DNA of 27,519 nucleotides from Candidatus Micrarchaeota archaeon (GTDB taxonomy: Archaea > Micrarchaeota > Micrarchaeia > Norongarragalinales > Norongarragalinaceae), in the NCBI GenBank assembly GCA_043805205.1, contig JAZDIF010000074.1, forward strand, positions 1 to 27,519. The letters run 5' to 3'. Shown piece after piece: positions 1-27,519 of this stretch. How positions within the stretch are numbered: position 1 is the stretch's first letter; the number at the start of each line of letters is the position of its first letter. Under the pieces are notes generated by a model. It did no database searches and had not been told where the DNA came from. It saw nothing but the letters and a program-made list of their open reading frames with translations. The position numbers were made by a program, and so were the translations under genes.

Positions 1-1
1 G

Positions 2-1843
2 TTTTACAAGAAAGTGGGAAGGCTGGAATTGGGTAAATACACGCAGGGGCAAAGCAAGGAAGATTCCGAAATGGCAATGCAGCTGGTCCGCGGCTTGTAC
101 GGGCAGGAAACGGATGTTCAATCAGTTTCCGGCGGGGATTACTACGACGATCCGACTGGAGTTGAATGTAAAAAGAATTTGCAGGCCGCATATAATTTCG
201 TAGACACTCTCACTTGGGTTGGCGTGGGTTTAAGCGGAGGCGCGATTCCGGTGGCTATACTCATTCCTGGAGGGCAGGCTGCGGCTTTGAGGATGGCAAG
301 CGCAGGAATTCCTTTGGCTACGATTCCGGCGAAAACCGCACTGGCTTGCAACCAAGCGAAGAGCGAACTGCCTACCTGCAAGGCTACAAACTTCTGCGTT
401 CACTTGAGCATGTCGGTAGGCGTGGAGTCAATCGTAAATTCAATAGCAGGAGGAATAGTGCCTTTTGGAGTAAAGGGGCTGCCGTGGACTGGAAGAGTTC
501 CGTTGAAAGCGGCGTCCCGCGGTTTGGCTTACTCGCTCGCGCAAACTGGCTTGGACGCAGGCTCGTTCTGGTTCTGGTATAGCATTTCAGACCAGACCAC
601 GCCGCACCCGTTCATGGTTTACGTGGGCGGCAAGGCAATAAGTTCGGTGTTAGGAAGCGCGTTGAGGTACGGCTTGGCGAAGAAAGCTTTCGACGGAACT
701 ACCGTAGCCGCATCAAGGCTCGGCGGCTTGGCCAGACAGGCTAAAGACGTTGTTGCTTTAACCCCTGAGAAGTGGCCGGAGTTCATCACTAAAACAAGCT
801 TGAAGGGAGGAAAGGTTGTTTTCAAGGAAGGCGGCAAGACTGTAGTTGCTACTATAGACGACGTCGTTAAGGAACCGATTTTCATCGCCACGTCCGCCGT
901 GAGCAAACCAACCGGGCTTGAAGAAGTTTTAGAACAGTCGGAAAGAGTGCTTCCTGGCTTGCTTAAAATCACTAGGGCAAAGCCTCCGGGCGCGGGGCAA
1001 AAAGCGCTGTCTGAAACTCTCGACGTCGGCAAGGCGGACTTGGTTTCCCTGACGCCTGGGAAAGCCTCTGCAGGAGTGGTTGCGGCCACGGCGGCTACTG
1101 GAGCAGGCGCCGGCTGGACCTTCCTCAAGTCGATATTCAGCGTTTCGCCCGGCTTGCTCCTAAGCATTCCTGCTTCGGCGTTGCTGCACGTGAACGGAAA
1201 TCCGGTTGAAGCCAAGCTGACGGACGAGGTTACGAACTACGCGCTGGTTTTCAACCACGCTTCTTCAGTCCCGTCCTTAGCTGCGTACTGCTACTACTCG
1301 GGCTCTTCCGCCGACTCTTGTGCGGAAAGGATTTCATTGAGGGAATCGTGCGGTGAAGGGGAAAGCTGCTTGTCTTTCGAAACCTTCCGGCACTCTCCAT
1401 CTTCGCCCCAAGAAAAGGCGGGAATAACGAGCTTTCTGATGGCTTTCTCTTACGATGATGCGGGCTACGCGTGGGAGCCTGTCTTCGTTTCAATCTTCCA
1501 GCCTGACTCGCAGCCTCTGGGCTTGGAGTCCATCGACGGCCTGGTGTTGAAGGAAAAAATAGGGAGTGAAGAGCAAAAGCTCTCGCAATCCGAAATTGAC
1601 GCGGAGAGCAAGAAAATCGACTTGGAAAACGCCCAAGCAAAGCTGGATGATTTCAAAAACACGATTGAATCAGGCGCTTTGCCTTCGTCGGTTGCAAGCG
1701 AGGGAAGCTCTTTAATAGAATCCATGCGCGCCCAGGGAATAGTGGATTCCGGCGGCAAAGTGGTTGAAGGGAAAGCTTCTGAAGTGGAAAAGTTGATTGA
1801 CGACTTCAAGTCTCGAACCGCCGAATCGCAATCTATAGGGTGA
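2..1843 (+). CDS. Large hypothetical membrane/surface protein, 5'-truncated (>609 aa)
   Basis: The frame is open from the window edge (TTT TAC AAG AAA before the GTG at 14). It has several Gly/Ala-rich hydrophobic segments, Cys clusters and an acidic C-terminus. No family recognised. Confidence 0.75.
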   Translation, partial: FYKKVGRLELGKYTQGQSKEDSEMAMQLVRGLYGQETDVQSVSGGDYYDDPTGVECKKNLQAAYNFVDTLTWVGVGLSGGAIPVAILIPGGQAAALRMASAGIPLATIPAKTALACNQAKSELPTCKATNFCVHLSMSVGVESIVNSIAGGIVPFGVKGLPWTGRVPLKAASRGLAYSLAQTGLDAGSFWFWYSISDQTTPHPFMVYVGGKAISSVLGSALRYGLAKKAFDGTTVAASRLGGLARQAKDVVALTPEKWPEFITKTSLKGGKVVFKEGGKTVVATIDDVVKEPIFIATSAVSKPTGLEEVLEQSERVLPGLLKITRAKPPGAGQKALSETLDVGKADLVSLTPGKASAGVVAATAATGAGAGWTFLKSIFSVSPGLLLSIPASALLHVNGNPVEAKLTDEVTNYALVFNHASSVPSLAAYCYYSGSSADSCAERISLRESCGEGESCLSFETFRHSPSSPQEKAGITSFLMAFSYDDAGYAWEPVFVSIFQPDSQPLGLESIDGLVLKEKIGSEEQKLSQSEIDAESKKIDLENAQAKLDDFKNTIESGALPSSVASEGSSLIESMRAQGIVDSGGKVVEGKASEVEKLIDDFKSRTAESQSIG

Positions 1844-1849
1844 TTTGTT

Positions 1850-2419
1850 TTGAAAGCTTGGCAGTTGGTGTTGGCGCTCGCAATCTTGCTGGGAGCATTG
1901 CTGCTCTTCCAGAATGCAATAGTGCAGGCGGGAAGCCCGTTCGTCTACCCGTCTGCGGACTTGCAGGCGCAAGCGCGTTCCTTCTCCAACCAAAATTCCG
2001 AAACCCTGCTGGATTACAAAAGCCAAGACTGGGGCTTCTCCATAAGGTATCCCGTAGGTTACGAAGTGTCTTCAGACGAGTCTTTCACGCTGAAAATCCG
2101 CAGTTACGTGGAACACTTTGCACCCGAGGTTTTCACCCTGCGCATCGAGCAGGATTTCTCTTCCGAGAAAGACCTTCAAAATGCAGTTTCAGCCTTGAAG
2201 ACCCAGGGTTCGGAAGACGGTTTTTCAACCGCTTTCTCCGGAAAGAAGTTTTACTTCCTGAAAGACACTTCCGAAGAGGGGTTCGTAAGCTCGTTCCTCT
2301 ACTCTTGCACCGCTCCTAACGCAACTGCGTACACTGCGGTTTTAACGACGTTCGTGCCAGCCTCATTCCCTGAAGACAAGGCTACGGTCAACTTCATCGC
2401 CCACTCGTTCGACTGTTGA
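1850..2419 (+). CDS. Membrane-anchored PsbP/DcrB-like domain protein
   Basis: N-terminal hydrophobic helix (WQLVLALAILLGALLLF) and a YKSQDWGFSIRYPVGY segment resembling the PsbP-like 'Y..GFSI.YP' signature. TTG start with GGGTGA overlapping the upstream stop. Confidence 0.6.
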   Translation: MKAWQLVLALAILLGALLLFQNAIVQAGSPFVYPSADLQAQARSFSNQNSETLLDYKSQDWGFSIRYPVGYEVSSDESFTLKIRSYVEHFAPEVFTLRIEQDFSSEKDLQNAVSALKTQGSEDGFSTAFSGKKFYFLKDTSEEGFVSSFLYSCTAPNATAYTAVLTTFVPASFPEDKATVNFIAHSFDC

Positions 2420-2424
2420 AAAAA
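2419..2424 (-). terminator. T6 tract, probable archaeal terminator of the tRNA-Gly transcript
   Basis: TTTTTT on the minus strand 2 nt after the tRNA discriminator base. Confidence 0.5.
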
Positions 2425-2425
2425 G

Positions 2426-2496
2426 TGCGGCTGCCGGGAATCGGACCCGGGTCTCGACCTTGGGAAGGTCGCATCTTGCCACTAGACCACAACCGC
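2426..2496 (-). tRNA. tRNA-Gly(CCC), intronless, CCA not encoded
   Basis: The reverse complement GCGGTTGTGGTCTAGTGGCAAGATGCGACCTTCCCAAGGTCGAGACCCGGGTCCGATTCCCGGCAGCCGCA folds as a cloverleaf: acceptor GCGGTTG/CAGCCGC, anticodon arm CGACC-TTCCCAA-GGTCG, T arm CCGGG-TCCGATT-CCCGG. Confidence 0.97.
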
Positions 2497-2522
2497 TCGG
2501 CTTAATTCTTTTGGGGCAAGCG

Positions 2523-2530
2523 TTTTAATT
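2523..2530 (-). promoter_or_regulatory. TATA-like box (AATTAAAA) for the tRNA-Gly gene
   Basis: AT-rich octamer about 27-34 nt upstream of the tRNA with a purine-rich BRE-like stretch 5' of it. The same octamer precedes tyrS. Confidence 0.45.
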
Positions 2531-2572
2531 TCTTGTTTCCTTACCGCATAAACAGCTTTGGGTGCTAAACGC

Positions 2573-3448
2573 ATGGTTTTGGAGTATATCCTTTCTCCCA
2601 AGGAAGCGAAGAGAAAGCCTTGGGAATTGATTGCAGTTTCGTTCCTGTTCGTTTCCTTCGGAGTTCTTACGCAACTGCTCATCCCCTCGCTGGAAGGCTC
2701 GGTAATCATCTTCGCCATGGTTCCGTTAATTCCCCTGTTTTTCGTTGTTCTCGCTGGAGAGGAGAGCGCCGAAGCGCGTTTTTCCAAGCTTAAAACCGAA
2801 GTGGACAGCTGGAAGAAAGTCTTGAAGGCTTTAAAGCAGGATGAAAAGCCCGCGTTGTTCCCGTTCGCTTTAGCCCATCGGTTCAAGAGGGTGGTGAACG
2901 TCCACAAGGACTTGATTGAACTCTTCGGCTTTCTCTTCATAGGCGCAGTAATCGCCTACGCATTCTGGTTTTCCGTCCTCCCGCAGGAAGTTTCCTACAA
3001 CCTCTTCTACCCGCAATTGCAAGAACTGAAAACAATCCGCTCGACGATTACCGCCAACGTCTTCAGCGACAACTTGTTCCAATACCTGCTTTCCCACAAC
3101 CTGCAGGTTTTGCTGCTCATGCTCTTGTTTTCGGTGATATACGGAATCGGGGCTTTGTATTTGCTGTTGTGGAACGCGTCCATAATCGGAGTCGTGCTGG
3201 GAGAGCGGATGATCCAGCAGGGGCTGGCGGGGACGGTGGTAGGTCTGCTGGGTTTGATTCCACACGGGATTTTCGAAATTTCTTCATATTTCATCGGCGC
3301 CATTGCAGGCGGAATCCTCTCGATTGCAATAATGAAGTCGGCTTACAAAAAACCGTTTTTCAAGTACTTGGTTGAGGACGTGGTTCTTCTCGCCGGCATG
3401 GCGTTCCTCTTGCTGTTGGTGGGCGCGTTCATAGAAGCGTCCTACTGA
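2573..3448 (+). CDS. SpoIIM-like (stage II sporulation protein M family) membrane protein
   Basis: Polytopic membrane protein with HN..VLLL, LWNASIIG and IPHGIFE motifs typical of this family. ATG at 2573 preferred over TTG at 2558. Confidence 0.8.
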   Translation: MVLEYILSPKEAKRKPWELIAVSFLFVSFGVLTQLLIPSLEGSVIIFAMVPLIPLFFVVLAGEESAEARFSKLKTEVDSWKKVLKALKQDEKPALFPFALAHRFKRVVNVHKDLIELFGFLFIGAVIAYAFWFSVLPQEVSYNLFYPQLQELKTIRSTITANVFSDNLFQYLLSHNLQVLLLMLLFSVIYGIGALYLLLWNASIIGVVLGERMIQQGLAGTVVGLLGLIPHGIFEISSYFIGAIAGGILSIAIMKSAYKKPFFKYLVEDVVLLAGMAFLLLLVGAFIEASY

Positions 3449-3467
3449 ATGTAGCGTGTGTGGAAAA

Positions 3468-4061
3468 ATGGTTTTGAAGGCAAGCGGAAAGTTCGAACTT
3501 GCCCTGGTTTTCACGGCAGGATTCGCTTCAGCGCTGCTCCTGTCTTTTGCAGCCTATCCTGAAGTCAATGCCTTTAAGGAAAACGGGGTTTGCGCCTTGG
3601 GCGTGACAACCGTCTTCTCCCCGGATTCGCAAGAGCAATTCGTTTCCATAATCTCTTCAGCGGAAAAAACCCTCGACGTGATGCTATACCAGTTTTCCAA
3701 CCCGGAAATGAAAGACGCGCTGGCTTTTGCAGTCAGGCGCGGGGTTGCAGTGAGAATAATCCTGGAGCCGAGGGTGGATTCGAATTACGCTACGGCGGAG
3801 TTCCTATCGCAAAACGGAGTTTCCGTAAGATGGGCTTCCAAGGAATATACGAACACGCACTCGAAAACAGCGGTTATCGACGGGAGGAAAGTGATTGTGG
3901 GAAGCACGAATTGGAGCAAGCAGGCGATGCGCTCCAACCGCGAGAGCACTGTTTTAATCGAGGGGGAGGCTATTGCTAAAGAGTTCTCCAGGGTTTTCGA
4001 GGAAGACTGGATTAAGGCGAAGGAGTACGTTTCGGGTGTGGAGAATGCAACCGCAGGGTGA
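3468..4061 (+). CDS. Phospholipase D superfamily protein (single HKD motif, Nuc-like) with N-terminal membrane anchor
   Basis: HSKTAVID (HxKxxxxD) followed by VGSTNWS and NRE, plus an N-terminal hydrophobic segment. Confidence 0.88.
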   Translation: MVLKASGKFELALVFTAGFASALLLSFAAYPEVNAFKENGVCALGVTTVFSPDSQEQFVSIISSAEKTLDVMLYQFSNPEMKDALAFAVRRGVAVRIILEPRVDSNYATAEFLSQNGVSVRWASKEYTNTHSKTAVIDGRKVIVGSTNWSKQAMRSNRESTVLIEGEAIAKEFSRVFEEDWIKAKEYVSGVENATAG

Positions 4062-4512
4062 GATTGAAATTATCCCGGCGGAGCCCAAGCACCTTTACTC
4101 CATAACCGCCATGACCAAGCACTTCTTCCCCTACACGGGTTTTACGTTCAAGACTATTGAAGAGCGTTTGAAGAGCAAGAACGTTTTCTACTTCGTGGCT
4201 TTGCTTGAAGGGCATACCGTGGGTTTTGCGGATGTTGACGTGCAGGATGACGGGAATGCGAAGCTCTTGGGCTTGGCTGTTTTGAAGGAATTGCAAGGCA
4301 AAGGCATAGGAAAAAAGCTTTTGGAGAAAGCGCTGGCTTTTGCGAAAGAAAAACGCTGTCCGAGCGTGTTTTTGTTCGTTGCCGAGGATAATGAAATTGC
4401 GAAAAAACTTTACGCGGAATTCGGTTTCGTGAAGAAAGGCGTGCTGGAAAAACAGTTGGGAGGAAAAACTGTTTTGGTTTTGGAGAAAAAACTGTTGCCT
4501 CAAACGACTTGA
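4045..4512 (+). CDS. GNAT family N-acetyltransferase (RimI-like)
   Basis: Acetyl-CoA motif A (LQGKGIGKKLL) and NEIAKKLYAEFGF. Start uncertain; ATG at 4045 chosen. Confidence 0.85.
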   Translation: MQPQGEIEIIPAEPKHLYSITAMTKHFFPYTGFTFKTIEERLKSKNVFYFVALLEGHTVGFADVDVQDDGNAKLLGLAVLKELQGKGIGKKLLEKALAFAKEKRCPSVFLFVAEDNEIAKKLYAEFGFVKKGVLEKQLGGKTVLVLEKKLLPQTT

Positions 4513-4898
4513 AAACCCATCCTTTTTCCGTTCGAGTCGAACGCGTTCACGTCTTGAATCCTGTACGGAGCGGATGCGATGAAGTGGAACTTGCCCGAGC
4601 GGGAGAAAAAATGCAAGTCCTGCCTGGAGGGAAAGGCTGAATTGGGCGAAGGGTGCGAGTGGAATGAAGCGATTTCGTTCGAATTGGCTGGAATGAACCA
4701 ATCGGAAAAGCCCGAAGAGTGGCGTTCGTAACTGGAGAAAGGCGGGATTATCACTTCGTGAATAACCCACTTTCCTTCCTTCTTTTCCCCGCGCAATAAG
4801 CAGACGAACTCGTGGGGGTGCGTTTCCCTCGCTCCCTGCAGCGCGCTTTCCAAAGCCCTGCGCGTTATTTCCACTTTTTCCGGCGTGTTCGAAGGCAT
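4500..4898 (-). CDS. JAMM/MPN+ (Mov34) metalloprotease
   Basis: Upstream Glu (HPHEF) plus HSHPSPNSAFPSRQD, matching the JAMM motif HxH-x7-S-x2-D. Confidence 0.88.
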   Translation of the reverse strand: MPSNTPEKVEITRRALESALQGARETHPHEFVCLLRGEKKEGKWVIHEVIIPPFSSYERHSSGFSDWFIPANSNEIASFHSHPSPNSAFPSRQDLHFFSRSGKFHFIASAPYRIQDVNAFDSNGKRMGFQVV

Positions 4899-4922
4899 GG
4901 TTTTTATTAGGTTTTAGAGAGT

Positions 4923-4930
4923 AATTAAAA
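4923..4930 (+). promoter_or_regulatory. TATA-like box (AATTAAAA) for tyrS, probably a leaderless transcript
   Basis: Lies 23-30 nt upstream of ATG 4953 with a purine-rich BRE-like stretch upstream, in a 54-bp divergent intergenic gap. Confidence 0.45.
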
Positions 4931-4952
4931 ACAATTTTTTGAAGTGTTTAGC

Positions 4953-5987
4953 ATGGATTTGCAGTCGAAAATAGAATTGGCTTCCAAACCGCCGGTAGCG
5001 GAAGTGGTTACTCCGGAAGATTTGAGGCAGTTGTTCGAAGCCAACCCGAAGCCGAAACACTACATAGGCTTCGAGGTTTCCGGTTTATTGCACGTCGGTT
5101 CTCTCTTCGTCAGCGGAAACGTCATCAACAACCTGTCGAAAGCGGGAGTGGAAACGACCGTTTTCCTAGCGGACTGGCATTCGCTCATCAACAACAAGCT
5201 CGGCGGAGATTGGGAAAAGCTGCAAGCGGAGGCGGAGTATTTCGAAGAAGCATTCAATTTCTTCTGCCCGAAAGTCAAGATCGTGCGGGGGACGGACTTG
5301 TACCACGATAACGACGAGTACTGGAAGAGCGTTTTGAAGTTCTCGATGCACGTTACCATTGCCAGAGCAACGAGGACGATGCAAGTTTTGGGTAGGGAAG
5401 AGAACGAGATTCTTGACGTTGCTAAATACATTTACCCGTCAATGCAGGCTGTGGACATCAAGTTTCTCAACGCGGATATTGCGCACGCGGGGATGGATCA
5501 GCGGAAGGTGCACATGCTGGCGAGGGAGGTTTTCCCGAAAATGGGGTGGAAGCCCCCGATAGCATTGCACCACCGTCTTTTGCCTTCGTTGCTGGGGGAA
5601 GAGCTGAAAATGAGCAAGAGCAAGCCCGAGAGCGCGGTGTTCATCCACGATCCACAGGAGGAAATCAAGAAAAAAGTTTCGAAAGCCTTTTGTCCGGAAA
5701 AGCAGGCGGAGGGAAACCCGGTTCTCGCTTACGCGCGGGACTTGGTTTTCCAGAACAAGAAAACCTTCTCCATCGACAGGCTGGAGAAGTTCGGCGGGAG
5801 GCTCGAGTTCGACTCGTTCCCAGAATTGGAAGGCGCTTTCGCCAGGGGAGAACTGCATCCTGCGGATTTGAAGAACGGAATTGCGGGAGAGTTGGACGAA
5901 ATAATCGAGCCGGTGAGAACCCATTTCGAGAAGGGAAAGGCGAAAGAATTGTTCGAGAAAGTGCGTTCTTTTCAAGTAACCAGATGA
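4953..5987 (+). CDS. tyrS: Tyrosine--tRNA ligase, archaeal type
   Basis: HYIGFEVSGLLHVG (HIGH-like), FLADWHS, YPSMQAVD, GMDQRKVHMLARE and KMSKS motifs. Confidence 0.96.
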   Translation: MDLQSKIELASKPPVAEVVTPEDLRQLFEANPKPKHYIGFEVSGLLHVGSLFVSGNVINNLSKAGVETTVFLADWHSLINNKLGGDWEKLQAEAEYFEEAFNFFCPKVKIVRGTDLYHDNDEYWKSVLKFSMHVTIARATRTMQVLGREENEILDVAKYIYPSMQAVDIKFLNADIAHAGMDQRKVHMLAREVFPKMGWKPPIALHHRLLPSLLGEELKMSKSKPESAVFIHDPQEEIKKKVSKAFCPEKQAEGNPVLAYARDLVFQNKKTFSIDRLEKFGGRLEFDSFPELEGAFARGELHPADLKNGIAGELDEIIEPVRTHFEKGKAKELFEKVRSFQVTR

Positions 5988-6010
5988 TTTTCGGATAGGA
6001 GAGTGTTTTC

Positions 6011-6805
6011 ATGCGAGCTGGGAAGGTTGTTATGTTTTCGCTTCTCGCCTGCATTTTCCTCCTGTTCGTTTTGAACGAATGGTTTTTAGGAAAATGGATT
6101 TTCATGGCGTCTTCAAACGTCCTTCTGCTTGCGCTTTCCGGTTTTGCGGTTTACGGTGCTTTCAGGGCTTTGAACGCGGCTTACTACAACGATATTGCGA
6201 CTAAATTCTGCCTTGTATTCCTAGCGGGAGCGTTCTTGTGGTTTTTTGGGGAGGTTTCTTGGGTTGCGCAAACGGTTTTTTTCGGGATAGAACTCCCGTA
6301 CCCGTCGATTTCCGACGCGTTCTGGGTTTTGGGTTCCTTGGTATTTTGCATAGCCTTGCTCTTCCGGTTGAACAACCTTGTTTCCGTGGACACCCGGCTG
6401 TCTCAGGTGGAAGTGGGCATCATACTCGGAGCGGCTTTGTTCATTTCAATCCTCGTGTTTTTCGGCGGAGGCGCTTTTTCTTTCGACGCCAGCAGCTTGG
6501 AGAAAACGCTCAATTTGATTTACGCAACTTTGGATTTCGTTCTTTTTTTGGGTGCGATTTCCATCGCCTTCGTCTTGGCGGGAGAAGCCGTCCAGTATGG
6601 TTTGGCCGGGTTTTCAAAAACGTGGGTTATCTTGGCGGCTTCTTTCGGCTTGTTCGCGATTTACGACATTTTATTCGGGCAGTTGGTGGTGAACGACGTT
6701 TACACGCAGTACGGTCTTGTTGACGGCTTGTACTACGTAGCATACTGGCTGTTGGCTTTGGGCGGCTTCATGTACGAAGAGGACTTGCGCCCGAGCGGAT
6801 TGTAA
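6011..6805 (+). CDS. Hypothetical polytopic membrane protein (about 8 TM)
   Basis: Almost entirely hydrophobic helices, with a PYPSISDAFW motif reminiscent of membrane sensor domains. Confidence 0.75.
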   Translation: MRAGKVVMFSLLACIFLLFVLNEWFLGKWIFMASSNVLLLALSGFAVYGAFRALNAAYYNDIATKFCLVFLAGAFLWFFGEVSWVAQTVFFGIELPYPSISDAFWVLGSLVFCIALLFRLNNLVSVDTRLSQVEVGIILGAALFISILVFFGGGAFSFDASSLEKTLNLIYATLDFVLFLGAISIAFVLAGEAVQYGLAGFSKTWVILAASFGLFAIYDILFGQLVVNDVYTQYGLVDGLYYVAYWLLALGGFMYEEDLRPSGL

Positions 6806-6808
6806 TAA

Positions 6809-8062
6809 TCACGTTCCTTCCAGCCACGTTTCCAAGTACTTTTCCTGTTCCCTGCTCATTTTCTCCAGGGTTATTCCCAACGCCTTGAGCTTGAGCCTTG
6901 CAATCCTCTCGTCGATTTGCCTGGGGACGACGTACACGCGGTTTTCCAGGAATTTTCCTTCCTTGACGAGAAACTCAGAACTCAGCGCTTGGTTGGCGAA
7001 GCTCAAGTCCATTACTTCGCTCGGATGGCCTTCTGCCACGCTTAGGTTGACGAGCCTCCCTTCCGCGAGAACGAAAACCCTCCTGCCGTTCTTCATCGTG
7101 TATTCCACGACGTTCTTCCGGATTTCGCGCTTGCTTTTGCACTGTTTTTCCAAAGCAGGAATTTCTATTTCCACGTTGAAGTGCCCAGAATTGGCGAGAA
7201 TCACGCCGTCTTTCAAAAGCTTGAAGTGTTCCGAGCGTAAAACGTGCTTGTTTCCAGTGACCGTAACGATAATATCCGCTAGCTTCGCCGCTTCTCTCAT
7301 GGGCATCACGCGGAACCCGTTCAAGTGCGCCCTCAAGGCTTCCACCGGACGCGGTTCCACCACGATGACGTTCGCCGCCATTCCCTTCGCCCTCTCCGCC
7401 AATCCTTTTCCACAGTCCCCGTAACCGGCGATTGCGAATGTAGTGCCGGCCAAAAGCACGTTCGTCGCCCTGAGAATGCCGTCTATAGTGCTTTGGCTAG
7501 TTCCGTAGTAATTGTCGAACAAGTGCTTGGTGGGAGTGTCGTTAACCGCGATTAGGGGGTAGAGTAGCTTGTTTTGCTTTTCCATCGCTCGCAAGCGGAT
7601 TACTCCTGTGGTGGTTTCCTCCTGTCCTCCCAAAACGCCTTTCGCCATGCTTTTTTTCTTAGTGTGGATTTCAGTGATCAAGTCCGCCCCGTCGTCAATC
7701 GTAATCGTGGGTTTGATGGCGAGAACTTGGTTCAAGCACCAGTAATACTCGTTCTTGCCGAGCCCCCTCCACGCGAAAACCGGAATGCCCTCGCTCACCA
7801 GTCCTGCAGCAACATCGTCCTGCGTGCTCAACGGGTTGCTTTGGCATAAAGACACTTGCGCGCCTCCCGCCTTGAGCGTTTCCATCAAAACGGCGGTTTC
7901 CTTGGTCACGTGCAAACAACAAGCAATCCTCTGCCCTCGCAGGGGCTTTCTCTTCCCGAAATCCTTTTTTATTTGCTCGAGAACGGGCATGTGCTGCCTG
8001 GCCCAGCGTATCTTGTTCAAACCCGCTTTGGAAAGCTTCAAGTCGGCTATCTTAAACTTCAT
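6809..8062 (-). CDS. ahcY: Adenosylhomocysteinase (SAH hydrolase)
   Basis: CLHVTKETAVL, SNPLSTQDD, DDGADL, EETTTG, KHLFDN, GYGDCGKG and GHPSEVMDLSF motifs. GGGAGGG RBS upstream of ATG 8062. Confidence 0.97.
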   Translation of the reverse strand: MKFKIADLKLSKAGLNKIRWARQHMPVLEQIKKDFGKRKPLRGQRIACCLHVTKETAVLMETLKAGGAQVSLCQSNPLSTQDDVAAGLVSEGIPVFAWRGLGKNEYYWCLNQVLAIKPTITIDDGADLITEIHTKKKSMAKGVLGGQEETTTGVIRLRAMEKQNKLLYPLIAVNDTPTKHLFDNYYGTSQSTIDGILRATNVLLAGTTFAIAGYGDCGKGLAERAKGMAANVIVVEPRPVEALRAHLNGFRVMPMREAAKLADIIVTVTGNKHVLRSEHFKLLKDGVILANSGHFNVEIEIPALEKQCKSKREIRKNVVEYTMKNGRRVFVLAEGRLVNLSVAEGHPSEVMDLSFANQALSSEFLVKEGKFLENRVYVVPRQIDERIARLKLKALGITLEKMSREQEKYLETWLEGT

Positions 8063-8129
8063 GGTAAACCCTCCCACTTTTTCCGAGCGTAAAGAAAGTT
8101 TTTAGAAACTATTTACTCACGCAACAATG

Positions 8130-8137
8130 TTTAAATA
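8130..8137 (+). promoter_or_regulatory. TATA box (TTTAAATA) in the divergent ahcY / ATP synthase intergenic region
   Basis: Matches the archaeal consensus TTTAWATA and also reads TATTTAAA on the minus strand, so it could serve either or both directions. Confidence 0.45.
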
Positions 8138-8337
8138 CGTTTTTGCTTTAAATCGTAATTGAAAAGACGCGTTGAGCAATCTGCCTGAAAAAGCCTTAGA
8201 ACGCTTTTTCTTCCGTTTACAAAAAACCGCGTTTTTGCAGGGTATCGCCGTATGCCCAATCGTAAGCCTTTCGGGCTGCATAGCCTCTCTAAAACGGCGT
8301 TCTCCATGCGATTTTTACGGTTAGGAGGTTTTTGAAT

Positions 8338-8673
8338 ATGCAGAGCGACAGCAATTCCCACTCCCACGCATTCAGCAAGAGCGTTTTGGAAGTTTCGCAA
8401 GCCGAAGAGCAGGCGAAGAGAATCATCTCCAGGGCGGAAGAGGAAAGGATTAGCGTTATGGCGAGGGGAAAGAAAAGGGCGGCTGAAATCCTGGGAAACG
8501 CTTCGGTGGAAGGGGAGAAAAAAAGGGAACAGCTTATAGAGGAAGAAAGGCGGTTGGTTCAAGTCGAGGCGGAGAGAATCTTGGCTGAAGCGAAAGCGAA
8601 TTCCGCCGAGTTCAAGAAAAAGCCCGTGAAGCAATTGGCTTCCGAGCTTGCTTTGGAAATACTGCCGAAATAA
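8338..8673 (+). CDS. atpH: A-type ATP synthase subunit H (G-like peripheral stalk)
   Basis: Charged helical protein (AEEQAKRIISRAEEE) placed first in the operon. GGAGGT RBS 8 nt before ATG 8338. Confidence 0.75.
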   Translation: MQSDSNSHSHAFSKSVLEVSQAEEQAKRIISRAEEERISVMARGKKRAAEILGNASVEGEKKREQLIEEERRLVQVEAERILAEAKANSAEFKKKPVKQLASELALEILPK

Positions 8674-8704
8674 CTTTTGCACTTGCTAGGGGGTTGTTGG
8701 GTTT

Positions 8705-10591
8705 TTGTTTGACGTGGAGCCGATGGTCAAGACGCGCGTTTTGTGCGCGAACAACGACTTGGATTCCGTAGTGGAAGCTTTGTACGAATTCGGCGCCATC
8801 CACGTCACCCGCTCTAAAGCTTTTTCCCCCGGCCAACCGCTTTCCAAGCTGGAGAGGATTTCCAGAATGCTCGTCAAACTCAGGGCGGTGGAAAGCACTC
8901 TCGGGCTGGCGGGCAAAGCCCTTCCTATCTTCCTATCTCGCGGGCACTCGCCGTTTCTCGACGAGCTGGAGAAAGAATTCAACTCCCTGCCTGTCGGGCA
9001 GGTGGACTCCATAGCAAAAGAAAAGCAGTCTGTTGAAGCGGAGTTGAACGAACTCAAGTCCCGCAGGAAGGAACTGGCCGTTTTCAAGAGCCTGGACGTG
9101 GATTTGAATAAATTGTCTTCAAAAACCTCTCTGTTGGAATTCGCGGTTTTCGAAATCACCGGAAGCAGGGATAGTGTGTTGGCGAAAGCGAGGGAGTACG
9201 GCGAAGCGATGGTATTGCAAGTTCCGGGGCAAAACGCCAGGCTGCTGGCGGCGTTGGAAAAACGCCATTCGGAAAAAGCGCGTTCCGCCTTGTCCCAGTT
9301 CGCGAGGGAATCAACCCTGCCTTTTGCCAAGGAAAGCTTCTCGCGCGAGCACGCGAGCGTGGAAAAAAGAATCTTTCAACTGACCGCACGGCTTTCTGAA
9401 TTGCAGAAACAAGCCGACTCTCTGGCTTCGGCCTACGGCTCGAAAATCGTTTTCCTCAGGAAAGCTTTGGAAGTCGAGTTCAAGAAAGCAGAGCTCCCGT
9501 CGAAATTCGGGCAGGCTTCAATGGCTAGTTCTGCAGAAGGCTGGGTTCCGGCAAAACGCTTTTCAAAACTGGAGTGGGTTTTGAAAGAACGGCTTGGCGA
9601 AAAAATCGTCGTAGAGAAAGTCGATTCGGGCGAAACGCCGCCGAGCAAGCTGAACAACGTTTTTGCTGTAAAACCATTCGAATTCATGGTGCAGTTTTTC
9701 TCGCTCCCGCGCTACAACGAGATAGACCCTACGTTCCTGACTGCGTTGACATTCCCGCTGTTTTTCGGGATGATTCTCGGCGACATCGGATACGGGATTT
9801 TGCTGCTGGCATTGGGCTTGTTCCTGGCTAGAAAATCGAAGGCTGGTTTTGTCTCCAGCTTGGGCGGAATGCTGGTTTTGAGCGCGTTCTCCACGATTAT
9901 TTTCGGGGTGGTTTACGCCGAGTTCTTCGGGCTGGAGGAAGTGTTCGGCTTTCACTTGACTCCCTTGCTATCGAGGATTCACGAGCACGGAATCGGACAA
10001 TTAATCGCCTTGTCGATTTTAGTGGGTTTTCTCCACATTGCATTGGGTTTGGTGCTGGGAATCTGGCAGGGAGTGAGGGAAAAGCACTACAACCATTCTT
10101 TCGCGAAGGCAGGGTGGATGCTTGTAGAAATAGGTTTCGTCGCGTTCATCGTCAACAACCTAGATGTCGTGTTAGTGGAGTTCCTCAAGCCTTTGAAGAT
10201 TCTTTCCCCTCCCTTGGACCTGGCGGTTTTCGCACTGGGAATCCTGGTTTTGGTGAAGACCGAAGGCGTGATACAGTTGTTCGAGATTCCTTCGCTGATA
10301 GGAAACGTAATGTCTTACTTGAGGTTGATGGCTCTCGGGCTTTCCGGAGTGGCGTTGGCAGGAATAATAAACACGATTCCCGTTGACTTGAATTCACTCT
10401 CGTCTTTCAACCCGCTGGCTTGGGTGGGAGTCATTCTGGCGTTAGTGTTCCTGGTGCTCGGGCACATTTTGGTTTGCGCTTTGGGATTGTTGGAAGCGGG
10501 TATACAGTCTTTAAGGTTGCATTACGTAGAGTTTTACTCCAAGTTTTACAAGGGCGGCGGGATTCCATTCACTCCCTTGAGGGAAGAATAG
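8705..10591 (+). CDS. atpI: A-type ATP synthase subunit I (a)
   Basis: Soluble N-terminal half, PRYNEIDPT, FFGMILGDIGYG, SYLRLMALGL (essential Arg) and LRLHYVEFYSKFY. Confidence 0.95.
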   Translation: MFDVEPMVKTRVLCANNDLDSVVEALYEFGAIHVTRSKAFSPGQPLSKLERISRMLVKLRAVESTLGLAGKALPIFLSRGHSPFLDELEKEFNSLPVGQVDSIAKEKQSVEAELNELKSRRKELAVFKSLDVDLNKLSSKTSLLEFAVFEITGSRDSVLAKAREYGEAMVLQVPGQNARLLAALEKRHSEKARSALSQFARESTLPFAKESFSREHASVEKRIFQLTARLSELQKQADSLASAYGSKIVFLRKALEVEFKKAELPSKFGQASMASSAEGWVPAKRFSKLEWVLKERLGEKIVVEKVDSGETPPSKLNNVFAVKPFEFMVQFFSLPRYNEIDPTFLTALTFPLFFGMILGDIGYGILLLALGLFLARKSKAGFVSSLGGMLVLSAFSTIIFGVVYAEFFGLEEVFGFHLTPLLSRIHEHGIGQLIALSILVGFLHIALGLVLGIWQGVREKHYNHSFAKAGWMLVEIGFVAFIVNNLDVVLVEFLKPLKILSPPLDLAVFALGILVLVKTEGVIQLFEIPSLIGNVMSYLRLMALGLSGVALAGIINTIPVDLNSLSSFNPLAWVGVILALVFLVLGHILVCALGLLEAGIQSLRLHYVEFYSKFYKGGGIPFTPLREE

Positions 10592-10621
10592 ACAAAATAT
10601 TTTTCGGAGGTGCGGGGAAAA

Positions 10622-10861
10622 ATGGTTGAATTGAGTTCCTTGTCGCCTGGCTTTATAGCCATTGGCGCGGGAATTGCGGTAGGACTCGGCGCGCTGGGAA
10701 CGGCGTGGGCGCAGTCTTCAATCGGAGCGGCCGGAATGGGCTTGATGGCGGAGAAGGACGGCAAGGAAGGGCAAGTGCTTTTGCTTTTGGCTTTGCCTGA
10801 AACCATCGTTATTCTCGGTTTCGTCATAGCGTTCTTCCTGCTCGGAAAAATCGGCGGTTGA
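10622..10861 (+). CDS. atpK: A-type ATP synthase subunit K (c, proteolipid), single hairpin
   Basis: Two TM helices with GxGxxxGxG, AQSSIGAAG and LPETIVILG. GGAGGTG RBS. Confidence 0.95.
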   Translation: MVELSSLSPGFIAIGAGIAVGLGALGTAWAQSSIGAAGMGLMAEKDGKEGQVLLLLALPETIVILGFVIAFFLLGKIGG

Positions 10862-10924
10862 AAAAAATCTTTTTTCGGCCGTCGGTGAGTTTCAGGCGGG
10901 AGTTTTGCAAGGGAAGCGGTAAGC

Positions 10925-11611
10925 ATGAGCTTGGAAAGGCTGAAGCAGGAAGTGTTGTCGCAAGCGGAAAGGCAGGCGAGAGCCGTACTGGAAGAAGCGC
11001 GCAAGGAAGAGGAAAAGGCTTTCGCGGAAGCGCGCGAGAAGGCGAAGAAAATCGTTTCAGACGAAGAGGCGCTGGGAACGGCGCAGGCGAAAGAACTTTC
11101 CTTGGAACTGAGGGCTTCGGCCTTGCTTCAGGCAAAGCGCTTGGAAAGCGAGGCGAAGGAAGAGGCGGTTCAAAGCGTCTTGCGTGAAGTGAAGAACGAA
11201 CTTGGGGAAATCGCCGGGCAAGAATCGCGTTACGAAAAAATTTTCGACTCCCTCGCCAGGCAGGCAATCCGCGCTTTGGGGGATTCCGATTTTGTTTTGA
11301 AAACCAACTCCCGCGACAGGAAGCTGGGAGCTAAGTATGGCAGGGTTGCCGAGACGATTGAAACGATCGGCGGCGTTATTGCGGCGAAAGCCGACGGAAG
11401 CATTCAAATCAACAATACTTTCGAAGCGCTGCTTGAAGAGAACGAGGAGAAAATAAAGCAAAGGGCTTTCGAGCAGTTGTTCAAGGAGTCGAAAGCGCGT
11501 TCTTTCCCTTCCGCAGCGGCGACAACGCCGGCGGTTAAAGATGAAAGGAACGCAGTAAAGAAAGCGATAAAGAAAAAAGCGATTGCAGCGAAAGCGAAGA
11601 AAAGGAAGTGA
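10925..11611 (+). CDS. atpE: A-type ATP synthase subunit E with a basic C-terminal extension
   Basis: MSLERLKQEVL coiled coil, IGGVIA and INNTFEALL motifs, and operon position. Confidence 0.9.
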   Translation: MSLERLKQEVLSQAERQARAVLEEARKEEEKAFAEAREKAKKIVSDEEALGTAQAKELSLELRASALLQAKRLESEAKEEAVQSVLREVKNELGEIAGQESRYEKIFDSLARQAIRALGDSDFVLKTNSRDRKLGAKYGRVAETIETIGGVIAAKADGSIQINNTFEALLEENEEKIKQRAFEQLFKESKARSFPSAAATTPAVKDERNAVKKAIKKKAIAAKAKKRK

Positions 11612-11621
11612 AATTGGGAAA

Positions 11622-12638
11622 ATGGACTTGCGTTATGCGTACGCGAACGCGCGCGTGAAGGGGATGAAAAGCAATTTGCTTGGCGAGAATGTGTTCCGCG
11701 AGCTTATGCAAGTGAAGACGATGGAGGAAATAACCGCCTTGCTCGAGCAAACGCCGTACAAGCAGGATTTGGTCGAGGCGTCGAAAAACCATACTGGAGT
11801 GCAGGTTATAGACGTCGCTTTGCACAACAACATGGCGAGGACCATTTCCACGGTCGCAAGAATCATGCCTTCGCACGGACGGGGGTTGTTCGCGCTGCTG
11901 AATGCAGAGTGGGACGCGCAGAATTTGAAGAGGGTGCTGTCGAAAAAAGCGTTCGGGAGGGAAACGACCGAGGCGGACTTGTTGGGCGTTTCACCGGCGA
12001 GAAAATCGTTTTACGCAAGGCTCTTGAAAACCAAGAGCCTGCAAGAAGCTTTGGAACTGGTCTCGGCAAAGTGGGGTTCGAAGAAATTCCGGATGAAAAT
12101 ACGGGGGCTGGCTTCGTCAAAGCAGGAAGAAGCTTTGAGAAATGCGATTGGGGAAATAGAAAAGGAAAGGGTGAGGCAGCTGCTGGTATTGTCGCAAACA
12201 GCCGGCGATCCTCTGGTGAAAAAAATCATTGAAGACAGGCTGGTTTTCGAGAACGTGATGGTTGTACTGAGGTTGAAGAAAGAGGGCGTGAAGAACGCCG
12301 GGAGTTTCGTGCTGTTCAAAAGCCCTCTGGTGAACAGGCTTCTTCAAACGGAAAGTTTTGAAGAGTGCTTGAAGGAAACGGCGAACGCATTTTCACTCCA
12401 GCCGGAAGTCGCTGAGAGGGCGAAGAGTTCCCTGTCGGTTTTGGAAATCGCTTTGGAAAGAAAAATCGTGGAAAGGGTTTTGCGGTGGACTAGGCTCAGC
12501 GTGCTTAGTTTTGCGACGGTAGTGGGTTTCGTGTTTTTGAAGGGCGTGGAAGTTTCCAACCTGCGGAAAATAGCGTTTGCAAACGCTTTTGACTTGAAGC
12601 AGGAGTTGGGAGAGTACATTTTCGCAATTAACGCGTGA
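11622..12638 (+). CDS. atpC: A-type ATP synthase subunit C
   Basis: YAYANARVKGMKSNLL N-terminus and KGVEVSNLRKI C-terminus, and operon position. ATG 11622 preferred. Confidence 0.9.
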   Translation: MDLRYAYANARVKGMKSNLLGENVFRELMQVKTMEEITALLEQTPYKQDLVEASKNHTGVQVIDVALHNNMARTISTVARIMPSHGRGLFALLNAEWDAQNLKRVLSKKAFGRETTEADLLGVSPARKSFYARLLKTKSLQEALELVSAKWGSKKFRMKIRGLASSKQEEALRNAIGEIEKERVRQLLVLSQTAGDPLVKKIIEDRLVFENVMVVLRLKKEGVKNAGSFVLFKSPLVNRLLQTESFEECLKETANAFSLQPEVAERAKSSLSVLEIALERKIVERVLRWTRLSVLSFATVVGFVFLKGVEVSNLRKIAFANAFDLKQELGEYIFAINA

Positions 12639-12645
12639 TTTGAAT

Positions 12646-12966
12646 ATGGAAATAGCTGCAATAGGTTTTCCGGAAACCATGCTGGGGTTCAAGCTGTCGG
12701 GCGTGAGGGTTACGGCCGACTGCACGAAGGAAAACGCCGACTCCAAGCTTGTCGGATTGATGGAGTCTGAAAGCGTAGGCTTGATTATCCTCGACCAGGA
12801 TTTGCTTTCCTTCCTTTCGCTGAAAACCAAGAAGAGGATAGAAGCAAGCACTAAGCCCGTCATAGTAACGATTCCCGGAAAGACGGGGGCCGTGGCGGGC
12901 GGGGAGAGCATCAGCATGATGGTGAAGAGAGCGATTGGCGTTGACTTGAGTTCTAAAGGAAAATGA
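12646..12966 (+). CDS. atpF: A-type ATP synthase subunit F
   Basis: IAAIG..ETMLGFKLSGV, PVIVTIP and MVKRAIGVD motifs. Confidence 0.92.
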   Translation: MEIAAIGFPETMLGFKLSGVRVTADCTKENADSKLVGLMESESVGLIILDQDLLSFLSLKTKKRIEASTKPVIVTIPGKTGAVAGGESISMMVKRAIGVDLSSKGK

Positions 12967-12982
12967 AAAACGGTGGTTTGAC

Positions 12983-14707
12983 ATGGGTGAATTGGCTAAA
13001 ATTTCGGGTCCTTTGATCATCGCGAGCGGAATGCGCGGACGCCAGATTAACGAAGTCGTGAAAGTGGGAAAGCAGGAGCTGATGGGCGAAATCATCGCTT
13101 TGAAAGGAGACACTGCAAGCATTCAAGTTTACGAAGACACTTCGGGTTTGAAGCCCGGCGACAAGGTTGAAGGAACCGGCGCTCCACTTGAGGTAGAATT
13201 GGGGCCTGGCTTGCTGGGCGGGATTTTCGACGGAACGCAACGCCCGCTCGTCGTGATAAGCAAGCAAACCGGCATTTTCATCACGCGCGGGGTTAACATA
13301 ACCGCGTTGGACAAAAACGTCAAGTGGGATTTTGCTCCAACCGTGAAAACCGGGGATTCAGTAAAGGCGGGGGACGTTATCGGGGAAGTGAAAGAAAAAA
13401 ACATTTTGCACAAGATAATGGTTCCAAAGGGAGTGGAAGGGAAGGTAGAGGAAATAAAGGAAGGAAAATTCAACGTGGAAGAAACCGTTGCAATAATTAA
13501 TGGAAAGAAAATAAGAATGCGCCAAAACTGGGCAGTAAGAGTGCCACGCCCGTTCAAAGTGAAAAAGCCTTTCGACGAGCCGCTCGTCACGGGGCAGAGG
13601 ATTCTCGACGTTTTCTTCCCAATTGCGAAAGGAGGCGCTGCGGCTATTCCCGGCGGTTTCGGAACTGGAAAAACCATTACGCAACAATCTCTCGCCAAAT
13701 TCTGCCACGCCGACATAATCGTCTATATCGGCTGCGGGGAACGCGGAAATGAAATGACTGAAGTTTTAACGCAATTCCCAAAGCTGGAAGACCCGAGAAC
13801 TGGAAAGCCGCTCATGGAAAGAACTGTATTGATAGCGAACACTTCAAACATGCCCGTCGCTGCGAGGGAAGCGAGCATTTACACCGGCATAACGATTGCG
13901 GAATACTTCCGCGACATGGGCTTTAACGTAGCGTTGATGGCCGATTCTACCTCGAGATGGGCGGAAGCTTTGAGGGAAATAGCAGGAAGGCTGGAGGAAA
14001 TGCCTGGAGAGGAAGGATATCCGGCTTACTTGTCGAGAAAATTGGCGGAGTTTTACGAACGCGCCGGTCGCATTGATTGCGTTTCTTCAAAACCGCGCGA
14101 GGGAAGCGTCAGCATCGTCGGTGCAGTATCGCCGCCGGGAGGAGATATTAGCGAGCCGGTTTCCCAAGGCACTCTAAGGATTACGAAAGCATTCTGGGCT
14201 TTGGACTCTTCGCTCGCGAGGAGAAGGCACTATCCAGCTATCAACTGGCTTAAATCCTATTCTTTGTACGAACCTTACTTGGAAGAGTGGTATTCCAAAA
14301 ACGTTTCTCCAGAGTTTTCCGTACTGAGAGGAAAGGCGATGGAACTGCTGCAAAAGGAAGCGGAACTGCAGAATATTGTGCAATTAATCGGGCCTGATGC
14401 TTTGCCCGAGAAGGAAAGGCTTGTGTTGGACGCGACGAAAATGATTCGCGAAGACTTCCTCCAGCAATTCGCTTTCGACTCCGTTGATGCGTCGAACACC
14501 CTGCAAAAACAGTTTTTGATGCTCAAGACGATTTTGTTTTACTACGACAAGGCTAGCGCGGCGTTGGCTGCGGAAGTGCCTTTCGACAAGATCGTTACGC
14601 TGAAAGAAAAGGAAAGCATAGCGCAGTTGAAGCGCGTGCCTGATGCTGAAGTGGAGAAAAAGTGTGGGGAGATAATGCGTTCTCTCGAAAGGAGTTTGGC
14701 TAAATAA
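12983..14707 (+). CDS. atpA: A-type ATP synthase catalytic subunit A (no intein)
   Basis: P-loop GGFGTGKT, GCGERGNEM, NTSNMPVAAREASIYTG, DSTSRWAEA and GEEGYPAYL. Confidence 0.98.
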   Translation: MGELAKISGPLIIASGMRGRQINEVVKVGKQELMGEIIALKGDTASIQVYEDTSGLKPGDKVEGTGAPLEVELGPGLLGGIFDGTQRPLVVISKQTGIFITRGVNITALDKNVKWDFAPTVKTGDSVKAGDVIGEVKEKNILHKIMVPKGVEGKVEEIKEGKFNVEETVAIINGKKIRMRQNWAVRVPRPFKVKKPFDEPLVTGQRILDVFFPIAKGGAAAIPGGFGTGKTITQQSLAKFCHADIIVYIGCGERGNEMTEVLTQFPKLEDPRTGKPLMERTVLIANTSNMPVAAREASIYTGITIAEYFRDMGFNVALMADSTSRWAEALREIAGRLEEMPGEEGYPAYLSRKLAEFYERAGRIDCVSSKPREGSVSIVGAVSPPGGDISEPVSQGTLRITKAFWALDSSLARRRHYPAINWLKSYSLYEPYLEEWYSKNVSPEFSVLRGKAMELLQKEAELQNIVQLIGPDALPEKERLVLDATKMIREDFLQQFAFDSVDASNTLQKQFLMLKTILFYYDKASAALAAEVPFDKIVTLKEKESIAQLKRVPDAEVEKKCGEIMRSLERSLAK

Positions 14708-14725
14708 CTTTTGGTGGTGTGAAAA

Positions 14726-16108
14726 ATGATCAAGGAATTCCAGACGGTTCGCGAGGTTTTCGGGCCCATCGTTTTCGTGGAAGGCGTGGAAGATGCTGCT
14801 TACAACGAGACTGTAGAAATCATTCTTCCCAACGGAGAGAGAAAGAAAGGGCAGGTTCTCGAATCGTCGAAAGGACTGGCTGCCGTGCAGGTTTTCGGCG
14901 TTACGAGCGGTTTGGACACTAAGTATACGCGCATTCGCTTTAGCGGAGAGACGCTGAGAATTCCGGTTAGCGGGGAAATGCTGGGCAGGGTTTTCGATGG
15001 GAGCGGAGAGCCCATCGACAACGGTCCGCCGATTTTGTCCAAGGAAAAAGTGGACATTACTGGAGCTGCTATTAACCCTTATTCACGCCAAGAGCCGTAT
15101 GATTTCATTCAAACGGGCATTTCCACGATTGACGCTTTGAATACTCTCGTCAGGGGGCAGAAGCTGCCTTTGTTTTCGACTGCCGGCTTGCCGCACAACG
15201 ACATTGCAGTGCAAATAGCAAGGCAAGCGACTGTTTTGGGAAAGGAAGAAGCGTTCGTAGTCGTATTCGCGGCAATGGGAATCACGAACGCGGAAGCGCA
15301 GTTCTTCATGCGCGATTTCGAGAAGACCGGCGCTCTCGAAAGGGCGGTTTTGTTCTTGAATCTGGCGAACGACCCGAGCATCGAGCGTATCATTACGCCG
15401 AGGCTTGCGCTTACGACTGCAGAGTACTTGGCTTTCGAGAAGGACATGCAAGTTCTCGTTATTTTGACGGACATGACCAACTACGCCGACGCGTTGCGCG
15501 AAATTAGCGCAGCAAGGCAGGAAGTTCCGGGAAGAAGGGGTTATCCTGGTTACCTGTACACGGATCTCGCCAGCATTTACGAGCGTGCGGGAACGGTGCA
15601 CGGGAAGAAGGGTACGATAACGCAAATTCCCATTCTCACCATGCCCGAGGAGGACATTACGCACCCGATTCCAGACTTGACGGGTTACATTACTGAGGGA
15701 CAAATTGTTTTGAGCAGGGACTTGTACAGGAAGAACATTTATCCCAACGTGGATGTTTTGCCTTCGCTCTCGAGGTTGATGAACCTTGGGATTGGCGAGG
15801 GGCACACGAGGGAAGATCATTCCGGCGTAAGCAATCAGCTTTACGCCGGCTACGCGGAAGGCAGGGACTTGAGGAACCTCGTGGCGGTCGTGGGCGAGGA
15901 AGCGTTGACTGAGCGTGACAAGAAGTTTCTTGCTTTCGCCGATGTGTTCGAAAAGCGTTTCGTGAGGCAAGGCCAGCACGAAAACCGCACTATCGAACAG
16001 TCTCTCGAACTGGGCTGGGAACTTTTGTCCGGAATTCCTGAAACCGAATTGAAGAGAGCCAAACCCGAGCATATTGAGAAGTACGGGAGGAAATACCGTA
16101 AGGGGTGA
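14726..16108 (+). CDS. atpB: A-type ATP synthase subunit B
   Basis: [35 protein letters not shown] and [15 protein letters not shown]. Confidence 0.98.
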
Positions 16109-16115
16109 GCGGAAG

Positions 16116-16400
16116 TTGGCAGAGCATTTGGTCAAGGGTTATCCTCAAGTTCGCCAAGGTCACATGGATTCAATCAAAAGCTTGGAGTTGGAAACCTTCA
16201 AGGGAAAACCAGGTTTCAGGGGAGCCCTCGTCACGACCGCACTAGAACACTTCAAAAAGTCTAGGGGTATGAATCCAAGTATTGGAGAAATTCAAGAGGT
16301 TGCTCGGCTCGTTGACGAGTGGGCTAGAAAAGCCAAGCCCGAAGAGCGTCATAGGGGAAAGATTATAGACTTGACGAAAATCGCTTGCACTTGGGTGTAG
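16116..16400 (+). CDS. Orphan 94-aa protein between atpB and atpD
   Basis: Fills the B-D gap. Probable TTG start at 16116, 7 nt after a GGGGTGA RBS overlapping the atpB stop; stop 4 nt before atpD. No family recognised. Confidence 0.6.
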   Translation: MAEHLVKGYPQVRQGHMDSIKSLELETFKGKPGFRGALVTTALEHFKKSRGMNPSIGEIQEVARLVDEWARKAKPEERHRGKIIDLTKIACTWV

Positions 16401-16404
16401 TTTT

Positions 16405-17055
16405 TTGAAGGAAGGAATAAAACCGACGAGAATGGAACTGCTGAATACAAAGCAAAAGCTAGCCTTGGCTCAAAAGGGCCACACGATTTTGAAGCAAAAG
16501 CGCGATGCTTTGGTCTTGGAGTTTTTCTCGATCATCCGCCAGGCGCAGGACTTGCGCACCCAATTGGACAAGCAGGTTTTGAAGGCGTACAAGAGCCTGG
16601 CTGTTGCGGAAGCGTTTCACGGGACGGTGTTTTTGCAAACTGCAGCTTTGGCTTCCCAACAGGCTCCTGAGATTGAAGTTTCAACCAAGAACATCATGGG
16701 CGTGAGAATTCCTGCTATTGAAGGGGTTTTCGTGCACAGGACTTTGCAGGAACGCGGTTACCCGATTGTAGGTTCTTCGGCGAAGTTCGACGAGGCGGTT
16801 TCCGATTTCGAGTTGGCGTTGGAGTACGTCATCAAACTGGCGGAAACTGAAGCCGCTCTCAAGCGGTTGCTGAAAGAGATAGAAAAGACGAACCGCCGAG
16901 TGAACGCTTTGGAATATAACATCCAGCCTGATTTGAAGCAGACTATCAAGGACGTGGGGCAGCACTTGAGCCAGTTGGAGAACGAGTTGTTCGTCGGGTT
17001 GAAAGTGACGAAAAGGCGTTTGGCGAGAAAGAGGGAAGCGGAAGAAAACGCTTGA
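16405..17055 (+). CDS. atpD: A-type ATP synthase subunit D
   Basis: KPTRMELL, GHTILKQKRDAL, NIMGVRIP and IEKTNRRVNALE. TTG start. Confidence 0.96.
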   Translation: MKEGIKPTRMELLNTKQKLALAQKGHTILKQKRDALVLEFFSIIRQAQDLRTQLDKQVLKAYKSLAVAEAFHGTVFLQTAALASQQAPEIEVSTKNIMGVRIPAIEGVFVHRTLQERGYPIVGSSAKFDEAVSDFELALEYVIKLAETEAALKRLLKEIEKTNRRVNALEYNIQPDLKQTIKDVGQHLSQLENELFVGLKVTKRRLARKREAEENA

Positions 17056-17058
17056 AAC

Positions 17059-17064
17059 TTTTTT
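17059..17064 (+). terminator. T6 tract, probable terminator of the ATP synthase operon
   Basis: TTTTTT 3 nt after the atpD stop, at the convergent junction with pyrF. Confidence 0.45.
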
Positions 17065-17914
17065 ATACGCCGAGCGCTTTGTTGATTTCGCCCTTCATCT
17101 TGCGGGTTGCTTCTCCTGCTTTTTCCGCGAAATCCTTTCCGCCGGAAGCGAAAATGATGCCCCTCGAAGAGTTTACCACTGCCCCCAGGCCGTTTTCGTT
17201 GAAAAAGTTTTTAATCGACTCGGAGTCCGCGCCTTGGGTGCCGTAACCGGGAACCAGGAAAAACTGTTTCTTCATTTCCCTTCGGAGTTTCCTCGCCTCT
17301 TCCGGAAACGTAGCGCCGACGACCGCGCCTATGCTTGAGTATCCTTTCTCACCCAACCCTTGTTCTTCCCACTCGACGATTTTCTTCGCAATCTCGCCGC
17401 TTACCGTGCTTCTCTCGCTTGTTTTCAAATCCTGGAATTCCTTTGAGGAAGGGTTGGAAGTTTTCACGAGAACGAAAATTCCTTTTCCCCTGCTGCATTG
17501 CTTGAAGAAAGGCGTTAGCGCATCGCTTCCCAACAGAGGATTCGCCGTAATGGCGTCCGCCTCCAAGTCTTCGAAAAAGGCTTTTGCGTAAGCTTCGGCG
17601 GTGTTGCCGATGTCGTTCGCTTTGCAATCGAGAATAGTCAAAAGCCCTTCGCTCTTGGCGCAATCAACGGTTTTTTTCAATGCCTTCCAGCCGTCGTCGC
17701 CCAAAGCCAAGTAGAACGCGAGGTTTGGCTTGACGATTGCGCAATCGTCTTTCACCGCTTCTATAATGTTCTTGTTGAAGTCGAAAACCGCTTCAGCCTT
17801 GTCCGCCCACCCGGCGTACTCCTTCGGGAGTTTGGAAAAGTCGGAATCCAACCCGACGCAAACGCGGGTGTTCTTGCGGGAGATTTCCTTGACGAGCTGG
17901 TCGGCGAAATTCAT
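17063..17914 (-). CDS. pyrF: Orotidine 5'-phosphate decarboxylase (long, type 2-like)
   Basis: VCVGLD, VKPNLAFY, LDCKANDIGNT (DxKxxDIxxT), LVKTSNP, GAVVGAT, FLVPGYGTQG and NSSRGI. ATG 17914 follows a GGTGG RBS; the ORF-track extension to 18160 overlaps hppA. Confidence 0.95.
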   Translation of the reverse strand: MNFADQLVKEISRKNTRVCVGLDSDFSKLPKEYAGWADKAEAVFDFNKNIIEAVKDDCAIVKPNLAFYLALGDDGWKALKKTVDCAKSEGLLTILDCKANDIGNTAEAYAKAFFEDLEADAITANPLLGSDALTPFFKQCSRGKGIFVLVKTSNPSSKEFQDLKTSERSTVSGEIAKKIVEWEEQGLGEKGYSSIGAVVGATFPEEARKLRREMKKQFFLVPGYGTQGADSESIKNFFNENGLGAVVNSSRGIIFASGGKDFAEKAGEATRKMKGEINKALGV

Positions 17915-17967
17915 TTTCTTTCCACCTTTTCGAGAGCGAGTATTAAGTTTTAAAATGGAGTTTGCGG

Positions 17968-17975
17968 TTATATAA
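17968..17975. promoter_or_regulatory. Palindromic TATA box (TTATATAA) between divergent pyrF and hppA
   Basis: Self-complementary TATA element in the 110-bp divergent gap, with a second palindromic TTTTAAAA at 17948-17955. Confidence 0.45.
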
Positions 17976-18024
17976 TCTTCCTTTTTAACTCGAACGAAAT
18001 CCGTTTCCTTTGGGGTGGTGTCAA

Positions 18025-19992
18025 GTGGTTTTGGAAATCTCTCTCGCAGCTGGAGTCCTTGTTTTGCTAGTCGCCTTTTACCTAGTAACGTGGGTTTTGA
18101 AACAGCCTGCGGGAAACAAGAGAATGCAGGAAATCGCCTCGGCCATCCAGGAGGGAGCACAGGCTTACCTGCTGAGGCAGTACAAGACGCTCGTAGTGTT
18201 CGTGGCAGTGCTTTTCGTTTTGATAGGCTGGTTTGTCGGCTGGAACACTGGAATAGCTTTCCTGGCCGGAGTGCTTACTTCAGCATTGGCAGGTTACATT
18301 GGAATGATGGTTAGCGTAAGAGCTAACGTGCGCACTGCCCAAGCGGCTGAAAAAGGATTGGCTGAAGCGTTGAACGTGGCGGTCAAAGGCGGAAGCGTCA
18401 CTGGACTGGCTTTAGTGGGCTTGGGGTTGCTGGGCGTAGCGGGAATTTACGTTTTGTACAACGACCTGGCGGTTTTGGTCGGATTCGGGTTTGGCGCGTC
18501 GCTAATGTCCTTGTTCGCCAGGGTTGGGGGCGGTATTTACACTAAAGCGGCCGACGTTGGTGCGGATTTGGTGGGAAAAATTGAAAAGGGAATTCCCGAG
18601 GACGACCCGAGAAACCCGGCTGTAATAGCCGACAACGTGGGCGATTGTGCTGGAATGGCCGCCGACTTGTTCGAGTCTTTCGCGGTTACGATAATCGCTG
18701 CGATGCTTCTTGGAGTGACGCTGGGAGAGTCTTACGTCTTACTGCCTCTGCTGATCGGATCGGCTGGAGCAATCGCTTCCGCGTTGGGCATTTGGTTTAT
18801 TTCAGTAGGCAAGAGCAAGAACATAATGCACGCTTTGTACAAGGGCGTGATTGCAACTTCGGTTTTCGCCATTGCAGGATTCTGGTACTTCACCCAATCC
18901 AACTTAATGCTTTTCTACGCGTCTCTAGTGGGGGTTGCGGCGACGATTTTGATCGGGTTGATTACAGAATACTATACCTCCAAAGACTACGGCCCGGTGA
19001 AGGAAATCGCAACCGCAGCCAAGACCGGCGCTGGAACGAACTTGATTCAAGGTTTGGCAGTTGGCTTGGAAAGCACGGCTTTGCCTGCGCTAGTCATCAT
19101 AGCCGCAATCGCCGTTTCTTACTCCCTTGCAGGAGGAAACCCAGCGTTGGGCGTTTACAATATTGCTCTTGCAGCCGTAGCAATGCTTTCGCTCACCGGA
19201 ATAATCATTACTCTCGACGCTTACGGGCCGATTACCGACAATGCCGGCGGGATAGCGGAAATGAGCGGAATGCCGTCGAGCGTAAGAAGGGTTACGGACC
19301 CGTTGGACGCGGTGGGGAACACTACTAAAGCCACTACGAAAGGGTTTGCCATTGCCGGCGCTGCGTTGGGAGCGTTGGCGTTGTTCGCAGCTTTCGCGGA
19401 ATCCACCGGCTTGACGGCAATAAACCTCCTTGCTCCAGCCGTAGTCGTCGGCTTGTTCATAGGCGCGTTAATGCCTTTCCTGTTCGCTTCCTTCCTCATG
19501 AAAGCCGTTGGAAGGACGGCTTTTCAAATCGTGGAGGAAGTGCGAAGGCAATTCCGCCAGATGAAGGGGTTGATGAGCGGAAAGCAAAAGCCCGATTACG
19601 CGAAAGCGGTTGACATAGCGACGACCGGCGCTTTGAAGGAATTGATGGTGCCCGGCGCAATGGCAGTTTTAACGCCTTTGCTCGTCGGCTTTTTGTTCGG
19701 AGCCCAGGCGTTGGGCGGGTTGCTGGCGGGAGCGATTGCATCCGGATTCCTTTTGGCGGTGTTCATGGCAACCGGAGGAGCGGCGTGGGACAACGCTAAA
19801 AAGTATATTGAAGAAGGGAATTTCGGCGGTAAGGGGAGCGACGCGCACAAAGCCGCAATCGTCGGCGATACTGTCGGCGACCCGTTCAAAGACACTGCCG
19901 GACCGTCGTTGAACGCGTTGATTAAAGTCGTGAACACCGTTTCCCTGGTGTTCGCCGGGGCGATCGTCGCGAACTCGCTCCTGCTGATTTAG
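18025..19992 (+). CDS. hppA: Membrane-bound H+-translocating pyrophosphatase, K+-independent type, with a 4-aa deletion in a catalytic motif
   Basis: GGGIYTKAADVGADLVGKIE, EDDPRNP, YGPITDNAGGIAEM, GNTTKATTKG (Lys at the K+-independence position), GAAWDNAKKYIE and GDTVGDPFKDTAGPSLN. GTG 18025 follows a GGTGG RBS. Confidence 0.93.
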   Translation: MVLEISLAAGVLVLLVAFYLVTWVLKQPAGNKRMQEIASAIQEGAQAYLLRQYKTLVVFVAVLFVLIGWFVGWNTGIAFLAGVLTSALAGYIGMMVSVRANVRTAQAAEKGLAEALNVAVKGGSVTGLALVGLGLLGVAGIYVLYNDLAVLVGFGFGASLMSLFARVGGGIYTKAADVGADLVGKIEKGIPEDDPRNPAVIADNVGDCAGMAADLFESFAVTIIAAMLLGVTLGESYVLLPLLIGSAGAIASALGIWFISVGKSKNIMHALYKGVIATSVFAIAGFWYFTQSNLMLFYASLVGVAATILIGLITEYYTSKDYGPVKEIATAAKTGAGTNLIQGLAVGLESTALPALVIIAAIAVSYSLAGGNPALGVYNIALAAVAMLSLTGIIITLDAYGPITDNAGGIAEMSGMPSSVRRVTDPLDAVGNTTKATTKGFAIAGAALGALALFAAFAESTGLTAINLLAPAVVVGLFIGALMPFLFASFLMKAVGRTAFQIVEEVRRQFRQMKGLMSGKQKPDYAKAVDIATTGALKELMVPGAMAVLTPLLVGFLFGAQALGGLLAGAIASGFLLAVFMATGGAAWDNAKKYIEEGNFGGKGSDAHKAAIVGDTVGDPFKDTAGPSLNALIKVVNTVSLVFAGAIVANSLLLI

Positions 19993-19993
19993 A

Positions 19994-22885
19994 ATGAATA
20001 AGAATAATTTCATTAAAGTTTTTCTGCCGGTCCTACTGGCGTGCTTGTTGCTAGCCGGTTGCACGATCATCCAAAAAACCAGTCCAACCGTAATTCCCTC
20101 TCCAACCAAAATTCCGACAGTCCAACCGACTTTGAAAGCGACGCCCACGCCCTCTCCAACGCCGAGCGCTACGCCCAAGCCAGAGTGTTTAATTGCCGCA
20201 GAACCTTCGTTCGAAACAGGTCCTTTCCAAGCGATAGTTTCAGCCCGTTTTTACAACCTTCCAGAGAGTTTTCAGAACGCAACGCTGAAGTGCAATGCTA
20301 CTGACAAGGGCACGTTAGTTCAAAGGCAGAATGATTCTTTCACAGGCGTGTGCTTTTATCCTGCCGTGAGCCAAAGGCAAAAGGCGTTTACGGCCAGCTT
20401 TAAAATACCGAATTCGAAAGCGTCTTGCGCAACCACGATTTTCGTAAACCCCGCGGCCAGCCCGACTCCTTCACCAAGCCCCACCCCCTCAGTAACTCCA
20501 AGCCCATCGCCAACAGCGCTGCCGCAGACCTTGTGCGGCAGCTTAAATTGCGAGCCAGGCACGTGCCCCGTGGAAGCTTGGAACAATGAAAAAGAAGGTT
20601 TGAAGACCAATATGATCCAGAAGCTTGATGCAAACGACCCGACCAACACTTTGTACGGCCTGCAGCAAGCCATCTATCCTTTCCTGATGTGGCTGGACAA
20701 ACAGCCGGACACTCCGGAAACACGCCAGATTCTCGACGAAATTGCGGAATTGCATCTAAAAGCGTTCGAATACCTCCAGCCATCCAGAGAACTGACGCGG
20801 AATGCTACGATTGGAATCTACAGCTGCAGCGGATTTCCTTACCTGGGCTGGCTTCAAGCAAACCAATCTGGTTCCAAAGGGTGGGTAAACTGCTCTCCAG
20901 GCACGGAAGAACCGGGAACATCCGTGCAGTACCTGTCTGCAGTCACTAAAACCATCGCGCTGGTCACCAAAATTCCGGAAGGCGAGCGCACGCAGAACCA
21001 GCGTGAATTGGTAGCCAAAACGCCGTTCATCAGCCAGACGTACGTGCGGTGGCTGACCCAACGACAGCACGTGGCTGGCACATTCCAAGACGGCAGTCTG
21101 CCGGACAACATCCGGGTCCTCGATGTGTCCATGCTGCTGGCAACCGGAATGCTCAATCTTCTGGAAGCGGTTGACGGCGGGAGGTTAACCCTGGGTGATT
21201 CACCAGACGACCTTGTAACTCATAAAAATCGTACCGACACCTTCAGGAATTATGCAATAAACACGGTCTGGCAACGAATCAAGCCGGACGGCAGCAGAGT
21301 AAAATGGTACGCGCTCACCGGCAACCTCAAGGATTCGGGCATGCAAGGACAACGCGCGGTTTTCGACGCCAACTGGCCGACAAACCCCAGCACGCCCGGT
21401 TATTGGTCTGGATTTCAATGCGCGTTCAACGAATCAACAACAAAACCGAACACCACCGCATACTGCCCTACTGTAAAACCGGGCAGCAACGCCACCAGAG
21501 TGACTTACGACATCAGCCACTTCAGGCGCGGAATATGGCTCCTGGATGCATACCAGAAATATGGCGATACCGCCGTTCGGGACGGGGCTACGACATTGAT
21601 CAGGGGCTTGGCACTGCAATTCGTAGACCAAGTCTGGGACGGAAATTGGACCAAGCCGCGGTACCGTAATTATTTTGCGGACAACAACGGCGATAAGGTG
21701 AACGGCTGGTATGGCGTGTGGCCGCTCATGGACGCGCCCTGGAAACGGAATTATAATTCGTATCTGCAATACTTCGCGTGGGCAAACTATAACGAACAGC
21801 TCAAGCAGCTCGCCGTAAACTTCTACAACTCGAAAGACCCGCTGGCAAAAACGCTCTCGAACTCCCCGTTCAACAGCTGCGCAAACCCCGTTTGCGGAAA
21901 CTTGGCTTGCGAGTCGGGCGAGAGCATAAGCTCGTGCCCCGCGGACTGCTGGGCGATATTAACCTACGGCACTATCAACACGCAAGAGTGGGTTGACAAG
22001 CTTCCCATAAGCCACCACCGCTTTGGGTCTTCAAAGTTGTATTCATACGACGATGTTAAAAGAACTTTGAACGCCGTGCCCGGCAGCGGCAAAATCTTTG
22101 CGATGTTGTACCAGATACAAAACAACGCCAGCTGGGCGAAGTACCTGGAGTACGCCGGTTGGTATTCGCAGTATAGCGCGCAAGACGATCCTAACCACAG
22201 GCTTTACGAAGCTAGCCTGGACGACTTCGCAGGCAGTACTTGGAAATATAGGGGAAACAACAGCTGGGGGTTGTATGGAGGCTATGGTTGGGGCACTGGT
22301 TACGATGTCGACGGGTTGAACCACCTGATAGATGTCGTAAAATCACAGAACCAGAACTTGAAATTCGGCATTACCGTTTACGAGAATGACTTGACGGCGA
22401 CGGTCGCTAACTTAACCGGCGGAAGGCAGTTGGTTTTTTCCGATGAAGTCATGCCCCCGTCACTAAAACAGCGTATTGACGTAATCCACTTTTTCCTGCT
22501 TTACAGGAAAAGCGTCGAAAATTACGACTCGTACTTAGCGCAGTTGCATTCTTTCTTTCCGGGAAACAAAATCATAATCGCCGCCTCTTACTCGTACGAC
22601 AGGATCGATCACAACGTGTGCGAGAAAGAAGGGGCGGATTATTGCACCGAAGACGAAGAGAAAGGCTACTTCGCCCAGGCTACGCAAAAGCAAGCCGAAC
22701 TGCTGAAAAGCGGCCAGATTTCCGGGATTGAATTCTATCCCGCCTACTTCGGCCTGGAAGCCTACCTGCCCTGGAACAGGGACCACAGCTGGGCGTGCAA
22801 CGATATCCCCCGGTGCATCAGGGTGACACAAGAAATGCGCAACTCGGCCTACCAGATACTCTGCAACGCCGGAGGTTACTGCTGA
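19994..22885 (+). CDS. 963-aa putative lipoprotein: Pro/Thr linkers, Ig-like module, two large probable carbohydrate-active domains, Cys-rich motifs
   Basis: Basic N-terminus, hydrophobic core and LLAG|C lipobox; TPTPSPTP linkers; a CGNLACESGESISSCPADC motif; Trp/Tyr/Asn-rich domains. Confidence 0.8.
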   Translation: MNKNNFIKVFLPVLLACLLLAGCTIIQKTSPTVIPSPTKIPTVQPTLKATPTPSPTPSATPKPECLIAAEPSFETGPFQAIVSARFYNLPESFQNATLKCNATDKGTLVQRQNDSFTGVCFYPAVSQRQKAFTASFKIPNSKASCATTIFVNPAASPTPSPSPTPSVTPSPSPTALPQTLCGSLNCEPGTCPVEAWNNEKEGLKTNMIQKLDANDPTNTLYGLQQAIYPFLMWLDKQPDTPETRQILDEIAELHLKAFEYLQPSRELTRNATIGIYSCSGFPYLGWLQANQSGSKGWVNCSPGTEEPGTSVQYLSAVTKTIALVTKIPEGERTQNQRELVAKTPFISQTYVRWLTQRQHVAGTFQDGSLPDNIRVLDVSMLLATGMLNLLEAVDGGRLTLGDSPDDLVTHKNRTDTFRNYAINTVWQRIKPDGSRVKWYALTGNLKDSGMQGQRAVFDANWPTNPSTPGYWSGFQCAFNESTTKPNTTAYCPTVKPGSNATRVTYDISHFRRGIWLLDAYQKYGDTAVRDGATTLIRGLALQFVDQVWDGNWTKPRYRNYFADNNGDKVNGWYGVWPLMDAPWKRNYNSYLQYFAWANYNEQLKQLAVNFYNSKDPLAKTLSNSPFNSCANPVCGNLACESGESISSCPADCWAILTYGTINTQEWVDKLPISHHRFGSSKLYSYDDVKRTLNAVPGSGKIFAMLYQIQNNASWAKYLEYAGWYSQYSAQDDPNHRLYEASLDDFAGSTWKYRGNNSWGLYGGYGWGTGYDVDGLNHLIDVVKSQNQNLKFGITVYENDLTATVANLTGGRQLVFSDEVMPPSLKQRIDVIHFFLLYRKSVENYDSYLAQLHSFFPGNKIIIAASYSYDRIDHNVCEKEGADYCTEDEEKGYFAQATQKQAELLKSGQISGIEFYPAYFGLEAYLPWNRDHSWACNDIPRCIRVTQEMRNSAYQILCNAGGYC

Positions 22886-22895
22886 ACAGGAAACC

Positions 22896-23171
22896 CTACG
22901 GCTGTTGCCGCTTGTATTTCTCGACGGCCTTCAAAGCGCTTATTCTTTTTCTTATTTCCTGTAATTCCTCGGAACTAGCGCCAGGATGCTGTGATAGAAA
23001 CTCCAAGTACTGCAAAGGGTTTTCAGCCACTTCGGGCTTCGCTTCTTCCAAGTGCTGTTTCAATATTGCGGCAAAATCGCCTTGTTTCTTTGCTTTTTTC
23101 AGCCTATCCAGCTGCTTGCGGCTGCGCTGAAATTCCGGGGGAAATTCACCGCGTTTAATGGGATTTACCAT
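22896..23171 (-). CDS. Orphan 91-aa charged helical protein
   Basis: ATG start, fills the gap between two genes, AT-rich promoter-like region upstream. No family recognised. Confidence 0.6.
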   Translation of the reverse strand: MVNPIKRGEFPPEFQRSRKQLDRLKKAKKQGDFAAILKQHLEEAKPEVAENPLQYLEFLSQHPGASSEELQEIRKRISALKAVEKYKRQQP

Positions 23172-23255
23172 GCAAACCTAACTGCTGTTAAAGTATAATT
23201 TCTTTTTGCTTTTGGGGTTGACTCCCGAAAAAGTATTGAAGAAAATAGGTTTTTA

Positions 23256-23274
23256 CGCCGGAAAGCTTCCGGCG
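23256..23274. other. Perfect 8-bp hairpin CGCCGGAA-AGC-TTCCGGCG just downstream of the pfkB-family gene
   Basis: Inverted repeat seen directly, 4 nt after the stop codon. No immediately adjacent T-run on the minus strand, so a terminator role is uncertain. Confidence 0.4.
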
Positions 23275-23278
23275 CGCT

Positions 23279-24169
23279 TCAAGCGAACGTGAGCCGCTCG
23301 TACTCCTTCAAGCGTTTTTCCACGTCGCCCTTGCTTATTTTCAGGAGTTTGTTCAAGCCGAAGTCCTCGACGCAAAAGCTCGCCATTACCGTTCCGTAAG
23401 AACACGCTTTCCTCAAGCTCTTCTCGCTTATTTTTCCTTTCTTGTCCAGCCATCCTGCGAAACCGCCTGCGAATCCATCCCCAGCTCCCGTGGGGTCCAC
23501 CACGTTTTCCAGCGGAAACGCGGGAAAGGGGAAAACGTCGTTTTCGAAAAACAACAATCCCCCGTGCTCTCCCTTCTTTATCACCACGATTTCCGGTCCC
23601 TTGCGTTGAATCGCCTTTCCAGCTTTGATAAGGTTGGTTTCCCCTTCGAGAATGCGCGCTTCCATCTCGTTGATGATGAAACCGCGGGTTTTCCTCAAAA
23701 ACTTGAGGACTTCCCGCTTTTGGCTTTTGATGAGGTATTCGATGATGTCCAGGAAAACGTTTTCCGCTTTCGCTTGGGCGTAAACGCGTTCGTTCAAGTC
23801 CAAGTGGTGGGTGTTGAGAAAAAGAATCCCGGCGTTCTTGAAGCTCTCAGGCACAATCCACTTTCCCTTTTCGAAAACGCCTTCCTTCAATCCCAGGAAC
23901 TTCCTGTCTTCCAAGTCGAAGCCGAACTTCGACTCGAAGCTGAACGTGTTGCCCTTCCTTCTCTCCACGCCGCTCAAGTCGCAGCGCTTGGAGAGTTCGC
24001 TCCAGTATTTTTGAGTGAAATCAGTCCCGACAGTGCTGACCAGCCCGGTTTTAGTGAAGAAAGAAGACGCTACGCCAAAGTAGGAAGCGGTTCCTCCCAA
24101 TTCCTTCCTCACGCTTTTGAACGGAGTGTGCGTGGTGTCGAAAGCAATGCTGCCTGCGCAAACGATCAT
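23279..24169 (-). CDS. PfkB family carbohydrate/nucleoside kinase
   Basis: GSIAFD and LGGTASY N-terminal signature, INEMEA, VIKKGEHG and VDPTGAGDGFAGGF C-terminal signature. Confidence 0.93.
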   Translation of the reverse strand: MIVCAGSIAFDTTHTPFKSVRKELGGTASYFGVASSFFTKTGLVSTVGTDFTQKYWSELSKRCDLSGVERRKGNTFSFESKFGFDLEDRKFLGLKEGVFEKGKWIVPESFKNAGILFLNTHHLDLNERVYAQAKAENVFLDIIEYLIKSQKREVLKFLRKTRGFIINEMEARILEGETNLIKAGKAIQRKGPEIVVIKKGEHGGLLFFENDVFPFPAFPLENVVDPTGAGDGFAGGFAGWLDKKGKISEKSLRKACSYGTVMASFCVEDFGLNKLLKISKGDVEKRLKEYERLTFA

Positions 24170-24172
24170 GTT

Positions 24173-25057
24173 TTACATTTCCTTCAAGCGTTTAATCCTT
24201 TCTTCAACAGGCGGGTGTGTGGAAAACAAGTTTTGCCAAGTGCTTGCTTTCATCGGGTTGGCGAAGAAAAGCGAAGCGGTTGTGGAATCCGCCGTTTTGA
24301 CGGGCAAAGCCTCAGCCTTGATTTTTTCCAGAGCTTGGGCCAAGCCGTCGGGATAGCGGGTTAGCGAAGCTCCCGTAGCGTCAGCCAAGTACTCCCTCTT
24401 GCGGGAAACTGCGAACTGCACGAGCTTTGCAAACAGGGGAGCGAGAATCACGAATAAGATGCCTATGATTGCAATCCACATTCCAATCCTATTGCCTTCC
24501 CTTCTGTTCCCGCCTCCCCAAAACATGCTTCTGAACGTTATGTTGGCGATTATTCCCACTATTCCCACCATGACTACCGCGAAAGTGACGAAGCGGATGT
24601 CGTAGTTCTTCACGTGGCTCAATTCATGCGCCAAAACGCCTTCGAGTTCGCTCTTGTCGAGCTTTTGCAAAGCGCCGGTAGTAACGCACACTACCGCATG
24701 CTGCGGGTCCCTGCCCGTGGCAAAAGCGTTGATTGCATTGTCTTCAAGATAGTACAGCCTTGGCTTGGGCAGTCCGGAAGCAATGCACAGTCCTTCCACC
24801 AGCGAGTGGTATTTCCTGAACTCGGGACCGTCCGCGGGCTTGGCGCCTGTCGCGGCTATGACCATGCTGTCGCTGTAGTAATACGAGCCTACTGCCATGA
24901 GGATTGCAATGAAAAAAGCGATTATGAAACCCGCTTCGCCCATTCCGGTGAGCAGCCCGAAGAAGAAAACGACTATCGCCACCAGCGCGAAGAGAAAAGC
25001 GACGAAAAGCCAGGATTTGAGCTTGTTGTCGCGAATCTGCCTGTGCAACTCCAACAC
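24173..25057 (-). CDS. htpX: Membrane zinc metalloprotease HtpX (M48 family)
   Basis: NAFATGRDP, LAHELSH (HEXXH), SRKREYLAD and STHPPVEERI. GTG start after a GGTGG RBS. Confidence 0.95.
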   Translation of the reverse strand: MLELHRQIRDNKLKSWLFVAFLFALVAIVVFFFGLLTGMGEAGFIIAFFIAILMAVGSYYYSDSMVIAATGAKPADGPEFRKYHSLVEGLCIASGLPKPRLYYLEDNAINAFATGRDPQHAVVCVTTGALQKLDKSELEGVLAHELSHVKNYDIRFVTFAVVMVGIVGIIANITFRSMFWGGGNRREGNRIGMWIAIIGILFVILAPLFAKLVQFAVSRKREYLADATGASLTRYPDGLAQALEKIKAEALPVKTADSTTASLFFANPMKASTWQNLFSTHPPVEERIKRLKEM

Positions 25058-25092
25058 TGCAAAGCCACCTTTTTCTGGGGGATGAAGAAACT

Positions 25093-25116
25093 AAAAAAAA
25101 AAGAAAGAAAAATAAA
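25093..25116 (-). terminator. Long T-rich tract (includes T10) after lemA
   Basis: The minus strand reads TTTATTTTTCTTTCTTTTTTTTTT starting about 17 nt after the lemA stop. Confidence 0.5.
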
Positions 25117-25133
25117 GCGGGGGGAAGCGGGGT

Positions 25134-25685
25134 TTAGAACGATACTTTCACGTTCTTCCTCTCGCTCTCGGCAGTTTGGAAGAACTCCCTTTTCTTGAAG
25201 CCGAACGGTCCTGCGAGAGTGTTGTTGGGGAAGACTTGAATGCCGTTGTTGTAGTCGAGAACAGAGTCGTTGTAAAACTGGCGGGCGTAAGCGATTTTTC
25301 CTTCAATGTCGCTCAACTCTTCCTGCAGTTCCTTGAAGTTGGCGCTCGCCTCGAGCTTCGGGTATGCTTCCGCAACGGCGAAAATGCTCTTGAGCGCGTC
25401 GGTGAGCATGTTGTTCGCCTTGGCCTTCTGCCCGATAGTCTGGGCGCGCAGCATGGCGCTTCTCGCTTCGGTAACTTCCTTGAACACTCCCCGCTCGTGC
25501 TTGGCATATCCTTTCACCGTTTCCACGAGGTTGGGAATCAAGTCGTTTCTTTTCTTTAATTGAACATCAATTTGCGACCAGGAGTTGTCCACAGTGTTCC
25601 TCGAGCGGATGAGCCCGTTGTACAACAATACGAGGAACAGCAGTACGATGAACACTAGCCCGCCGATAATCCATTCTATAGTCAT
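25134..25685 (-). CDS. lemA: LemA family protein
   Basis: N-terminal TM, YNGL, WSQIDVQLKKRNDLIPNLVETVKGYAKHE, AEAYPKL and ARQFYNDSV. The usual lemA-htpX pairing is present. Confidence 0.96.
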   Translation of the reverse strand: MTIEWIIGGLVFIVLLFLVLLYNGLIRSRNTVDNSWSQIDVQLKKRNDLIPNLVETVKGYAKHERGVFKEVTEARSAMLRAQTIGQKAKANNMLTDALKSIFAVAEAYPKLEASANFKELQEELSDIEGKIAYARQFYNDSVLDYNNGIQVFPNNTLAGPFGFKKREFFQTAESERKNVKVSF

Positions 25686-25756
25686 TCGACACCACCTTTT
25701 TGTTAAAACGATTAGCGAAACTTCCTTTAAAACGCTTTATTTCGAGCGGCTTAAAC

Positions 25757-25764
25757 TTAATAAA
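25757..25764 (+). promoter_or_regulatory. TATA-like box (TTAATAAA) for the C/D sRNA
   Basis: About 25-32 nt upstream of box C. Confidence 0.45.
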
Positions 25765-25785
25765 CTTCTCAAGAGCAAATGATTG

Positions 25786-25841
25786 TTAGTGATGATACCG
25801 TCCCAGTCTGACTTTGTGATGACCGAGGTAGCTTCTGATGA
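25786..25841 (+). ncRNA. Box C/D 2'-O-methylation guide sRNA (dual guide; predicted targets 23S rRNA G2251 and U2438, E. coli numbering)
   Basis: Box C GTGATGA 25789-25795, 12-nt guide TACCGTCCCAGT, box D' CTGA 25808-25811, box C' GTGATGA 25816-25822, 12-nt guide CCGAGGTAGCTT, box D CTGA 25835-25838. Both guides are complementary to conserved 23S domain V sequences recalled from memory. Confidence 0.93.
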
Positions 25842-25895
25842 AAGAAAACCCTGAAATAGAAGGGGTTTAAAAAGACACTATTCCTAGCCTTTTTG

Positions 25896-27203
25896 ATGGG
25901 AAAGGCTGAAGAGGAAGAAGGAATTCAGGGAAAGAGAAGCGAGTACGCTAATGAACGGTTTATTGATGAGAGGGTTTATGCTTCTCTCTGCGAAGAGTAC
26001 CCTGAATTGCTTTCTAAAAATGGAGAGGCTAGTTTTCGTACGAAGAACTTGGCTAGAGTGTTGGCTGACAAGCGACTGTCTAGAAGCAATAGGGAAAGGC
26101 TATTGGAGTTTAACAGGGAGAAGGAGATTGAAGGCTTGAGCTTAGGCTCTAGGTACAACTACTTGTACAACCTGAAGAGCTTGGCTGTTAGCGTCAGGAA
26201 GAACTTCGGGGAAATGACTGAAGAGGATTTGAAGAAGTACCTAGCGAAGAAGAGCTATTTGAAAAGCCCAGAGTTTAAGATTTGCATTAGGCGGTTTTTC
26301 CAGTGGGCTTATGGCTTGAAGGACGGAGAGTACCCTAAGGTTATTTCTTGGTTGAGATTGTCTTTTGACAAGAAGAGGAAGCTTCCTGAAGAGATGCTGA
26401 CGCAAGAGGACGTTTTAGCTTTGGTTAAAGCCTGCGATAACGAGAGGGACAAGGCTATTGTAATGGTTTTGTACGACACTGGAATGAGAGCTGGAGAGCT
26501 TGTGAGTTTGGAAGTGAAACACTTTCAGCCGGACAAGTACGGCGGTTGTCTGCTTATTCCAGACGGGAAGACTGGAAGCCGGAAGGTTAGGCTGACGCTC
26601 TCCCTTCCAACATTAAGAAACTGGTTGAACAACCACCCTAACAAAGACAAGCCTAACAGTGCTTTGTTTCCGCTTCAGAGGGATTACTATTCGCATATTA
26701 AGAACGTAAATTACTTGGGCTATTTACTGAACCAGTTGAAGAGAAGAAGCGGTTTGAAGAAGAGGCTTTACTCTCACTTGTTCAGGCACTCTAGAGCCAC
26801 TGAAATGGCTTCAGAGTTTTCAGAGCAAGAGCTGAAAATGTTTTTCGGCTGGACTGCTGGAAGCAATATGCCCGCTAATTACATTCATATGAGCTTCAAC
26901 AACTTGGACAGGAAGATTTTGGCTAAGGAAGGGCTTTTGGAAGAGAAGGACAAGGAGAAGAAGCTCTTGGAAATGAAGGTTTGCTCTCGTTGTGGAACTA
27001 GGAATTCTGCTGACGCTGTGCTTTGCTCTAGCTGTAGCTTCAATTTGGAAAGCGAAAAGCTGATGCTAGGCGTACTGAAGGAATTGGTTTCCCAGAACAC
27101 TCCTGAAGCGACTGCTGTCGGAAAGGCTATTTTGAAGCAAATGGGTGGCGTGAATTTTGAAAAAGACGGGAAGAAGTACCGGCTTGAGCTTGTTTCAGAC
27201 TAA
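25896..27203 (+). CDS. Tyrosine recombinase/integrase with C-terminal zinc ribbon
   Basis: Catalytic set YDTGMRAGEL (R), GKTG (K), HLFRHSRAT (HxxR), FGW (W), NYIH (Y); CSRC-x10-CSSC Zn ribbon. TTTAAAAA TATA-like box at 25866-25873 suggests a leaderless ATG 25896. Confidence 0.95.
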   Translation: MGKAEEEEGIQGKRSEYANERFIDERVYASLCEEYPELLSKNGEASFRTKNLARVLADKRLSRSNRERLLEFNREKEIEGLSLGSRYNYLYNLKSLAVSVRKNFGEMTEEDLKKYLAKKSYLKSPEFKICIRRFFQWAYGLKDGEYPKVISWLRLSFDKKRKLPEEMLTQEDVLALVKACDNERDKAIVMVLYDTGMRAGELVSLEVKHFQPDKYGGCLLIPDGKTGSRKVRLTLSLPTLRNWLNNHPNKDKPNSALFPLQRDYYSHIKNVNYLGYLLNQLKRRSGLKKRLYSHLFRHSRATEMASEFSEQELKMFFGWTAGSNMPANYIHMSFNNLDRKILAKEGLLEEKDKEKKLLEMKVCSRCGTRNSADAVLCSSCSFNLESEKLMLGVLKELVSQNTPEATAVGKAILKQMGGVNFEKDGKKYRLELVSD

Positions 27204-27519
27204 CTTTTGAAGGGCTTAATGTCTTTTTTAGGCTTCCTTTCGTTTTCCTTCACGTACCGCATAAACCGTTCTTTCATTTTCTCTTCTTCCTGAAGCAGTA
27301 CTGTTCTAAATTGCTTGTCGTGTTCTCCTAAAAGCTCTGCTATCAGAACGCTTTTGCTCGTTTTACTCATTTCTAAGTGTCTTTTGCTGTGTTCTGGGTT
27401 TTTCAGTCGCTTGTATAAGTACGTCATTTGAAGCGGTAAAACCCACTTTCTTCCAGTGCGTTCAAACCACTTGTAAATGATGGATTTCTCTTCTGTTTCT
27501 AACAAATCGGTTAATAGCG
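27200..27519 (-). CDS. Hypothetical protein, 5'-truncated, convergent with the integrase
   Basis: The frame stays open to the window edge upstream of TTG 27505. The stop overlaps the integrase stop, and the composition resembles the integrase. Confidence 0.55.
   Translation of the reverse strand, partial: LLTDLLETEEKSIIYKWFERTGRKWVLPLQMTYLYKRLKNPEHSKRHLEMSKTSKSVLIAELLGEHDKQFRTVLLQEEEKMKERFMRYVKENERKPKKDIKPFKS

What the first reader, a model, noticed from the sequence alone, without database searches (positions are those of the whole stretch)
25786..25841. Unannotated dual-guide box C/D sRNA predicted to methylate the 23S P loop (G2251) and U2438
Seen: a perfect C-guide-D'-C'-guide-D layout with two 12-nt guides and its own TATA-like box. 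The D' guide TACCGTCCCAGT pairs with ACUGGGGCGGUA (one G-U wobble), and the N+5 rule lands on the G equivalent to E. coli G2251, the widely conserved P-loop 2'-O-methylation made by a stand-alone enzyme (RlmB) in bacteria. The D guide CCGAGGTAGCTT pairs with AAGCUACCUCGG just upstream of GGAUAAC (A2451 region), targeting the U equivalent to U2438. rRNA sequences and numbering are from memory. This implies an active fibrillarin/Nop5/L7Ae system in a probably reduced archaeon, with both targets at the peptidyl transferase centre.
Basis: partly seen in the sequence, partly recalled or inferred. Interest (0 to 1): 0.8.

Follow-up and report, generated by a model that had tools for sequence, protein, structure and literature searches.

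The report
Two-guide rRNA methylation guide RNA
This is a genuine small guide RNA of a tiny-genome archaeon, conserved across its whole class, that most likely directs sugar methylation of two nucleotides near the ribosome's catalytic centre; it is an ordinary kind of RNA with one odd conserved mispair.

Summary
Window 25789-25838 (+) reads GTGATGA, 12 nt, CTGA, CTTT, GTGATGA, 12 nt, CTGA. That layout occurs twice in the 772-kb genome and never in 20 shuffles.

Homologues with both guides occur in 52 of 68 genomes of the same order and in other families of the class. The closest fibrillarin relatives are named Candidatus Micrarchaeota. Flanks are not conserved. An A/T peak sits 26-30 nt upstream. 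Many orthologues carry covarying terminal stems. Fibrillarin and Nop5 are adjacent, and L7Ae is present. The only SpoU-family gene is TrmJ-like, not RlmB.

The D' guide pairs with the P loop, and N+5 falls on E. coli G2251. A compensatory guide/target change in two relatives supports this.

The D guide places N+5 on U2438. However, the predicted AAGCUACCUCGG was found in no 23S examined. The lineage has AAGCUACCCCGG, giving 8 Watson-Crick pairs, a conserved A.C mismatch at guide position 9, then 3 pairs. Positions 8 and 10 covary.

This organism's own 23S domain V is not assembled, and the only full-length 23S in the bin appears to be misbinned.

Both target sites are already predicted for other archaeal sRNAs, so this is a new member of a known kind. 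No expression data could be found.

The parts
25757..25764 (+). TATA-like element TTAATAAA, 25-32 nt upstream of box C (putative archaeal promoter)
   Evidence: Sequence. Across 19 orthologues the -30..-26 window is 87% A+T against about 55% in flanking windows. The promoter function is inferred.
25786..25841 (+). Approximate extent of the box C/D sRNA; the ends are not mapped
   Evidence: The covariance model R1, built from orthologues, matches 25787-25840 at 62.5 bits, E 2e-17. Only sub-threshold Rfam C/D hits cover this stretch.
25789..25795 (+). Box C, GTGATGA
   Evidence: TGA and GA are invariant in the 20-sequence alignment.
25796..25807 (+). D' guide TACCGTCCCAGT (12 nt). It pairs with the 23S P loop, and its fifth base from box D' faces the G equivalent to E. 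coli G2251
   Evidence: Positions 2-10 pair in every genome where both sRNA and 23S were recovered. G057 and G059 show a compensatory change (target C2254U, guide G to A).
25808..25811 (+). Box D', CTGA
25812..25815 (+). 4-nt D'-C' spacer CTTT (K-loop type). Other lineages have 9-15 nt that form a small stem-loop
25816..25822 (+). Box C', GTGATGA
25823..25834 (+). D guide CCGAGGTAGCTT (12 nt). It pairs with 23S helix 74, and its fifth base from box D faces the U equivalent to E. coli U2438. There is an A.C mismatch at guide position 9
   Evidence: Position 10 covaries (G-C to A-U) in six genomes. Position 8 covaries in G009.
25835..25838 (+). Box D, CTGA

Best explanation
Window 25786-25841 (+) encodes an independently transcribed archaeal box C/D sRNA. 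L7Ae would bind the C/D K-turn and the C'/D' K-loop, and a Nop5 dimer with two fibrillarin copies would assemble on them. Each 12-nt spacer then pairs with nascent 23S rRNA, and fibrillarin 2'-O-methylates the nucleotide opposite the fifth guide base upstream of box D' or D. The D' guide selects the P-loop G equivalent to E. coli G2251. The D guide selects the helix-74 U equivalent to U2438, 13 nt 5' of A2451. Both sites lie in domain V, so the RNA may also hold the two segments together during folding. Shown here: the anatomy, conservation, guide/target complementarity with covariation, and the presence of the core protein genes. Inferred: transcription, RNP assembly and the methylations themselves.
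For: 1. The box layout is perfect, has two 12-nt spacers, and is far from chance. 2. The family occurs in 52 of 68 genomes of the order and 69 of 151 genomes sampled from the phylum. Boxes and guide cores are conserved while flanks are not. 3. N+5 falls on G2251 and U2438. 4. Guide and target covary. For the D' guide, position 8 changes G-C to A-U in G057 and G059. For the D guide, position 10 changes G-C to A-U in G005, G029, G036, G038, G046 and G052, and position 8 changes in G009. 5. In five relatives, the 23S site is the only recurrent near-match to the D guide apart from the sRNA gene's own antisense strand. 6. In G001 and G031 the sRNA and the 23S lie on the same contig, so those pairings are not binning artefacts. 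7. 34 of 76 orthologues have a terminal stem of 3 bp or more in K-turn register, against 12 expected and at most 20 in 1000 partner shuffles. The stem sequences differ between lineages. 8. An A/T peak lies at -30..-26. 9. Fibrillarin and Nop5 are adjacent on C12, and L7Ae matches TIGR03677 at 138.8 bits. 10. The only SpoU-family gene is TrmJ-like: RlmB scores 41 bits against a cut-off of 160. 11. The same guide cores occur in known sRNAs, namely P. calidifontis sR36 and N. equitans sR14, and in the SNORD31 consensus.
Against: No expression or methylation data exist; no RNA run could be listed. The organism's own 23S domain V is not assembled. The same-genus-like 23S on C51 ends after about 1650 nt, and C42 and C59 look misbinned, so the targets are inferred from three same-genus genomes. 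The D-guide duplex has a mismatch at position 9, leaving 8 contiguous Watson-Crick pairs. In vitro, an 8-bp substrate was not modified (PMC7229835). In G000 the terminal stem is weak: 3 A/U-type pairs, shifted by one base from the K-turn register. No Rfam family is reached at gathering score.
Confidence: 0.85

Rival explanations
1. It is a real C/D sRNA, but only the D' guide directs methylation (Gm2251). The mismatched D guide works as a tether or folding chaperone on helix 74, or methylates poorly.
For: The A.C mismatch at position 9 is conserved across the order. It is confirmed where sRNA and 23S share a contig, in G001 and G031. An 8-bp guide-substrate duplex was not modified in vitro (PMC7229835). 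The predicted duplex energy is -16.1 kcal/mol, against -23.0 for a perfect guide. Dennis et al. propose a chaperone role for dual guides (PMC4644070).
Against: Positions 10-12 pair, and position 10 covaries with the target, so the duplex is longer than 8 bp in practice. N+5 stays on the same U in every lineage. N. equitans sR14 and sRNAs of other orders of the class pair at this site without a mismatch, so the site is a usual methylation target.
Confidence: 0.25
2. The box pattern is a chance or decayed motif in an intergenic spacer and yields no functional RNA.
For: There are no expression data. No Rfam hit reaches gathering score. The terminal stem in G000 is weak.
Against: There were 0 hits in 20 shuffles. 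The element is conserved class-wide with non-conserved flanks. Guide/target and terminal-stem covariation are seen. The core protein genes are intact.
Confidence: 0.03
3. The sRNA gene also serves, in this genome, as the attachment site of an integrative element whose tyrosine integrase begins 58 nt after box D. It is an additional role, not an alternative identity.
For: The downstream ORF 25893-27203 matches Phage_integrase at 7.7e-21. No integrase lies within 1.5 kb of the sRNA in 22 orthologous loci, so the integrase is specific to G000.
Against: No repeat of 15 nt or more of the sRNA or its 3' flank exists elsewhere in the assembly. The contig ends 316 nt after the integrase, so a second att site cannot be seen.
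Confidence: 0.1

Closest known systems
Pyrobaculum calidifontis sR36. Thermoproteus tenax sR7 and Methanopyrus kandleri sR13 are predicted to have the same target (Dennis et al. 2015, PMC4644070)
   Same: These are archaeal box C/D sRNAs with a guide against the P loop. The predicted target is alignment G2520, which is E. coli G2251. The sR36 guide AGCCGUCCCAGU shares the core CCGUCCCAGU, including the U that makes a G.U pair with G2253.
   Different: In sR36 the P-loop guide sits before box D, not D'. The partner guides hit other sites; for example, T. tenax sR7 pairs G2520 with U2544. None was reported from Micrarchaeota. Because the target is nearly universal, guide similarity may reflect convergence rather than common descent.
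Nanoarchaeum equitans sR14 (Randau 2012; Dennis et al. 2015)
   Same: It comes from a DPANN archaeon. Its D guide AAGGAGUAGCUG pairs with AAGCUACUCC of the N. equitans 23S, with predicted target U2712 in alignment numbering. That is the same helix-74 U equivalent to E. coli U2438. Other orders of this class carry the near-identical guide CGGAGUAGCU.
   Different: The sR14 D' guide (GAAAGCACAAU) has no predicted target and is not a P-loop guide. sR14 pairs without an internal mismatch, and its box D is CAGA.
Eukaryotic SNORD31 (Rfam RF00089) and yeast snR67
   Same: The guide UACCGCCCCAGU followed by CUGA in the SNORD31 consensus differs from the D' guide here by one base. By N+5 it addresses the same G. 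That G is Gm2619 in yeast 25S and G2251 in E. coli (PMC2584109). The assignment of snR67 to Gm2619 is from my own knowledge.
   Different: The score is 33.1 bits against a gathering score of 40, so this is not a family member. The match rests on the boxes and one guide. The second guide and overall length differ, and the eukaryotic RNP uses Nop56/Nop58/Snu13.
Bacterial RlmB and mitochondrial Mrm1/Pet56 (protein-only Gm2251 methyltransferases)
   Same: The product is the same: 2'-O-methyl G2251 in the P loop (PMC2584109).
   Different: These are stand-alone SPOUT enzymes with no guide RNA. The only SPOUT/SpoU gene found in this genome is TrmJ-like.

Membership tests
Archaeal box C/D sRNA (methylation guide) | Terminal box C (RUGAUGA) and box D (CUGA) | tested here: met
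   GTGATGA at 25789-25795 and CTGA at 25835-25838. Both are conserved in orthologues.
Archaeal box C/D sRNA (methylation guide) | Internal boxes D' and C' in the order C, guide, D', C', guide, D | tested here: met
   CTGA at 25808-25811 and GTGATGA at 25816-25822, with a 4-nt spacer.
Archaeal box C/D sRNA (methylation guide) | Spacers of about 12 nt between box pairs | tested here: met
   Both spacers are exactly 12 nt. The same holds in nearly all orthologues.
Archaeal box C/D sRNA (methylation guide) | Guide complementarity of about 9-10 bp or more to a stable RNA, with the N+5 nucleotide paired | tested here: met
   D' guide: positions 1-10 pair with same-genus 23S (two G.U pairs), and N+5 is C:G2251. 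D guide: 8 Watson-Crick pairs, an A.C mismatch, then 3 Watson-Crick pairs, and N+5 is A:U2438. The D guide meets the criterion only if pairing across the mismatch counts.
Archaeal box C/D sRNA (methylation guide) | Terminal stem closing the C/D K-turn | tested here: inconclusive
   G000 has only 3 A/U-type pairs, one base out of register. Across the family, 34 of 76 members have stems of 3 bp or more with differing sequences, above shuffled controls.
Archaeal box C/D sRNA (methylation guide) | Genome encodes fibrillarin, Nop5 and L7Ae | tested here: met
   Fibrillarin scores 257 bits and Nop5 159 bits, and the two are adjacent on C12. L7Ae on C52 matches TIGR03677 at 138.8 bits against a cut-off of 134.6.
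Archaeal box C/D sRNA (methylation guide) | Expressed as a small RNA, and the target ribose is methylated | not testable with these tools
   No RNA run could be listed, and only one weak DNA holder, a freshwater metagenome, was found.
Rfam SNORD31 (RF00089) and archaeal sR and snoPyro_CD families | Score at or above the family's gathering threshold | tested here: not met
   SNORD31 scores 33.1 against 40, sR12 scores 23.3 against 38, and snoPyro_CD scores 20.1 against 45. The gathering-threshold scan of the window found only a tRNA.

The most novel reading that the evidence does not exclude
The non-Watson-Crick pairs in both duplexes may be selected rather than tolerated. These are G.U at position 7 of the D' guide and A.C at position 9 of the D guide. 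The A.C moves to position 8 or 7 in two lineages but is never lost in this order. They could weaken two very G+C-rich 12-nt complementarities. A low-temperature organism with only 2-3 guide RNAs could then still unwind the duplex ends to fit the 10-bp limit of the Nop5 dimer and release the rRNA. That would be a tuning rule for methylation guides in mesophilic DPANN archaea.
Probability: 0.2. Interest if true: 0.55.

Novelty: new member of a known kind. Interest (0 to 1): 0.35.

Why it matters
It shows that Micrarchaeota-like DPANN archaea, with genomes under 1 Mb, keep the RNA-guided methylation machinery. They appear to keep only two or three guide RNAs. One of these is aimed at two nucleotides beside the peptidyl transferase centre and has persisted across the class. 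This suggests which rRNA ribose methylations a minimal archaeal ribosome retains. It gives annotators a model for an RNA that standard Rfam thresholds miss. The conserved A.C mispair is a small, directly testable question about how guide strength is tuned. It does not change what is known about C/D RNPs.

Tried and rejected
1. Rfam at gathering score found no C/D family. The permissive scan gave only sub-threshold C/D hits.

2. I searched five relatives for an alternative perfect target of the D guide. Only the sRNA gene's own antisense strand matched perfectly, and the 23S site was the only recurrent one-mismatch site.

3. I tested whether a 16S look-alike, AACCUACCUUGU (C51:2383, also in G004), explains the conserved A at guide position 9. 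The site is not conserved in the order, most genomes have C there, and guide position 3 mismatches. I rejected it.

4. I first treated the C42 23S as the organism's own. It is only about 74-75% identical to same-genus 23S genes, whereas the C51 fragment is 88-89% identical. C42 most resembles 23S genes of other genera of the family.

5. A SpoU methylase was considered as a protein route to Gm2251. It is TrmJ-like.

6. Two searches for sequencing runs listed no RNA runs.

7. I folded the sRNA with and without an A9G change to look for guide self-structure. The intramolecular difference was small (-8.8 against -10.0 kcal/mol) and not explanatory.

8. I looked for an att-like repeat of the sRNA 3' end elsewhere in the genome. 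Only 13-14-mers turned up.

9. My first terminal-stem count used the wrong register. I redid it with the one-base offset that a K-turn requires.

Full report
**1. What is in the sequence**

On the + strand the window reads GTGATGA (25789-25795), TACCGTCCCAGT (25796-25807) and CTGA (25808-25811). It continues with CTTT, GTGATGA (25816-25822), CCGAGGTAGCTT (25823-25834) and CTGA (25835-25838). This is the canonical archaeal order of box C, guide, D', C', guide and D, with two spacers of exactly 12 nt.

The stretch is intergenic. Upstream and divergent is a LemA-family gene (25685-25134, minus strand). Downstream is a tyrosine-integrase ORF (25893-27203, plus strand).

A strict pattern for the layout occurs twice in the 771,682-bp genome and never in 20 shuffled genomes. 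Allowing two box mismatches gives three sites, against 0-1 in ten shuffles.

**2. Conservation**

BLAST of the region against 60 relatives found the same element in most of them, with the match confined to the sRNA. I built a sequence model (R1) from 20 orthologues.
- R1 finds one copy in 52 of 68 genomes of the order.
- It finds a copy in 69 of 151 genomes sampled across the phylum, including many other families of the class.
- Two families gave no hits, at 0 of 45 and 0 of 25.

Reading 76 orthologues shows conserved boxes and guide cores. The D' guide core is ACYGUCCCAG. The D guide core is GAGGUAGCU in this order and GGAGUAGCU elsewhere. Flanking sequence is unrelated between genomes.

Two further features point to a structured, independently transcribed RNA.
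- A/T content peaks at 87% at -30..-26 from box C, against about 55% nearby. This is where an archaeal TATA box would sit if transcription starts at the sRNA 5' end. In G000 the element is TTAATAAA at 25757-25764.
- 34 of 76 orthologues have a terminal stem of 3 bp or more in K-turn register. Shuffled partners give 12 on average and at most 20 in 1000 shuffles.
- These stem sequences differ between lineages: CGGC/GCCG, UGGC/GCCA, GGGC/GCCC, CAAC/GUUG and UUGC/GCAA.

G000 itself has only a weak 3-pair A/U stem, one base out of register. Where the D'-C' spacer is long, it forms a small stem-loop such as GCGCAAGCG. In G000 the spacer is a 4-nt K-loop.

**3. Host and machinery**

The genome is a 772-kb bin of 104 contigs, 83% complete. 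The closest fibrillarin relatives, at 79% and 64% identity, are named Candidatus Micrarchaeota.
- Fibrillarin (257 bits) and Nop5 (159 bits) are adjacent on contig C12.
- L7Ae on C52 passes the equivalog model TIGR03677. A second L7Ae-fold protein is L30e.
- The only SpoU-family gene is in the TrmJ family. RlmB scores 41 bits against a cut-off of 160.

No protein-only route to Gm2251 was found, within the limits of an incomplete genome.

**4. Which 23S belongs to this organism**

The bin holds three different 23S pieces that are 75-78% identical to each other.
- The C51 fragment is 88-89% identical to the 23S of same-genus genomes G001 and G004.
- C42, the only full-length copy, is about 74-75% identical to them. 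C59 is about 78% identical.
- Domain V of C42 is 93-98% identical to 23S genes of other genera of the family.

C42 and C59 therefore look misbinned. The 23S on C51, which matches the genus best, stops after about 1650 nt. This organism's own target sites cannot be read. I infer them from G001, G003 and G004, which agree with each other.

**5. The D' guide**

Aligned to E. coli rrlH, the fifth guide base upstream of box D' faces G2251 of the P loop. On the C42 23S the match is 11 Watson-Crick pairs plus one G.U. On same-genus 23S genes (GCUGGGGCGGCA), positions 1-10 pair with two G.U pairs.

Across the order, positions 2-10 pair in every genome where both molecules were recovered. In G057 and G059 the target has U at 2254 and the guide has A instead of G at position 8, which is a compensatory change. 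Most guides keep a U opposite G2253. P. calidifontis sR36 has the same U, whereas the SNORD31 consensus has C.

**6. The D guide**

N+5 falls on the U equivalent to E. coli U2438 in helix 74, 13 nt 5' of A2451. Most of the order reads AAGCUACCCCGG, including all three same-genus genomes. Some genomes read ACUCCGG or ACCCUGG at this position.

The duplex therefore has 8 Watson-Crick pairs, an A.C mismatch at position 9 (C2442), then 3 Watson-Crick pairs. This is not a binning artefact, because in G001 and G031 the sRNA and the 23S lie on one contig.

The target assignment is nevertheless sound.
- In five relatives, the 23S site is the only recurrent near-match apart from the gene's own antisense strand.
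- Guide position 10 switches from G to A exactly where the target has U (G005, G029, G036, G038, G046, G052).
- Guide position 8 is A where G009 has U2441.

Pairing on both sides of the mismatch is thus maintained by selection. The mismatch itself persists, moving to position 8 in G012 and position 7 in G035. Other orders of the class carry CGGAGUAGCU, a perfect complement to ACUCCG. N. equitans sR14 is similar and pairs cleanly with its own 23S.

**7. Why the mismatch might be there**

This part is unresolved. A 16S look-alike site does not explain it. The predicted duplex energy is -16.1 kcal/mol, against -23.0 for a perfect guide. The G.U pair in the D' duplex costs about 2.7 kcal/mol.

Published work shows that the Nop5 dimer limits the paired substrate to 10 nt. 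Pairing beyond 10 bp inhibits methylation at lower temperature, and an 8-bp duplex was not modified (PMC7229835). One possible reading is that a G+C-rich 12-nt complementarity is deliberately weakened in a low-temperature organism. This is an inference and I give it about 0.2. The opposite risk, that the D guide methylates poorly and acts mainly as a tether, I give about 0.25.

**8. Comparison with what is known**

Dennis et al. 2015 predict guide-directed methylation of alignment G2520, which is E. coli G2251, in three of seven archaea. Their tables give P. calidifontis sR36 (guide AGCCGUCCCAGU), T. tenax sR7 and M. kandleri sR13 for that site. For N. equitans sR14 they give D target U2712. 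From the guide and the N. equitans 23S sequence, that is the U2438 equivalent.

E. coli Gm2251 corresponds to yeast Gm2619 (PMC2584109). The SNORD31 consensus guide addresses the same G.

Both target sites and the mechanism are therefore known. Three points are new here.
- The two guides are combined in one RNA.
- The RNA is conserved class-wide in Micrarchaeota-like genomes that appear to have only two or three C/D sRNAs. The second, on C83, is also conserved, in 17 of 31 genomes.
- Non-Watson-Crick pairs are conserved in both duplexes.

No paper in the searched library mentions C/D sRNAs in Micrarchaeota. That search covers only the held library.

**9. Verdict**

This is a real box C/D sRNA (confidence about 0.9 or higher). 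The Gm2251 guide function is well supported computationally. The U2438 function is probable but weakened by the mismatch. Expression and methylation are untested because no RNA data could be found. I rate it a new member of a known kind, of moderate-to-low interest.

Noticed in passing
G000 contigs C42:43-2977, C51:4974-6620, C59:91-1752; 16S on C51:2276-4535 and C59:2306-3797: The bin holds three different 23S pieces (75-78% identical to each other) and two different 16S genes. Only C51 matches the same-genus rRNA (88-89%). C42 and C59 look misbinned, although reported contamination is only 0.19%.
   Followed up: partly
G000:C51:2276-4535: The 16S gene spans 2260 nt against a 1478-position model, so it probably carries an insertion or intron of about 780 nt.
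   Followed up: no
Relatives' 23S, e.g. L053 (G004) and L063 (G003); also G007, G013, G025, G028, G038, G039, G046, G051, G055: The 23S is interrupted right after GGGGGUA(A), at about E. coli 2449-2451, by an insertion that often begins TTTCG. It is probably an intron. It lies about 6 nt 3' of the D-guide target duplex.
   Followed up: no
23S domain V of all relatives examined and N. equitans: The central-loop sequence reads GGGGGUAAC rather than GGGGAUAAC, so the base equivalent to E. coli A2448 is G. This holds throughout this order and in N. equitans.
   Followed up: no
G000:C83:1691-1746 (-): A second canonical C/D sRNA reads GTGATGA, 13 nt, CTGA, GCGCAAGCG, TTGATGA, 12 nt, CTGA. It has BLAST matches in 17 of 31 genomes, counting G000. 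Both guides have partial matches about 48 nt apart near the 3' end of the 23S, in C42 and in G001.
   Followed up: partly
G000:C55:392-441 (+): A third, weaker C/D-like candidate has two box mismatches and box D GTGA. It is found only within the genus (G002, G004).
   Followed up: partly
window 25893-27203 (+): A tyrosine integrase with a C-terminal zinc ribbon starts 58 nt after box D. No integrase lies within 1.5 kb of the sRNA in 22 orthologous loci. The contig ends 316 nt after the gene, so any far att site is out of view.
   Followed up: partly
window 25134-25685 (-); L015 (G059), L017 (G057): A LemA gene lies divergently upstream of the sRNA in G000 and also in two genomes of a different family (59% identity). 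It does not in same-genus G001 and G004, within the 1.5 kb examined.
   Followed up: no
window 25846-25868 (+): A 7-bp hairpin (AAACCCU, 9-nt loop, GGGGUUU) lies just 3' of the sRNA. It has no T-run after it and its role is unknown.
   Followed up: no
L019 (G054), L025 (G042), L103 (G050): In one genus the P-loop guide is kept but the D guide is replaced by CCCAAAGACAGUUG or a similar sequence. In G042 the helix-74 site has changed to AAGGUACCACGG. This looks like guide turnover following target change.
   Followed up: no

Follow-up and report, generated by a model that had tools for sequence, protein, structure and literature searches.

The sRNA and integrase genes at the end of the contig

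The window analysed here, 27,519 nucleotides of DNA from a member of the Micrarchaeota, is the whole of contig C74 of assembly G000, a fragmented metagenome assembly of 772 kb in 104 contigs (83% complete), and the contig ends 316 nt past an integrase gene (Table 1). The protein product of lemA, to the left of this gene, is 80% identical in two genomes of the same genus, G001 and G004, with synteny to M48/HtpX and pfkB. Between lemA and the integrase lies a dual-guide box C/D sRNA gene, all four boxes of which (C, D', C' and D) fit the archaeal box C/D sRNA consensus without a mismatch. The strict C/D pattern is matched just twice in the 772-kb assembly, one of the two matches being this sRNA, and the adjacency of sRNA and integrase is therefore no common chance event. 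As the first-pass annotation had stated, the integrase ATG (25896) follows box D by 57 nt on the same strand, and neither a tRNA nor a tRNA 3' fragment is found between lemA and the integrase by ARAGORN, Rfam or BLAST. The only tRNA gene in the window is a tRNA-Gly gene at 2425-2496 (ARAGORN, Rfam), and a short-word BLAST comparison of 25701-25960 with the whole assembly returned no tRNA fragment near the junction and no repeat longer than 19 nt.

Table 1. Features around the junction, in window coordinates
Feature	Position	Strand	Remarks
lemA	25134..25685	-	last conserved host protein gene left of the junction; Pfam LemA 1.8e-60
TATA-like box CTTAATAAA of the sRNA gene	25756..25764	+	24 nt 5' of box C; promoter function inferred
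Dual-guide box C/D sRNA	25789..25838	+	C, 12-nt guide, D', 5-nt spacer, C', 12-nt guide, D; host gene, proposed bearer of attB/attL
Box C gTGATGA	25789-25795	+	read from sequence
D' guide TACCGTCCCAGT	25796-25807	+	read from sequence
D' box CTGA	25808-25811	+	read from sequence
C' box TGATGA	25817-25822	+	read from sequence
D guide CCGAGGTAGCTT	25823-25834	+	read from sequence
Box D CTGA	25835-25838	+	read from sequence
Predicted att core GGTAGCTTCTGATG	25827..25840	+	last 12 nt of the sRNA plus TG; extent inferred by analogy with the sister clade
TATA-like box TTTAAAAA	25866..25873	+	22 nt 5' of the integrase ATG; read from sequence; function inferred
Tyrosine integrase, intact, 435 aa	25896..27203	+	SAM-like N-domain, catalytic domain, C-terminal C4 zinc ribbon
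Element ORF, 105 aa or more, truncated at the contig end	27200..27519	-	no recognisable family

The integrase is recognised by Pfam (PF00589, 7.6e-21, 75.1 bits against a cut-off of 27.1), with a match to the zinc ribbon too, and by the PHROG integrase family (1.9e-27). The catalytic residues R198, K225, H294, R297, W319 and Y329, as well as the four cysteines, are invariant in two alignments (A1, 24 sequences; A2, 8 sequences). Its nearest homologue among 5.8 billion proteins is 44% identical, and a look-up of the exact protein, with both possible starts, returned no record. The later of these starts, a TTG at 26007 that drops a 37-aa N-terminal extension, was rejected because the TATA-to-ATG spacing at 25896 fits that of the sister elements; the layout of box D, about 60 nt with a TATA box, and ATG is common to L036, L039, L042, L173 and L185. 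The integrase mRNA is probably leaderless. The truncated ORF at the contig end matches no Pfam or PHROG family, and neither the assembly nor any of the loci fetched contains a homologue. A separate tyrosine recombinase of 273 aa is encoded on C104 and could be a housekeeping Xer protein.

A shift in composition had been noticed at about this point and is borne out: GC content falls from 0.512 (1-25838) to 0.435 (25839-27519), below all of 1248 windows of 1.68 kb each that cover the genome (0.510 +/- 0.016). The DNA to the right of box D is foreign, and no other stretch of the assembly deviates as far in composition. GC content is low at 25600-25800 too, in ordinary intergenic DNA. The DNA 3' of 27519 is absent, as contig C74 ends there, and the far end of the element, with any attR, lies outside our view. 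The rest of the element was not found among the binned contigs, and there is no other low-GC contig (the lowest is at 0.481), which indicates that the remainder was not binned.

Homologues of the integrase occur in 19 of 40 relatives, at 0-4 copies each, many of them at contig ends and none at this locus. A XerA-type dimer resolvase, expected as a single conserved chromosomal copy, is not what this distribution describes. More broadly, the intact reading frame, the full set of catalytic residues and a plausible promoter of its own would be compatible with a domesticated recombinase of the chromosome (Xer-like, or an invertase with a regulatory role) that simply happens to lie beside the sRNA. 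The gene, however, is absent from this site in every relative searched, its homologues are patchy and multi-copy, its GC content is strongly deviant, the genome has the second tyrosine recombinase on C104, and members of the family lie beside tRNA or sRNA genes, with att repeats; domestication thus retains hardly any plausibility.

A conserved host gene and a homology break at box D

The D' guide of the sRNA pairs at 12 of 12 positions (one G.U) with ACUGGGGCGGUA of the organism's own 23S rRNA, where the N+5 rule designates the equivalent of E. coli G2251, in the P loop. The D guide pairs with the same rRNA 191 nt downstream, with one G.U and one mismatch, and points at U2438 (E. coli 23S numbering according to rrlH of NC_000913). 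In its C/D'/C'/D boxes and 12-nt guides, in having two targets about 190 nt apart in one rRNA, and in the position of N+5 on a conserved 2'-O-methylation site, the sRNA resembles the archaeal dual-guide C/D sRNAs of Pyrococcus, Sulfolobus and Pyrobaculum; unlike those families, it comes from the Micrarchaeota, and no Rfam family reaches its gathering score for 25789-25838. The genome also encodes the RNP partners fibrillarin (PF01269, C12:2143-2784, 3e-77) and Nop5 (PF01798, C12:3560-4225, 3.6e-47). The sRNA is conserved: it is 86-93% identical in at least 11 relatives, and 14 of the 68 genomes of the order each contain a single exact copy of the 14-mer GAGGTAGCTTCTGA, taken from the D guide and box D, against 0 occurrences of reversed-pattern controls. 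The copy in G004 differs by one spacer base, and the motif cttaataaa is found equally far upstream of the copy in G001. Judged from its sequence, 25789-25838 is a genuine conserved host box C/D sRNA gene, its expression and the methylation of its targets being inferred; among the RNA runs listed, none contained the locus.

Comparison with relatives that lack the element, as the first-pass annotation had suggested, shows that lemA, the sRNA and the sRNA promoter are kept in G001 and G004 without an integrase. More generally, the sRNA is followed by unrelated, integrase-free DNA in G001, G004, G016, G029, G030, G036, G040 and G046; no integrase was found beside this sRNA in any of the relatives searched, and no match to the sRNA coincides with a match to the integrase. 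It is thus not the case that every relative has an integrase fixed beside the sRNA, which would have refuted the proposal. Homology of G000 to G001 and G004 stops at 25838, the last base of box D, where the junction lies. The right-hand host flank could not be located by synteny: the genes 3' of the sRNA differ between G001 and G004, and no clear orthologues of either set were found in G000. G036 has an integrase 22 kb away from the sRNA, which was set aside: it is unrelated to the sRNA, and no repeat occurs there.

On the other side of the sRNA, G001 and G004 have a RelA/SpoT-like gene (533 aa) between lemA and the sRNA; G000 lacks it, and the locus has consequently undergone other rearrangements. 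This change 5' of the sRNA, together with the low GC already seen at 25600-25800, leaves some room for the alternative put forward with the original proposal, in which the guide RNA is cargo of the element and the true junction lies to its left. That alternative is contradicted by the presence of the sRNA, with no adjoining integrase, in 14 or more genomes of the order, by a TATA box and lemA-side neighbourhood like those of G001, and by the single spacer base that separates it from the G004 copy; we regard it as very unlikely.

Integrases of the sister clade and a second guide RNA

When homologous integrases were surveyed for adjacent C/D boxes, as had been proposed, all 15 of the closest ones (37-44% identical, forming the sister clade) were found directly 3' of a second conserved C/D sRNA, and the regions upstream of integrases are about 44-fold enriched in matches to a relaxed C/D pattern. 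At least 18 of the 91 homologues surveyed, more distant members of the family, lie 30-330 nt after a same-strand tRNA gene, and additional ones follow intron-bearing tRNAs that ARAGORN missed. In a maximum-likelihood tree, the window integrase is sister (92/92) to the 15 sRNA-associated integrases (100/98), and these, with three unlabelled rows, are split at 100/99 from every tRNA-associated integrase. The support for the sister relation is below maximal, and the branch leading to the window integrase is long (1.73).

In the sister clade, the repeated core CGGACGGTCTGATG consists of the last 11 nt of the second sRNA plus 2-4 nt, and direct repeats of it bound 4.8-31 kb of inserted DNA, frequently as tandem arrays. 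In L038, CGGACGGTCTGATG is present at 3915 and 8688; in L185, a 15-nt repeat is present at 2033 and 9653. G045 (C4) has an attL at 9887 and further core copies at 35946, 37681, 39836 and 41414, all four preceded by CCCTAG and three of them (35946, 37681 and 41414) coming after near-identical right-end sequence. GC within the G045 interval is mostly 0.40-0.48 (one 2-kb window reaches 0.50), against about 0.48-0.54 outside. Moreover, variant cores match host-specific variants of the second sRNA. This sRNA is found in 41 of the 68 genomes of the order, with no integrase within 1.5 kb at any of the 30 loci examined in those genomes. No empty site was obtained for the G045 island; the closest relative, G073, has an integrase there and a contig break, and the flank in G044 is rearranged. 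In this clade, the 3' end of a different C/D sRNA gene is demonstrably the att core, with direct repeats at attL and attR.

The target sRNA in G000 differs from the sRNA for which att repeats were demonstrated. Given the long branch of the window integrase and its identity of only 37-41% to the sister clade, a shared type of target is an extrapolation, and we found no other genome in which an integrase adjoins this particular sRNA. It could be argued that the element came to lie beside the sRNA by chance, or that its att site is in the intergenic DNA just 3' of the sRNA gene rather than within it: the attR is unseen, the core cannot be mapped in G000, and both flanks of the sRNA vary among relatives, which suggests a generally unstable locus. 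Yet an integrase ATG 57 nt after one of only two strict C/D sRNAs in 772 kb is improbable, the break in homology falls exactly at the final base of box D, and the sister-clade core overlaps the last 11 nt of its sRNA. Chance or an intergenic site is accordingly unlikely in our judgement, although of the competing explanations it is the one that deserves most attention.

A guide RNA gene as a proposed attachment site

The proposal made in the first-pass annotation, that the 3' end of the sRNA is attB/attL, is supported indirectly but along several lines: the conservation of the host gene, the empty sites, the break at box D, the foreign GC content and the att cores of the sister clade. We consider it very probable that the 3' end of the sRNA is the attL of an integrative element, and with the same degree of assurance we take the sRNA gene at 25789-25838 to be the target of a mobile element of which the integrase (25896-27203) is the leftmost gene. 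The free element would carry an attP that duplicates roughly the final dozen nucleotides of the sRNA, from the D guide through box D and probably on to TG, and in which the right end of the element would be joined to TGAAAGAAAACCC. The integrase would recombine this attP with the identical stretch of the chromosomal sRNA gene, leaving the sRNA restored intact at the left junction (attL), as with elements that target tRNA genes. At the right junction (attR), a short partial copy of the sRNA would be expected, ending in GGTAGCTTCTGA and probably then TG.

The exact core in G000, the existence of an attR and the present mobility of the element are inferences. The predicted core has no second copy in the G000 assembly, where the sRNA region has no repeat of 13 nt or more; an anchored search of the assembly for at least 10 nt of the sRNA tail gave only 10-12-mers at chance level. 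The tail of contig C74 does not overlap other contig ends, its shared 18-mers amounting to one chance match. No DNA run was listed, and the single public sequencing run that was listed covered almost none of the region: it yielded one 151-nt contig, identical to part of the integrase, with no joints and no sequence at the junction. When IMG/VR was scanned for the two att cores and with the clade alignment, the DNA matches were at chance level and only two distant integrases (24-26%) emerged. In a metagenome assembly of 104 contigs, with a contig that stops right after the integrase, as several homologous loci do, a chimera of chromosome and free element joined through a short shared sequence can be imagined. 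We give it minimal credence, and such a join would itself need the sRNA 3' end on the free element (attP), which amounts to the same biological conclusion.

Archaeal tyrosine integrases usually target tRNA genes and adjoin the att site, and tRNA and tmRNA genes as integration sites are a textbook rule on which tools for mapping genomic islands rest. The proposed guide-RNA landing site is a variant of this tRNA-type integration with a new target. Like the tRNA- and tmRNA-targeting integrases (P4/lambda-like islands in Islander; the archaeal pNOB8-type or "type II"), the integrase here lies directly 3' of a small stable RNA gene and in the same orientation. The proposed att core is likewise the 3' end of the RNA gene, which would be regenerated at attL, and the direct repeats that bound elements and their tandem accretion, also shared, are seen in the sister loci. 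The guide-RNA case differs in its target, a box C/D methylation-guide sRNA gene of some 50 nt instead of a tRNA or tmRNA gene; in its core, which is no longer than about 13-15 nt (D-guide end, box D and 2-4 nt); and in its enzyme family, whose members of about 400 aa come from DPANN and other archaea and carry a C4 zinc ribbon at the C-terminus. The SSV-type integrases ("type I", suicidal; SSV1, Thermococcales, deep-sea archaea; PMC7253208) are also tyrosine integrases of small integrative elements that target an RNA gene. In that type, however, attP lies within the int ORF and the gene is split into Int(N) and Int(C), whereas here the 435-aa ORF is intact; the integrase aligns end to end with its homologues, and the sRNA is kept out of the ORF by an in-frame stop at 25857-25859.

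Our literature search found no report of a C/D guide RNA gene as an integration target. A review of archaeal tyrosine recombinases mentions neither sRNA targets nor DPANN (PMC8371274), a study of Pyrobaculum deals with duplicated sRNAs and MITE-like copies without discussing the integration of elements into sRNA genes by integrases (bioRxiv 10.1101/121921), and a 2026 survey reports no proviruses in 1356 Micrarchaeota genomes (PMC13573593). Somewhat less firmly than we identify the target in G000, we think it probable that a clade of Micrarchaeota integrases has moved from tRNA genes to C/D guide RNA genes, using at least two guide RNAs (one directed at the 23S P loop, the other at the 16S 3' minor domain), with an att core made of box D and the part of the guide that is frozen by complementarity to invariant rRNA, and that the sRNA genes are now hot spots where elements pile up in tandem. 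If this is true, box C/D guide RNA genes would be a new class of attachment site, following the same logic as tRNA genes: the gene is short and essential and stays the same from host to host, here through its base-pairing with invariant rRNA. The short natural att sites (about 14 bp) and the compact integrase would lend themselves to biochemistry. Guide RNA genes would also provide a means of finding integrated elements in DPANN archaea and, conversely, adjacent integrases would reveal C/D sRNA genes that have remained unannotated.

The integrase junction and the P-loop guide sRNA

The tyrosine integrase at the right end of the window lies 3' of a box C/D sRNA with two guides and textbook archaeal architecture, which reads, in order, box C (gTGATGA), guide TACCGTCCCAGT, D' (CTGA), a 5-nt spacer, C' (TGATGA), guide CCGAGGTAGCTT and box D (CTGA). 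The strict form of this pattern is matched only twice in the source assembly (the other candidate has the guides GAAGGAACAACCA and GGTTGATAGCGT). The first-pass annotation had placed the integrase ATG 57 nt after box D, had described a shift in composition at about this point, and had seen no tRNA beside the integrase. All three statements hold: the distance is exact, the GC content changes from 0.512 left of box D to 0.435 right of it, which is lower than in any of the 1248 windows (1.68 kb each) taken across the assembly (mean 0.510, sd 0.016), and neither ARAGORN nor Rfam finds a tRNA near the integrase. Thus, the layout of the sRNA, the adjoining integrase, the drop in GC and the absence of a tRNA together confirm the initial observation. 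The assembly is a metagenome-assembled one (772 kb, 104 contigs, 83% complete, GC 0.509), and its contig C74, the window, ends 316 nt past the integrase stop codon. Tree labels and the relatives of the integrase put the genome in Micrarchaeota. That the junction is an assembly chimera is barely credible to us, and a chimera would still imply an attP, the site on the free element, that matches the sRNA.

Features of the window and of the related loci discussed in the text
Feature	Position	Strand	Remarks
Tyrosine integrase, 435 aa	25896-27203	+	ATG at 25896; Pfam Phage_integrase 7.6e-21; C-terminal zinc ribbon
P-loop sRNA, dual-guide box C/D	25789-25838	+	box D ends at 25838
TATA-like CTTAATAAA			24 nt upstream of sRNA box C
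TATA-like TTTAAAAA			inside the 57 nt between box D and integrase ATG
Predicted att core, ~GGTAGCTTCTGATG	25827-25840
Second strict box C/D candidate, source assembly	C83:1691-1746	-
RelA/SpoT-like gene, 533 aa	L032:8153-9754		same-genus genome G001
RelA/SpoT-like gene, 533 aa	L033:7809-9413		same-genus genome G004
sRNA-B tail repeats CGGACGGTCTGATG	L038:3915-3928, 8688-8701		enclose 4.8 kb
Vsr-type and C5 methyltransferase genes	L038:5718-7071
15-nt repeat	L185: 2033 and 9653
sRNA-B repeat	G045:C4: 9887; 35946, 37681, 39836, 41414	same strand	CCCTAG precedes all four distal copies
Duplicated sRNA-B promoter and box C	L039:5840-5990		copies ~110 nt apart
sRNA-B overlapping a protein gene	L173:7790-7860

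The D' guide pairs at 12 of 12 positions, one of them G.U, with ACUGGGGCGGUA in the organism's own 23S rRNA (contig C42). This motif corresponds to 2247-2257 on E. coli rrlH; the fifth base of the guide, counted upstream from D', therefore faces G2251, the conserved P-loop 2'-O-methylguanosine. The D guide pairs 191 nt downstream of this site, where its target corresponds to U2438 and the duplex has one mismatch and one G.U; contig C12 encodes fibrillarin and Nop5. The rRNA complement comprises two SSU genes and three LSU pieces in 772 kb (C51:2276-4535, C59:2306-3797, C42:43-2977), and the length of the SSU gene on C51 (2260 nt vs a model of 1478 positions) suggests a large insertion or intron, the alternative being more than one strain in the bin.

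At least 11 related genomes have the P-loop sRNA, 86-93% identical. The 14-mer made up of D guide and box D has a single copy per genome in 14 of the 68 genomes of the order; reversed-pattern controls gave zero occurrences. The sRNA is a working host gene, its expression and the methylation of its targets being inferred. Its position beside the integrase could also mean that it is cargo of the element, which we hold to be very doubtful; no sRNA match in the relatives coincides with an integrase match. Two genomes of the same genus contain the sRNA (G001 and G004). In both, lemA, M48/HtpX and pfkB lie in synteny with the window, the sRNA is nearly identical (one spacer base differs in G004), its TATA box is identical in G001, and similarity to the source genome ends at the final base of box D. 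A large surface protein gene follows in G001 and a 219-aa ORF in G004, with no integrase downstream in either; the comparison with empty sites suggested in the first-pass annotation thus finds lemA and the sRNA persisting without the integrase. Both genomes have a RelA/SpoT-like gene between lemA and the sRNA that is absent between 25685 and 25789 of the window and, by tblastn, from the rest of the source assembly. The 5' side of the sRNA therefore has a history of its own, having been remodelled or having lost the gene.

The integrase family and its RNA-gene targets

The catalytic residues of tyrosine recombinases (R198, K225, H294, R297, W319 and Y329) are all invariant in homologue alignments, as are the four cysteines of the zinc ribbon. 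The best match among 5.8 billion proteins is only 44% identical, and the named matches are mostly from Micrarchaeota, Aenigmarchaeota, Nanoarchaeota and other archaeal MAGs, with one labelled Omnitrophica. An integrase fixed beside the sRNA in all relatives would have refuted integration, and this is not the case: none of 40 relatives has a copy at the locus, and the family is patchy (19 of the 40, with 0-4 copies each, often at contig ends). A domesticated recombinase is accordingly a reading to which we give little weight. The source assembly has two further tyrosine recombinases, one of which, a 273-aa frame on contig C104, could be the housekeeping Xer.

The family was surveyed at 80 loci from species genomes, 11 from relatives and 15 from metagenomes. 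At least 18 integrases sit 30-330 nt 3' of a same-strand tRNA gene (Glu, Leu, Asn, His, Thr, Pro or Val). Many loci initially scored as having no such neighbour actually follow intron-bearing tRNAs missed by ARAGORN, which was run in bacterial mode, and the tRNA-associated share hence exceeds the 18 counted. Many integrase-adjacent Micrarchaeota tRNAs have long introns or odd structures (L026, L057, L115, L025, L021, L029, L060). Integrases of the family also occur on contigs binned as Thermodesulfobacteriota, Planctomycetota, Chloroflexia and other bacteria (L074, L076; L067, L069, L077, L098, L103, L107, L109); the protein of L076 is identical to that of a Micrarchaeota locus. Such placements suggest that contigs of mobile elements were mis-binned, cross-domain transfer being less likely.

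The first-pass annotation had also proposed a survey of homologues for adjoining C/D boxes: a second C/D sRNA, sRNA-B, precedes every one of the 15 closest homologues (L036-L042, L173-L177, L179-L181), and its D guide ends in ..GACGGACGG. Within 600 nt 5' of the integrases, matches to a relaxed C/D pattern have a density of 0.079 per kb; the remainder of these loci has 0.0018 per kb. In a careful maximum-likelihood tree of 48 integrases (supports are UFBoot/SH-aLRT), the window's integrase is sister (92/92) to these 15 (100/98). A support of 100/99 separates both, together with three rows without an assigned neighbour, from every one of the 18 tRNA-associated rows. With a length of 1.73, the branch of the window's enzyme is long, so that its position in the tree calls for some caution.

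sRNA-B is a conserved host gene, present in 41 of the 68 genomes of the order, including G001 (L144, G001:C1 near 621949) and G004 (L145), and not found in the source assembly; at the 30 loci inspected, the nearest 1.5 kb contained no integrase. Complementarity is perfect between its D' guide and the 16S rRNA 3' end (AGAUCACCU); its D guide pairs with decoding-centre ACCGCCCGUCA, with one mismatch, an A.C at the N+5 position, presumably E. coli C1402. In L039, a perfect palindromic hairpin (AAGCCTTTTTCTTTTAAGAAAAGAAAAAGGCT) separates the duplicated promoter and box C, an arrangement that a small insertion at the front of the gene may have left behind. In L173, sRNA-B and the 3' end of a protein gene seem to overlap, with box C in the last codons and the stop codon inside the D guide, the integrase still being directly 3'.

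Direct repeats and the probable attachment site

In L038, the sRNA-B tail is repeated on the far side of a segment with the integrase, a Vsr endonuclease and a C5 DNA methyltransferase, and a second element with its own integrase comes next. The cargo resembles a dcm/vsr module, and the other small ORFs of this element matched no family. L185 has a comparable repeat. On contig C4 of G045, three of the four distal copies (35946, 37681, 41414) follow near-identical longer right-end sequence, GC is 0.40-0.48 across most of the interval (0.50 in one 2-kb window) vs ~0.48-0.54 outside, and the expected chance count of an exact 13-mer in the span is ~0.002. Moreover, the repeat tracks the host gene, a variant D guide being accompanied by a variant repeat TGTGCGGTCTGACTA (L174, L175, L177). 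These repeats show that the elements of the sister clade insert at a C/D sRNA gene, into its 3' end, and restore it at attL, the left junction; the elements accumulate in tandem. Tail copies of sRNA-B are often less than 300 nt from contig ends or several per genome (six in G058; also G019, G013, G022, G037), a distribution that fits a recurrent, assembly-breaking integration hot spot.

The window shares with L036, L039, L042, L173 and L185 the order box D, ~60 nt with a TATA box, and a leaderless ATG. The most economical reading is that it shows the attL of an integrated element targeting the P-loop guide sRNA, at which the element would integrate by the mechanism of the sister clade. No repeat of the sRNA region of 13 nt or more occurs anywhere in the source assembly (83% complete), no contig of it overlaps the C74 tail, and IMG/VR holds nothing related. 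The right junction being missing, we regard the P-loop sRNA as the probable, not the established, att site; chance or intergenic insertion remains possible but unlikely.

Full-text literature searches found no paper in which C/D box sRNAs are treated together with integrases or sites of integration. Neither sRNA targets nor DPANN feature in a review of archaeal tyrosine recombinases (PMC8371274), a study of Pyrobaculum C/D sRNAs covers only duplications and MITE-like copies (10.1101/121921), and a 2026 survey reports zero proviruses in 1356 Micrarchaeota genomes (PMC13573593). Site-specific integration of the tRNA type is a known mode; what differs here is a new class of RNA-gene target.
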